IMG/VR virus record: IMGVR_UViG_3300044580_000486
Source: a virus
Strand: one strand, 5' to 3'
Length of the DNA stretch: 35,747 nucleotides
Positions 1-35,747 of this stretch are shown here, in pieces (within the stretch, counting starts at the first letter, position 1; each line of letters opens with the position of its first letter). The position numbers and the translations under genes were made by a program. The notes below the pieces were generated by a model that was not told the DNA's origin, ran no database searches, and was given only the letters and a program-made list of their open reading frames with translations.

Positions 1-3
1 ATT

Positions 4-564
4 ATGATGGATGCTGATATAAAAAACTGGAAAGAATATCATACAGCTGGAATAGAAGAAGATGATGTTTTTATTAAACCTTATGATGATTCGTATGGAT
101 TAGAAGAAAACCCCCATGTAACAATCCTCTATGGAATTCATGAAGAAGAAGTAGATCCTCAGAGAATGGGGGAAATGCTTGAATATTACATGAAACCTGT
201 AACTTTAACTGTAAGTGAAATAGGGGTTTTCGAAGGAAAAGAATATGATGTGGTAAAATATAATTTACCTTTGACAGGGCAATTGCAGAAATATAGAGAT
301 ATTTTTATGCAAATACCAAATACACAAAGTTTTCCTGATTATCATCCTCACATGACAATCGCTTATGTAAAACCAGGGGAAGGAAAGAAATATGCTATAA
401 AATTAAAGGAGCCTTTCCAAGTTAATTTTACTAAAGGAGTTTATTCATGGCACCCTGACAAGGAAAATGATCCAGATAGAACTTCAAGAAAAGTTGTTAA
501 TCTGGTTAAAAAAGAAAAAGAACCAATTGATGCCATACCTGCAGATCTTCCGCAACAGGTCTAA
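4..564 (+). CDS. 2H phosphoesterase, T4 gp57B/Acb1-like (possibly 5'-truncated by window edge)
   Basis: Two HxT motifs, NPHVTILYG and YHPHMTIAY; the second context QSFPDYHPHMTIAY resembles the Acb1/57B family. The frame is open to the window start. Confidence 0.75.
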   Translation: MMDADIKNWKEYHTAGIEEDDVFIKPYDDSYGLEENPHVTILYGIHEEEVDPQRMGEMLEYYMKPVTLTVSEIGVFEGKEYDVVKYNLPLTGQLQKYRDIFMQIPNTQSFPDYHPHMTIAYVKPGEGKKYAIKLKEPFQVNFTKGVYSWHPDKENDPDRTSRKVVNLVKKEKEPIDAIPADLPQQV

Positions 565-668
565 TGCCTTTTATAACTATTCAGTTTTAAGATCTCTATT
601 CTTCAAAGAGATTTACAACCAGTAAAAGAATCCTTTATAAGTTTAAAGGAATTTAACGAAATCATAAC

Positions 669-697
669 GGGATAAGAATAAAACTTATCCCTTTTTT
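669..697 (+). terminator. Intrinsic terminator
   Basis: GGGATAAG-AATAAAA-CTTATCCC hairpin followed by T6. Confidence 0.75.
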
Positions 698-700
698 GTG

Positions 701-708
701 TATATTTG
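701..708 (+). promoter_or_regulatory. Bacteroidota-type -7 promoter element (TAnnTTTG)
   Basis: TATATTTG 14 nt upstream of the ATG at 723; same 8-mer at 34911 and 35654, each just before a gene start. Confidence 0.65.
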
Positions 709-722
709 TGAAAAATATTATT

Positions 723-1613
723 ATGGGAGGTAATGCAGTAAAAATTTCTCGTCCAGTTACTTTTGAGGAAGCCAAAAAAACAATTAAATGGATAAAAGAA
801 GAGGTTTTTCCTCGGCTAACTGTTATTCCAATAGAGGATAAGGATACAGAAATATTGGGTTCATACGGAAAGAAAAAAGATGGGGCAACTCATGGAGATA
901 TTGATATTGCTGTCTTAAATATTCCAGAACCCAATTCAATGCCAAAAAATGTTGAACTTGATCTTTTAAGACTTGATCTCGAAGGGCTTGGATTTGAAAC
1001 TAAGGTTAACTATGGATTTAGAATTGTTTCATTTGGTTGTCCAATTGGCGGATCAAAAAGCCTTGAAAATTGCGGAGAGATAAATCTCAATATGAATGAT
1101 TTGGTTCAAGTTGATTTAATGTTAACTACAAATCTTTACTGGTCAAGATTCATATATCATTCTCCTGATTTTCGTAAAGAAGAATCCAAATATAAGGGAT
1201 ATTATAGAAATATTCTTCTTATGGCTCTTATTACGGAGCCAACAAAAGAAATTACTAAAACCACTGAAGATGGAGAGGTAGAAGAAATAGAAGTTAATAT
1301 TTTAAGGTATCCCTTCGGTATTTCTCGGGTAAGAAAAAATTTTATGGGTAAAAAAGGTTTGTTGAAGAACGGAAAGAATGTAGAGGGATTTGATTTTTTT
1401 ATCACGAATGACCCCCAAGAGGTTACAGATTTGACTGTCGGGAAACATTATAAACCAAGTGATATTAATACTTTTGAGAAACTCTGGGATATAGTTATGT
1501 CCCCTAATTTTAAGTGGATAAATAAACGAGAAGGCATTATCAATCGATTTGTTGAATGTCTTGAAGAGCAAAAACTCTTAATACCAAAAGAAGTAGAAGA
1601 ATGGAAAAAGTAA
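723..1613 (+). CDS. DNA polymerase beta-superfamily nucleotidyltransferase
   Basis: LGSYGKK...HGDIDIAV (GS + DxD) and a third Asp in VQVDLM. The ATG at 723 (MGGNAV) is preferred over the TTG at 696, which lies in the terminator U-tract. Confidence 0.7.
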   Translation: MGGNAVKISRPVTFEEAKKTIKWIKEEVFPRLTVIPIEDKDTEILGSYGKKKDGATHGDIDIAVLNIPEPNSMPKNVELDLLRLDLEGLGFETKVNYGFRIVSFGCPIGGSKSLENCGEINLNMNDLVQVDLMLTTNLYWSRFIYHSPDFRKEESKYKGYYRNILLMALITEPTKEITKTTEDGEVEEIEVNILRYPFGISRVRKNFMGKKGLLKNGKNVEGFDFFITNDPQEVTDLTVGKHYKPSDINTFEKLWDIVMSPNFKWINKREGIINRFVECLEEQKLLIPKEVEEWKK

Positions 1614-2398
1614 CTGTTTTATATCCTGGTGGATTTAAACCCCCTCATGGAGGTCATATAGATCTTATAAGAAAATATGCTGAACTTCCGGAAGTAAAAG
1701 AAATCTGGGTTCTTGTTGGGCCTGGAGTTCGTGATGGCATTGTTCAAGATCAGGCGGTTCAAATGCTTGAAAAATTAACTGAGGATATTAAAAAAGTAGT
1801 TGTTCAAGGAGTTCCCTGGCCTTCCCCTGTATTAGCAGCTTATAAAATTATTCAAGAGGCAGATAAAGGTTCTTATACTCTTGCAGCTTCCAGCAAAGAA
1901 GAAGAAAATGCTAAAAGGATTACTGATTTCGCATGGAAGCATTCTCCAGAAGGAAAATTCTATAAAGAGGGAATTGATATAGTTCAATTATCTGTAAATA
2001 TTGAGCCTCTGCTATTTCAGGGTCGTTCGGATGAGCATAATGGGGAACCTATTTCAGCAATTGTTCTCAGACAGGATCTTGTTGAAGGGAATATTGAAAA
2101 TTTTATGACAGGTTATCCTGATTCAACCGAAGAACAAATATCATTTATCTGGGATACTCTTGAACAAAATATTGTTTTGCCAGAAGATGATACTGTAAGT
2201 GATGATGCTGTAACAGAAGCTCTTCACACATCAGGAACACCTACAGAAAGTTCTCCTTTAGGATATGATCGTTATCAAGCAGGATATAATTATAAAGCAC
2301 AATTTCCAATTGTCGAGGAAGAGGATGAAGATGAAGAACCTCTTAAAGACTGGGAATGGAACGAAAAAAAGAAAACTTGGATACGTAAAAGAATATAA
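1601..2398 (+). CDS. HxGH-class nucleotidylyltransferase (cytidylyltransferase/NMNAT-like) with acidic C-terminal tail
   Basis: YPGGFKPPHGGH motif and ISAIVLR (ISxTxxR-like) motif. Confidence 0.75.
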   Translation: MEKVTVLYPGGFKPPHGGHIDLIRKYAELPEVKEIWVLVGPGVRDGIVQDQAVQMLEKLTEDIKKVVVQGVPWPSPVLAAYKIIQEADKGSYTLAASSKEEENAKRITDFAWKHSPEGKFYKEGIDIVQLSVNIEPLLFQGRSDEHNGEPISAIVLRQDLVEGNIENFMTGYPDSTEEQISFIWDTLEQNIVLPEDDTVSDDAVTEALHTSGTPTESSPLGYDRYQAGYNYKAQFPIVEEEDEDEEPLKDWEWNEKKKTWIRKRI

Positions 2399-2399
2399 T

Positions 2400-3581
2400 A
2401 TGGCAGGTTCAGCCGGACACATCTTATCCCCCTGGGAAAATACAGATTTAACATTTGGACAAATAAGAGAAATAATTACAAGAGCTTGTTCTGGTACTCT
2501 TGACAATCCTTCTGAAAAATTAGATGGGCAAAATATTATGGCTACTTATAAAAATGGCCATGTTTATATTGCTCGTACCCCCAAACAAGTTCGAAATAAT
2601 GGAGCTGAAGCTATTCGCTGGGATCTTGTAGGGGACTATATGAAAACACCAGAGTCCAGGGAGGCTTATTCTACAGCTGCTCAAGATTTACAAGTGATTT
2701 TCGTTCCAATAGAGGAAAAAATTCTCCAAGATTTCTTTTGTGATGGAAAATATTGGTTAAATATGGAATTATTGACTCCTTTAATGGAAAATATTATCCA
2801 TTATGGAAAAAGTCAGCTAAGAATACATAATATTCAAACAGAGAAAGAAATTGCTGATGTGGACTTAGATTCTTTTTTGAATATTATTAAAATTGCTCAA
2901 AAAGAAGTACAAACCACCTTTGTTATTGATAAAACAAATACGGTTTCTTTTTTAACCGTAGATCCTAAAAGATTTCTTCTGGAATTAGATTCTTTAATGT
3001 TAGACCGTAATTTGGTCGAAGGAAATACATTAAAAGATTTCTTAGCAATAGAATTTGATGAATTCATTGATTATGAATTTGCAATGAATAACGAAGAAGA
3101 TCCCGGGTTAAGATGGGGACTTATTCAAAGATGGGCATATTCTAATAAATCCACAAATATTACAAAGCTATTAACAGGTGTAAATACAAGATTATCTACT
3201 TGGGTAAGGGAAACAGATTCTACTATAGAAGATATTAAAATGATGTTTCTCGATCCAATTATAAATCTCTTTTCGAGAGTAAGTGTTAAAGTTCTTCAAA
3301 ACATAAAAGATATTGCTTCTTCTGATCCCCAAAAATCCGTTGAAATTCTAATTGCGAAAACTAAAGAAGGGATAAATAAGATGAAGGGTTATCGAGGTGA
3401 AAAATCCAAATTTCTAAGAATTCAATTTGAAAGATTCATTAGTGCAGGAGGATTTGAATCGATAGCACCCATCGAAGGGATTGTATTTGAATTTGAAGGT
3501 CAATTATTTAAATTAACCGGTTCATATCTCCCTTTGCTTAAAATAATTAGCTTCTTCCGCTTTGGAAGAGACAAAGAATGA
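2400..3581 (+). CDS. ATP-dependent RNA-ligase-like nucleotidyltransferase (KxDG family)
   Basis: Motif I SEKLDGQNI, III LNMELL, IV IEGIVF, V FKLTG. ATG at 2400 (MAGSAGHIL) directly follows the upstream stop. Confidence 0.65.
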   Translation: MAGSAGHILSPWENTDLTFGQIREIITRACSGTLDNPSEKLDGQNIMATYKNGHVYIARTPKQVRNNGAEAIRWDLVGDYMKTPESREAYSTAAQDLQVIFVPIEEKILQDFFCDGKYWLNMELLTPLMENIIHYGKSQLRIHNIQTEKEIADVDLDSFLNIIKIAQKEVQTTFVIDKTNTVSFLTVDPKRFLLELDSLMLDRNLVEGNTLKDFLAIEFDEFIDYEFAMNNEEDPGLRWGLIQRWAYSNKSTNITKLLTGVNTRLSTWVRETDSTIEDIKMMFLDPIINLFSRVSVKVLQNIKDIASSDPQKSVEILIAKTKEGINKMKGYRGEKSKFLRIQFERFISAGGFESIAPIEGIVFEFEGQLFKLTGSYLPLLKIISFFRFGRDKE

Positions 3582-6112
3582 ATGTTCGTTTTGTAAGAGG
3601 TGGAGAAGTAAAACCTTCAAACATTGGTATCGGAAAATACAAAGGACTTCTTGGATTACCCAGAGAAATGCAAGAGGTTGTTTTGTTATTAAGGAAATTA
3701 GGATATTTTTCGGAGGAGAATGAGGAGCAGCTTCAAACCGGGCGTTTTGATAATGAATATATAAGAAATTTCTTTTATGATTATCAAAATAATCCAAAAT
3801 ATACATATTCATGGAAAGGAGCAAAATTATTATGGGATTCTCTTTTTTGGATTAAAGAGGAATCCGCTCATAATTTTTATATGAATCTCCCGGAAGATAT
3901 TTATCTTCCAGATCAGCTTTCTACAGAAATCTCTTTATCAATAAGCAAGATAGATCCTAATTCTGAGGTTGCTAAAATGCAAGGGGGATCAATAAATGCT
4001 GACTTTACTATAAGAATTTATCGTGATGATAGAAATGAAACAGAAAATGAAACCCCGGAATCTTATAAAAAGGAAGGCATAAAAAGTGATGAAGAATTAA
4101 TAAGTTTTTTAACTAAAAAATTTAGGGATTTGCCTATTTATATTAAGGGTTTTTTGAAAAAATATCATCATGATGATTTAAATGAATCCAGATTCGAAAG
4201 AGGAATAGATCCTAAAAAATCAATGGATATTGGTCTTTCAAGATATGAAAATACTTGGAATAGGATAAATCCAGGAGGAACTCGATATTCACCAGAAGAA
4301 GCTCTCCAATATTTAAGAAAATCTTCTCTTAAACCTTATATTGTTCAGGGTTTTTCAAGGCAGCCAGATTGGACAATTGATTATCAGGTAAAAATGATTA
4401 ATTATTTGATAACTCATGGAAATTTTGCACCCTTTCCCGAAATTCGTCCGGATAGGGAATTACCGGCTCTTACTATGCGAAGAATTTTTGATGAACTAGA
4501 AAAAAGAGGAGTTTTGGAATTTGATCGTTCTCGAAGACCGCATATAGTTTATCTGAAAACCCCCGAAGTAAATGAGTCAGTAAATTTTGAAAGAGGATTA
4601 GATCCAAAAGCATCCATGGGAATTGGAAAAGCCTCTAATCCATTAATTATAACAAGCGTTGAAGAAGAATACTGGGATGGAGGAAGAGTTCAAAGTAACG
4701 AGGATGTTGAAAAAGCAGATCAGAATACTTGGATGAATCCAATTGATGACCCCGTTGAAATAGATTATCTATTTAATAATTGGGCAAAAGTTATAGATCC
4801 TTTCTATGGATTCTGGTATCAAGATCCTGATGATGAAGAAGAATATATCTGGGCTCATCCATCAGAATTAGAGGGGGAATGGATTGAATGGTCTGGAAAC
4901 AAATATTATATTCCTAAAACAAATATTTTTAAGAAAATTGGAGAGGTTGTTGAATCAGTAAATTTTGAAAGAGGCTTAGATCCAAAAGATTCTTTAAAAA
5001 TAGGACATTACCATAATCGAATGCTTGAAAAAGCTAGAGAAGAACTCAAAAATATTTTTGATGATATTCAAAAGAAATATGGTGGTAAAATCGATGTTCG
5101 CAAAGCCACATTTCTTCTTCAAACGGGAATCCGAGCTACTTGGATCCCTCCTACGTCTCCTTATAATTATGGCATTGAATTTTTCGAATCTAAAGACGAC
5201 AATCAATATTATTTTACGCCTATAAAATGGAATAAACCCGGAAAACCATTTGCTAATCTAAATTATGGCGGAAGAAAATCTGCTCGGGAGGCTGCAAATG
5301 AAATGATAGCTCAATGGGGAGGAAAAATAGATGAGTCATTGAATTTTGAAAGAGGACTAGATCCAAAAGCTTCTATGGATATGGGAACAAAAAACAGGAT
5401 TCTTAATAAATTGAAAAGCATCTTTTATAATGAAATCGATCTAGGTAGCAAAAGAGAAATGCAAACTCTATGGGGGTTTTATCCTAAGGGTGAAGATTAT
5501 TATATTTTTAGTTCTGTATATCCTCAGAATTGGATCGAAGATATTTTAAAGGATTATGGAATAGATGAATTTTTAGAATTCCCTGGCAAATATGAAGAAA
5601 AAAGATCAGCTGTATACAAAATAAAATATAAAATAAAGGAGCCTTTCAAAGAGTATTTTAAAAATATAGGGGCCGCTGGACAGCATTTTGTATCTGAATC
5701 GGTAAATTTCGAAAGAGGGATAGAACCTAAAAAAGCTATGAATATTGGTAAAAATAAAAATAATTTTTTTGCTACTATTCCTTCAATGCCTTTTATCAAA
5801 GCTTGTGAAACCTATCCATGGTTTGAAAATATGTTTGCTGGAAAGCAAAAGGATTTACTTACAGCAGCGGCTAAAATGTTACAAGTTCCAGAACAAAAAG
5901 TTGGGGTAGGAATCCGACCAGATAATACCAAAGATACTCCATTAGATCCAAATGATTCCTTATTGGATCAATATATTGAAAGGGATGATTGGCAATATGA
6001 TAAAGAAGATGAGGTTGGGGATTTTGAGTTAATTGGGTCTACATCCGGCGAAATTTATATTAAAGACCAGGAAACAGAAGATATTCTGGGTATTTTAGGA
6101 ACTATTTATTAA
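3578..6112 (+). CDS. Modular protein or putative polyprotein: six modules, each introduced by a conserved (ES)xNFERGxDPKxSMxIG tag
   Basis: 844-aa ORF, ATGA overlap with the upstream gene. Tags at aa 201, 331, 457, 584 and 705, with a degenerate copy at the N-terminus. Confidence 0.8.
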   Translation: MNVRFVRGGEVKPSNIGIGKYKGLLGLPREMQEVVLLLRKLGYFSEENEEQLQTGRFDNEYIRNFFYDYQNNPKYTYSWKGAKLLWDSLFWIKEESAHNFYMNLPEDIYLPDQLSTEISLSISKIDPNSEVAKMQGGSINADFTIRIYRDDRNETENETPESYKKEGIKSDEELISFLTKKFRDLPIYIKGFLKKYHHDDLNESRFERGIDPKKSMDIGLSRYENTWNRINPGGTRYSPEEALQYLRKSSLKPYIVQGFSRQPDWTIDYQVKMINYLITHGNFAPFPEIRPDRELPALTMRRIFDELEKRGVLEFDRSRRPHIVYLKTPEVNESVNFERGLDPKASMGIGKASNPLIITSVEEEYWDGGRVQSNEDVEKADQNTWMNPIDDPVEIDYLFNNWAKVIDPFYGFWYQDPDDEEEYIWAHPSELEGEWIEWSGNKYYIPKTNIFKKIGEVVESVNFERGLDPKDSLKIGHYHNRMLEKAREELKNIFDDIQKKYGGKIDVRKATFLLQTGIRATWIPPTSPYNYGIEFFESKDDNQYYFTPIKWNKPGKPFANLNYGGRKSAREAANEMIAQWGGKIDESLNFERGLDPKASMDMGTKNRILNKLKSIFYNEIDLGSKREMQTLWGFYPKGEDYYIFSSVYPQNWIEDILKDYGIDEFLEFPGKYEEKRSAVYKIKYKIKEPFKEYFKNIGAAGQHFVSESVNFERGIEPKKAMNIGKNKNNFFATIPSMPFIKACETYPWFENMFAGKQKDLLTAAAKMLQVPEQKVGVGIRPDNTKDTPLDPNDSLLDQYIERDDWQYDKEDEVGDFELIGSTSGEIYIKDQETEDILGILGTIY
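4178..5749 (+). repeat. Five dispersed 57-60 nt coding repeats (4178-4234, 4568-4627, 4946-5005, 5327-5386, 5690-5749)
   Basis: Core GA(A/G)TC...TT(T/C)GAAAGAGGx xTAGAxCCxAAA with many synonymous differences; spacing 390, 378, 381 and 363 nt. Confidence 0.9.
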
Positions 6113-6114
6113 TT

Positions 6115-6471
6115 ATGAGAGCACAATTTGTAAGAGGTATCGATCCTAAGGATTCTATGAATATAGGAAATAAGCATGCTAGGGAAGCACAAAAACTCAT
6201 GGCAGCTTTTAAAGAAATTGATCCTTCTTTAGAACCTAAGATTACTGATGATAAAACTCGGGATCAAACAGAGATGGTGGTTGTTTCAATTTTTAAAGAT
6301 AAAAAAATTATCAAATCTCCAAAAGACAAATTTCAAAAGGATATTTATTCTTTATCCTGGGTAAAATCTGGGCTTGAATTTTATATGGCTTCTACATCAT
6401 ATATGGATAGACAAATAACCTTTCCAAAATTGGAAAAAGCTAAGGAAAAAATGAAGGAATATTTGAAGTAA
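6115..6471 (+). CDS. Single-module tagged protein (MRAQFVRGIDPKDSMNIG leader), function unknown
   Basis: 118 aa; begins with the same tag as the modules of the upstream ORF. Confidence 0.8.
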   Translation: MRAQFVRGIDPKDSMNIGNKHAREAQKLMAAFKEIDPSLEPKITDDKTRDQTEMVVVSIFKDKKIIKSPKDKFQKDIYSLSWVKSGLEFYMASTSYMDRQITFPKLEKAKEKMKEYLK

Positions 6472-6496
6472 ATTTAACGAGGAATTAATAAAATAA

Positions 6497-6529
6497 AGAG
6501 GCGAGGCACAAAACTTCGCCTTTGTTTTT
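6497..6529 (+). terminator. Intrinsic terminator
   Basis: AGAGGCGAGG-CACAAAA-CTTCGCCTTT hairpin then TGTTTTT. Confidence 0.7.
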
Positions 6530-6541
6530 GGATATATATAA
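6530..6541 (+). promoter_or_regulatory. Putative phage (late-type) promoter ATATATA(A/G)
   Basis: GGATATATATAA upstream of gp32; related elements at 11749, 14388, 15076, 16900, 17922, 19507, 20810, 28163. Confidence 0.45.
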
Positions 6542-6609
6542 AGACTAATATGCTAAAGGTACCTAAAAAGCTAAACTGTCTTATTATTAACTAAAATGTC
6601 TTAAATGCT

Positions 6610-7617
6610 ATGAGTAATGTAGAAAACTACGATGCGTTCTTTACGCCGGGAGTAGAAGCTCCCTCAACAACCTCTAAACAAACAGAGGAGTACAATCCAA
6701 CCGCCGATAAGGGAAAAGGCGGAATTTATCAGTCCATCATTCGTTTTATTCCCTGGCACCAAGATCCAAAACACGGTTCTATTCAAGAAAAATGGGTATC
6801 ATATTTGGTTGACCCTGTTACACAGCGTGGCCGATATATTGATTGCCCCAGTTCTGTGGGTAAACCATCACCTCTCCAGGATATTTACTGGAAACTTCGC
6901 AAAAGCGAAAGTGTTCAAATGCAGAAACTTGCCGTCAACTTTTCACGTAGGCACTCTTATGCTTCACTTGTTCAGGTCATTCGTGACGAGAATAACCCCG
7001 AAGCAGAGGGTAAGATTATGGTCTTCCGTTATGGAGTTAAGATATGGGAAAAGATACAGGCTGAACTCAAACCTGTTATCGGTGAATCTCATGATCCATT
7101 CGATATTCTCCAGGGAAAAGCTTTCGCTTTAGTAATTACTAAGGTTTCAGGATTCAACAACTATGATCAGTCAAAGTTCGTTGATAAGAGAATTCCCCTT
7201 TGCATTCCTAATGCAGATGGAAAACTTGTTCCTGTCACTCCTCAGGGTAACAAGAAAGAAATTTTCGAATGGGTTAAAGCTAACTCACCAGATCTTTCTA
7301 AATACTCTTATAAAGAGTGGGATCAGGATACTTATGATTATGTAAATCATGTAATCGTAGCTGTTACTGGAGAAGGTACAGTTTCACAGAAATATGCTAA
7401 TGTTGTTAGCAAAGATTCAGCTGCTCCAAAATCCGGTACAGCTGGTGATGCAACTCTTCAGGGGAAAGCGGGTATAACTTCGTCTGATATAAGTGTAGAT
7501 GATCTTGACCTTGGCGGAGATAATCTTGACATTCCGGATCTTGACCTTGGAAACATAAGTGGTTCCAAAGGTGCCAGTGATCTTGGAGACCTCGACGACA
7601 TCATCGGAAAGATGTAA
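6610..7617 (+). CDS. gp32: T4 gp32-like single-stranded DNA-binding protein
   Basis: IRFIP, CPSSVGKPSPL, FDILQGKAFALVI, NNYDQSKF motifs; acidic tail DLGDLDDIIGKM. Confidence 0.85.
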   Translation: MSNVENYDAFFTPGVEAPSTTSKQTEEYNPTADKGKGGIYQSIIRFIPWHQDPKHGSIQEKWVSYLVDPVTQRGRYIDCPSSVGKPSPLQDIYWKLRKSESVQMQKLAVNFSRRHSYASLVQVIRDENNPEAEGKIMVFRYGVKIWEKIQAELKPVIGESHDPFDILQGKAFALVITKVSGFNNYDQSKFVDKRIPLCIPNADGKLVPVTPQGNKKEIFEWVKANSPDLSKYSYKEWDQDTYDYVNHVIVAVTGEGTVSQKYANVVSKDSAAPKSGTAGDATLQGKAGITSSDISVDDLDLGGDNLDIPDLDLGNISGSKGASDLGDLDDIIGKM

Positions 7618-7673
7618 ATAAAACTTGAGCATGATCTTTAGGGGGGATGAAGTAATTTGTCCTCCCAAAGATT

Positions 7674-8795
7674 ATGTTAAAAGAATTTCGTATGAGCGCC
7701 TTATTTGACACATCAACATTCTTTGATTTTGAGGAACTTGATAGAAAAGTTTCTCCTGATCAGCTTTTAAATATTCTTATGAATAATTTTGAGAATATTT
7801 CAAGAGCAAGATTTCCTTCTGACCCGATTAAACAAAAAATTCATAAACATTCAAAAAGGATAACGGGCAGCTGTCCTTATTGTGGCGACTCTATGCAAAG
7901 CTCTTGGAAACAAAGAGGAAATATAATCTTAGAGGGAAAACACAAATTTTATTATAAATGTTTTAACTGTGGGGAATTTAAGAGAGTAGATCAATTCTTT
8001 AAGGATTTTAAAATAGACCTAACCTTAGATGTCCTTACGTATATAGCGGAAAATAAGGGTGATTTCACCTCAGTAGCAGGAAAGTATGATATTTCTCTTC
8101 TACTGGATGTTCCGACCATTGAGGGGTATGCCATTGACAGACAGGAGATCAAAAAGAGATTTGGTTTAATCGAAGCGAAAGATTCTCCTGTCTGGTCATG
8201 GTTAAATAGGAGATTGCAATTCAAAGAAGAATATTTCCTATATAGCACTTATCATAATTTTTTATTAATCCTAAATTTAACTCCTTCGGGAAAGATTTTA
8301 GGATTTCAGAAGAGAAGGTTTTTAAGAAACCATGGAGGATATATGACCTATGGTGCTACAAAGATGTATGAATTGCTGGGAAAAACAGAAAAAGTCCCCG
8401 ACGAAATAGAAACCCTTTCTCAACTTTTTAATATTTGTAGAATAAATTTTAATCGACCAGTAACCATTTTTGAAGGACCCTTAGATTCATTTTTATTCCC
8501 AAATTCTATTGCAAATGGAGGAGCTAATAAATCGTTTCCTATTGAAATGCCTCGAAGATATTTCTATGATGACGATTCAACAGGAAGAACTAATGCTCTT
8601 AAAAGAATAAATGAGGGTTACCAAATTTTTCTTTGGGAGAGGTTAAAAAGAGATTACGGTCTTCCTCCTAAGCCAGCATTTGGGAGAAAATGGGATTTAA
8701 ATGATTTTATGATATGGTTAAAGATGAATAAGGCTGTAGTTCCTATGTGGGATAAATATTTTACTGATGACCCAATGGATTTAATCGAATTATGA
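7674..8795 (+). CDS. gp61: T4 gp61-like DNA primase
   Basis: Zn-binding CPYCGDS...YKCFNC; TOPRIM FEGPLDS and YDDDSTG; KWDLND. The start could be the later Met at 7692. Confidence 0.9.
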   Translation: MLKEFRMSALFDTSTFFDFEELDRKVSPDQLLNILMNNFENISRARFPSDPIKQKIHKHSKRITGSCPYCGDSMQSSWKQRGNIILEGKHKFYYKCFNCGEFKRVDQFFKDFKIDLTLDVLTYIAENKGDFTSVAGKYDISLLLDVPTIEGYAIDRQEIKKRFGLIEAKDSPVWSWLNRRLQFKEEYFLYSTYHNFLLILNLTPSGKILGFQKRRFLRNHGGYMTYGATKMYELLGKTEKVPDEIETLSQLFNICRINFNRPVTIFEGPLDSFLFPNSIANGGANKSFPIEMPRRYFYDDDSTGRTNALKRINEGYQIFLWERLKRDYGLPPKPAFGRKWDLNDFMIWLKMNKAVVPMWDKYFTDDPMDLIEL

Positions 8796-8965
8796 AACCA
8801 CTTGATCCAAAACTAAAATGGAATTTTGATTTCGATGAGGAAATACCTAATTTAGATATTAAAATTTCTGATCCTAAGAAGGAAGACAAAAAAACAAAAA
8901 TAGAAATATTTAAATCAAAAAAGAATGGAAAACGAGACTCTTCAACAAATACCGAGCTCTTTTGA
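8792..8965 (+). CDS. Small hypothetical protein (57 aa) missing from the ORF track
   Basis: ATGA overlap with the primase stop; MKPLDPKLKWNFDFDEEIPNLDIKISD...STNTELF*. Confidence 0.55.
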   Translation: MKPLDPKLKWNFDFDEEIPNLDIKISDPKKEDKKTKIEIFKSKKNGKRDSSTNTELF

Positions 8966-9431
8966 CGACTTTATAAAAGAAGAGGTCCCTGAAAATAAAG
9001 AAGGCCAGGATACTATGGAAGCTCGTTTCGCTAAGGAAAGAGTTGAATGGAAATCTAAAGTTCAGAATATGTCTACAATGATGAAAAGACTCCCTGACGT
9101 TGCTGAACTTATGACCAATATCTATACAGAACGACAGCAAGCTGTAGAATATTATCATTATCTTTTAACTCTTTTGCAAAAGGTAAATAAAACTTATCGT
9201 AAGCAGTTTTCAGAAAAATATGATTTCTATACTTATAAATCTCAAAAAAGATTTCCTAATGAAAGAGTAAAAGAAATTCAAATAATGGCCGATCTTGGAC
9301 CTATTCTCATTATACGTGAACAAATAGAGAACCACTCTAAATACATCGATAAAACTATCGGAACAATTGACAATATAATTTTTGGCATAAAGTCCAGAAT
9401 TGAAATAGAACAGATAATGAGAGGAAAATAA
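8925..9431 (+). CDS. uvsY: UvsY-like recombination mediator
   Basis: Helical protein with C-terminus YIDKTIGTIDNIIFGIKSRIEIEQIMRGK, matching the UvsY end pattern; lies upstream of uvsW. Confidence 0.7.
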   Translation: MENETLQQIPSSFDDFIKEEVPENKEGQDTMEARFAKERVEWKSKVQNMSTMMKRLPDVAELMTNIYTERQQAVEYYHYLLTLLQKVNKTYRKQFSEKYDFYTYKSQKRFPNERVKEIQIMADLGPILIIREQIENHSKYIDKTIGTIDNIIFGIKSRIEIEQIMRGK

Positions 9432-9781
9432 TGAGAGCTAAAACAGTTTCCAAAAATATTGCTATAACTCTTCCTGCTTCTACAGATTGGAATGAATATC
9501 AGAAGGAGCTGGATTTAGTTAAGGACTATAAATACGTCCTTAATTTTAAAGTTCCTAATTTTCCAACACAATCAGGAAAGGGAGCTAAATGTTATTTAAA
9601 TTACAGAGGTAATTTAATTGGATGGATGGAAATAGTTGGTTTTTCGGAAGAGGAATTTACTTGCGAAGTTACGGGAAATAAATGGAAAGGAAAATTTATT
9701 CAAAGATCAGGTCCATTTCATTCTATTGATCCTATTCCAATGAAAGGATTTAGGGGATTTAAATATTTAGATAATGATTAA
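9431..9781 (+). CDS. Hypothetical protein with MRAKTV leader
   Basis: 116 aa, TAATG coupling; aromatic beta-rich small domain. Confidence 0.7.
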   Translation: MRAKTVSKNIAITLPASTDWNEYQKELDLVKDYKYVLNFKVPNFPTQSGKGAKCYLNYRGNLIGWMEIVGFSEEEFTCEVTGNKWKGKFIQRSGPFHSIDPIPMKGFRGFKYLDND

Positions 9782-10193
9782 GGAGATTGCAGATTATTAC
9801 GGAGTCGAATTAGTAGAAGTCCAAGCAGGTGATAAATATTGCAAAGCTAATGGAGAGGATTCGTATATCGATCGTAGCTTTGTTGCCGGGAGATATATTG
9901 AGATAGGAATTTATGCGGACCCCGAAAAAAAATTAGTTTCATTTTTTCATGAAATGGGTCATATATTAACTCCAAAGAGGGTTCATAATAAATGTCGAAC
10001 AAAATACCAGGTTGAAGAAAAAGCTTGGAAATATGGATATAAATTAGCTAAATCTTTTGGAATAGAATTTAACAAAGATACAAAACAATGGGCCAAAGAA
10101 CAATTAAATGGATACAAAGGATACGAGGAAAGGGAGATGGGTGAAGAGGTATGGGCCCAAATAAAAAAAGATCGAGGTTGGGATGATTTATGA
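9774..10193 (+). CDS. HExxH zinc metallopeptidase-like protein (IrrE/ImmA-like)
   Basis: FFHEMGHIL and downstream VEEKAW. Confidence 0.6.
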   Translation: MIKEIADYYGVELVEVQAGDKYCKANGEDSYIDRSFVAGRYIEIGIYADPEKKLVSFFHEMGHILTPKRVHNKCRTKYQVEEKAWKYGYKLAKSFGIEFNKDTKQWAKEQLNGYKGYEEREMGEEVWAQIKKDRGWDDL

Positions 10194-11731
10194 GGTTAAA
10201 GGTAGATGATAATAGACAATATTTAGTTGTAGAGGATTGCACCCAATTAGAATTGGAGCAAATGGAATCGTCGTTTACAAAAAAAGTGGACAACTGGTTT
10301 ATTATCAAAAAGAAAATACCTCACTGGGATGGTGAAATAAAATTTATTGATAGATATAATCGAATTCCCATAGGATTATGGGGGGAAGTTAGATCCCTTG
10401 CTAAAAAATACAATTTTCCTCTTTCAATCGAGGGAGCAGATCTTTTAATCGATAAGGATTTTTCTGAAGAAGATTTTTATAACTGGATGAATGATTTTTT
10501 TCCTGATCCAGAAAATTTTACATTGAGGGATTATCAAGTTCAAGCTTGCTTAAAAGCACTTAAATTCCGTTTTTGTACTGAAGAAATCTCAACGTCTGGG
10601 GGAAAAACCATTATTGCGTATGCTATATTTAGATACCTTTTTGATCGAAAGAAGATTAAGAAGATGTTATATGTGGTCCCCAATATTGATCTCGTTACAC
10701 AAACTCAAGAAAAATTCTATGCTTATGAATCTCAAATAAGTGATAAAGATCCTGTTTGGAAAAGCCAATGTGTTTATTCTGGTGCTGGGAAAGAAAAACC
10801 TAATGTAGATATTGTATTCGGAACTTATCAAAGCTTATCTAAAAGAAGCGTTGAATATTTTTCCCAATTTGATTCTATATTAATAGACGAGACTCACCAT
10901 GCAAAGGCGGATTCTATTAAAAATATTGTAGTAAAGTGTATAAATGCTACGTTTTATAAAATCGGATTAACGGGAACACTTCCCAAAGAGGGAACATGCA
11001 GTTCTTTTACAATACAAGCTTATTTAGGGCCAAAGGTTTTTACTTTGGAATCATTTGAACTAATAGAAAAGGGAAATGCTACTCCTGTAAATGTTATTGG
11101 AATTGAATTGGATTATTTGCCTGCTGAAAAGAAAAGAGACCTTTATGAATTAAGAGATGTTGAAACCGATGAAAAAGATGGTGCAAAACTTCTTAATACT
11201 GAAAAAGAAATTGCTCGAGAAAATAGAAAAAGACTAATTTATATTTGCGAAATGGTTGCAAAAACGAAGAAAAATACTTTAGTTCTTTTTGCAGACGTTA
11301 AACATGAATATGGAAGAAGAATTTATGATTGGTTAAGAGAAAACTCTAACAAAAATGTTTATTATATTGATGGTAATACGAAAGTGGACAACAGAGATTT
11401 CTTCAAGAGAAAAATGGAAGAAGAGGACGACACCGTGCTTGTTGCATCCACAGGCACATTCTCGGAGGGAATTGACCTTCCAAATATCCACAATCTTTTC
11501 ATAACTGAAAGTCATAAAAGCGAAATCATTATTCGCCAGATGCTTGGGCGTCCAATGAGGTTAAAAGAAGGAAAGGATAAAGTAATTGTTGTAGATTTTA
11601 GTGATAATTTTTATTGGAATGGTCCTAATACTTTCCAAAAGAAAAATTATTTAATGCGACATGCTGCGGAAAGAGAAAAGGTATACAAGGAAAAGAAATT
11701 TCCATTTAAGAAATTTAAGGTGAAGCTATAA
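10190..11731 (+). CDS. uvsW: UvsW-like SF2 DNA helicase
   Basis: LRDYQ Q-motif, STSGGKT Walker A, IDETH, GLTGT, STGTFSEGIDLP, QMLGRPMR. Confidence 0.9.
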   Translation: MRLKVDDNRQYLVVEDCTQLELEQMESSFTKKVDNWFIIKKKIPHWDGEIKFIDRYNRIPIGLWGEVRSLAKKYNFPLSIEGADLLIDKDFSEEDFYNWMNDFFPDPENFTLRDYQVQACLKALKFRFCTEEISTSGGKTIIAYAIFRYLFDRKKIKKMLYVVPNIDLVTQTQEKFYAYESQISDKDPVWKSQCVYSGAGKEKPNVDIVFGTYQSLSKRSVEYFSQFDSILIDETHHAKADSIKNIVVKCINATFYKIGLTGTLPKEGTCSSFTIQAYLGPKVFTLESFELIEKGNATPVNVIGIELDYLPAEKKRDLYELRDVETDEKDGAKLLNTEKEIARENRKRLIYICEMVAKTKKNTLVLFADVKHEYGRRIYDWLRENSNKNVYYIDGNTKVDNRDFFKRKMEEEDDTVLVASTGTFSEGIDLPNIHNLFITESHKSEIIIRQMLGRPMRLKEGKDKVIVVDFSDNFYWNGPNTFQKKNYLMRHAAEREKVYKEKKFPFKKFKVKL

Positions 11732-11745
11732 ACTTCACCTTTTTT
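11717..11745 (+). terminator. Intrinsic terminator overlapping the uvsW stop
   Basis: AAGGTGAAG-CTATAAA-CTTCACCTT then T-run. Confidence 0.75.
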
Positions 11746-11773
11746 ATTGAATAAATAAAGAAAACTATATAAG

Positions 11774-12925
11774 ATGTCCGATTTTTTTGATCAGCCTGGA
11801 ATTATTACTTTGCAAAATCAGCCAGTAGACCCTAAGGGAAAATATGAATATAAAGCAATACTTACTCGAAGTGATTATGATAGAGAAAAATGGGTATTAA
11901 AAATTATAGGACTTTATCCCAGTGGTATTTCTATGACTCCCGGACAATGGTATTTAGATACTCTTTTGGGATTTGATAATACAGGGGCACGAATTGGGGA
12001 CAAAATTTTTATTGATTATGGGGCTGGATGGGCTGTAACAAATATGCTTGCTGTTTTAAAAGAAGCCGAGGAAATCATTTATGGAACCGAAGAATTACAG
12101 GAATCTTTAAATGAAGGAGCGGTAAAAGATCTTTTATTAAGAGGGCCTAGCAAAGAAGCATTTATTATTTGGGCAGAGCAACATTATCCTTTTGAAATGG
12201 AAGAGCTATACCAATATGCTAAAGATAATGAATTAGGTATCCGTGAATTAAAGACACTTGCTGAACTTTATATGGAGGATTCTTCAGATGAGGAAATTGA
12301 GATGCTTTCTGATTTAGTTATGACTATAATAGAAAGAGAAAGAGAAGAAGGATTAAATGAAGAAGTTATTGTAGATGAGAGAGGAAGAAAAACATGGAAG
12401 GATCCTTATGCTCATATTCCTTATAATTTAAGAAACTGGTATCAAAAACCAGAGAATCAAGAAGAATATATTAAATTTAGCGAAGAACAAAAGAAAGAAG
12501 AAAAGAAAAGAAAAGCAAAAGCAGCTAAGAATAGACCTGAAGCTAAACAAAAAATATGGGATTTAGGAATGGAAATCCATTCTTTAGAACAAGAGGTAAA
12601 AGAATTACACAGAAGCATGGATCAATTTGATATGGAAAAAGAAGAATTTTCCGGATGGGTAATAAGTCAATATGATGATAGGGTCCTCGACTTATTAAAT
12701 TCTGGATTATCAGATCAGGAAAAAATCAAAGAGATGGAAAAATGGAATGTTGAGCAGGATCGAAAAGATAAAGTAATTCCAAATCCTAAACAATTATTAT
12801 CAGAATATAAAACTTTTTATCCAGATGAAGAAGAGGACATATCAGCTCAAATTGAATTAAAAGAAAAAGAAATAGAGCTTAAAGAAAAAGAGCTTGAAGA
12901 ATTAGAAGATTTATATGGATATTAA
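11774..12925 (+). CDS. Hypothetical multi-segment protein with C-terminal coiled coil
   Basis: 383 aa; internal LQESLNEG and GLNEE motifs; heptad-rich C-terminal third. Confidence 0.75.
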   Translation: MSDFFDQPGIITLQNQPVDPKGKYEYKAILTRSDYDREKWVLKIIGLYPSGISMTPGQWYLDTLLGFDNTGARIGDKIFIDYGAGWAVTNMLAVLKEAEEIIYGTEELQESLNEGAVKDLLLRGPSKEAFIIWAEQHYPFEMEELYQYAKDNELGIRELKTLAELYMEDSSDEEIEMLSDLVMTIIEREREEGLNEEVIVDERGRKTWKDPYAHIPYNLRNWYQKPENQEEYIKFSEEQKKEEKKRKAKAAKNRPEAKQKIWDLGMEIHSLEQEVKELHRSMDQFDMEKEEFSGWVISQYDDRVLDLLNSGLSDQEKIKEMEKWNVEQDRKDKVIPNPKQLLSEYKTFYPDEEEDISAQIELKEKEIELKEKELEELEDLYGY

Positions 12926-12927
12926 AT

Positions 12928-12953
12928 AAAAAGGGAGCAAAAGCTCCCTTTTT
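12928..12953. terminator. Bidirectional intrinsic terminator
   Basis: AAAAAGGGAGC-AAAA-GCTCCCTTTTT between convergent genes. Confidence 0.85.
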
Positions 12954-12957
12954 CGTG

Positions 12958-14283
12958 TTATCTTCTCCCTCCCCTTGAAGAAGATGATGAAGAACTTGAA
13001 CTTGAGCCTGAACTTGAACTTCGGGAACCCCCGCTAGAATAACTTGATCCTGAACTTCTGGATGGAGCTGAATAGCTAGAACCAGAAGATCTGTTATAAT
13101 TTGAAGGTGAACTAACAGATGGTCTGCTCGAAGGAACTGAATAAGTTCTTGACTGAGTCGAGGTCCTTGTTTGAGTAGATGCCCTTGTCTGGGTAGATGT
13201 TCTATTCTGAGTAGATGTTGAAGGCCTTGTGGTAGTTGTAGATGGACGAGAATAAACGGGTCTATCTTGATTTTGAATATTTCTATTCATATTTGTATTT
13301 GTATTGTTATATTGAGGTCTTGTACTCATTCTAGGAGATTGATAAGAAGGAGTATAAGTCCTTCGACTTTGATTATATTCAGGTTTATTTTGAACCTGTG
13401 TTGAAACTTGTGTTCTAGTCTGTGTTTGTGTTGATACAGATCTTCTATTTTCAGGAGATTGTACCTGAGTTCTAGCCTGTGTTTGAGTAGATGCTTCTAT
13501 TCTCCTTGAAGGATTTTGAGTAACTGTTGATACCGTTCTACCTGTAGATCTATCAATTTGAACAGTTTTATTGATAGTAATAGGATCTCTTCGAGTATAA
13601 GAATTTGTTAAAGTTGAAGGTCGATCCCTTCTTCCATAATTATTGGAATAAATGCTTGAAACGTGTTTATTATTTTGGTTCCAGGAACTTCCTAAATAAT
13701 AGTTGTATGTATTATACGAATAGTATCTTGGGTAATCCCATCTATATTCCCATCTCCAATAGTGATTTCGATATCCATACCAGTAATTATATCGGTAAGG
13801 ATAAGATCCATAGTAATAAGGGGTTCCCCAATACCAAGAATCATAATACCAAGGGTCGTAAAAAAATGGATCATAAGACCAATACCAGCTATAATAATAT
13901 GGAGAATAATAAGGCCTGTGGAACCTGTAAATTAAGGAAGTATAATAAAGATCATTATAAACTTCTTGCTTAGCATCATAATAAAGGGAATCCTGGTATT
14001 TTCTTAATTCCTTTTTTTCTAATCGAAGTTCTTTTTGTTTTAATTTTAATTCTTGTTTTCTAAAGTCCAGATTGTCCTGACTAGGTCTATAATAAAGATC
14101 ATCATATTCAGGTTTCTTTTGTTCGACATATACCGTATCGTATTTAACGATGGTATCAGGAGTTGTAGCTTGCTCTTTCTGGAGCAAATACTTCTCATAA
14201 TTAGATAACTCTCGGCTCTCATTTTGCCCGAAAGATATATAACTAAAGAGAAGAACGATTAAAAGGAGTATTAGCTTTTTCAT
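12958..14283 (-). CDS. Secreted Tyr/Trp-rich protein with Ser/Thr/Arg low-complexity tail, Bacteroidota-like
   Basis: Sec signal MKKLILLLIVLLFSYISFG-Q; YDDLYY motif; YYDPWYYDSWYWG core; SSSSSSRGGRR end. Confidence 0.75.
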   Translation of the reverse strand: MKKLILLLIVLLFSYISFGQNESRELSNYEKYLLQKEQATTPDTIVKYDTVYVEQKKPEYDDLYYRPSQDNLDFRKQELKLKQKELRLEKKELRKYQDSLYYDAKQEVYNDLYYTSLIYRFHRPYYSPYYYSWYWSYDPFFYDPWYYDSWYWGTPYYYGSYPYRYNYWYGYRNHYWRWEYRWDYPRYYSYNTYNYYLGSSWNQNNKHVSSIYSNNYGRRDRPSTLTNSYTRRDPITINKTVQIDRSTGRTVSTVTQNPSRRIEASTQTQARTQVQSPENRRSVSTQTQTRTQVSTQVQNKPEYNQSRRTYTPSYQSPRMSTRPQYNNTNTNMNRNIQNQDRPVYSRPSTTTTRPSTSTQNRTSTQTRASTQTRTSTQSRTYSVPSSRPSVSSPSNYNRSSGSSYSAPSRSSGSSYSSGGSRSSSSGSSSSSSSSSSRGGRR

Positions 14284-14421
14284 GGTTTTGAAATTAATTT
14301 AGTTCTTCAATTAATATATAGAAAAAACTGTGCCGTTTTTAGAAAGGCAGCGCAAAGAAATAATCGACAACTCACAAAAACTAGCATAAATATATAATAT
14401 ATAAAATAAAATCTCCTTATT

Positions 14422-14952
14422 ATGAGAAAATTTAATACTGTACTTAAAGAGAAACAAACTAAAGAGGAACAGCTTTCTGAAAAGAAGGTTCTTGGACAGT
14501 TTAAAAGGGTTTACGATGCTCTCTTAGAGAAGTATGGCATTACTGGTTTTAGAGAACTCCCAGAAAAAGGGCAGTCCATCTTTTTAAATGAATTAAATTC
14601 CTATTGGTCTGAAGAAGAAGGAATCAGCGAAAGCGGTGTTAAGTTTCTCAGCACAAGGGGAAAAGCTCTTAATGAGCATTCTTCTGAAGAACAGAAGAAG
14701 AATTTCCTTCAGGAAAAAGCCAATATTGTTATCGGTGAAACTCTTCGTCAAAGTGAATTAAAATATAAGCTTTATAATGTTATTGATGAAATGTACAATG
14801 AGGTAAAAGCATCGAACCTCTCAGAAGTACTTCCTTCAGGCGTCATCTTTGAAACATTTAAAGAATCATTCGTAAAGAATGTAAAGAATTTGCTTTCCGA
14901 AATTCGTTACGAACTTAATGAAAGTTCTAAAGATGAAAATCCTGAGGCCTAA
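14422..14952 (+). CDS. Hypothetical protein
   Basis: 176-aa ORF with A-rich start context; contains LKE, LSE, LNE motifs. Confidence 0.75.
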   Translation: MRKFNTVLKEKQTKEEQLSEKKVLGQFKRVYDALLEKYGITGFRELPEKGQSIFLNELNSYWSEEEGISESGVKFLSTRGKALNEHSSEEQKKNFLQEKANIVIGETLRQSELKYKLYNVIDEMYNEVKASNLSEVLPSGVIFETFKESFVKNVKNLLSEIRYELNESSKDENPEA

Positions 14953-15046
14953 ATTAAAAAAAATTACTCCACCTAAACCAACAGCACCGAAAAAATTTAA
15001 TCCAAAATTCGTTCTACCTAAAAAACGAAGCTGTTGCGGGAAATGA
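14933..15046 (+). CDS. Small basic Lys/Pro-rich peptide (37 aa) ending RSCCGK, missing from the ORF track
   Basis: MKILRPKLKKITPPKPTAPKKFNPKFVLPKKRSCCGK*; fills the gap exactly up to the terminator. Confidence 0.5.
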   Translation: MKILRPKLKKITPPKPTAPKKFNPKFVLPKKRSCCGK

Positions 15047-15049
15047 TAT

Positions 15050-15076
15050 AAAGGGATGCACGCGCATCCCTTTTTT
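15050..15076 (+). terminator. Intrinsic terminator
   Basis: AAAGGGATGC-ACGC-GCATCCCTTT plus T-run. Confidence 0.8.
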
Positions 15077-15108
15077 AATATATAGAATGAACAAATAAAT
15101 TCTTAAAT

Positions 15109-16899
15109 ATGGCAATAAATACTCTACGCGAGATTTTAGAAAAAAGAGGATCAGAATACGTAGAAAGATTTTTAAGCGAAGATCTAGTCATCACCGAAAA
15201 ACTTGACACCTACCGTATCCTCTTTGAAAATGTAAAAGGGGAAATCAAATTCTATAAAAAAGATAACTCCGAGTTAAACCTTATCGAAAGGGTTCTTACA
15301 AACGTTTGGGAAGACGCAATTGTAGAACTTTCCATTATTTTACATGAAGCTCATGTTCCTGAAGGAATCCGATTTGGTTTAGCTTATACTCCAGTTCCCA
15401 AACCTATTCGTATTCCTTATTCGAAACTTCCTAAGTATATCATTACGGATATAACAAAAAGGGAAAATAATAAAGTTGTTGAATCCTTCGAATATGATGA
15501 ACTTTATACTTGGGCAGAATCTTTAAGCTTAGGAAGACCTCCGGTAATTTTTTCAGGAAAATTATCTGAACCCCAGAAAAAAGCTATCTTAGAATATGCT
15601 AAAGGGAATTACGATGATATTGAAGATAACTTAAGTGAATTATTAAAGAATCGTTTTTCCGGAACCTATTCAAAGGAAAATATTATTGAAGGAATTATTA
15701 TAAAAAGCGGTGATCGTTTAGTTCAAATTCCTTCTTATGAATTTGAAATATTAAATGAAGCTTATCAGAAGATCGAATCCTCTAGAGATTTTTATGATCT
15801 TACAATACTTAGTTTAAATAGCTTTCTAGAAAAATATCCATTCCCTATTCTTGAAGGGGAAAATCCAGATCAAATGTATTTGGAAATGGTTTGCGATATA
15901 TTTAACCATTATTGTGAAAGCCCCTCAGTTACAGAAGGCATGAAACCAGAATATCTTACTCCCCCAAGCTTTGGATATGTGGGAAACTTAAATCTCCTTT
16001 TAATTAAGAACAAGAAAACATTAGATCTTTTGGAGAAAGGCGGGAAAGTTTATGAATCTATATTTAGAGTTATCCTTAGTTCTTTAAGGAAATATAAAAA
16101 GGAATACGGTCTCCTTAACGAAACAGCTGTAAATAAATTTAATACTTATGTTTATTTAATCAGTGAAAGAATTAAGAATCCTCTTCAAGATAATTTATTT
16201 GAAGATGCTCAATTAATAACCGAGAAATCCGAAAATATTGTTGTTGGAGCTGTTGCTAAGAAAATGATCTCCGATATTGATAACATGAGGGTTATCGCTT
16301 CTATTCAGAAAACATTTGAACCTAAAGGAAGAGAAGGAATTCAGGGGGAAGAAAAATGCGTTATCTACATCACAGATTTCAAACCATTTACGAAAAGTCA
16401 AGAGGATAATATTCGATCCATTCAGGGAATGTGGAAATGCCCGGTAATATTAGCGAGTGTAGGTAATTCTAGAAGGGTAAGGGGAGAAAAATTCTTCTTT
16501 ACCGATAGTCTTGTACGAGCTCAGATGAAAGCCTTTGCAGATTCAAATAAAGATCTAGTTCCTGCATTCTTTTTAATGAATGACTGGGATCTGTTTAGCA
16601 TTTTTGGCACAGTAAGGCCAAAATATGAACCTATAGCAATTATTACAGATATGGGTAAGAAAAGTGATTTGTCCATTCAACTTTACTTTGAAGAAGAAGT
16701 TATGGATGAAAGAATTTCTGTTGAAAGAGATCTAAATATTGGGGAAATGGATAATAAGGATTCTTTACCTGCATTTAGAGCTATTGAAAATAGTGATTTT
16801 GTTAATTTTAAGAATGTAACTCCGGAATCTATTTGGGGGTTATGGGATACCATGATTTCAGAATGGAAAACATGGAATGGAAAAGTTCTTTTAAGATAA
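15109..16899 (+). CDS. Fusion of a degenerate RNA-ligase-like domain and a degenerate HxGH nucleotidyltransferase domain
   Basis: N-terminal ITEKLDTYRI and IEGIII; C-terminal IYITDFKPFTKSQ (HxGH replaced by TKSQ) and DSLPAFRAIENSD. Confidence 0.55.
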   Translation: MAINTLREILEKRGSEYVERFLSEDLVITEKLDTYRILFENVKGEIKFYKKDNSELNLIERVLTNVWEDAIVELSIILHEAHVPEGIRFGLAYTPVPKPIRIPYSKLPKYIITDITKRENNKVVESFEYDELYTWAESLSLGRPPVIFSGKLSEPQKKAILEYAKGNYDDIEDNLSELLKNRFSGTYSKENIIEGIIIKSGDRLVQIPSYEFEILNEAYQKIESSRDFYDLTILSLNSFLEKYPFPILEGENPDQMYLEMVCDIFNHYCESPSVTEGMKPEYLTPPSFGYVGNLNLLLIKNKKTLDLLEKGGKVYESIFRVILSSLRKYKKEYGLLNETAVNKFNTYVYLISERIKNPLQDNLFEDAQLITEKSENIVVGAVAKKMISDIDNMRVIASIQKTFEPKGREGIQGEEKCVIYITDFKPFTKSQEDNIRSIQGMWKCPVILASVGNSRRVRGEKFFFTDSLVRAQMKAFADSNKDLVPAFFLMNDWDLFSIFGTVRPKYEPIAIITDMGKKSDLSIQLYFEEEVMDERISVERDLNIGEMDNKDSLPAFRAIENSDFVNFKNVTPESIWGLWDTMISEWKTWNGKVLLR

Positions 16900-16927
16900 G
16901 AAATAAATAAAATAAAAGATTTATATC

Positions 16928-17875
16928 ATGAGTGATTTTATTAAAGAAGGGACCTGGGCTCTTTCGAAATCTCCAGAAAAAAGACAAGAAGAAGGCGCCT
17001 TTTGGATTGCCCAGATACAAGAACTTAAAGATGGAATCTATAATGTATTCGGGGACGATATTCTTTTTGATCATTTTGATCATGCAATAAAAAGAATAGA
17101 AGAAATGATGGCAATCCCCGAAGAAGAAATATCAGAAGGATTAAATGAGGACGTTACTATACCTGCTAGCTTAACTCAACAATATCTTACGGTTAAAAAA
17201 CAGATGGCTGATAAACAAACTCAAAGGGATCAGCTAATGAAACAAGTAAATCAAAAAGATAATGAAATAAATATCCTTAGTAAAAATTTAATTGCAATTG
17301 AAGCTAAAGCTGCACAAGAACAGGGAAAAGAAGCAGCTGTGAAAAGCGGAGAAACTGCTCAACCTGAAAATAAATCAGAAGCCACTGCTTCAAATGAATC
17401 TCTTATTCCTGGATTAGAGGTTGTTACTATTTCTGATCTTTTAGGAGAAATTAATGAGATGGAAGGTTGGCTTGCTGAAATGGGAGCAGAAGAATTCGAA
17501 GAAGAAGGAGGGGAAATTCCAGGAGAAGTATTGGATGTAGAAGAATTTGAAGATGATGACGAGGAAGGTCCAGCTGAACAGGATAAAGAAGATGTATTTG
17601 CCATTAGAATAAGCGATCCAGATGAAGATGAAGAAATAATTGCAAAAGTTTATAAAAATGAGGATAATGATTTCTGGAAGATAAGAGTAGTTCAAGGCAG
17701 CGAAGATCCTCTCGAAACAATGCAATTCGATCCGGATATGGAATTTGTAGACATCATTGAAAAACTTGGAGAAATTTATGATGAGGTTGAAGAAATATCC
17801 ATGGATGAATATCAGGATTTATTAGACGATAAAGAAGAGATTGATTCTCAATACTTTCCAGAAGAGGATGAGTAA
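16928..17875 (+). CDS. Acidic coiled-coil hypothetical protein
   Basis: 315 aa; Q/K-rich coiled coil followed by an Asp/Glu-rich region; GLNE, SNES, INE motifs. Confidence 0.75.
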   Translation: MSDFIKEGTWALSKSPEKRQEEGAFWIAQIQELKDGIYNVFGDDILFDHFDHAIKRIEEMMAIPEEEISEGLNEDVTIPASLTQQYLTVKKQMADKQTQRDQLMKQVNQKDNEINILSKNLIAIEAKAAQEQGKEAAVKSGETAQPENKSEATASNESLIPGLEVVTISDLLGEINEMEGWLAEMGAEEFEEEGGEIPGEVLDVEEFEDDDEEGPAEQDKEDVFAIRISDPDEDEEIIAKVYKNEDNDFWKIRVVQGSEDPLETMQFDPDMEFVDIIEKLGEIYDEVEEISMDEYQDLLDDKEEIDSQYFPEEDE

Positions 17876-17962
17876 AACTTTGATGTTAATCAGGAACTCG
17901 CAAATCATTAAAAATAAACATGGATATATAAAATATATTCCAAAATTAATGTTAATAAAACT

Positions 17963-19441
17963 ATGAAACAGACTTATGTACCCGTAACTTTGGATCAATA
18001 TCTTAATGAGTCAAAAACCATTACACTCAAAAGAGGGTATGGCGAAAGAAAACCCGTGGTTGTGGGTTCAACTGCTCCTATAAGAAATCAGATCCTATCT
18101 TATGTAGCCGAGAACCAGCGTGTTGCAAAAACAGATCTTAAAAGATTTATTGCTGGTTTGAATGAAGGAAGCAAAAATCCTAATGCTTCTGCTATTATGT
18201 GGTTAAAGAGAAATTCCCATTTCTTTGTAACCGAATCTAAAGAAGGCCAAACATTTTTCAAGCTTTCTCCTATAGGAAGAAGACTCGCTGATCGTTTTGT
18301 TCAAGCTCCTTCTACTACTTTATCAGAGCAGAAGAAAAACAAGGACGATTATGATTTTGTAGATACCAAAAAAGGGTATCCAAGAAAAGGTCTTTATGAT
18401 GTATCTGAAGAGGAAGAAGAAAAGAAAGAGGAATGTTCTGAAAATGTAACTGAATCTAGAAAGGCTAAAATTGAAGCTATTATTGAAAGAATTAGAGCTA
18501 AAAGAGCCCAGGAGCTTAGAGAAGGTAAAGAAGAATCTCTTGAAGAAGAAGCTAAATTTATGGGTAAAGACCCTTTAGCTGGAATAGAAAAATCCAAGAA
18601 AAAACTTGGGGGAAAACTCGATAAAAATCTTCATAATCAGCTAGAAGATAGCCAGGAAAAAGATGAAAACGAACTTTCTAAATTCCCTGAAGAAAAAGCT
18701 AAAAAGAAAATTAACGAGGCTGAAGAAGAAAAACCAGATGAAGAAGATGAACTTTCGTTTGATGATCTCGATTTAGGAGATGAGGAAGAAAAGAAAGAGG
18801 AAAAACCAGCTGAAGGTGAAGAAAAACCCGAAGAAAAAGAAGAAAAACCAGCTGAAGGTGAAGAAGATAAGGTAGAAATTACAGAATTCATTATCACTGT
18901 AACGAATGCTGAAGAAGCAATCAAAGAACTTGATGAACTTGGAGTTCCTGCTGAAAAAGTAGAAGACGAAGAAGAAAAAGAAGAGGGTGAAGAAGAAAAA
19001 GAAGAAGGCGAGGAAAAAGAGGAAGAAGGTGAAGAAGAAAAAGAGGGGGAAGAAAAAGAAGAAGACAGTCTTAATTTAGGCGAAGCAGCTGAGGGGGAAG
19101 AACCCGAGGCAGAAGAAAAGATTAAAGTTTCTGTTGATTATTGGGAACCTCTTAAGAAATGGCTTGAAGAAAAAGGTGTAAATATTGAAGAACTTTTCGG
19201 CGGTGAAATAGAAATCGAAGAAGAACCAGAAGGCGAAGAAACTCCAGCTGAAGGTGAAGATGATTTCTCATTAGATCTCGGAGATGAAACTCCAGCTGAA
19301 GGAGAAGAAGAAGGCGAAGGTGCTGATGATTTCTCATTAGATCTTGAAGAAACCACTGAAGCCCCAACTGTTGAAGAACAACCAGGATCTTTCATGGATA
19401 AAGTAGCTGATAAAGTTGCTGATAAAATCTTAAATAAGTAA
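17963..19441 (+). CDS. Glu-rich protein with basic N-terminal domain (possible prohead core or DNA-associated virion protein)
   Basis: 492 aa; extreme Glu content in the C-terminal half; many [LIV]xE motifs (YLNES, VTES twice, INE). Confidence 0.75.
   Translation: MKQTYVPVTLDQYLNESKTITLKRGYGERKPVVVGSTAPIRNQILSYVAENQRVAKTDLKRFIAGLNEGSKNPNASAIMWLKRNSHFFVTESKEGQTFFKLSPIGRRLADRFVQAPSTTLSEQKKNKDDYDFVDTKKGYPRKGLYDVSEEEEEKKEECSENVTESRKAKIEAIIERIRAKRAQELREGKEESLEEEAKFMGKDPLAGIEKSKKKLGGKLDKNLHNQLEDSQEKDENELSKFPEEKAKKKINEAEEEKPDEEDELSFDDLDLGDEEEKKEEKPAEGEEKPEEKEEKPAEGEEDKVEITEFIITVTNAEEAIKELDELGVPAEKVEDEEEKEEGEEEKEEGEEKEEEGEEEKEGEEKEEDSLNLGEAAEGEEPEAEEKIKVSVDYWEPLKKWLEEKGVNIEELFGGEIEIEEEPEGEETPAEGEDDFSLDLGDETPAEGEEEGEGADDFSLDLEETTEAPTVEEQPGSFMDKVADKVADKILNK
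18800..18866 (+). repeat. Coding direct repeat GAAAAACCAGCTGAAGGTGAAGA (EKPAEGEE), 42-nt period
   Basis: Copies start at 18800 and 18842. Confidence 0.8.
19238..19345 (+). repeat. Coding direct repeats ETPAEGE and DDFSLDL
   Basis: GAAACTCCAGCTGAAGG twice and GATGATTTCTCATTAGATCT twice. Confidence 0.8.
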
Positions 19442-19458
19442 AAATTCTTAATAACTTT

Positions 19459-19484
19459 AAACCCCCGTTATTCGGGGGTTTTTT
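19459..19484 (+). terminator. Intrinsic terminator
   Basis: AAACCCCCG-TTATT-CGGGGGTTT plus T-run. Confidence 0.85.
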
Positions 19485-19518
19485 GTTTCCTTTTATTTCA
19501 AAGGAAAATATATAAGAT

Positions 19519-19920
19519 ATGAGAGCTATAACTGTATTCGAATCGCAGAATTTTACTCGTACCGAAGATATAAAAACTAATATGGGTATTGGTATGTGGG
19601 GTCAAATTCGCCAAATTTGTCAAAATAAAGGCAGGACATTTGACAAAAAAAATTTATTGCAAATGTTTTTAACTTGTGCTTCTGAAGATCGAATAGATCT
19701 TATGGATTTTATACTTTCGAGAGGCCTAGATATAAACGGAAGTGATTCTGAAATACTTAGAGTTTTAGGATGGATGGAAAAAGTAGAATTAGGAGCTTTC
19801 TTAATAGTAAATAGAGGAGCTGATGTTGAAAAAGCTATAAGGATTTCTCAGGATAAACATGAATGGAAAACCGAAAGAAGACTTGAAGAAATGAAAGAAC
19901 TTATAAAAAATGAGAGCTAA
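19519..19920 (+). CDS. Tagged ankyrin-repeat-like protein
   Basis: Leader MRAITVFESQNFTRTEDIKTNMGIG; ANK-like DLMDFILSRGLDIN and GAFLIVNRGADV. Confidence 0.6.
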   Translation: MRAITVFESQNFTRTEDIKTNMGIGMWGQIRQICQNKGRTFDKKNLLQMFLTCASEDRIDLMDFILSRGLDINGSDSEILRVLGWMEKVELGAFLIVNRGADVEKAIRISQDKHEWKTERRLEEMKELIKNES

Positions 19921-20281
19921 AACTATAAACGAAATACAAAATTTTCAAAAAGGGGTTCCGAGAGCCTCGTTAGGTGCTGGAGGGATCCAATTTGGAAAAC
20001 TTCGTTATGAGGCAAAGCAAAAGATGAAAAAGGATTGGGCTGATTTAGTTGAGAAACTCCTATTGGGAAAAACTATTACAGGAACTTTTAACCAGATGTT
20101 TATAAAACCTGATGAAGATACTCTTCTAGAAGGTAAAGGATGGGGAAAATATACCATTAAAGTTAAAGAAATATTAAAAGATGGGGAAGATGATAAAGGG
20201 ATTCTCATTCAAGATGAAAAAGAATCTGTATATATCATTCCCATAGATGAAAACAGGATTTTTATAGAACATGAGAGCTAA
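19910..20281 (+). CDS. Tagged hypothetical protein
   Basis: Leader MRAKTINEIQNFQKGVPRASLGAG. Confidence 0.75.
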   Translation: MRAKTINEIQNFQKGVPRASLGAGGIQFGKLRYEAKQKMKKDWADLVEKLLLGKTITGTFNQMFIKPDEDTLLEGKGWGKYTIKVKEILKDGEDDKGILIQDEKESVYIIPIDENRIFIEHES

Positions 20282-20819
20282 AACTGTTTATAGAAAAGCG
20301 TACATATTTGACTTTGACGATACATTAGTAAAAACTGATGCAAAGGTTTATATTTATAAACGGGGAAAAATGATTAAATCCCTAACTCCTGAACAATTTA
20401 ATCATTACATAAAAGCCCCTGACGAAGAAATAGATATTTCTGAGTTTAAAGATCCTAGATTAATTCTTTCAGCTAGAAAATATAAGATGTGGCCAGCATT
20501 ACAAAATATGAATAATGCTATTCGCCAAGGAAGAAGTTCCTCTGAAATATTCATACTTACAGCTAGATCTGCCATAGCTCAAAACCCTATTTATAATTTT
20601 CTTAAGGCAAATGATATTTTTATCCCAGAAGACCATATTATTACAATAGGGGATGATATAGGAGAAATAAGTATACCAGAAGAAAAGAAGAAAGTACTTA
20701 AACAACTTCGATCCCAGTTTGATGAATTAACATTTTTTGACGATAATCCTAAAAATATCGAATTAGCAAGAGAAGTCGGCGGAATTCGTACTCGCTTAGT
20801 AGATAGCGTGAATATATAA
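20271..20819 (+). CDS. HAD-superfamily phosphatase with MRAKTV leader
   Basis: Motif I FDFDDTLV, II ILTAR, IV FFDDNPKNI. Confidence 0.8.
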   Translation: MRAKTVYRKAYIFDFDDTLVKTDAKVYIYKRGKMIKSLTPEQFNHYIKAPDEEIDISEFKDPRLILSARKYKMWPALQNMNNAIRQGRSSSEIFILTARSAIAQNPIYNFLKANDIFIPEDHIITIGDDIGEISIPEEKKKVLKQLRSQFDELTFFDDNPKNIELAREVGGIRTRLVDSVNI

Positions 20820-20840
20820 AATAAATTAAATAAAATCAAT

Positions 20841-21296
20841 ATGGCTAAAGTAAAAATGGTAGCAGAATCTCTTAATGAGAGTATGTATGCAAGGTTAAAT
20901 GAAGAAATGAATGCAGTTTCTGAATCCATTCTTAATGACTTCATGTCTGGTCTCAAAAAGGCTTTTGCTGGTTTAAATAAGCAATATGAAGCTCTTGATA
21001 AAACGAATGATAAAGCTGTCAGAGAATTTGCATGGGATGTTGCCCTAAAAACTTATGTTGCTGATGCACCAGAAGCTGGAAGAAAATCCCTTAAAATGTG
21101 GGCTCAGAAGGCTCCTCTAGAAATGCTTGTTAAGTTCCTTGAAAAGGCTTCAGGAGATAAATTCTATGGAAGAACTTCTCCTACTTATGTTCAAGGTAAA
21201 CTTCAGGTTGGTTGGAGACCTATGAAAGAGCTTAAACTTGAAAATCCCTTTGCTTCAGGCGGAACTAGCGGACATACTGCTTCAGGTGGAGTTTAA
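20841..21296 (+). CDS. Hypothetical protein with MAKVKMVAESLNES leader
   Basis: 151-aa ORF after a GAATATATAA element. Confidence 0.75.
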   Translation: MAKVKMVAESLNESMYARLNEEMNAVSESILNDFMSGLKKAFAGLNKQYEALDKTNDKAVREFAWDVALKTYVADAPEAGRKSLKMWAQKAPLEMLVKFLEKASGDKFYGRTSPTYVQGKLQVGWRPMKELKLENPFASGGTSGHTASGGV

Positions 21297-21310
21297 AAAA
21301 TCCTGACTTT

Positions 21311-22018
21311 ATGGCTGGAACTCGAGGAAAATTTGTAAGAGGTCGTAATCCTATGAGAACCCTGGATCTGGGTATCTCTAATAGGATCTTTCAATCTTGT
21401 GGCAAACCCTATCAAGAAGGAGGAGGATATTCTTTCAATTATTACGGTGCAGAAAATTGGATGGATATTATAAAATGGCTTTTGGATCATGGCTATAATG
21501 CTGAAGAAACTGAAGAAGTTATGAGAAGTAAACTCATGAGATGGGCTTCAGATGATGCAGGCCATTCAGATGAAGATTGTACTCTAGAAGATTTTCTCAA
21601 ATTTAACAATCAACTTTCTGGGGGAGGAAAAACTCAAGTGGATGTTTTTTTGGATGAATATTTTCCAGATCCTTCAAGAAAAGATAGAATCATAAATGAA
21701 AATGTTGCTGCTCCTATGGCAACATTAGCAAATACCCCAGGAATGGGTAATGCTGTACCAGCTCAGCAAGCCGCTACAACCGGTAATCAATTTTATCAGC
21801 CAGCTACCAAAGGATCCGGGGATTTATGGGGTGGGAAAGGTCAGAAGAAAAAAAGAAAGGGGAGAAAAGTTAAATTAGTAAAAGAATCTCTTAATGAGGA
21901 GAATATAAACCCTTATGACAAATTAGGAATGTCAATGGCTAAGAAAATGGGCATCAAACCTCCTTTTAAAAAGAAAAAGGATAAGAAAAACCAAAATTCG
22001 ATGTCTCAGAAAGTATGA
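21311..22018 (+). CDS. Tagged multi-segment hypothetical protein
   Basis: N-terminal GKFVRGRNPMRTLDLG tag; internal IINE-NVAAPMATLANTPGMG and KVKLVKESLNE. Confidence 0.75.
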   Translation: MAGTRGKFVRGRNPMRTLDLGISNRIFQSCGKPYQEGGGYSFNYYGAENWMDIIKWLLDHGYNAEETEEVMRSKLMRWASDDAGHSDEDCTLEDFLKFNNQLSGGGKTQVDVFLDEYFPDPSRKDRIINENVAAPMATLANTPGMGNAVPAQQAATTGNQFYQPATKGSGDLWGGKGQKKKRKGRKVKLVKESLNEENINPYDKLGMSMAKKMGIKPPFKKKKDKKNQNSMSQKV

Positions 22019-22392
22019 AAACTAAATTAGTAAAAGAATCCTTATCCCCAAGTGAAGCAGTATATGGGTATGCTTCCTGGTTAACATCTCGAGAAAATCC
22101 AATTACCATGTCTAGTCATCATGAAGCATCTATTGTAGCTGATACTGTAGATGAATTTATAAAAAAACAAAATTTAGAATCCCCCAGAGAAAACTGGACG
22201 GATGAATTAATCCCGATGAGGGAATCCGGAATTAACGAAACCATAAAAATGAAGGGTCATGATTATGATGTTTTTAAGATAGGGAATTTATCTAAGATAT
22301 TTGCCGGCAGAGAAGGAATTCTTGGAAAAGATGGAGAACTTATTTCTTGGGATATAGTTAAACAATTAATGCAAAAATTTAACGTTAGATAA
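22015..22392 (+). CDS. Hypothetical protein with MKTKLVKESL leader
   Basis: ATGA overlap; 125 aa. Confidence 0.75.
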   Translation: MKTKLVKESLSPSEAVYGYASWLTSRENPITMSSHHEASIVADTVDEFIKKQNLESPRENWTDELIPMRESGINETIKMKGHDYDVFKIGNLSKIFAGREGILGKDGELISWDIVKQLMQKFNVR

Positions 22393-22419
22393 AACTTTTT
22401 TGCCTCCATTGATTATAAT
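22392..22419 (+). promoter_or_regulatory. Putative promoter AAACTT-N16-TATAAT
   Basis: Upstream of dut; the same spacing occurs at 31752-31779 upstream of the GMP reductase gene. Confidence 0.45.
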
Positions 22420-22434
22420 ATCTAAAAGTATATT

Positions 22435-22977
22435 ATGATCGAAACAATTAAATTTCTTAAAACTCGTTCTGTTAAATCCCCGTCCAGAGCAAATAAATAT
22501 GATGCTGGAATAGATTTTTATGTTCCCGAATTTACCGAGGATTTCTTGAAAGATCTTCAGGAAAAAAATCCAGATATTTTAATACAGCCTGTTTCTATTG
22601 TGCTGATGCCTGGGCAAAGGGTATTGATCCCCTCAGGTATTCATTGCCAGATGGCTTCTCCGCATAGAGCTCTTATTGCAGCAAATAAATCAGGTGTTGC
22701 AACAAAGCATGGATTAATTTTTGGAGCTCAAGTTGTTGATTATGAATATCAGGGGGAAATTCACATAAGTCTTATAAATACTAATAAAGATATAAACCCG
22801 CCTTCAGGAAAAGGCATAATTGAAATAACTCCAGGGATGAAAGCAATTCAATTCCTTGAAATGCCTATTTATAATTCAGAAATTGATGTTGAAGAAAACA
22901 AAACCCCCGAACAATTTTATAAAGATATTGTTACTACAAGAGGGGCTGACGGATTTGGATCAACCGATAAAAAATAA
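22435..22977 (+). CDS. dut: Trimeric dUTPase
   Basis: AGIDFY, ANKSG, VVDYEYQGEI, RGADGFGST motifs. Confidence 0.93.
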   Translation: MIETIKFLKTRSVKSPSRANKYDAGIDFYVPEFTEDFLKDLQEKNPDILIQPVSIVLMPGQRVLIPSGIHCQMASPHRALIAANKSGVATKHGLIFGAQVVDYEYQGEIHISLINTNKDINPPSGKGIIEITPGMKAIQFLEMPIYNSEIDVEENKTPEQFYKDIVTTRGADGFGSTDKK

Positions 22978-22988
22978 TTGATAAAAAG

Positions 22989-23222
22989 ATGAAAATTAAT
23001 CTAGAAAAATTAAAAGAGGTCGAAGAACAATATAAAGAACAAGGCCTCCCTAATTATACCTTACATTTGATGTTATCAAGGGTATTAGGATTTGAAGAAT
23101 CCCCTTATTCTTTAGCTCCAAATAATGTGGTTCTTGCAATAAACACATTAAAAGATCTTGGAATTCTCGAAATGGAAGATAATACCAAAAAAACAAAGAA
23201 AGTAGAACAAATAAATTCATAA
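22989..23222 (+). CDS. Hypothetical protein
   Basis: 77-aa ORF in an operon with tight spacing. Confidence 0.65.
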   Translation: MKINLEKLKEVEEQYKEQGLPNYTLHLMLSRVLGFEESPYSLAPNNVVLAINTLKDLGILEMEDNTKKTKKVEQINS

Positions 23223-23224
23223 AA

Positions 23225-23569
23225 ATGGCAAAGCCAATCATGATTATCAATTATTGTATAAGCGGGATGTCTCGTACATCAGCTATCAATAATTTGAGGG
23301 AGCTTCAAGAAGTATTGGAGGATTCTAATGCAAATGATGAATACTTTACTTTTATTCTTCCTGTCAATGCAGATTCTCATATTCAGGTTTTTTATGAAAA
23401 GGATTTCGATGAGATCAAATATAATGATTTGAAAAAAATGGTTGAAGAAAAGATTTCTGCTTTGAAAGATCAGCCAGATTGCGATGAAATCGAAGAATTT
23501 GATGAAAGTTTATTTGAAGAAGAGCCTTCGGGATTTAAGAAATTTTTAAGAAAAATAGGATTAAAATGA
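23225..23569 (+). CDS. Hypothetical protein
   Basis: 114-aa ORF in an operon with tight spacing. Confidence 0.7.
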   Translation: MAKPIMIINYCISGMSRTSAINNLRELQEVLEDSNANDEYFTFILPVNADSHIQVFYEKDFDEIKYNDLKKMVEEKISALKDQPDCDEIEEFDESLFEEEPSGFKKFLRKIGLK

Positions 23570-23928
23570 AAAAAGTTTATATTGCTTCTCCTTATACAAA
23601 TGGGGATAAACTAGAAATGGTTAGGTTACAAATTGATGCATGGCATATACTTAGAGACCGTGGTCTTATTCCTATTGCTCCTCTTTTGACTCACTATATA
23701 AATGAAGTGAGAGAAAGGGATCATAAGGATTGGCTTGAATATGATTTTGAATTGTTAAGAATATGCGATTATGTTATTCGTCTTTATCCCGTTAATGATC
23801 TTGGAGAAAGAATACCTTCTACAGGAGCAGATATAGAGGAAAGGGAAGCTAAAAGATTAGGAATTCCTTTTTATTCTTTTGATACACTACAAGAACTCCA
23901 AGCATTTGTTGAAAATACAAATTTTTAA
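23566..23928 (+). CDS. Nucleoside 2-deoxyribosyltransferase-like fold protein (DUF4406/DUF1937-like)
   Basis: KKVYIASPYT, PIAPLL, WLEYDFELLRICD, STGADIE motifs. Confidence 0.65.
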   Translation: MKKVYIASPYTNGDKLEMVRLQIDAWHILRDRGLIPIAPLLTHYINEVRERDHKDWLEYDFELLRICDYVIRLYPVNDLGERIPSTGADIEEREAKRLGIPFYSFDTLQELQAFVENTNF

Positions 23929-23947
23929 TTTTTTACCTATGCAATTT

Positions 23948-23970
23948 GGGCCTCGAAAGAGGCCTTTTTT
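23948..23970 (+). terminator. Intrinsic terminator
   Basis: GGCCTC-GAAA-GAGGCC plus T6. Confidence 0.85.
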
Positions 23971-24036
23971 ATTTAACGAATTTTTATATAAACTTTTCCC
24001 TCCCCTCGCATATAAATTGTAAATAATCTTGTAATT

Positions 24037-25485
24037 ATGATCGTAAATATTGAACAACGTAAAGGTAAATTAATTGTTTCCTATATTAATAAGGAAGGAA
24101 ATATTTCCTTTATGCAATTAAATATTCCAGCGGCTCATCAATATGTTTATGTTTATGCAAAAGGTGGTGGTGCAGATCCCAGAGTTAGATCCTGGGATAA
24201 TCGTCCAGTTAGAAAAGTTCCAAGTGAATTTCTTTCAAGATATAGGATTCAGGAATTTTTCGTAGATGCTGGTGAAGAAATCGTTGGACCTTTATTTGAA
24301 CGTAATAAGCCAAATGCTTATTCGTGTGATATTGAGGTTGATGTAGATGAAGAAATTGGTTTTGCCGAGCCCCGAGATGCTCTTAGTAGAATTAATACTA
24401 TTTCATGGAGTAATAAAGACCAGGTTATTGTATTTGGATTAAAAGATCTTTCAGCTTCTCAGATCGATTCTATAGAAAAAAATATTAATCACCACTTAGA
24501 GAAATTAGGATTAACCTATAGATTTATTTATAAGAAATATGAAAATGAAGCAGATATGCTTTATGATTTCTTGTGGAACTATGCTCGCCATGCCCCTCTT
24601 ATAATTGGATGGCACTTCTGGAATTATGACTGGAGATATATTTATAATCGTTGTCAAAGATTACATTTGGATATATCATGGATGAGCCCTACGAAACAAT
24701 GGTACAAACACAGAATTATGGATAAAAATGAGAGAGCTGAAGTTATGCTTCCTCAACATAAACTGATTGTTGACTATATGGAACTCTATAAAAAATGGGA
24801 TAGAGTTATAGATCCAAAAGAAAATATGTCTTTGGATTTCGCAGCTGAAGCAGCTTTAGGGGTTACCAAAGTTAAATATCCTGGTTCATTTACAGAACTT
24901 TATAGAAAGGATTTTGATCAATATGTATTTTATAATGCTATTGATGCTATTCTTGTAGAACAAATTCATTACAAATTAAAAACTTTAGGTATATTCTTAG
25001 GCTTAGGAAACCTTACAAGAGTAGAAGCGATGAATGCTTTTTCGCCGATTTATATGCTTGAAGCTACAGCAACCAGATATGCTTATGAAAGAAATTTGGT
25101 ATTTCCCCAAGAAAAGAAAGAAAGGAGAAGAGAAAGTTATGAAGGAGCTTTTGTATTTAATCCGACTCCGGATCTTTATGAGTGGGTAGGATCTTTTGAC
25201 TTTAACTCTCTTTATCCTACTATTATGAGACAATTCAAAATCTCAATAGAAAATTTTATTACAAAGGATAAAAATTTCAAACCTAATCCCCAACAAGTTA
25301 AATGTGCATCCGGAGCAGTTTTTGATGCTTCCTATGAGCCTCTTCTTCCAGAAATCTTAACGGATTATTATTCTCAGAGGAAACAAGCACAAAAGACTAT
25401 GAAAGGTGCAGAAAGTGATCTGGCAGAGCTTCAGAAGATACTAAAAGAAAGAGAATTATCTGCATCTGATTCCCTAAAATCTTGA
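24037..25485 (+). CDS. polB: Family B DNA polymerase, N-terminal subunit (exonuclease + motif A; lacks motifs B and C)
   Basis: ExoI CDIEV, ExoII WNYDWRYI, ExoIII YNAIDA, motif A SFDFNSLYPTIM; ends after the first fingers helix RKQAQKTMK. Confidence 0.85.
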   Translation: MIVNIEQRKGKLIVSYINKEGNISFMQLNIPAAHQYVYVYAKGGGADPRVRSWDNRPVRKVPSEFLSRYRIQEFFVDAGEEIVGPLFERNKPNAYSCDIEVDVDEEIGFAEPRDALSRINTISWSNKDQVIVFGLKDLSASQIDSIEKNINHHLEKLGLTYRFIYKKYENEADMLYDFLWNYARHAPLIIGWHFWNYDWRYIYNRCQRLHLDISWMSPTKQWYKHRIMDKNERAEVMLPQHKLIVDYMELYKKWDRVIDPKENMSLDFAAEAALGVTKVKYPGSFTELYRKDFDQYVFYNAIDAILVEQIHYKLKTLGIFLGLGNLTRVEAMNAFSPIYMLEATATRYAYERNLVFPQEKKERRRESYEGAFVFNPTPDLYEWVGSFDFNSLYPTIMRQFKISIENFITKDKNFKPNPQQVKCASGAVFDASYEPLLPEILTDYYSQRKQAQKTMKGAESDLAELQKILKERELSASDSLKS

Positions 25486-25552
25486 CATCAAGGTTTGTTA
25501 AAGGGGGGTATATAATTTACTTAAAAATAAATTAAAATAACTAAAATAAAAT

Positions 25553-28108
25553 ATGGTGGAACGATACACAGAAGACCAGTTGAGACAATCTGGTCTTCAG
25601 TATTTTAAAGGAGATATTCTCGCAACAAATGTATGGATTAAGAAATACGCACTCAAATCAAAAACAGAAAATTACTACTTAGAACTCTCGCCAGATGAAA
25701 CAATCAAAAGATTAGCAAAAGAAATTCACAGGATTGAACAAAAATATCCAAACCCCCTATCTTACGAAGAAATTTACGAATCATTTAAAAACTTTAAATC
25801 CTTTATTTTTGGAGGATCTATCCAATTTGGTTTAGGCAATGTAGACCAAATATCCTCTTTGGGTAATTGCTTCTTCATTGATAATGGCTCGGATTCTTAT
25901 GGTGGTATATTTAATACAGATGAATCCCTTGTTCAATTAATGAAACGAAGAGGCGGAGTTGGGATTACTCTTGAACATCTTCGTCCAGCTACAGCTACTG
26001 TAAATAATGCAGCCCAATCTTCAACAGGGGCTACTTCTTTTATGGATCGTTTTTCTAATTCCACAAGGGAGGTTGCTCAGGATGGAAGAAGGGGTGCTTT
26101 AATGATTACAATGCACATAAATCATCCAGACATCTTGGATTTTATTATGAAAAAAGATGATCTGACAAAAGTAACTGGCGCTAATGTATCTGTTAAGGTT
26201 ACCGATGAATTTATGAATGCTGTGGAAAAAGATGAAGATTATCTCTTAAGATGGCCTGTTGAATCTTCCCAACCTAGAATGCTTGAAAAATTTACTTATA
26301 ATAAGCTTCATCGGACAGAAGATGGTTCTTATGTTAGACGAGTAAAAGCCCGAGAAATTTGGAATACCATTGTTAAACAGGCTCATAAAAATGCTGAACC
26401 CGGAGTTCTTTTTTGGGATAATGTTATAAAAGAATCCCCAGCAGATATGTATTCTAATTTGGGATTTAAAACTCTGGGAACGAATCCATGTGGAGAAGTT
26501 CCCTTAAGTCCTTATGATTCATGTCGTTTGGGAAGTATAAATGTCTATACTCTTGTTGAAGAACCTTTTACAAAAGATGCTCGAATTGATTGGGCAGAAT
26601 TAGCTAAAAGAGCTAAATTCGCTCAGAGATTTATGGATGATATTGTAGAAGCTGAAGAGGAAAAGATTCTTCTTATCCTCAATAAAATTGATCAGGATAA
26701 GGAGCCAGAAGAGCTTAAAAGAACTGAAAGGGAAGTTTGGGAAAAGGTTCTAAAAGTATTAAGAAATGGAAGAAGGACTGGAGTAGGAATTCTTGGTCTT
26801 GGGGATATGTTTGCAGCTTTGGGAATGAGATTCGGAACTCCGGAAGCTACAGAATTAGCTGAAAAAATTCATAAAGTTATTGCTATCAATTCTTATAGGG
26901 AAAGCGTTAATCTTGCAAAAGAAAGAGGGTGTTTTCCTATATGGGATGCTGATAAAGAAGCTATAAATCCTTTTATTAGAAGAGTCATTAGCGAGAATTT
27001 TGATAATAAAGAATATGAGAAATATTTGCAATATGGTCGTAGAAATATCGCCAATTTGTCTATCGCTCCAACAGGATCATTAGCCATTTTGGCACAAACT
27101 ACTTCTGGCATAGAACCCGTATTCAAAATATTCTATCATAGAAGGAGAAAAGTTAATCCCGGAGAAGAAGGTGTTAAGGTTTCTCATGTGGATGAAAATG
27201 GCGATTCTTGGGAAGAATATAATGTAATCCATTATCCATTTATTGAGTGGTTTAGTGCTCAAACAGATGGAAAAATGACTTTTAATGGAGCCAAAGTATT
27301 TTTGGAAAGTCAGGGTGAAGAAGAATTAAATAATCTAGTTGCTCAATCTCCTTGGGCTAAATCAGAATCTCATGATATTGACTATCTTGAGAAGGTCAGA
27401 ATGCAGGGTCGAATCCAGAAATGGATCGACCACAGCATCTCTGTAACTCATAATCTTCCGGAAAAAATTTCTATAAAAGAAGTTAATGACATTTATTTTC
27501 AAGGTTGGAAAGCTGGATGTAAAGGATTAACTATTTATAGGGAGGGATCAAGATCCGGTGTTCTTATTTCTAAAAAAGAAAAGGATACTAATGAATTTAA
27601 GGAAACCCATGCACCAAAAAGACCTAGAGTTTTAGAAGCAGATTACTATGTAGCAACTGTCAAGGGAGCTAAATTTGCAGTTATTGTGGGTTTATGGCCT
27701 GGAACAAATCGTCCTTATGAGGTTTTTGCATTTGAAAACCCCCCTATGATGAAAAATACAAGGGGGAAAACAGTTAAAGTTAAGAAGGGGGAATATAAAT
27801 TTATAAATGGGGAATTTGAAATTCCTAACCTTCAATTAGCTTCTACAAGAATAGAAGAAAGAACTTTAACACTCTCTGCTTCAATGCTTTTAAGACATGG
27901 GGCTCCAATAAATCATGTAAATCATGTAATTTCTAAGATTGATAGCAATATAGCTTCTTTCTCAGCCGCTATTAGAAGGTATCTTTCCAGATATGTAGAG
28001 GAAGAGATAAATGGTGAAGGATGTCCAAATTGCGGAGATAAACTCATAATGCAAGATGGATGTGTTAAATGTGTCAATCCTGAATGCGGATATTCTCGTT
28101 GCGGATAA
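25553..28108 (+). CDS. nrdJ: Class II (adenosylcobalamin-dependent) ribonucleotide reductase
   Basis: SLGNCF, TNPCGEVPL, SIAPTGS, QKWIDHSIS; C-terminal Zn ribbon CPNC...CVKC...CGYSRCG; no beta-subunit gene nearby. Confidence 0.9.
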   Translation: MVERYTEDQLRQSGLQYFKGDILATNVWIKKYALKSKTENYYLELSPDETIKRLAKEIHRIEQKYPNPLSYEEIYESFKNFKSFIFGGSIQFGLGNVDQISSLGNCFFIDNGSDSYGGIFNTDESLVQLMKRRGGVGITLEHLRPATATVNNAAQSSTGATSFMDRFSNSTREVAQDGRRGALMITMHINHPDILDFIMKKDDLTKVTGANVSVKVTDEFMNAVEKDEDYLLRWPVESSQPRMLEKFTYNKLHRTEDGSYVRRVKAREIWNTIVKQAHKNAEPGVLFWDNVIKESPADMYSNLGFKTLGTNPCGEVPLSPYDSCRLGSINVYTLVEEPFTKDARIDWAELAKRAKFAQRFMDDIVEAEEEKILLILNKIDQDKEPEELKRTEREVWEKVLKVLRNGRRTGVGILGLGDMFAALGMRFGTPEATELAEKIHKVIAINSYRESVNLAKERGCFPIWDADKEAINPFIRRVISENFDNKEYEKYLQYGRRNIANLSIAPTGSLAILAQTTSGIEPVFKIFYHRRRKVNPGEEGVKVSHVDENGDSWEEYNVIHYPFIEWFSAQTDGKMTFNGAKVFLESQGEEELNNLVAQSPWAKSESHDIDYLEKVRMQGRIQKWIDHSISVTHNLPEKISIKEVNDIYFQGWKAGCKGLTIYREGSRSGVLISKKEKDTNEFKETHAPKRPRVLEADYYVATVKGAKFAVIVGLWPGTNRPYEVFAFENPPMMKNTRGKTVKVKKGEYKFINGEFEIPNLQLASTRIEERTLTLSASMLLRHGAPINHVNHVISKIDSNIASFSAAIRRYLSRYVEEEINGEGCPNCGDKLIMQDGCVKCVNPECGYSRCG

Positions 28109-28132
28109 TATCATAATAACCTCCTTTTTTTG

Positions 28133-28159
28133 AAACCCGGTTTAAAAGCCGGGTTTTTT
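28133..28159 (+). terminator. Intrinsic terminator
   Basis: AAACCCGGT-TTAAAA-GCCGGGTTT plus T-run. Confidence 0.8.
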
Positions 28160-28189
28160 ATGGAATATATAAAGAAAATACTTAATAGT

Positions 28190-28912
28190 ATGGAAAAGTT
28201 TGTATATGAAAATCTGGAAGAATTATTAAATGAAAGATTTGTTGATGATCCGGAGGTAGATGGATCTTATGAAGAAAATTTTCCTGATGCTGAAGAAGAG
28301 GAAGAAGTTGAAGAAACTGAATTTACTCCTGAGCAAAAAGAAGCAATTGAAGAATTTGTTATGACTTATGAAGGCGATTTTGAAGATGAAGATATACACG
28401 ATTTAGCAGATGACCTAGGTCTTGAACATGGGGAAGTTGAAGAGTATATCTATAATTTAGCCAGAGAAGGAGGACAAGAAGATGAGGATGAAACTCCGGA
28501 AGGAGAAAATTCTGAAAAAATAGGATTTCACACAAATATCGAAGAGGATACAGTGGAAAATACTGATTTCAGAAGAGTCCTTTATACAGGAGAGAATCTT
28601 CAACTAGTTTTAATGTCTCTTAAGCCAGGAGAAGAAATAGGTGAAGAGGTTCACGAAAAAATAGATCAGTTCTTCAGATTTGAAGCAGGAACAGGAAAAG
28701 CTATTGTAAATGGGGAGGAATATGATGTTGAAGATGGGGATTCTGTTATAATACCTGCAGGTTCCAACCATAATATTATCAACACTGGCGAAGAAGATTT
28801 GAAACTTTATACAATTTATGCTCCCCCTCATCACAAAGACGGAATTGTATTTTCAACAAAAGAGGAAGCAGAAGAGTCTAAAGAAGAATTTGACGGCGAA
28901 ACAACTGAATAA
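28190..28912 (+). CDS. Cupin-domain protein with acidic N-terminal extension
   Basis: GEEIGEEVH...DQFFRFEAGTG and IPAGSNHNIINTG cupin motifs. ATG at 28190 is preferred because 28130 lies at the terminator. Confidence 0.8.
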   Translation: MEKFVYENLEELLNERFVDDPEVDGSYEENFPDAEEEEEVEETEFTPEQKEAIEEFVMTYEGDFEDEDIHDLADDLGLEHGEVEEYIYNLAREGGQEDEDETPEGENSEKIGFHTNIEEDTVENTDFRRVLYTGENLQLVLMSLKPGEEIGEEVHEKIDQFFRFEAGTGKAIVNGEEYDVEDGDSVIIPAGSNHNIINTGEEDLKLYTIYAPPHHKDGIVFSTKEEAEESKEEFDGETTE

Positions 28913-28926
28913 AATTATTTAATAAA

Positions 28927-29256
28927 ATGGAAAGATTAGTTTGCGAATCTTTGGAAGAAGTTTTTGAAGAACTTATTGAAGAAGGTAAAAAAGATCCTAG
29001 AGCTCATGTTAGAAATAGGGGAGATGTTGTATTTCCAGCAGGAAGTAAAAACGTAAAAGATGATAAAGATCATTTTCCAATTAACAGTGCAGCTCAAGCA
29101 AGAAATGCTTTAGCAAGAGCAAATCAATATAGCTCTGCTCCTGAATGGTATTCGGGATCGCTCGACAGTCTTGTTAAAAGAGTAGCTAGCAAAGTTCATG
29201 CTAAATATCCTTCTATTAAAGTTTCTAAAGCAGCTAAAAGACCGGGAAAGAATTAA
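28927..29256 (+). CDS. Small basic protein with HFPINxxxQARNALARANQ motif (DUF6582-like, tentative)
   Basis: Leader MERLVCESLEE; motif recalled from uncharacterised phage proteins. Confidence 0.55.
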   Translation: MERLVCESLEEVFEELIEEGKKDPRAHVRNRGDVVFPAGSKNVKDDKDHFPINSAAQARNALARANQYSSAPEWYSGSLDSLVKRVASKVHAKYPSIKVSKAAKRPGKN

Positions 29257-30857
29257 TGCTCGTAAAGGAAAGAGTTAATTTCATTAGAGGTGGCGGAGAT
29301 GAAGAATCCGTTAAAACTAATCTATTTGGAATTAGAGTGGGCCAAATTGTAATCCCCTCGAAGCTTCCCCCATTTCCAAATTCAAGAAGTGGAGTTACTA
29401 TGCCAGCTTATTTAGTTGAATTTATTCATGATGGGGAGGAGGGAAAAAGATCCCTAAGACTTCTAGGTATTGGATATTTTTATAATTTAAATTTTCGAAA
29501 TCCCGGGGATACACCTTCCCAGTGGTTTAGTTTTTCTTCGGGATTTTCCACATCTTTAGGAAATGAAGAAGATTATAAACCAATTGATTCATCTTTAAAA
29601 GAAATGATACTCGATTCTTTAAAAAAAGAGCCGGAAAGAAGAACCTGGGAAGTCCATAAAATGAATTTTTATGATAGATCTAATGGAGCAAAAATATTAT
29701 TAAAAGAGGAACTTTTTCATCGATCTTCAACTAAATCCCAAATAAAAGATAAATTAATCGGGTTTCGTCCTGGCAGTATTATAACATCAGCAGAGCCTTG
29801 GCCTGAAAATAAACCTTATAAAGAGGTTTATATGTATATTAAAAAGGGAGAAAAATTTAATGACCAGGGAAATCCTATAATAGTTACTTATATCGGGGCT
29901 CTTTCTAAAAGGGATGGCAAATTAAGCCAATTTCTTGTAAGACATAAAAAAATGTTAGGGGAAACAGTTATATGGGAAGAAAATAAAAGATCTCTAACTC
30001 CTGAAGAATTACAAAAAGTACAAAAAACTTTTGCGGAAATTCCAAGTTACCCCCAAAAAATATATGATGAAACTGGAATAAAACCATCCTTAAACGAATC
30101 CATAAATTTTGAAAGAGGAATAAATCCTAAAGTTGCTATGGGATTAGGGGTATATTCTCCTGGCCGTCTTTTTAAATATGAAGATAGTCATGCTGTTAGA
30201 CCCGAGTTTCCCTCTGTTTTTGCATATATTGAAAGAGATAAAACATATAATTACTATTTTTATATAGGAAGATTTATTAATCCTAAAGAGTCATTAACTG
30301 GAACTAATTTTACATTTGGGGGAAGCCCTCAAAGTGATAATAGATATAATCTCCAAAAAATAAAGGATGATCACATGGTTCTTTTATCAGAAAAAGAAAA
30401 GAAAGAATTAAGAAAGGTCTTTTCTGATGAAAATAATCAGGACATTGTTGATTCCTTGCAAAGAAAAATGAAAGCAAAAATCCTTTTAGAGTCTTTATCA
30501 TTTCAAAGAGGAAAATCTGAAAGGGAGATAAAAGATTTATTAGGAGAATGGAAACCAGGAAAATTAGTAATAAACCCCCATACAAATATAATATATGTTT
30601 TTCTTGGAATGCGAGATGAAGAAAATGCAGAAATATTTTCTCTAGGACATTTAAGAAATATTGGGAATTTCCCAAAAACCTATCTCAAAAAATATAAGAA
30701 AGTAACAGATTCAGAGTGGACAAGAACTAATCTGAAACCTACAAGAAATTTAAGGACTTTAACTGATGAGGAATATCGTTTAGTAAAGCCTTCTTTATAT
30801 CAAGAATATATAAATAAAGTCAAAGAAAATTTTGGCATAGACATTATTATACCATGA
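29256..30857 (+). CDS. Four-module tagged protein or putative polyprotein; modules homologous to each other
   Basis: Tags at aa 1, 149, 279 and 410 (nt 29256, 29700, 30090, 30483), including LNESINFERGINPKVAMGLG. Confidence 0.8.
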   Translation: MLVKERVNFIRGGGDEESVKTNLFGIRVGQIVIPSKLPPFPNSRSGVTMPAYLVEFIHDGEEGKRSLRLLGIGYFYNLNFRNPGDTPSQWFSFSSGFSTSLGNEEDYKPIDSSLKEMILDSLKKEPERRTWEVHKMNFYDRSNGAKILLKEELFHRSSTKSQIKDKLIGFRPGSIITSAEPWPENKPYKEVYMYIKKGEKFNDQGNPIIVTYIGALSKRDGKLSQFLVRHKKMLGETVIWEENKRSLTPEELQKVQKTFAEIPSYPQKIYDETGIKPSLNESINFERGINPKVAMGLGVYSPGRLFKYEDSHAVRPEFPSVFAYIERDKTYNYYFYIGRFINPKESLTGTNFTFGGSPQSDNRYNLQKIKDDHMVLLSEKEKKELRKVFSDENNQDIVDSLQRKMKAKILLESLSFQRGKSEREIKDLLGEWKPGKLVINPHTNIIYVFLGMRDEENAEIFSLGHLRNIGNFPKTYLKKYKKVTDSEWTRTNLKPTRNLRTLTDEEYRLVKPSLYQEYINKVKENFGIDIIIP

Positions 30858-31732
30858 CAGAATTCATTATCAAAAGTATTTTATCTGAGGAACTTTTCGG
30901 ACAACGTTTATGTGAAAGTTTAGAGGATCAGCAAATTGTTGAATACTTTTATCGTGAACTTTTATTAGAAAAATTCTTATATGGGGAGCCAATAACAGTG
31001 CCAGAATTAAGGAAGCTTTTACGTCAAAAAATCGTTAATTTTGAATTTATAAAACTTGACGGGGAAGTTCGCCCGGCAGAGGGAACAACCATGATGAAGT
31101 ATATTCCAAAGAAAGACCATCCTAAAGGAATACGTCCATCTTCTCCAAAAGTAGCTACATTCTTTGATTTAGATAAAATGGCTTGGAGAAGTGTTTCCCA
31201 AAGAAGCAAAGAAATAGTTCTGAAGAAAGACGAAGAAAAAGGTCGTCCTGTTGTAGTTGTTCAGGATAAAGATAGGGAAGCTACAAAAGTTCCTAAAGAA
31301 AAACCAGTTGAAAAACCAAAAGTTGAACCAGTTGAAAAACCATACGAAGAACCGATTGATGAACTCAACGTTGGAGACATCAGGTTCTATCTCAATCGAT
31401 ATGGCAAAGAAATTCAAATTGAGATTATTAGGATTGGAGACGATGGATCTGTATATGCAAGAACTATGGCAGATAATGCTCTCTTTAGAGTCCCTGAAGC
31501 TAGACTTAAAAATATCGGGGAAAAAGTTCCTGCAGAAGAAGTTCAAAGAGGAAGAAAAAAGATTCTTACTACGGAACCTATTAAATCAGAAAAACCTGCT
31601 CCTCCCCCAGCTGCTGCCCCTAAGAAAAAGATAGAAAAACCTACAACTATCCTTCTTCCAAAAGAACAAGTTCCTTCGAAGGAACCCCCAGAAGAAATAC
31701 AGACTGAAGAACCCGGAGCTGAAGAACTCTAA
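30854..31732 (+). CDS. SH3-like beta-barrel (DUF2693/WYL_2-like) protein with Pro/Lys/Glu-rich C-terminus
   Basis: IVNFEFIKLDGEVRPAEGT...ATFFDLDKMAWRS. Confidence 0.65.
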   Translation: MTEFIIKSILSEELFGQRLCESLEDQQIVEYFYRELLLEKFLYGEPITVPELRKLLRQKIVNFEFIKLDGEVRPAEGTTMMKYIPKKDHPKGIRPSSPKVATFFDLDKMAWRSVSQRSKEIVLKKDEEKGRPVVVVQDKDREATKVPKEKPVEKPKVEPVEKPYEEPIDELNVGDIRFYLNRYGKEIQIEIIRIGDDGSVYARTMADNALFRVPEARLKNIGEKVPAEEVQRGRKKILTTEPIKSEKPAPPPAAAPKKKIEKPTTILLPKEQVPSKEPPEEIQTEEPGAEEL

Positions 31733-31740
31733 TTCTTTTG

Positions 31741-31769
31741 GACCCATAATAAAACTTTATGGGTCTTTT
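31741..31769 (+). terminator. Intrinsic terminator overlapping the next promoter
   Basis: GACCCATAA-TAAAACT-TTATGGGTC plus TTTT. Confidence 0.7.
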
Positions 31770-31797
31770 CATTTATAATACATGTAAAACTATAACA

Positions 31798-32877
31798 ATG
31801 GATAGAAAATGGGATCTTAGGGATATTGCGATTATCCCAACAATACAAAGCGACATTTCAAGCAGAAAAGAATGCTTGGTAAAAACTGATTTTAATGGAA
31901 AAGGGATGCTTCCTTTAATGGCATCTCCTATGGATACTGTAGTTTGCGAAAAGAACTACGAAACCTTTATTGATCATGGAATTATTCCTTGTTTGCCAAG
32001 AGGGTTTTCATCCAAACATCTAATTCATACATCTTCTTATTTTCAAGCTTTTGGTCTTCATGAGATTGAATTAGCTTTGGAAACTTATACAAAAAATCTT
32101 AAATATGCTGAATTGGATCAGATGTTAGATGAAACTCATGATGAATTTTATCATTATCCAAATGTCCTAATTGATATAGCAAATGGGCACATGGGTAAAT
32201 TGATCCAGATAATAAAGGATATTAAAAAATATTGGCCAAACATTCAATTAATGGTAGGTAATGTGGCTAATCCTCTTACGTATAAGAACCTTGCTATGGC
32301 AGGTGCTGATTATGTAAGAATATCTATAGGATCTGGAGCGGGATGCACGACGGCCGCGAACGTAGCTATTAATTATCCTATGGGCTCCTTAATTAGTGAA
32401 TGTCATAAAATAAAAATAGAAAGTCATCTCGAAACAAAAATTGTAGCTGACGGCGGAATGCAAGGATACGATGATATAATCAAAGCCCTCGGATTAGGAG
32501 CAGATTTCGTTATGATAGGTTCCTTATTTAATAAAGCTATGCAAAGTGCAGGGTTTAATTATTTATGGGGTAAAAAGATTAAATCCTATGAATTAGCTAA
32601 ATCCCTTTGGAAGTGGGGTTTCCCAGTAAAGAAAAAATATAGGGGAATGAGCACTAAAGCAGTTCAGAGAAGTTGGGGAAAATCCAAACTCGTAACTGCT
32701 GAAGGAATAACTAAATATCAAAAAATTGAATATAATCTTTCTCAATGGGTAGAAAATTTCGAAGACTATTTAAGATCTAATATGAGTTATTGCGGGTCAA
32801 GAACCCTTTCGGAATTTATAGGAGAAGCTGAATATGTTTTCATTACCGAATTGGCAAGAAAAAGATTTGAGAAATAA
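31798..32877 (+). CDS. guaC: GMP reductase / IMPDH-family oxidoreductase
   Basis: IDIANGH, ISIGSGAGCTT (catalytic Cys loop), ADGG, YRGMST, AEG; no CBS domains. ATG at 31798 is preferred over 31759, which lies inside the hairpin. Confidence 0.7.
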   Translation: MDRKWDLRDIAIIPTIQSDISSRKECLVKTDFNGKGMLPLMASPMDTVVCEKNYETFIDHGIIPCLPRGFSSKHLIHTSSYFQAFGLHEIELALETYTKNLKYAELDQMLDETHDEFYHYPNVLIDIANGHMGKLIQIIKDIKKYWPNIQLMVGNVANPLTYKNLAMAGADYVRISIGSGAGCTTAANVAINYPMGSLISECHKIKIESHLETKIVADGGMQGYDDIIKALGLGADFVMIGSLFNKAMQSAGFNYLWGKKIKSYELAKSLWKWGFPVKKKYRGMSTKAVQRSWGKSKLVTAEGITKYQKIEYNLSQWVENFEDYLRSNMSYCGSRTLSEFIGEAEYVFITELARKRFEK

Positions 32878-32884
32878 ATAAAAT

Positions 32885-33673
32885 ATGGCGATAATACTAT
32901 ATAGCAACGGTCTTACTGAGGAAATATTACCCCAGGGATTAACTTTTTCTGATGAAGAAATTTTGGGATTTTTTAAAACATTTAATAATATCCAAACAAA
33001 AAGATTGGACGAAGTTCCTAATACATGGTGCGTATGGGGTGAATTAAAAAATCCAGCTGAAGATGATTATAATAAATTAGCTTCAGAAGTTATTCAGGAA
33101 CATTGTTATTCTCAGATATTTTTTCTTCATGATACAGAAGTGGATCCATCTTGGAATTTAACGGATGCTGTAATCTATGATAATTATTTAATATTTAAGA
33201 AAAAAATTCTTAAATTTCTAGATGAAATAGCTATTGAAACTATTCGGGAGATCGAGCAAATAAGAGAAGAAACAGGAAAAACTAATATGTCTCTTGAACA
33301 AGTTGCTGTTTCAACGGACAAACGAGTTATATTTAAATTGGATCCTAATAAACAGGATTCTCATTTCTTTAAACCCGATAATTTCCAAGAATTTGCTATT
33401 AAATGTTATAATTTTATTGATAGCTCTTATAAGGATGGAATAATCTTTCCCATATATGCAGATAAAAAAATGATTATCGTTTTGGAGGAAAGTCAAGTAA
33501 AACAATACTTGGATCTTCTAATTGACTTCTTCCAGAAAAAAGAGGAATTCGAAAAATGCGCAAGACTTAGAGATATTTTTAAAAGCTGGGTAGCATTTAA
33601 CGAAAAGCAAAAAAATAAGCCAAAAAGGGGAAGACCGAAAAAGAAAAAAGAGGATGATACCCCAACTTCCTAA
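32885..33673 (+). CDS. Hypothetical protein with C-terminal UVR-like helix and AT-hook-like motif
   Basis: KKEEFEKCARLRD; KPKRGRPKK. Confidence 0.7.
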   Translation: MAIILYSNGLTEEILPQGLTFSDEEILGFFKTFNNIQTKRLDEVPNTWCVWGELKNPAEDDYNKLASEVIQEHCYSQIFFLHDTEVDPSWNLTDAVIYDNYLIFKKKILKFLDEIAIETIREIEQIREETGKTNMSLEQVAVSTDKRVIFKLDPNKQDSHFFKPDNFQEFAIKCYNFIDSSYKDGIIFPIYADKKMIIVLEESQVKQYLDLLIDFFQKKEEFEKCARLRDIFKSWVAFNEKQKNKPKRGRPKKKKEDDTPTS

Positions 33674-34379
33674 TATAATATTAAATAAGATTGATGGATC
33701 CTCATTTCGAGAAATTTCTCCAATTTTACCTGAATTAGCAGAATTCCCGTTATTTCTTTGTCTGGATTATGATGGAAAATTATATTGGAATAATCAGGTA
33801 AAAGAAAACTCTGTTGAAATTTATTCTAGCCATTTTAATCCTGAATTTTTTTATAAAGAAGGCCGAATAGGTTTAGGGAGGGAGCCTCTTTTTAATTATA
33901 AATTTGATATAGCTGTTTCAGAAAATACTTTATCTACGGCATTTCATATTGGAGATGGTCGATATGGATTTTCTATGGGCAACGGAACAAAAATTGGATT
34001 TCTTCCAGAGATAATTGGTATGGGAAGTTCAGAAGAGGATGCAGGGCTTTATTTTATAGGTCGTGCTGGAAATTCTATTCCCTCAGACATTCCCCTTATA
34101 ATAATAGATGGGAGAAATTCCGCTGATGAAGAACTTATAAATCGTCCTATATTGGGCATTACTAGTGCTAATTACAAAAAATATAAAGTCCTTATTGACC
34201 AAAAAGGCAATGTAGGAATAGGGAAAAAACCAGAAATATATAAGATGGAAGTGGATGGTGAAATTAGTGCTACAGACTTTATAATAAGAGGTATCAGTAT
34301 TATTGATATTATCCAGGAGTACCAAGATGAAATAAAGGAATTAAAAAATAAGATAGAAGCGCTTAGGCAACAGAAGTAA
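33654..34379 (+). CDS. Fibre-like protein with GxxGIG repeats and C-terminal coiled coil
   Basis: GRIGLG and KGNVGIGKKPEIYKMEVDG; IIQEYQDEIKELKNKIEAL. Confidence 0.55.
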   Translation: MIPQLPNIILNKIDGSSFREISPILPELAEFPLFLCLDYDGKLYWNNQVKENSVEIYSSHFNPEFFYKEGRIGLGREPLFNYKFDIAVSENTLSTAFHIGDGRYGFSMGNGTKIGFLPEIIGMGSSEEDAGLYFIGRAGNSIPSDIPLIIIDGRNSADEELINRPILGITSANYKKYKVLIDQKGNVGIGKKPEIYKMEVDGEISATDFIIRGISIIDIIQEYQDEIKELKNKIEALRQQK

Positions 34380-34393
34380 AATAAAAAGAATGG

Positions 34394-34885
34394 ATGATCC
34401 AAACGTTTATATTGGGGCTCTTAGTAATACTTTGCATTCTCTTAGTAGTATCTATATTTAAAAAACCCTTTGATTATACTCCGAGAAACCCATGCCGCTT
34501 TAAGATATTGGAGCCGCAATTTACTGTGGAAAATGGCAAAAAGAAGGCTTCTTTCATGATTTTAGTGGAGAAAAAGCATAGATATTTTATTAATTTTCCT
34601 TTGTCCTTTAAATTTTATTCTGAACAGGAATTTAAATCCCTTGTTAGAATTTATTATACAATCCCTAATTATCCAAAGCAAAAACTTTTAGAAAAATTTA
34701 TTGAATATACTTCTAAAAAAACAAAGGAACACATTGTTTATCTTACAGATGTCGTAGTGGGTAAAGTCATTATTGATATAGAACTTGAAATAGAAAATGG
34801 CAATCCTACTATATTGTTTCAGATTCTAGAAAATAGTACCTGTGATTTAACCAAGGATCAAAAATTAGAAATAAAGTTTCCGTAA
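34394..34885 (+). CDS. Hypothetical protein with N-terminal transmembrane anchor
   Basis: FILGLLVILCILLVVSIF hydrophobic stretch. Confidence 0.7.
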   Translation: MIQTFILGLLVILCILLVVSIFKKPFDYTPRNPCRFKILEPQFTVENGKKKASFMILVEKKHRYFINFPLSFKFYSEQEFKSLVRIYYTIPNYPKQKLLEKFIEYTSKKTKEHIVYLTDVVVGKVIIDIELEIENGNPTILFQILENSTCDLTKDQKLEIKFP

Positions 34886-34910
34886 ATTTTTTTACTAAGG
34901 ATATTTTTAG

Positions 34911-34918
34911 TATATTTG
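34911..34918 (+). promoter_or_regulatory. Bacteroidota-type -7 element
   Basis: TATATTTG 16 nt upstream of the ATG at 34935. Confidence 0.65.
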
Positions 34919-34934
34919 CATAAAGAATATTTTT

Positions 34935-35600
34935 ATGGAAGATACCAAATTATATCTAGATTCTTTGCAAACCGAATTAAAAAGATTGAAAGCTGAAACC
35001 CGACGTTTGAGAAGAAAAGCTGCTGCTGATAGGAAAAAAACTGAAGAAATAAAAGCTCAAATAGAAAAGGTTCAAGCTGAAAATCAGGAGCATCTAAAGA
35101 GATTAGGATGGACTAATTTAACCGAAGAAGAACTACTTTGGTTAAAAGACAATTATAATAAAGAGTGGCCATATTTTAAGCCAGCTGATGAAACTACTAT
35201 AAAGAAAAGATATGCTGAAAGACATAAGCAGACTTATGTTGAACCAGAACCGGATCCTAAATACAAGGGGTTCGAAGAATACAAATCATTAAATGCATGG
35301 GTAAATCCTTATGGAAAGTTTTATCCAGTAAATGGCTTTGCTTTGCATGATTCTTGGGCGTGGGACTGGTTAGAAAATGAATTTGGAAAACTGGAATCGG
35401 CTCAATTAGTATCTTCTAATCATGGCTCTGCTACTGAAACTTTGGAAAATATGGGATGGGTAAGAGTTATGACCTGGAATAATGTCGATACCAAATTTTC
35501 TTTTGCTTATGGACGAAAATTATCAAGGGATCAAAAGGATACGCTTCAATTATTCTGTTCTCTTCATAATTTACCAGTTCCTTTCGATACAACTTTTTAA
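34935..35600 (+). CDS. Hypothetical protein (N-terminal coiled coil; WVNPYG...H and LENMGWVRV motifs)
   Basis: 221-aa ORF between a promoter and a terminator. Confidence 0.75.
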   Translation: MEDTKLYLDSLQTELKRLKAETRRLRRKAAADRKKTEEIKAQIEKVQAENQEHLKRLGWTNLTEEELLWLKDNYNKEWPYFKPADETTIKKRYAERHKQTYVEPEPDPKYKGFEEYKSLNAWVNPYGKFYPVNGFALHDSWAWDWLENEFGKLESAQLVSSNHGSATETLENMGWVRVMTWNNVDTKFSFAYGRKLSRDQKDTLQLFCSLHNLPVPFDTTF

Positions 35601-35618
35601 CATTTCTTTAACATAAAA

Positions 35619-35652
35619 GATCCCCGGAATTTTTTTTCTTCGGGGATTTTTT
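35619..35652 (+). terminator. Intrinsic terminator
   Basis: GATCCCCGGA...TTCGGGGATT plus T-run. Confidence 0.7.
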
Positions 35653-35653
35653 G

Positions 35654-35661
35654 TATATTTG
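35654..35661 (+). promoter_or_regulatory. Bacteroidota-type -7 element
   Basis: TATATTTG 18 nt upstream of the ATG at 35680. Confidence 0.65.
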
Positions 35662-35679
35662 TCCCGTAAAAAGTTATCT

Positions 35680-35747
35680 ATGGAAAATATTCAGATACTC
35701 GAGGAAAAATATCTCAAAGCGAAAATAGCTTATTATGAAGGCTTCCC
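35680..35747 (+). CDS. NAD-dependent DNA ligase, N-terminal fragment (runs off the window)
   Basis: MENIQILEEKYLKAKIAYYEGFP resembles the LigA domain Ia start (AYY.G.P); only 22 codons are visible. Confidence 0.55.
   Translation, partial: MENIQILEEKYLKAKIAYYEGF

What the first reader, a model, noticed from the sequence alone, without database searches (positions are those of the whole stretch)
3578..6471. Putative phage polyprotein: unrelated ~125-aa cargo modules joined by a conserved xxE/SxNFERGxDPKxSMxIG tag
Seen: the tag recurs at aa 201 (LNESRFERGIDPKKSMDIG), 331 (VNESVNFERGLDPKASMGIG), 457 (VVESVNFERGLDPKDSLKIG), 584 (IDESLNFERGLDPKASMDMG) and 705 (VSESVNFERGIEPKKAMNIG). Spacing is very regular (130, 126, 127, 121, then 140 aa to the end), while the intervening segments look unrelated. 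The N-terminus has a degenerate tag, and the next gene (6115) is a free-standing seventh module starting MRAQFVRGIDPKDSMNIG. Synonymous variation shows selection on the peptide. Known: T4 prohead protease gp21 cuts after Glu in (L/I)xE contexts and matures capsid-internal proteins. Inference: the ORF is cut inside the prohead into six small proteins that all keep the same N-terminal tag, which could be an ejection, docking or DNA-binding address. This would be a cassette-like delivery system for variable effectors, with the repeats also allowing module shuffling by recombination. I am not aware of a description of this tag.
Basis: partly seen in the sequence, partly recalled or inferred. Interest (0 to 1): 0.85.

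Follow-up and report, generated by a model that had tools for sequence, protein, structure and literature searches.

The report
Tag-punctuated megaphage cargo polyprotein
An uncultured Lak-like giant phage strings six unrelated small protein modules into one 844-residue protein, joined by a 20-residue peptide that also heads over a thousand stand-alone phage proteins; it is probably an address-plus-cutting tag, but no cutting or packaging has been shown.

Summary
ORF 3578-6112 (844 aa) carries five strong copies and one degenerate N-terminal copy of [LIV]-x-E-S-[LIV]-N-F-E-R-G-h-D-P-K-x-[SA]-M-x-I-G. Gene 6115-6471 starts with the tag.

The seven bodies show no sequence or profile similarity. 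Codon choice shows selection on the peptide.

New here:
- The tag is mainly an N-terminal element of small stand-alone proteins (109 of 151 tag ORFs have one tag). The polyprotein is an in-frame fusion of such genes.
- A tag profile finds 1,679 protein clusters, with up to 12 tags per protein.
- 386 bodies fall into 154 sequence clusters. Only ankyrin, LRR and GNAT domains are recognisable.
- The carriers are about 400-kb T4-type phages whose capsid protein is closest to Prevotella Lak megaphages.
- One carrier, G002, encodes a gp21-type (S77) prohead protease.
- Three indels against the nearest relative end exactly in tags.

The cut-in-the-prohead reading fits the near-invariant [LIV]-x-E-S and the gene-start pattern. 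It remains untested, and the gene sits in an operon with nucleotidyltransferases.

Other agents of this scan noted the same FERG tag on two related genomes, and similar systems with other tags in other jumbo phages.

Verdict: a new variant of the T4 internal-protein/CTS theme.

The parts
3578..6112 (+). 844-aa six-module fusion ('polyprotein') gene. Its start overlaps the stop of the upstream ligase-like gene by 4 nt.
   Evidence: P0001 is 99% identical and 844 aa in another assembly
3578..3634 (+). Degenerate N-terminal tag MNVRFVRGGEVKPSNIGIG, of the 'M at -4' start class, with no Glu site
3635..4174 (+). Module 1 body (about 180 aa). Absent from the orthologue in relative G001; present in P0004.
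4175..4234 (+). Tag 1 (aa 200-219, DLNESRFERGIDPKKSMDIG). Candidate cut after Glu203.
4235..4567 (+). Module 2 body. In G001/P0003 the same module opens the protein (MDAKFIKGQDPRKAMDIG...).
4568..4627 (+). Tag 2 (aa 331-350, VNESVNFERGLDPKASMGIG). Candidate cut after Glu333.
4628..4945 (+). Module 3 body. Absent in G001; the deletion ends lie inside tags 2 and 3.
4946..5005 (+). Tag 3 (aa 457-476). Candidate cut after Glu459.
5006..5326 (+). Module 4 body
5327..5386 (+). Tag 4 (aa 584-603). Candidate cut after Glu586.
5387..5689 (+). Module 5 body
5690..5749 (+). Tag 5 (aa 705-724). Candidate cut after Glu707.
5750..6112 (+). Module 6 body. It is the last module in every relative that has it (P0002-P0005, P0147, P0155).
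6115..6471 (+). Free-standing tagged gene (118 aa). The tag is aa 1-18. The body folds as helix, five-strand sheet, helix. 22 homologues have about the same length; 20 of the 22 begin directly MRAQ/MRAH (one has a longer called N-terminus, one starts after the motif).
6497..6523 (+). Terminator-like hairpin that closes the transcription unit (its partner hairpin lies at 669-691)
29256..30857 (+). Second tagged multi-module gene. It has a strong tag at 30090-30149 and weak copies at its start and near 30480. In G001 and L093 the module after the strong tag is a separate gene starting MIVRESINFERG.
21311..22018 (+). Gene with a degenerate tag (MAGTRGKFVRGRNPMRTLDLG). Its aa 132-173 copy the capsid-protein N-arm and are preceded by IINE.

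Best explanation
SHOWN. The peptide [LIV]-x-E-S-[LIV]-N-F-E-R-G-h-D-P-K-x-[SA]-M-x-I-G is a selected, floppy N-terminal extension. It defines a very large, fast-diversifying family of accessory proteins in roughly 400-kb T4-type phages related to Lak megaphages. Bodies are about 100-130 aa, and those identifiable are ankyrin, LRR or GNAT. Neighbouring family genes are often fused in frame, so the tag becomes the linker between modules. ORF 3578-6112 is such a fusion of six. Relatives differ by whole tag-plus-module units whose ends lie in the tags.

INFERRED. The tag is an address, most likely for loading into the prohead core, as the T4 capsid-targeting sequence is for the internal proteins. 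The near-invariant [LIV]-x-Glu just before it would be the site where the gp21-type prohead protease cuts. The 844-aa protein would then be cut after Glu203, 333, 459, 586 and 707 into six pieces of 121-203 aa. Pieces 2-6 would start S-x-N-F-E-R-G (piece 2: S-R-F-E-R-G), the same N-terminus that stand-alone genes have. The pieces would travel with the DNA into the host as effectors.
For: 1. Tag logo from 132 copies: Glu at -4 in 129 of 132; Val/Leu/Ile at -6 in 106 of 132; Ser at -3 in 100 of 132; Phe, Arg and Gly (132 of 132), Pro (129 of 132) and the final Gly (131 of 132) invariant or nearly so.

2. Selection acts on the peptide, not the DNA.

3. Of 151 tag-bearing ORFs in viral contigs, 109 have a single tag. 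In 98 ORFs with an N-terminal tag, the distance from the start Met to the Phe takes only a few values: 2 (MN-F), 4 (MRAQ-F), 8 (MIVRENIN-F), 9 (MKLVxESLN-F) and 11 (MKAQFVYENMD-F). Starts either coincide with the proposed cut or keep a 5-8-residue leader ending in [LIV]-x-E. Cleavage would therefore give all forms the same N-terminus.

4. The same module is internal in the window (tag at 30108) and opens a separate gene, MIVRESINFERG..., in G001 and L093. Module 2 is internal here and N-terminal in G001.

5. Lineage. A Gp23-family capsid protein (1e-31 to 8e-38) is found in G002 and G003, and a Peptidase_S77 protease fused to a scaffold-like tail (3e-16) in tag-carrying G002; G004 gave only a sub-threshold protease match. 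The G002 capsid protein is 48.6% identical to that of Prevotella Lak phages. It carries L-N-E-A-E-M-G-G where T4 gp23 has L-T-E-A-E-I-G-G. T4 gp24 starts MAKINELLRE-S.

6. The T4 CTS is MKTYQEFIAE, cut once next to it, and it heads otherwise unrelated internal proteins (PMC8442874; PMC3012670). The 11-residue leader class MKAQFVYE resembles it.

7. AF2 of the 118-aa gene gives a confident body (pLDDT 82 overall). Tag residues 1-10 score 49 and residues 11-20 score 62, so the tag is not part of the fold.

8. A tag-family gene at 21311 carries a 42-aa copy (79% identity, E=3e-18) of the capsid-protein arm that follows the maturation site. The copy is preceded by IINE. This ties the family to head assembly even though the gene lies among replication genes.

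9. Three indels against G001 end inside tags.
Against: - No cleavage, virion or expression data exist.
- The gene is translationally coupled to a ligase-like gene and sits in an operon with nucleotidyltransferases, next to gp32 and primase. There is no TATAAATA upstream. A search upstream of 96 tagged genes found no enriched promoter motif.
- In T4 the conserved targeting peptide lies before the cut and is discarded. Here the best-conserved 16 residues lie after the Glu and would be kept.
- About a third of stand-alone genes (start classes 2-4) have no Glu site at all.
- Bodies are mostly acidic (54% with pI<6), unlike the basic T4 internal proteins.
- Some 30 tags per 130 kb implies about 100 different cargo species per genome, which is many for a capsid.
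- The protease gene was found in relative G002, not in the window or G001.
Confidence: 0.42

Rival explanations
1. Uncut beads-on-a-string protein. The tag is a short linear motif that binds one common partner, a phage or host hub, by strand addition. Stand-alone proteins carry one copy. Fusions are multivalent cytoplasmic proteins expressed with the replication and RNA-repair genes. There is no proteolysis and no packaging.
For: - Operon context with nucleotidyltransferase/ligase-like genes, and no late-promoter motif.
- The tag is disordered in the AF2 model, as linear motifs are.
- The alternating pattern V-x-E-x-V-x-F-x-R fits an amphipathic strand.
- The conserved core lies after the Glu.
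- One third of stand-alone genes lack the Glu.
- Ankyrin, LRR and GNAT bodies are typical cytoplasmic interaction modules.
Against: - It does not explain why the Glu is kept in 129 of 132 copies together with a hydrophobic residue at P3. That is exactly the rule of the lineage's own protease family.
- It does not explain why gene starts are quantised at, or just before, that Glu.
- It does not explain why a family member copies the capsid-protein arm.
- Frequent fusion and fission between close relatives is easier if the products end up the same.
Confidence: 0.28
2. A true polyprotein, but cut in the cytoplasm by another phage or host endopeptidase that recognises the tag. The pieces act inside the producing cell.
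For: - A conserved junction peptide, as in viral polyproteins.
- Early-looking gene context.
Against: - No peptidase domain was found in the ORF, its neighbours or 69 related multi-tag proteins.
- The site matches the prohead protease rule.
- Stand-alone genes with only a 5-residue leader would gain nothing from cytoplasmic cutting.
Confidence: 0.12
3. The tag acts during translation as a nascent-chain element that pauses the ribosome or skips a peptide bond at domain borders or gene starts. It is not a protein signal.
For: About 20 conserved residues, including Asp-Pro, end just before each new body. That length would sit in the exit tunnel.
Against: - Most copies are at the very start of genes, where there is no upstream domain.
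- Asp at +5 is replaced in 29 of 132 copies.
- To my knowledge, bond skipping is not known in bacteria.
Confidence: 0.04
4. The repeats are kept for a DNA-level reason (a recombination or regulatory cassette), or the ORF is a tandem repeat of one diverged domain.
For: - Indel ends lie in the tags.
- Several modules may share a helix-sheet-helix layout in a low-confidence model.
Against: - 38% synonymous differences, and no more than 20 nt of shared identity between tags.
- No body-to-body similarity by blastp or hhalign.
- Bodies elsewhere are ankyrin, LRR or GNAT, which are different folds.
Confidence: 0.04

Closest known systems
Phage T4 internal proteins IPI-III (and Alt, gp24) with the capsid-targeting sequence MKTYQEFIAE, processed by prohead protease gp21
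   Same: - The phage is T4-type, with a gp23-family capsid protein and an S77 protease.
- A short shared N-terminal peptide heads otherwise unrelated small proteins.
- A hydrophobic-x-Glu site sits at the leader.
- The gene set is hypervariable between relatives.
- One leader class (MKAQFVYE) even resembles the CTS.
   Different: - The conserved core (NFERGxDPKxSMxIG) lies after the Glu and would be retained.
- The family is hundreds of times larger (1,679 clusters, about 100 copies per genome).
- Members are fused into proteins of up to 12 modules.
- Many members have no Glu site.
- There is no sequence homology to T4 proteins.
- Packaging is untested.
Polyvalent proteins of phages and conjugative elements (Iyer, Burroughs, Anand, de Souza, Aravind 2017, PMC5512222)
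   Same: - Many unrelated domains sit in one polypeptide of a phage.
- They are proposed to be delivered with the DNA and released by proteolysis.
- They are thought to serve in conflict with the host.
   Different: - Those proteins carry embedded metallopeptidase domains and a known set of enzymatic domains, and have no common junction peptide.
- Here no peptidase or hallmark domain is found, and every junction is the same 20-residue tag.
Head ejection-protein paralogue families of giant phages phiKZ and SPN3US, cut by gp175/gp245 at (S/A/G)-x-Glu
   Same: - Giant phages with gp21-related proteases.
- Many processed inner-head proteins.
- Conserved N-termini among diverged paralogues, e.g. 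MANFVKSKLARESVE in gp53/gp54 (PMC5694885).
   Different: - Those families are true paralogues with long propeptides (over 100 aa).
- They are not unrelated bodies behind a short tag, and they are not fused into polyproteins.
Tag-punctuated polyproteins noted by this scan in other uncultured jumbo phages (unchecked AI notes e1-5661466, e1-5674896, e1-5674906, e1-5339768)
   Same: The architecture is the same: a protease-type site plus a tag, heading stand-alone genes and joining modules.
   Different: - The tag sequences differ.
- For the FERG tag I found no host-genome copies.

Membership tests
T4-type CTS-bearing internal/ejection proteins | The phage has a gp23-family capsid protein and a gp21-family (Peptidase_S77) prohead protease | tested here: met
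   PF07068 at 8e-38 and PF03420 at 3e-16 (over cut-off) in tag-carrying record G002. Neither gene lies in the window or G001, which are fragments.
T4-type CTS-bearing internal/ejection proteins | One short N-terminal peptide is shared by otherwise unrelated small proteins | tested here: met
   98 ORFs with an N-terminal tag. 386 bodies fall into 154 clusters.
T4-type CTS-bearing internal/ejection proteins | A hydrophobic-x-Glu protease site bounds the leader | tested here: met
   Glu in 129 of 132 copies and V/L/I at P3 in 106 of 132. This is sequence only; cutting was not tested.
T4-type CTS-bearing internal/ejection proteins | The conserved targeting peptide lies N-terminal of the cut and is discarded | tested here: not met
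   The best-conserved residues (F, R, G, P, G) lie 4-17 residues after the Glu. Start classes MN-F and MRAQ-F have no Glu.
T4-type CTS-bearing internal/ejection proteins | The protein is present in the virion and ejected | not testable with these tools
   The phage is uncultured and no proteome is available.
T4-type CTS-bearing internal/ejection proteins | Sequence homology to T4 IP/Alt families | tested here: not met
   No PHROG or Pfam hit, and no tblastn hit in 50,697 phage records.
Polyvalent proteins (Iyer et al. 2017) | Two to fifteen unrelated domains in one polypeptide of a phage | tested here: met
   Six unrelated bodies here, and up to 12 tags per protein in relatives.
Polyvalent proteins (Iyer et al. 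2017) | An embedded processing peptidase or hallmark domains (MPTase, DarA-N, ParB-like and others) | tested here: not met
   Pfam finds none in the ORF. In 69 related proteins it finds essentially only ankyrin and GNAT, apart from two single weak hits, FlgT_C (1.6e-4) and Transcrip_reg (8e-4).
Viral polyproteins with protease-specific junctions | One conserved junction motif at every module border | tested here: met
Viral polyproteins with protease-specific junctions | Cleavage into separate mature proteins | not testable with these tools
   No protein data.
Tandem-repeat protein of one domain | Detectable similarity between the repeat bodies | tested here: not met
   blastp E>0.4 and hhalign probability of 6% or less. 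A shared fold cannot be excluded, because the AF2 model of the whole ORF failed.

The most novel reading that the evidence does not exclude
Lak-related megaphages run a tag-addressed cargo system. One retained 20-residue peptide would send about a hundred different small effector modules per genome into the prohead. A protease site in front of it would let the phage encode them either singly or as cleavable polyproteins. The in-frame tag would also serve as the recombination joint by which modules are swapped between genes and phages, a protein-level analogue of exon shuffling for injected anti-host effectors.
Probability: 0.35. Interest if true: 0.8.

Novelty: new variant of a known kind. Interest (0 to 1): 0.66.

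Why it matters
If the tag is a loading-and-cutting signal, it instantly labels more than a thousand otherwise unannotatable proteins of uncultured giant phages as candidate injected effectors. It would explain how such phages build and reshuffle effector arsenals. It would also offer a portable tag for packaging foreign proteins, as the T4 CTS does.

Even without that mechanism, the tag is a clean marker of a large undescribed protein family and of a Lak-related phage lineage from anaerobic-digester samples.

Tried and rejected
- AF2 of the whole 844-aa ORF with 4 near-identical sequences gave mean pLDDT 30.8 and is unusable, so fold-level comparison of the six bodies was not possible.
- Fold searches with the good 118-aa model found nothing above chance level. 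Foldseek against the PDB gave best E=0.067. Against BFVD the best hit was E=0.008, to an uncharacterised phage G protein. VIA-align gave best Z=8.6.
- The ESM Atlas search gave no informative hit.
- Complex prediction of the G002 S77 protease domain with a 40-aa tag peptide returned 'no answer'. It counts neither way.
- Searches of GenBank phages by DNA, by protein and by the tag consensus found no match.
- The PDB sequence search found none.
- The T4 late-promoter motif is not enriched in the window and not upstream of the gene. No promoter or k-mer motif is enriched upstream of 96 tagged genes.
- [LIV]-x-E is not enriched at the C-termini of tagged ORFs (10/120 against 29/371, p=0.85). The Glu site therefore belongs to the downstream tag, not to the upstream module.
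- Host copies of the tag were not found. One strict-pattern scan of 185,579 species genomes gave a single hit, on a 2.9-kb phage-like contig binned into a Diapherotrites MAG. That pattern catches only consensus tags.
- No stop-codon recoding was seen.
Gene neighbourhoods of the metagenome proteins and any expression data could therefore not be examined.
- The 376-kb contig that holds P0191 was not found in IMG/VR.

Full report
**Observation**

ORF 3578-6112 on the plus strand is open for 844 aa. An independent assembly contains a 99%-identical 844-aa protein, P0001, so the frame is not an assembly accident.

A six-frame scan finds the tag with its Phe at aa 206, 337, 463, 590 and 711. It also finds a degenerate copy at the N-terminus, one at the start of gene 6115-6471, and one more inside ORF 29256-30857.

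Among the seven strong window copies, 38% of codon pairs that encode the same residue differ. The invariant Gly uses all four codons, and no two copies share more than 20 bases in a row. The peptide, not the DNA, is under selection.

The seven bodies show no similarity by blastp (best E=0.4). Profile-profile comparison of small family alignments also shows none (probability 6% or less).

**What the tag is**

From 132 copies in 31 metagenome relatives the consensus is [LIV]-x-E-S-[LIV]-N/D-F-E-R-G-h-D-P-K-x-S/A-M-x-I-G. Phe, Arg and Gly are invariant, and Pro and the final Gly nearly so. Glu at -4 is present in 129 of 132 copies.

A strict DNA pattern for the consensus hit 63 stretches on about 40 IMG/VR contigs, many of them several times at scattered places. 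In those loci 151 ORFs carry a tag and 109 carry exactly one. That one is nearly always within 13 residues of the start.

The start Met sits at only a few distances from the Phe:
- 2: MN-F
- 4: MRAQ-F
- 8: MIVRENIN-F
- 9: MKLVxESLN-F
- 11: MKAQFVYENMD-F

The tag is therefore first of all the N-terminal peptide of a family of small proteins with bodies of about 100-130 aa. Multi-tag proteins are in-frame fusions of such units.

A 30-column profile of the tag finds 1,679 cluster representatives at E<=0.001 among 1.84 billion, 485 at E<=1e-10, and up to 12 tags in one protein.

The 386 distinct bodies in my sample fall into 154 sequence clusters. Pfam recognises essentially only ankyrin repeats (8 of 69 proteins), GNAT acetyltransferases (3 of 69) and leucine-rich repeats.

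Neither Pfam nor PHROGs has a model for the tag or the ORF. GenBank phages, the PDB and the searchable literature gave nothing.

**Structure**

AF2 of the whole ORF failed, with mean pLDDT 30.8.

The stand-alone 118-aa gene has 22 homologues of about the same length; 20 of the 22 begin directly MRAQ/MRAH (one has a longer called N-terminus and one starts after the motif). With that alignment AF2 gives a confident body of a long helix, a five-strand sheet and a C-terminal helix (overall pLDDT 82). Tag residues 1-10 score 49 and residues 11-20 score 62. The tag is a floppy extension, not part of the fold.

The body has no clear structural relative.

**Who carries it**

The window holds replication and nucleotide genes: RNA ligase-like, gp32, primase, helicase, family-B polymerase, ribonucleotide reductase, dUTPase and a kinase.

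The nearest record, G001, is collinear with the window at 82-98% identity, and CheckV rates it 15% complete at 61 kb. Larger tag-carrying records are rated 33-34% complete at 133-137 kb. One homologue sits on a 376-kb contig. Genomes are therefore about 400 kb.

G002 encodes a Gp23-family capsid protein and a Peptidase_S77 (gp21) protease fused to a long scaffold-like tail. Its capsid protein is 48.6% identical over 98% of its length to that of Prevotella Lak megaphages.

Gene starts lack Shine-Dalgarno sequences, as in Bacteroidota.

G002 has 32 tags in 133 kb, grouped in islands away from the head genes.

One strict-pattern scan of 185,579 species genomes found the tag only on a 2.9-kb phage-like contig. 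That contig was binned into an anaerobic-digester Diapherotrites MAG.

**Module turnover**

Against G001 the region differs by whole units:
- Module 1 (3585-4206) is absent in G001.
- Module 3 (4611-4950) is absent in G001. The two alignment blocks overlap by 38 bases inside a tag.
- G001 has 760 extra bases before the 118-aa gene.
- G001 has 1.19 kb extra at the window tag 30096-30140, again with the overlap inside the tag.

Module 2 is internal here and opens the protein in G001/P0003. The module after tag 30108 is internal here and is a separate gene, MIVRESINFERG..., in G001 and L093.

Other relatives combine homologues of modules 2-6 in different sets and orders. Module 6 is always last.

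**Mechanism**

The case for cutting by the prohead protease has five strands.
- The residues before the tag obey the T4 rule (hydrophobic-x-Glu, then Ser) almost without exception.
- The lineage has that protease family.
- Its capsid protein keeps L-N-E-A-E-M-G-G where T4 gp23 has L-T-E-A-E-I-G-G. T4 gp24 starts MAKINELLRE-S. The positions of the T4 cuts come from established knowledge, not from a tool.
- Stand-alone genes either start at the proposed cut or keep a short leader ending in [LIV]-x-E. Fused and unfused forms would therefore mature to the same N-terminus.
- The T4 CTS MKTYQEFIAE likewise heads unrelated internal proteins and is cut once. The leader class MKAQFVYE resembles it, which is a lead and not a test.

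A further link to the head comes from the tag-family gene at 21311. Its residues 132-173 are 79% identical (E=3e-18) to residues 49-90 of the G002 capsid protein. That is the arm that follows the presumed maturation site, and the copy is preceded by IINE.

Against this reading:
- The gene lies in an operon with nucleotidyltransferase and ligase-like genes, bounded by terminator-like hairpins at 669-691 and 6497-6523.
- It has no late-promoter motif.
- The conserved core lies after the Glu and would be retained, unlike a CTS.
- A third of stand-alone genes have no Glu.
- Bodies are mostly acidic.
- About 100 cargo species per genome is a lot.

I put the address-plus-cut reading at about 0.4, an uncut multivalent linear-motif protein at about 0.3, and cytoplasmic cutting by another protease at about 0.1. 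Translation-level, DNA-level and single-fold readings are each well below 0.1.

**Comparison and novelty**

The closest known system is the T4 CTS/internal-protein system. It shares the phage type, the protease family, the site rule, the shared leader on unrelated small proteins and the hypervariability. It differs in four ways: the tag is retained, the family is vastly larger, units are fused into polyproteins, and there is no homology.

Polyvalent proteins (PMC5512222) share the multi-domain idea but have embedded peptidases and no common junction.

First readers of this scan noted the same FERG tag on two related genomes. Other agents described similar architectures with different tags in other jumbo phages. 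Those are unchecked notes, not independent evidence.

I rate this a new variant of a known kind.

Noticed in passing
window 21311-22018 (aa 132-173 = nt 21704-21829): A 235-aa protein with a degenerate tag carries a 42-aa copy (79% identity, E=3e-18) of the capsid-protein N-arm of relative G002. It is flanked by IINE and KLVKESLNE. It could be a decoy, a co-assembly handle or a protease substrate. The G001 orthologue keeps it.
   Followed up: partly
window 20841-21296 and 22015-22392: Small neighbouring genes start MAKVKMVAESLNESMYARLNEEMNAVSES... and MKTKLVKESL.... Both have dense hydrophobic-x-Glu-Ser sites and resemble T4 prohead-core proteins and the gp24 leader MAKINELLRES.
   Followed up: no
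window 9431, 19519, 19910, 20271: Four genes, including a polynucleotide-kinase/HAD-like enzyme, begin with the nearly identical 14-17 nt ATGAGAGCTAWAAC (MRAK/MRAI). At 19910 and 20271 the sequence ATGAGAGCTAA also supplies the upstream gene's ending ...ES-stop in another frame.
   Followed up: partly
window gene starts (e.g. 3578, 6115, 6610, 7674): No Shine-Dalgarno sequences lie upstream of starts, and TAG is never used as a stop in 29 long ORFs. Together with the Lak-like capsid protein, this suggests a Bacteroidota host.
   Followed up: partly
L074 1456-3369 (G002 60768-63302): The gp21-type prohead protease domain is fused to a roughly 630-aa repetitive, coiled-coil-like tail. This is probably protease and scaffold in one 844-aa protein, directly upstream of the capsid gene.
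   Followed up: no
L093 (MWBV01000048.1, 2,945 bp): A contig binned into 'Candidatus Diapherotrites archaeon ADurb.Bin253' is a fragment of this phage lineage, the G001-type version of window 29256-30857. After the tag it carries a module of about 14 leucine-rich-like 22-aa repeats (TSLPDNLTVGG). It is probably a binning error.
   Followed up: partly
alignment A5 (homologues of window 6115-6468): Five of the 22 homologues end ...LIINES/A/RKI-stop or run on (IINESAICKRTRS). They end in the first half of a tag, which looks like a scar of a former fusion to a downstream module.
   Followed up: no
Only weak PHROG hits were seen (a cytidyltransferase-like hit).
   Followed up: no
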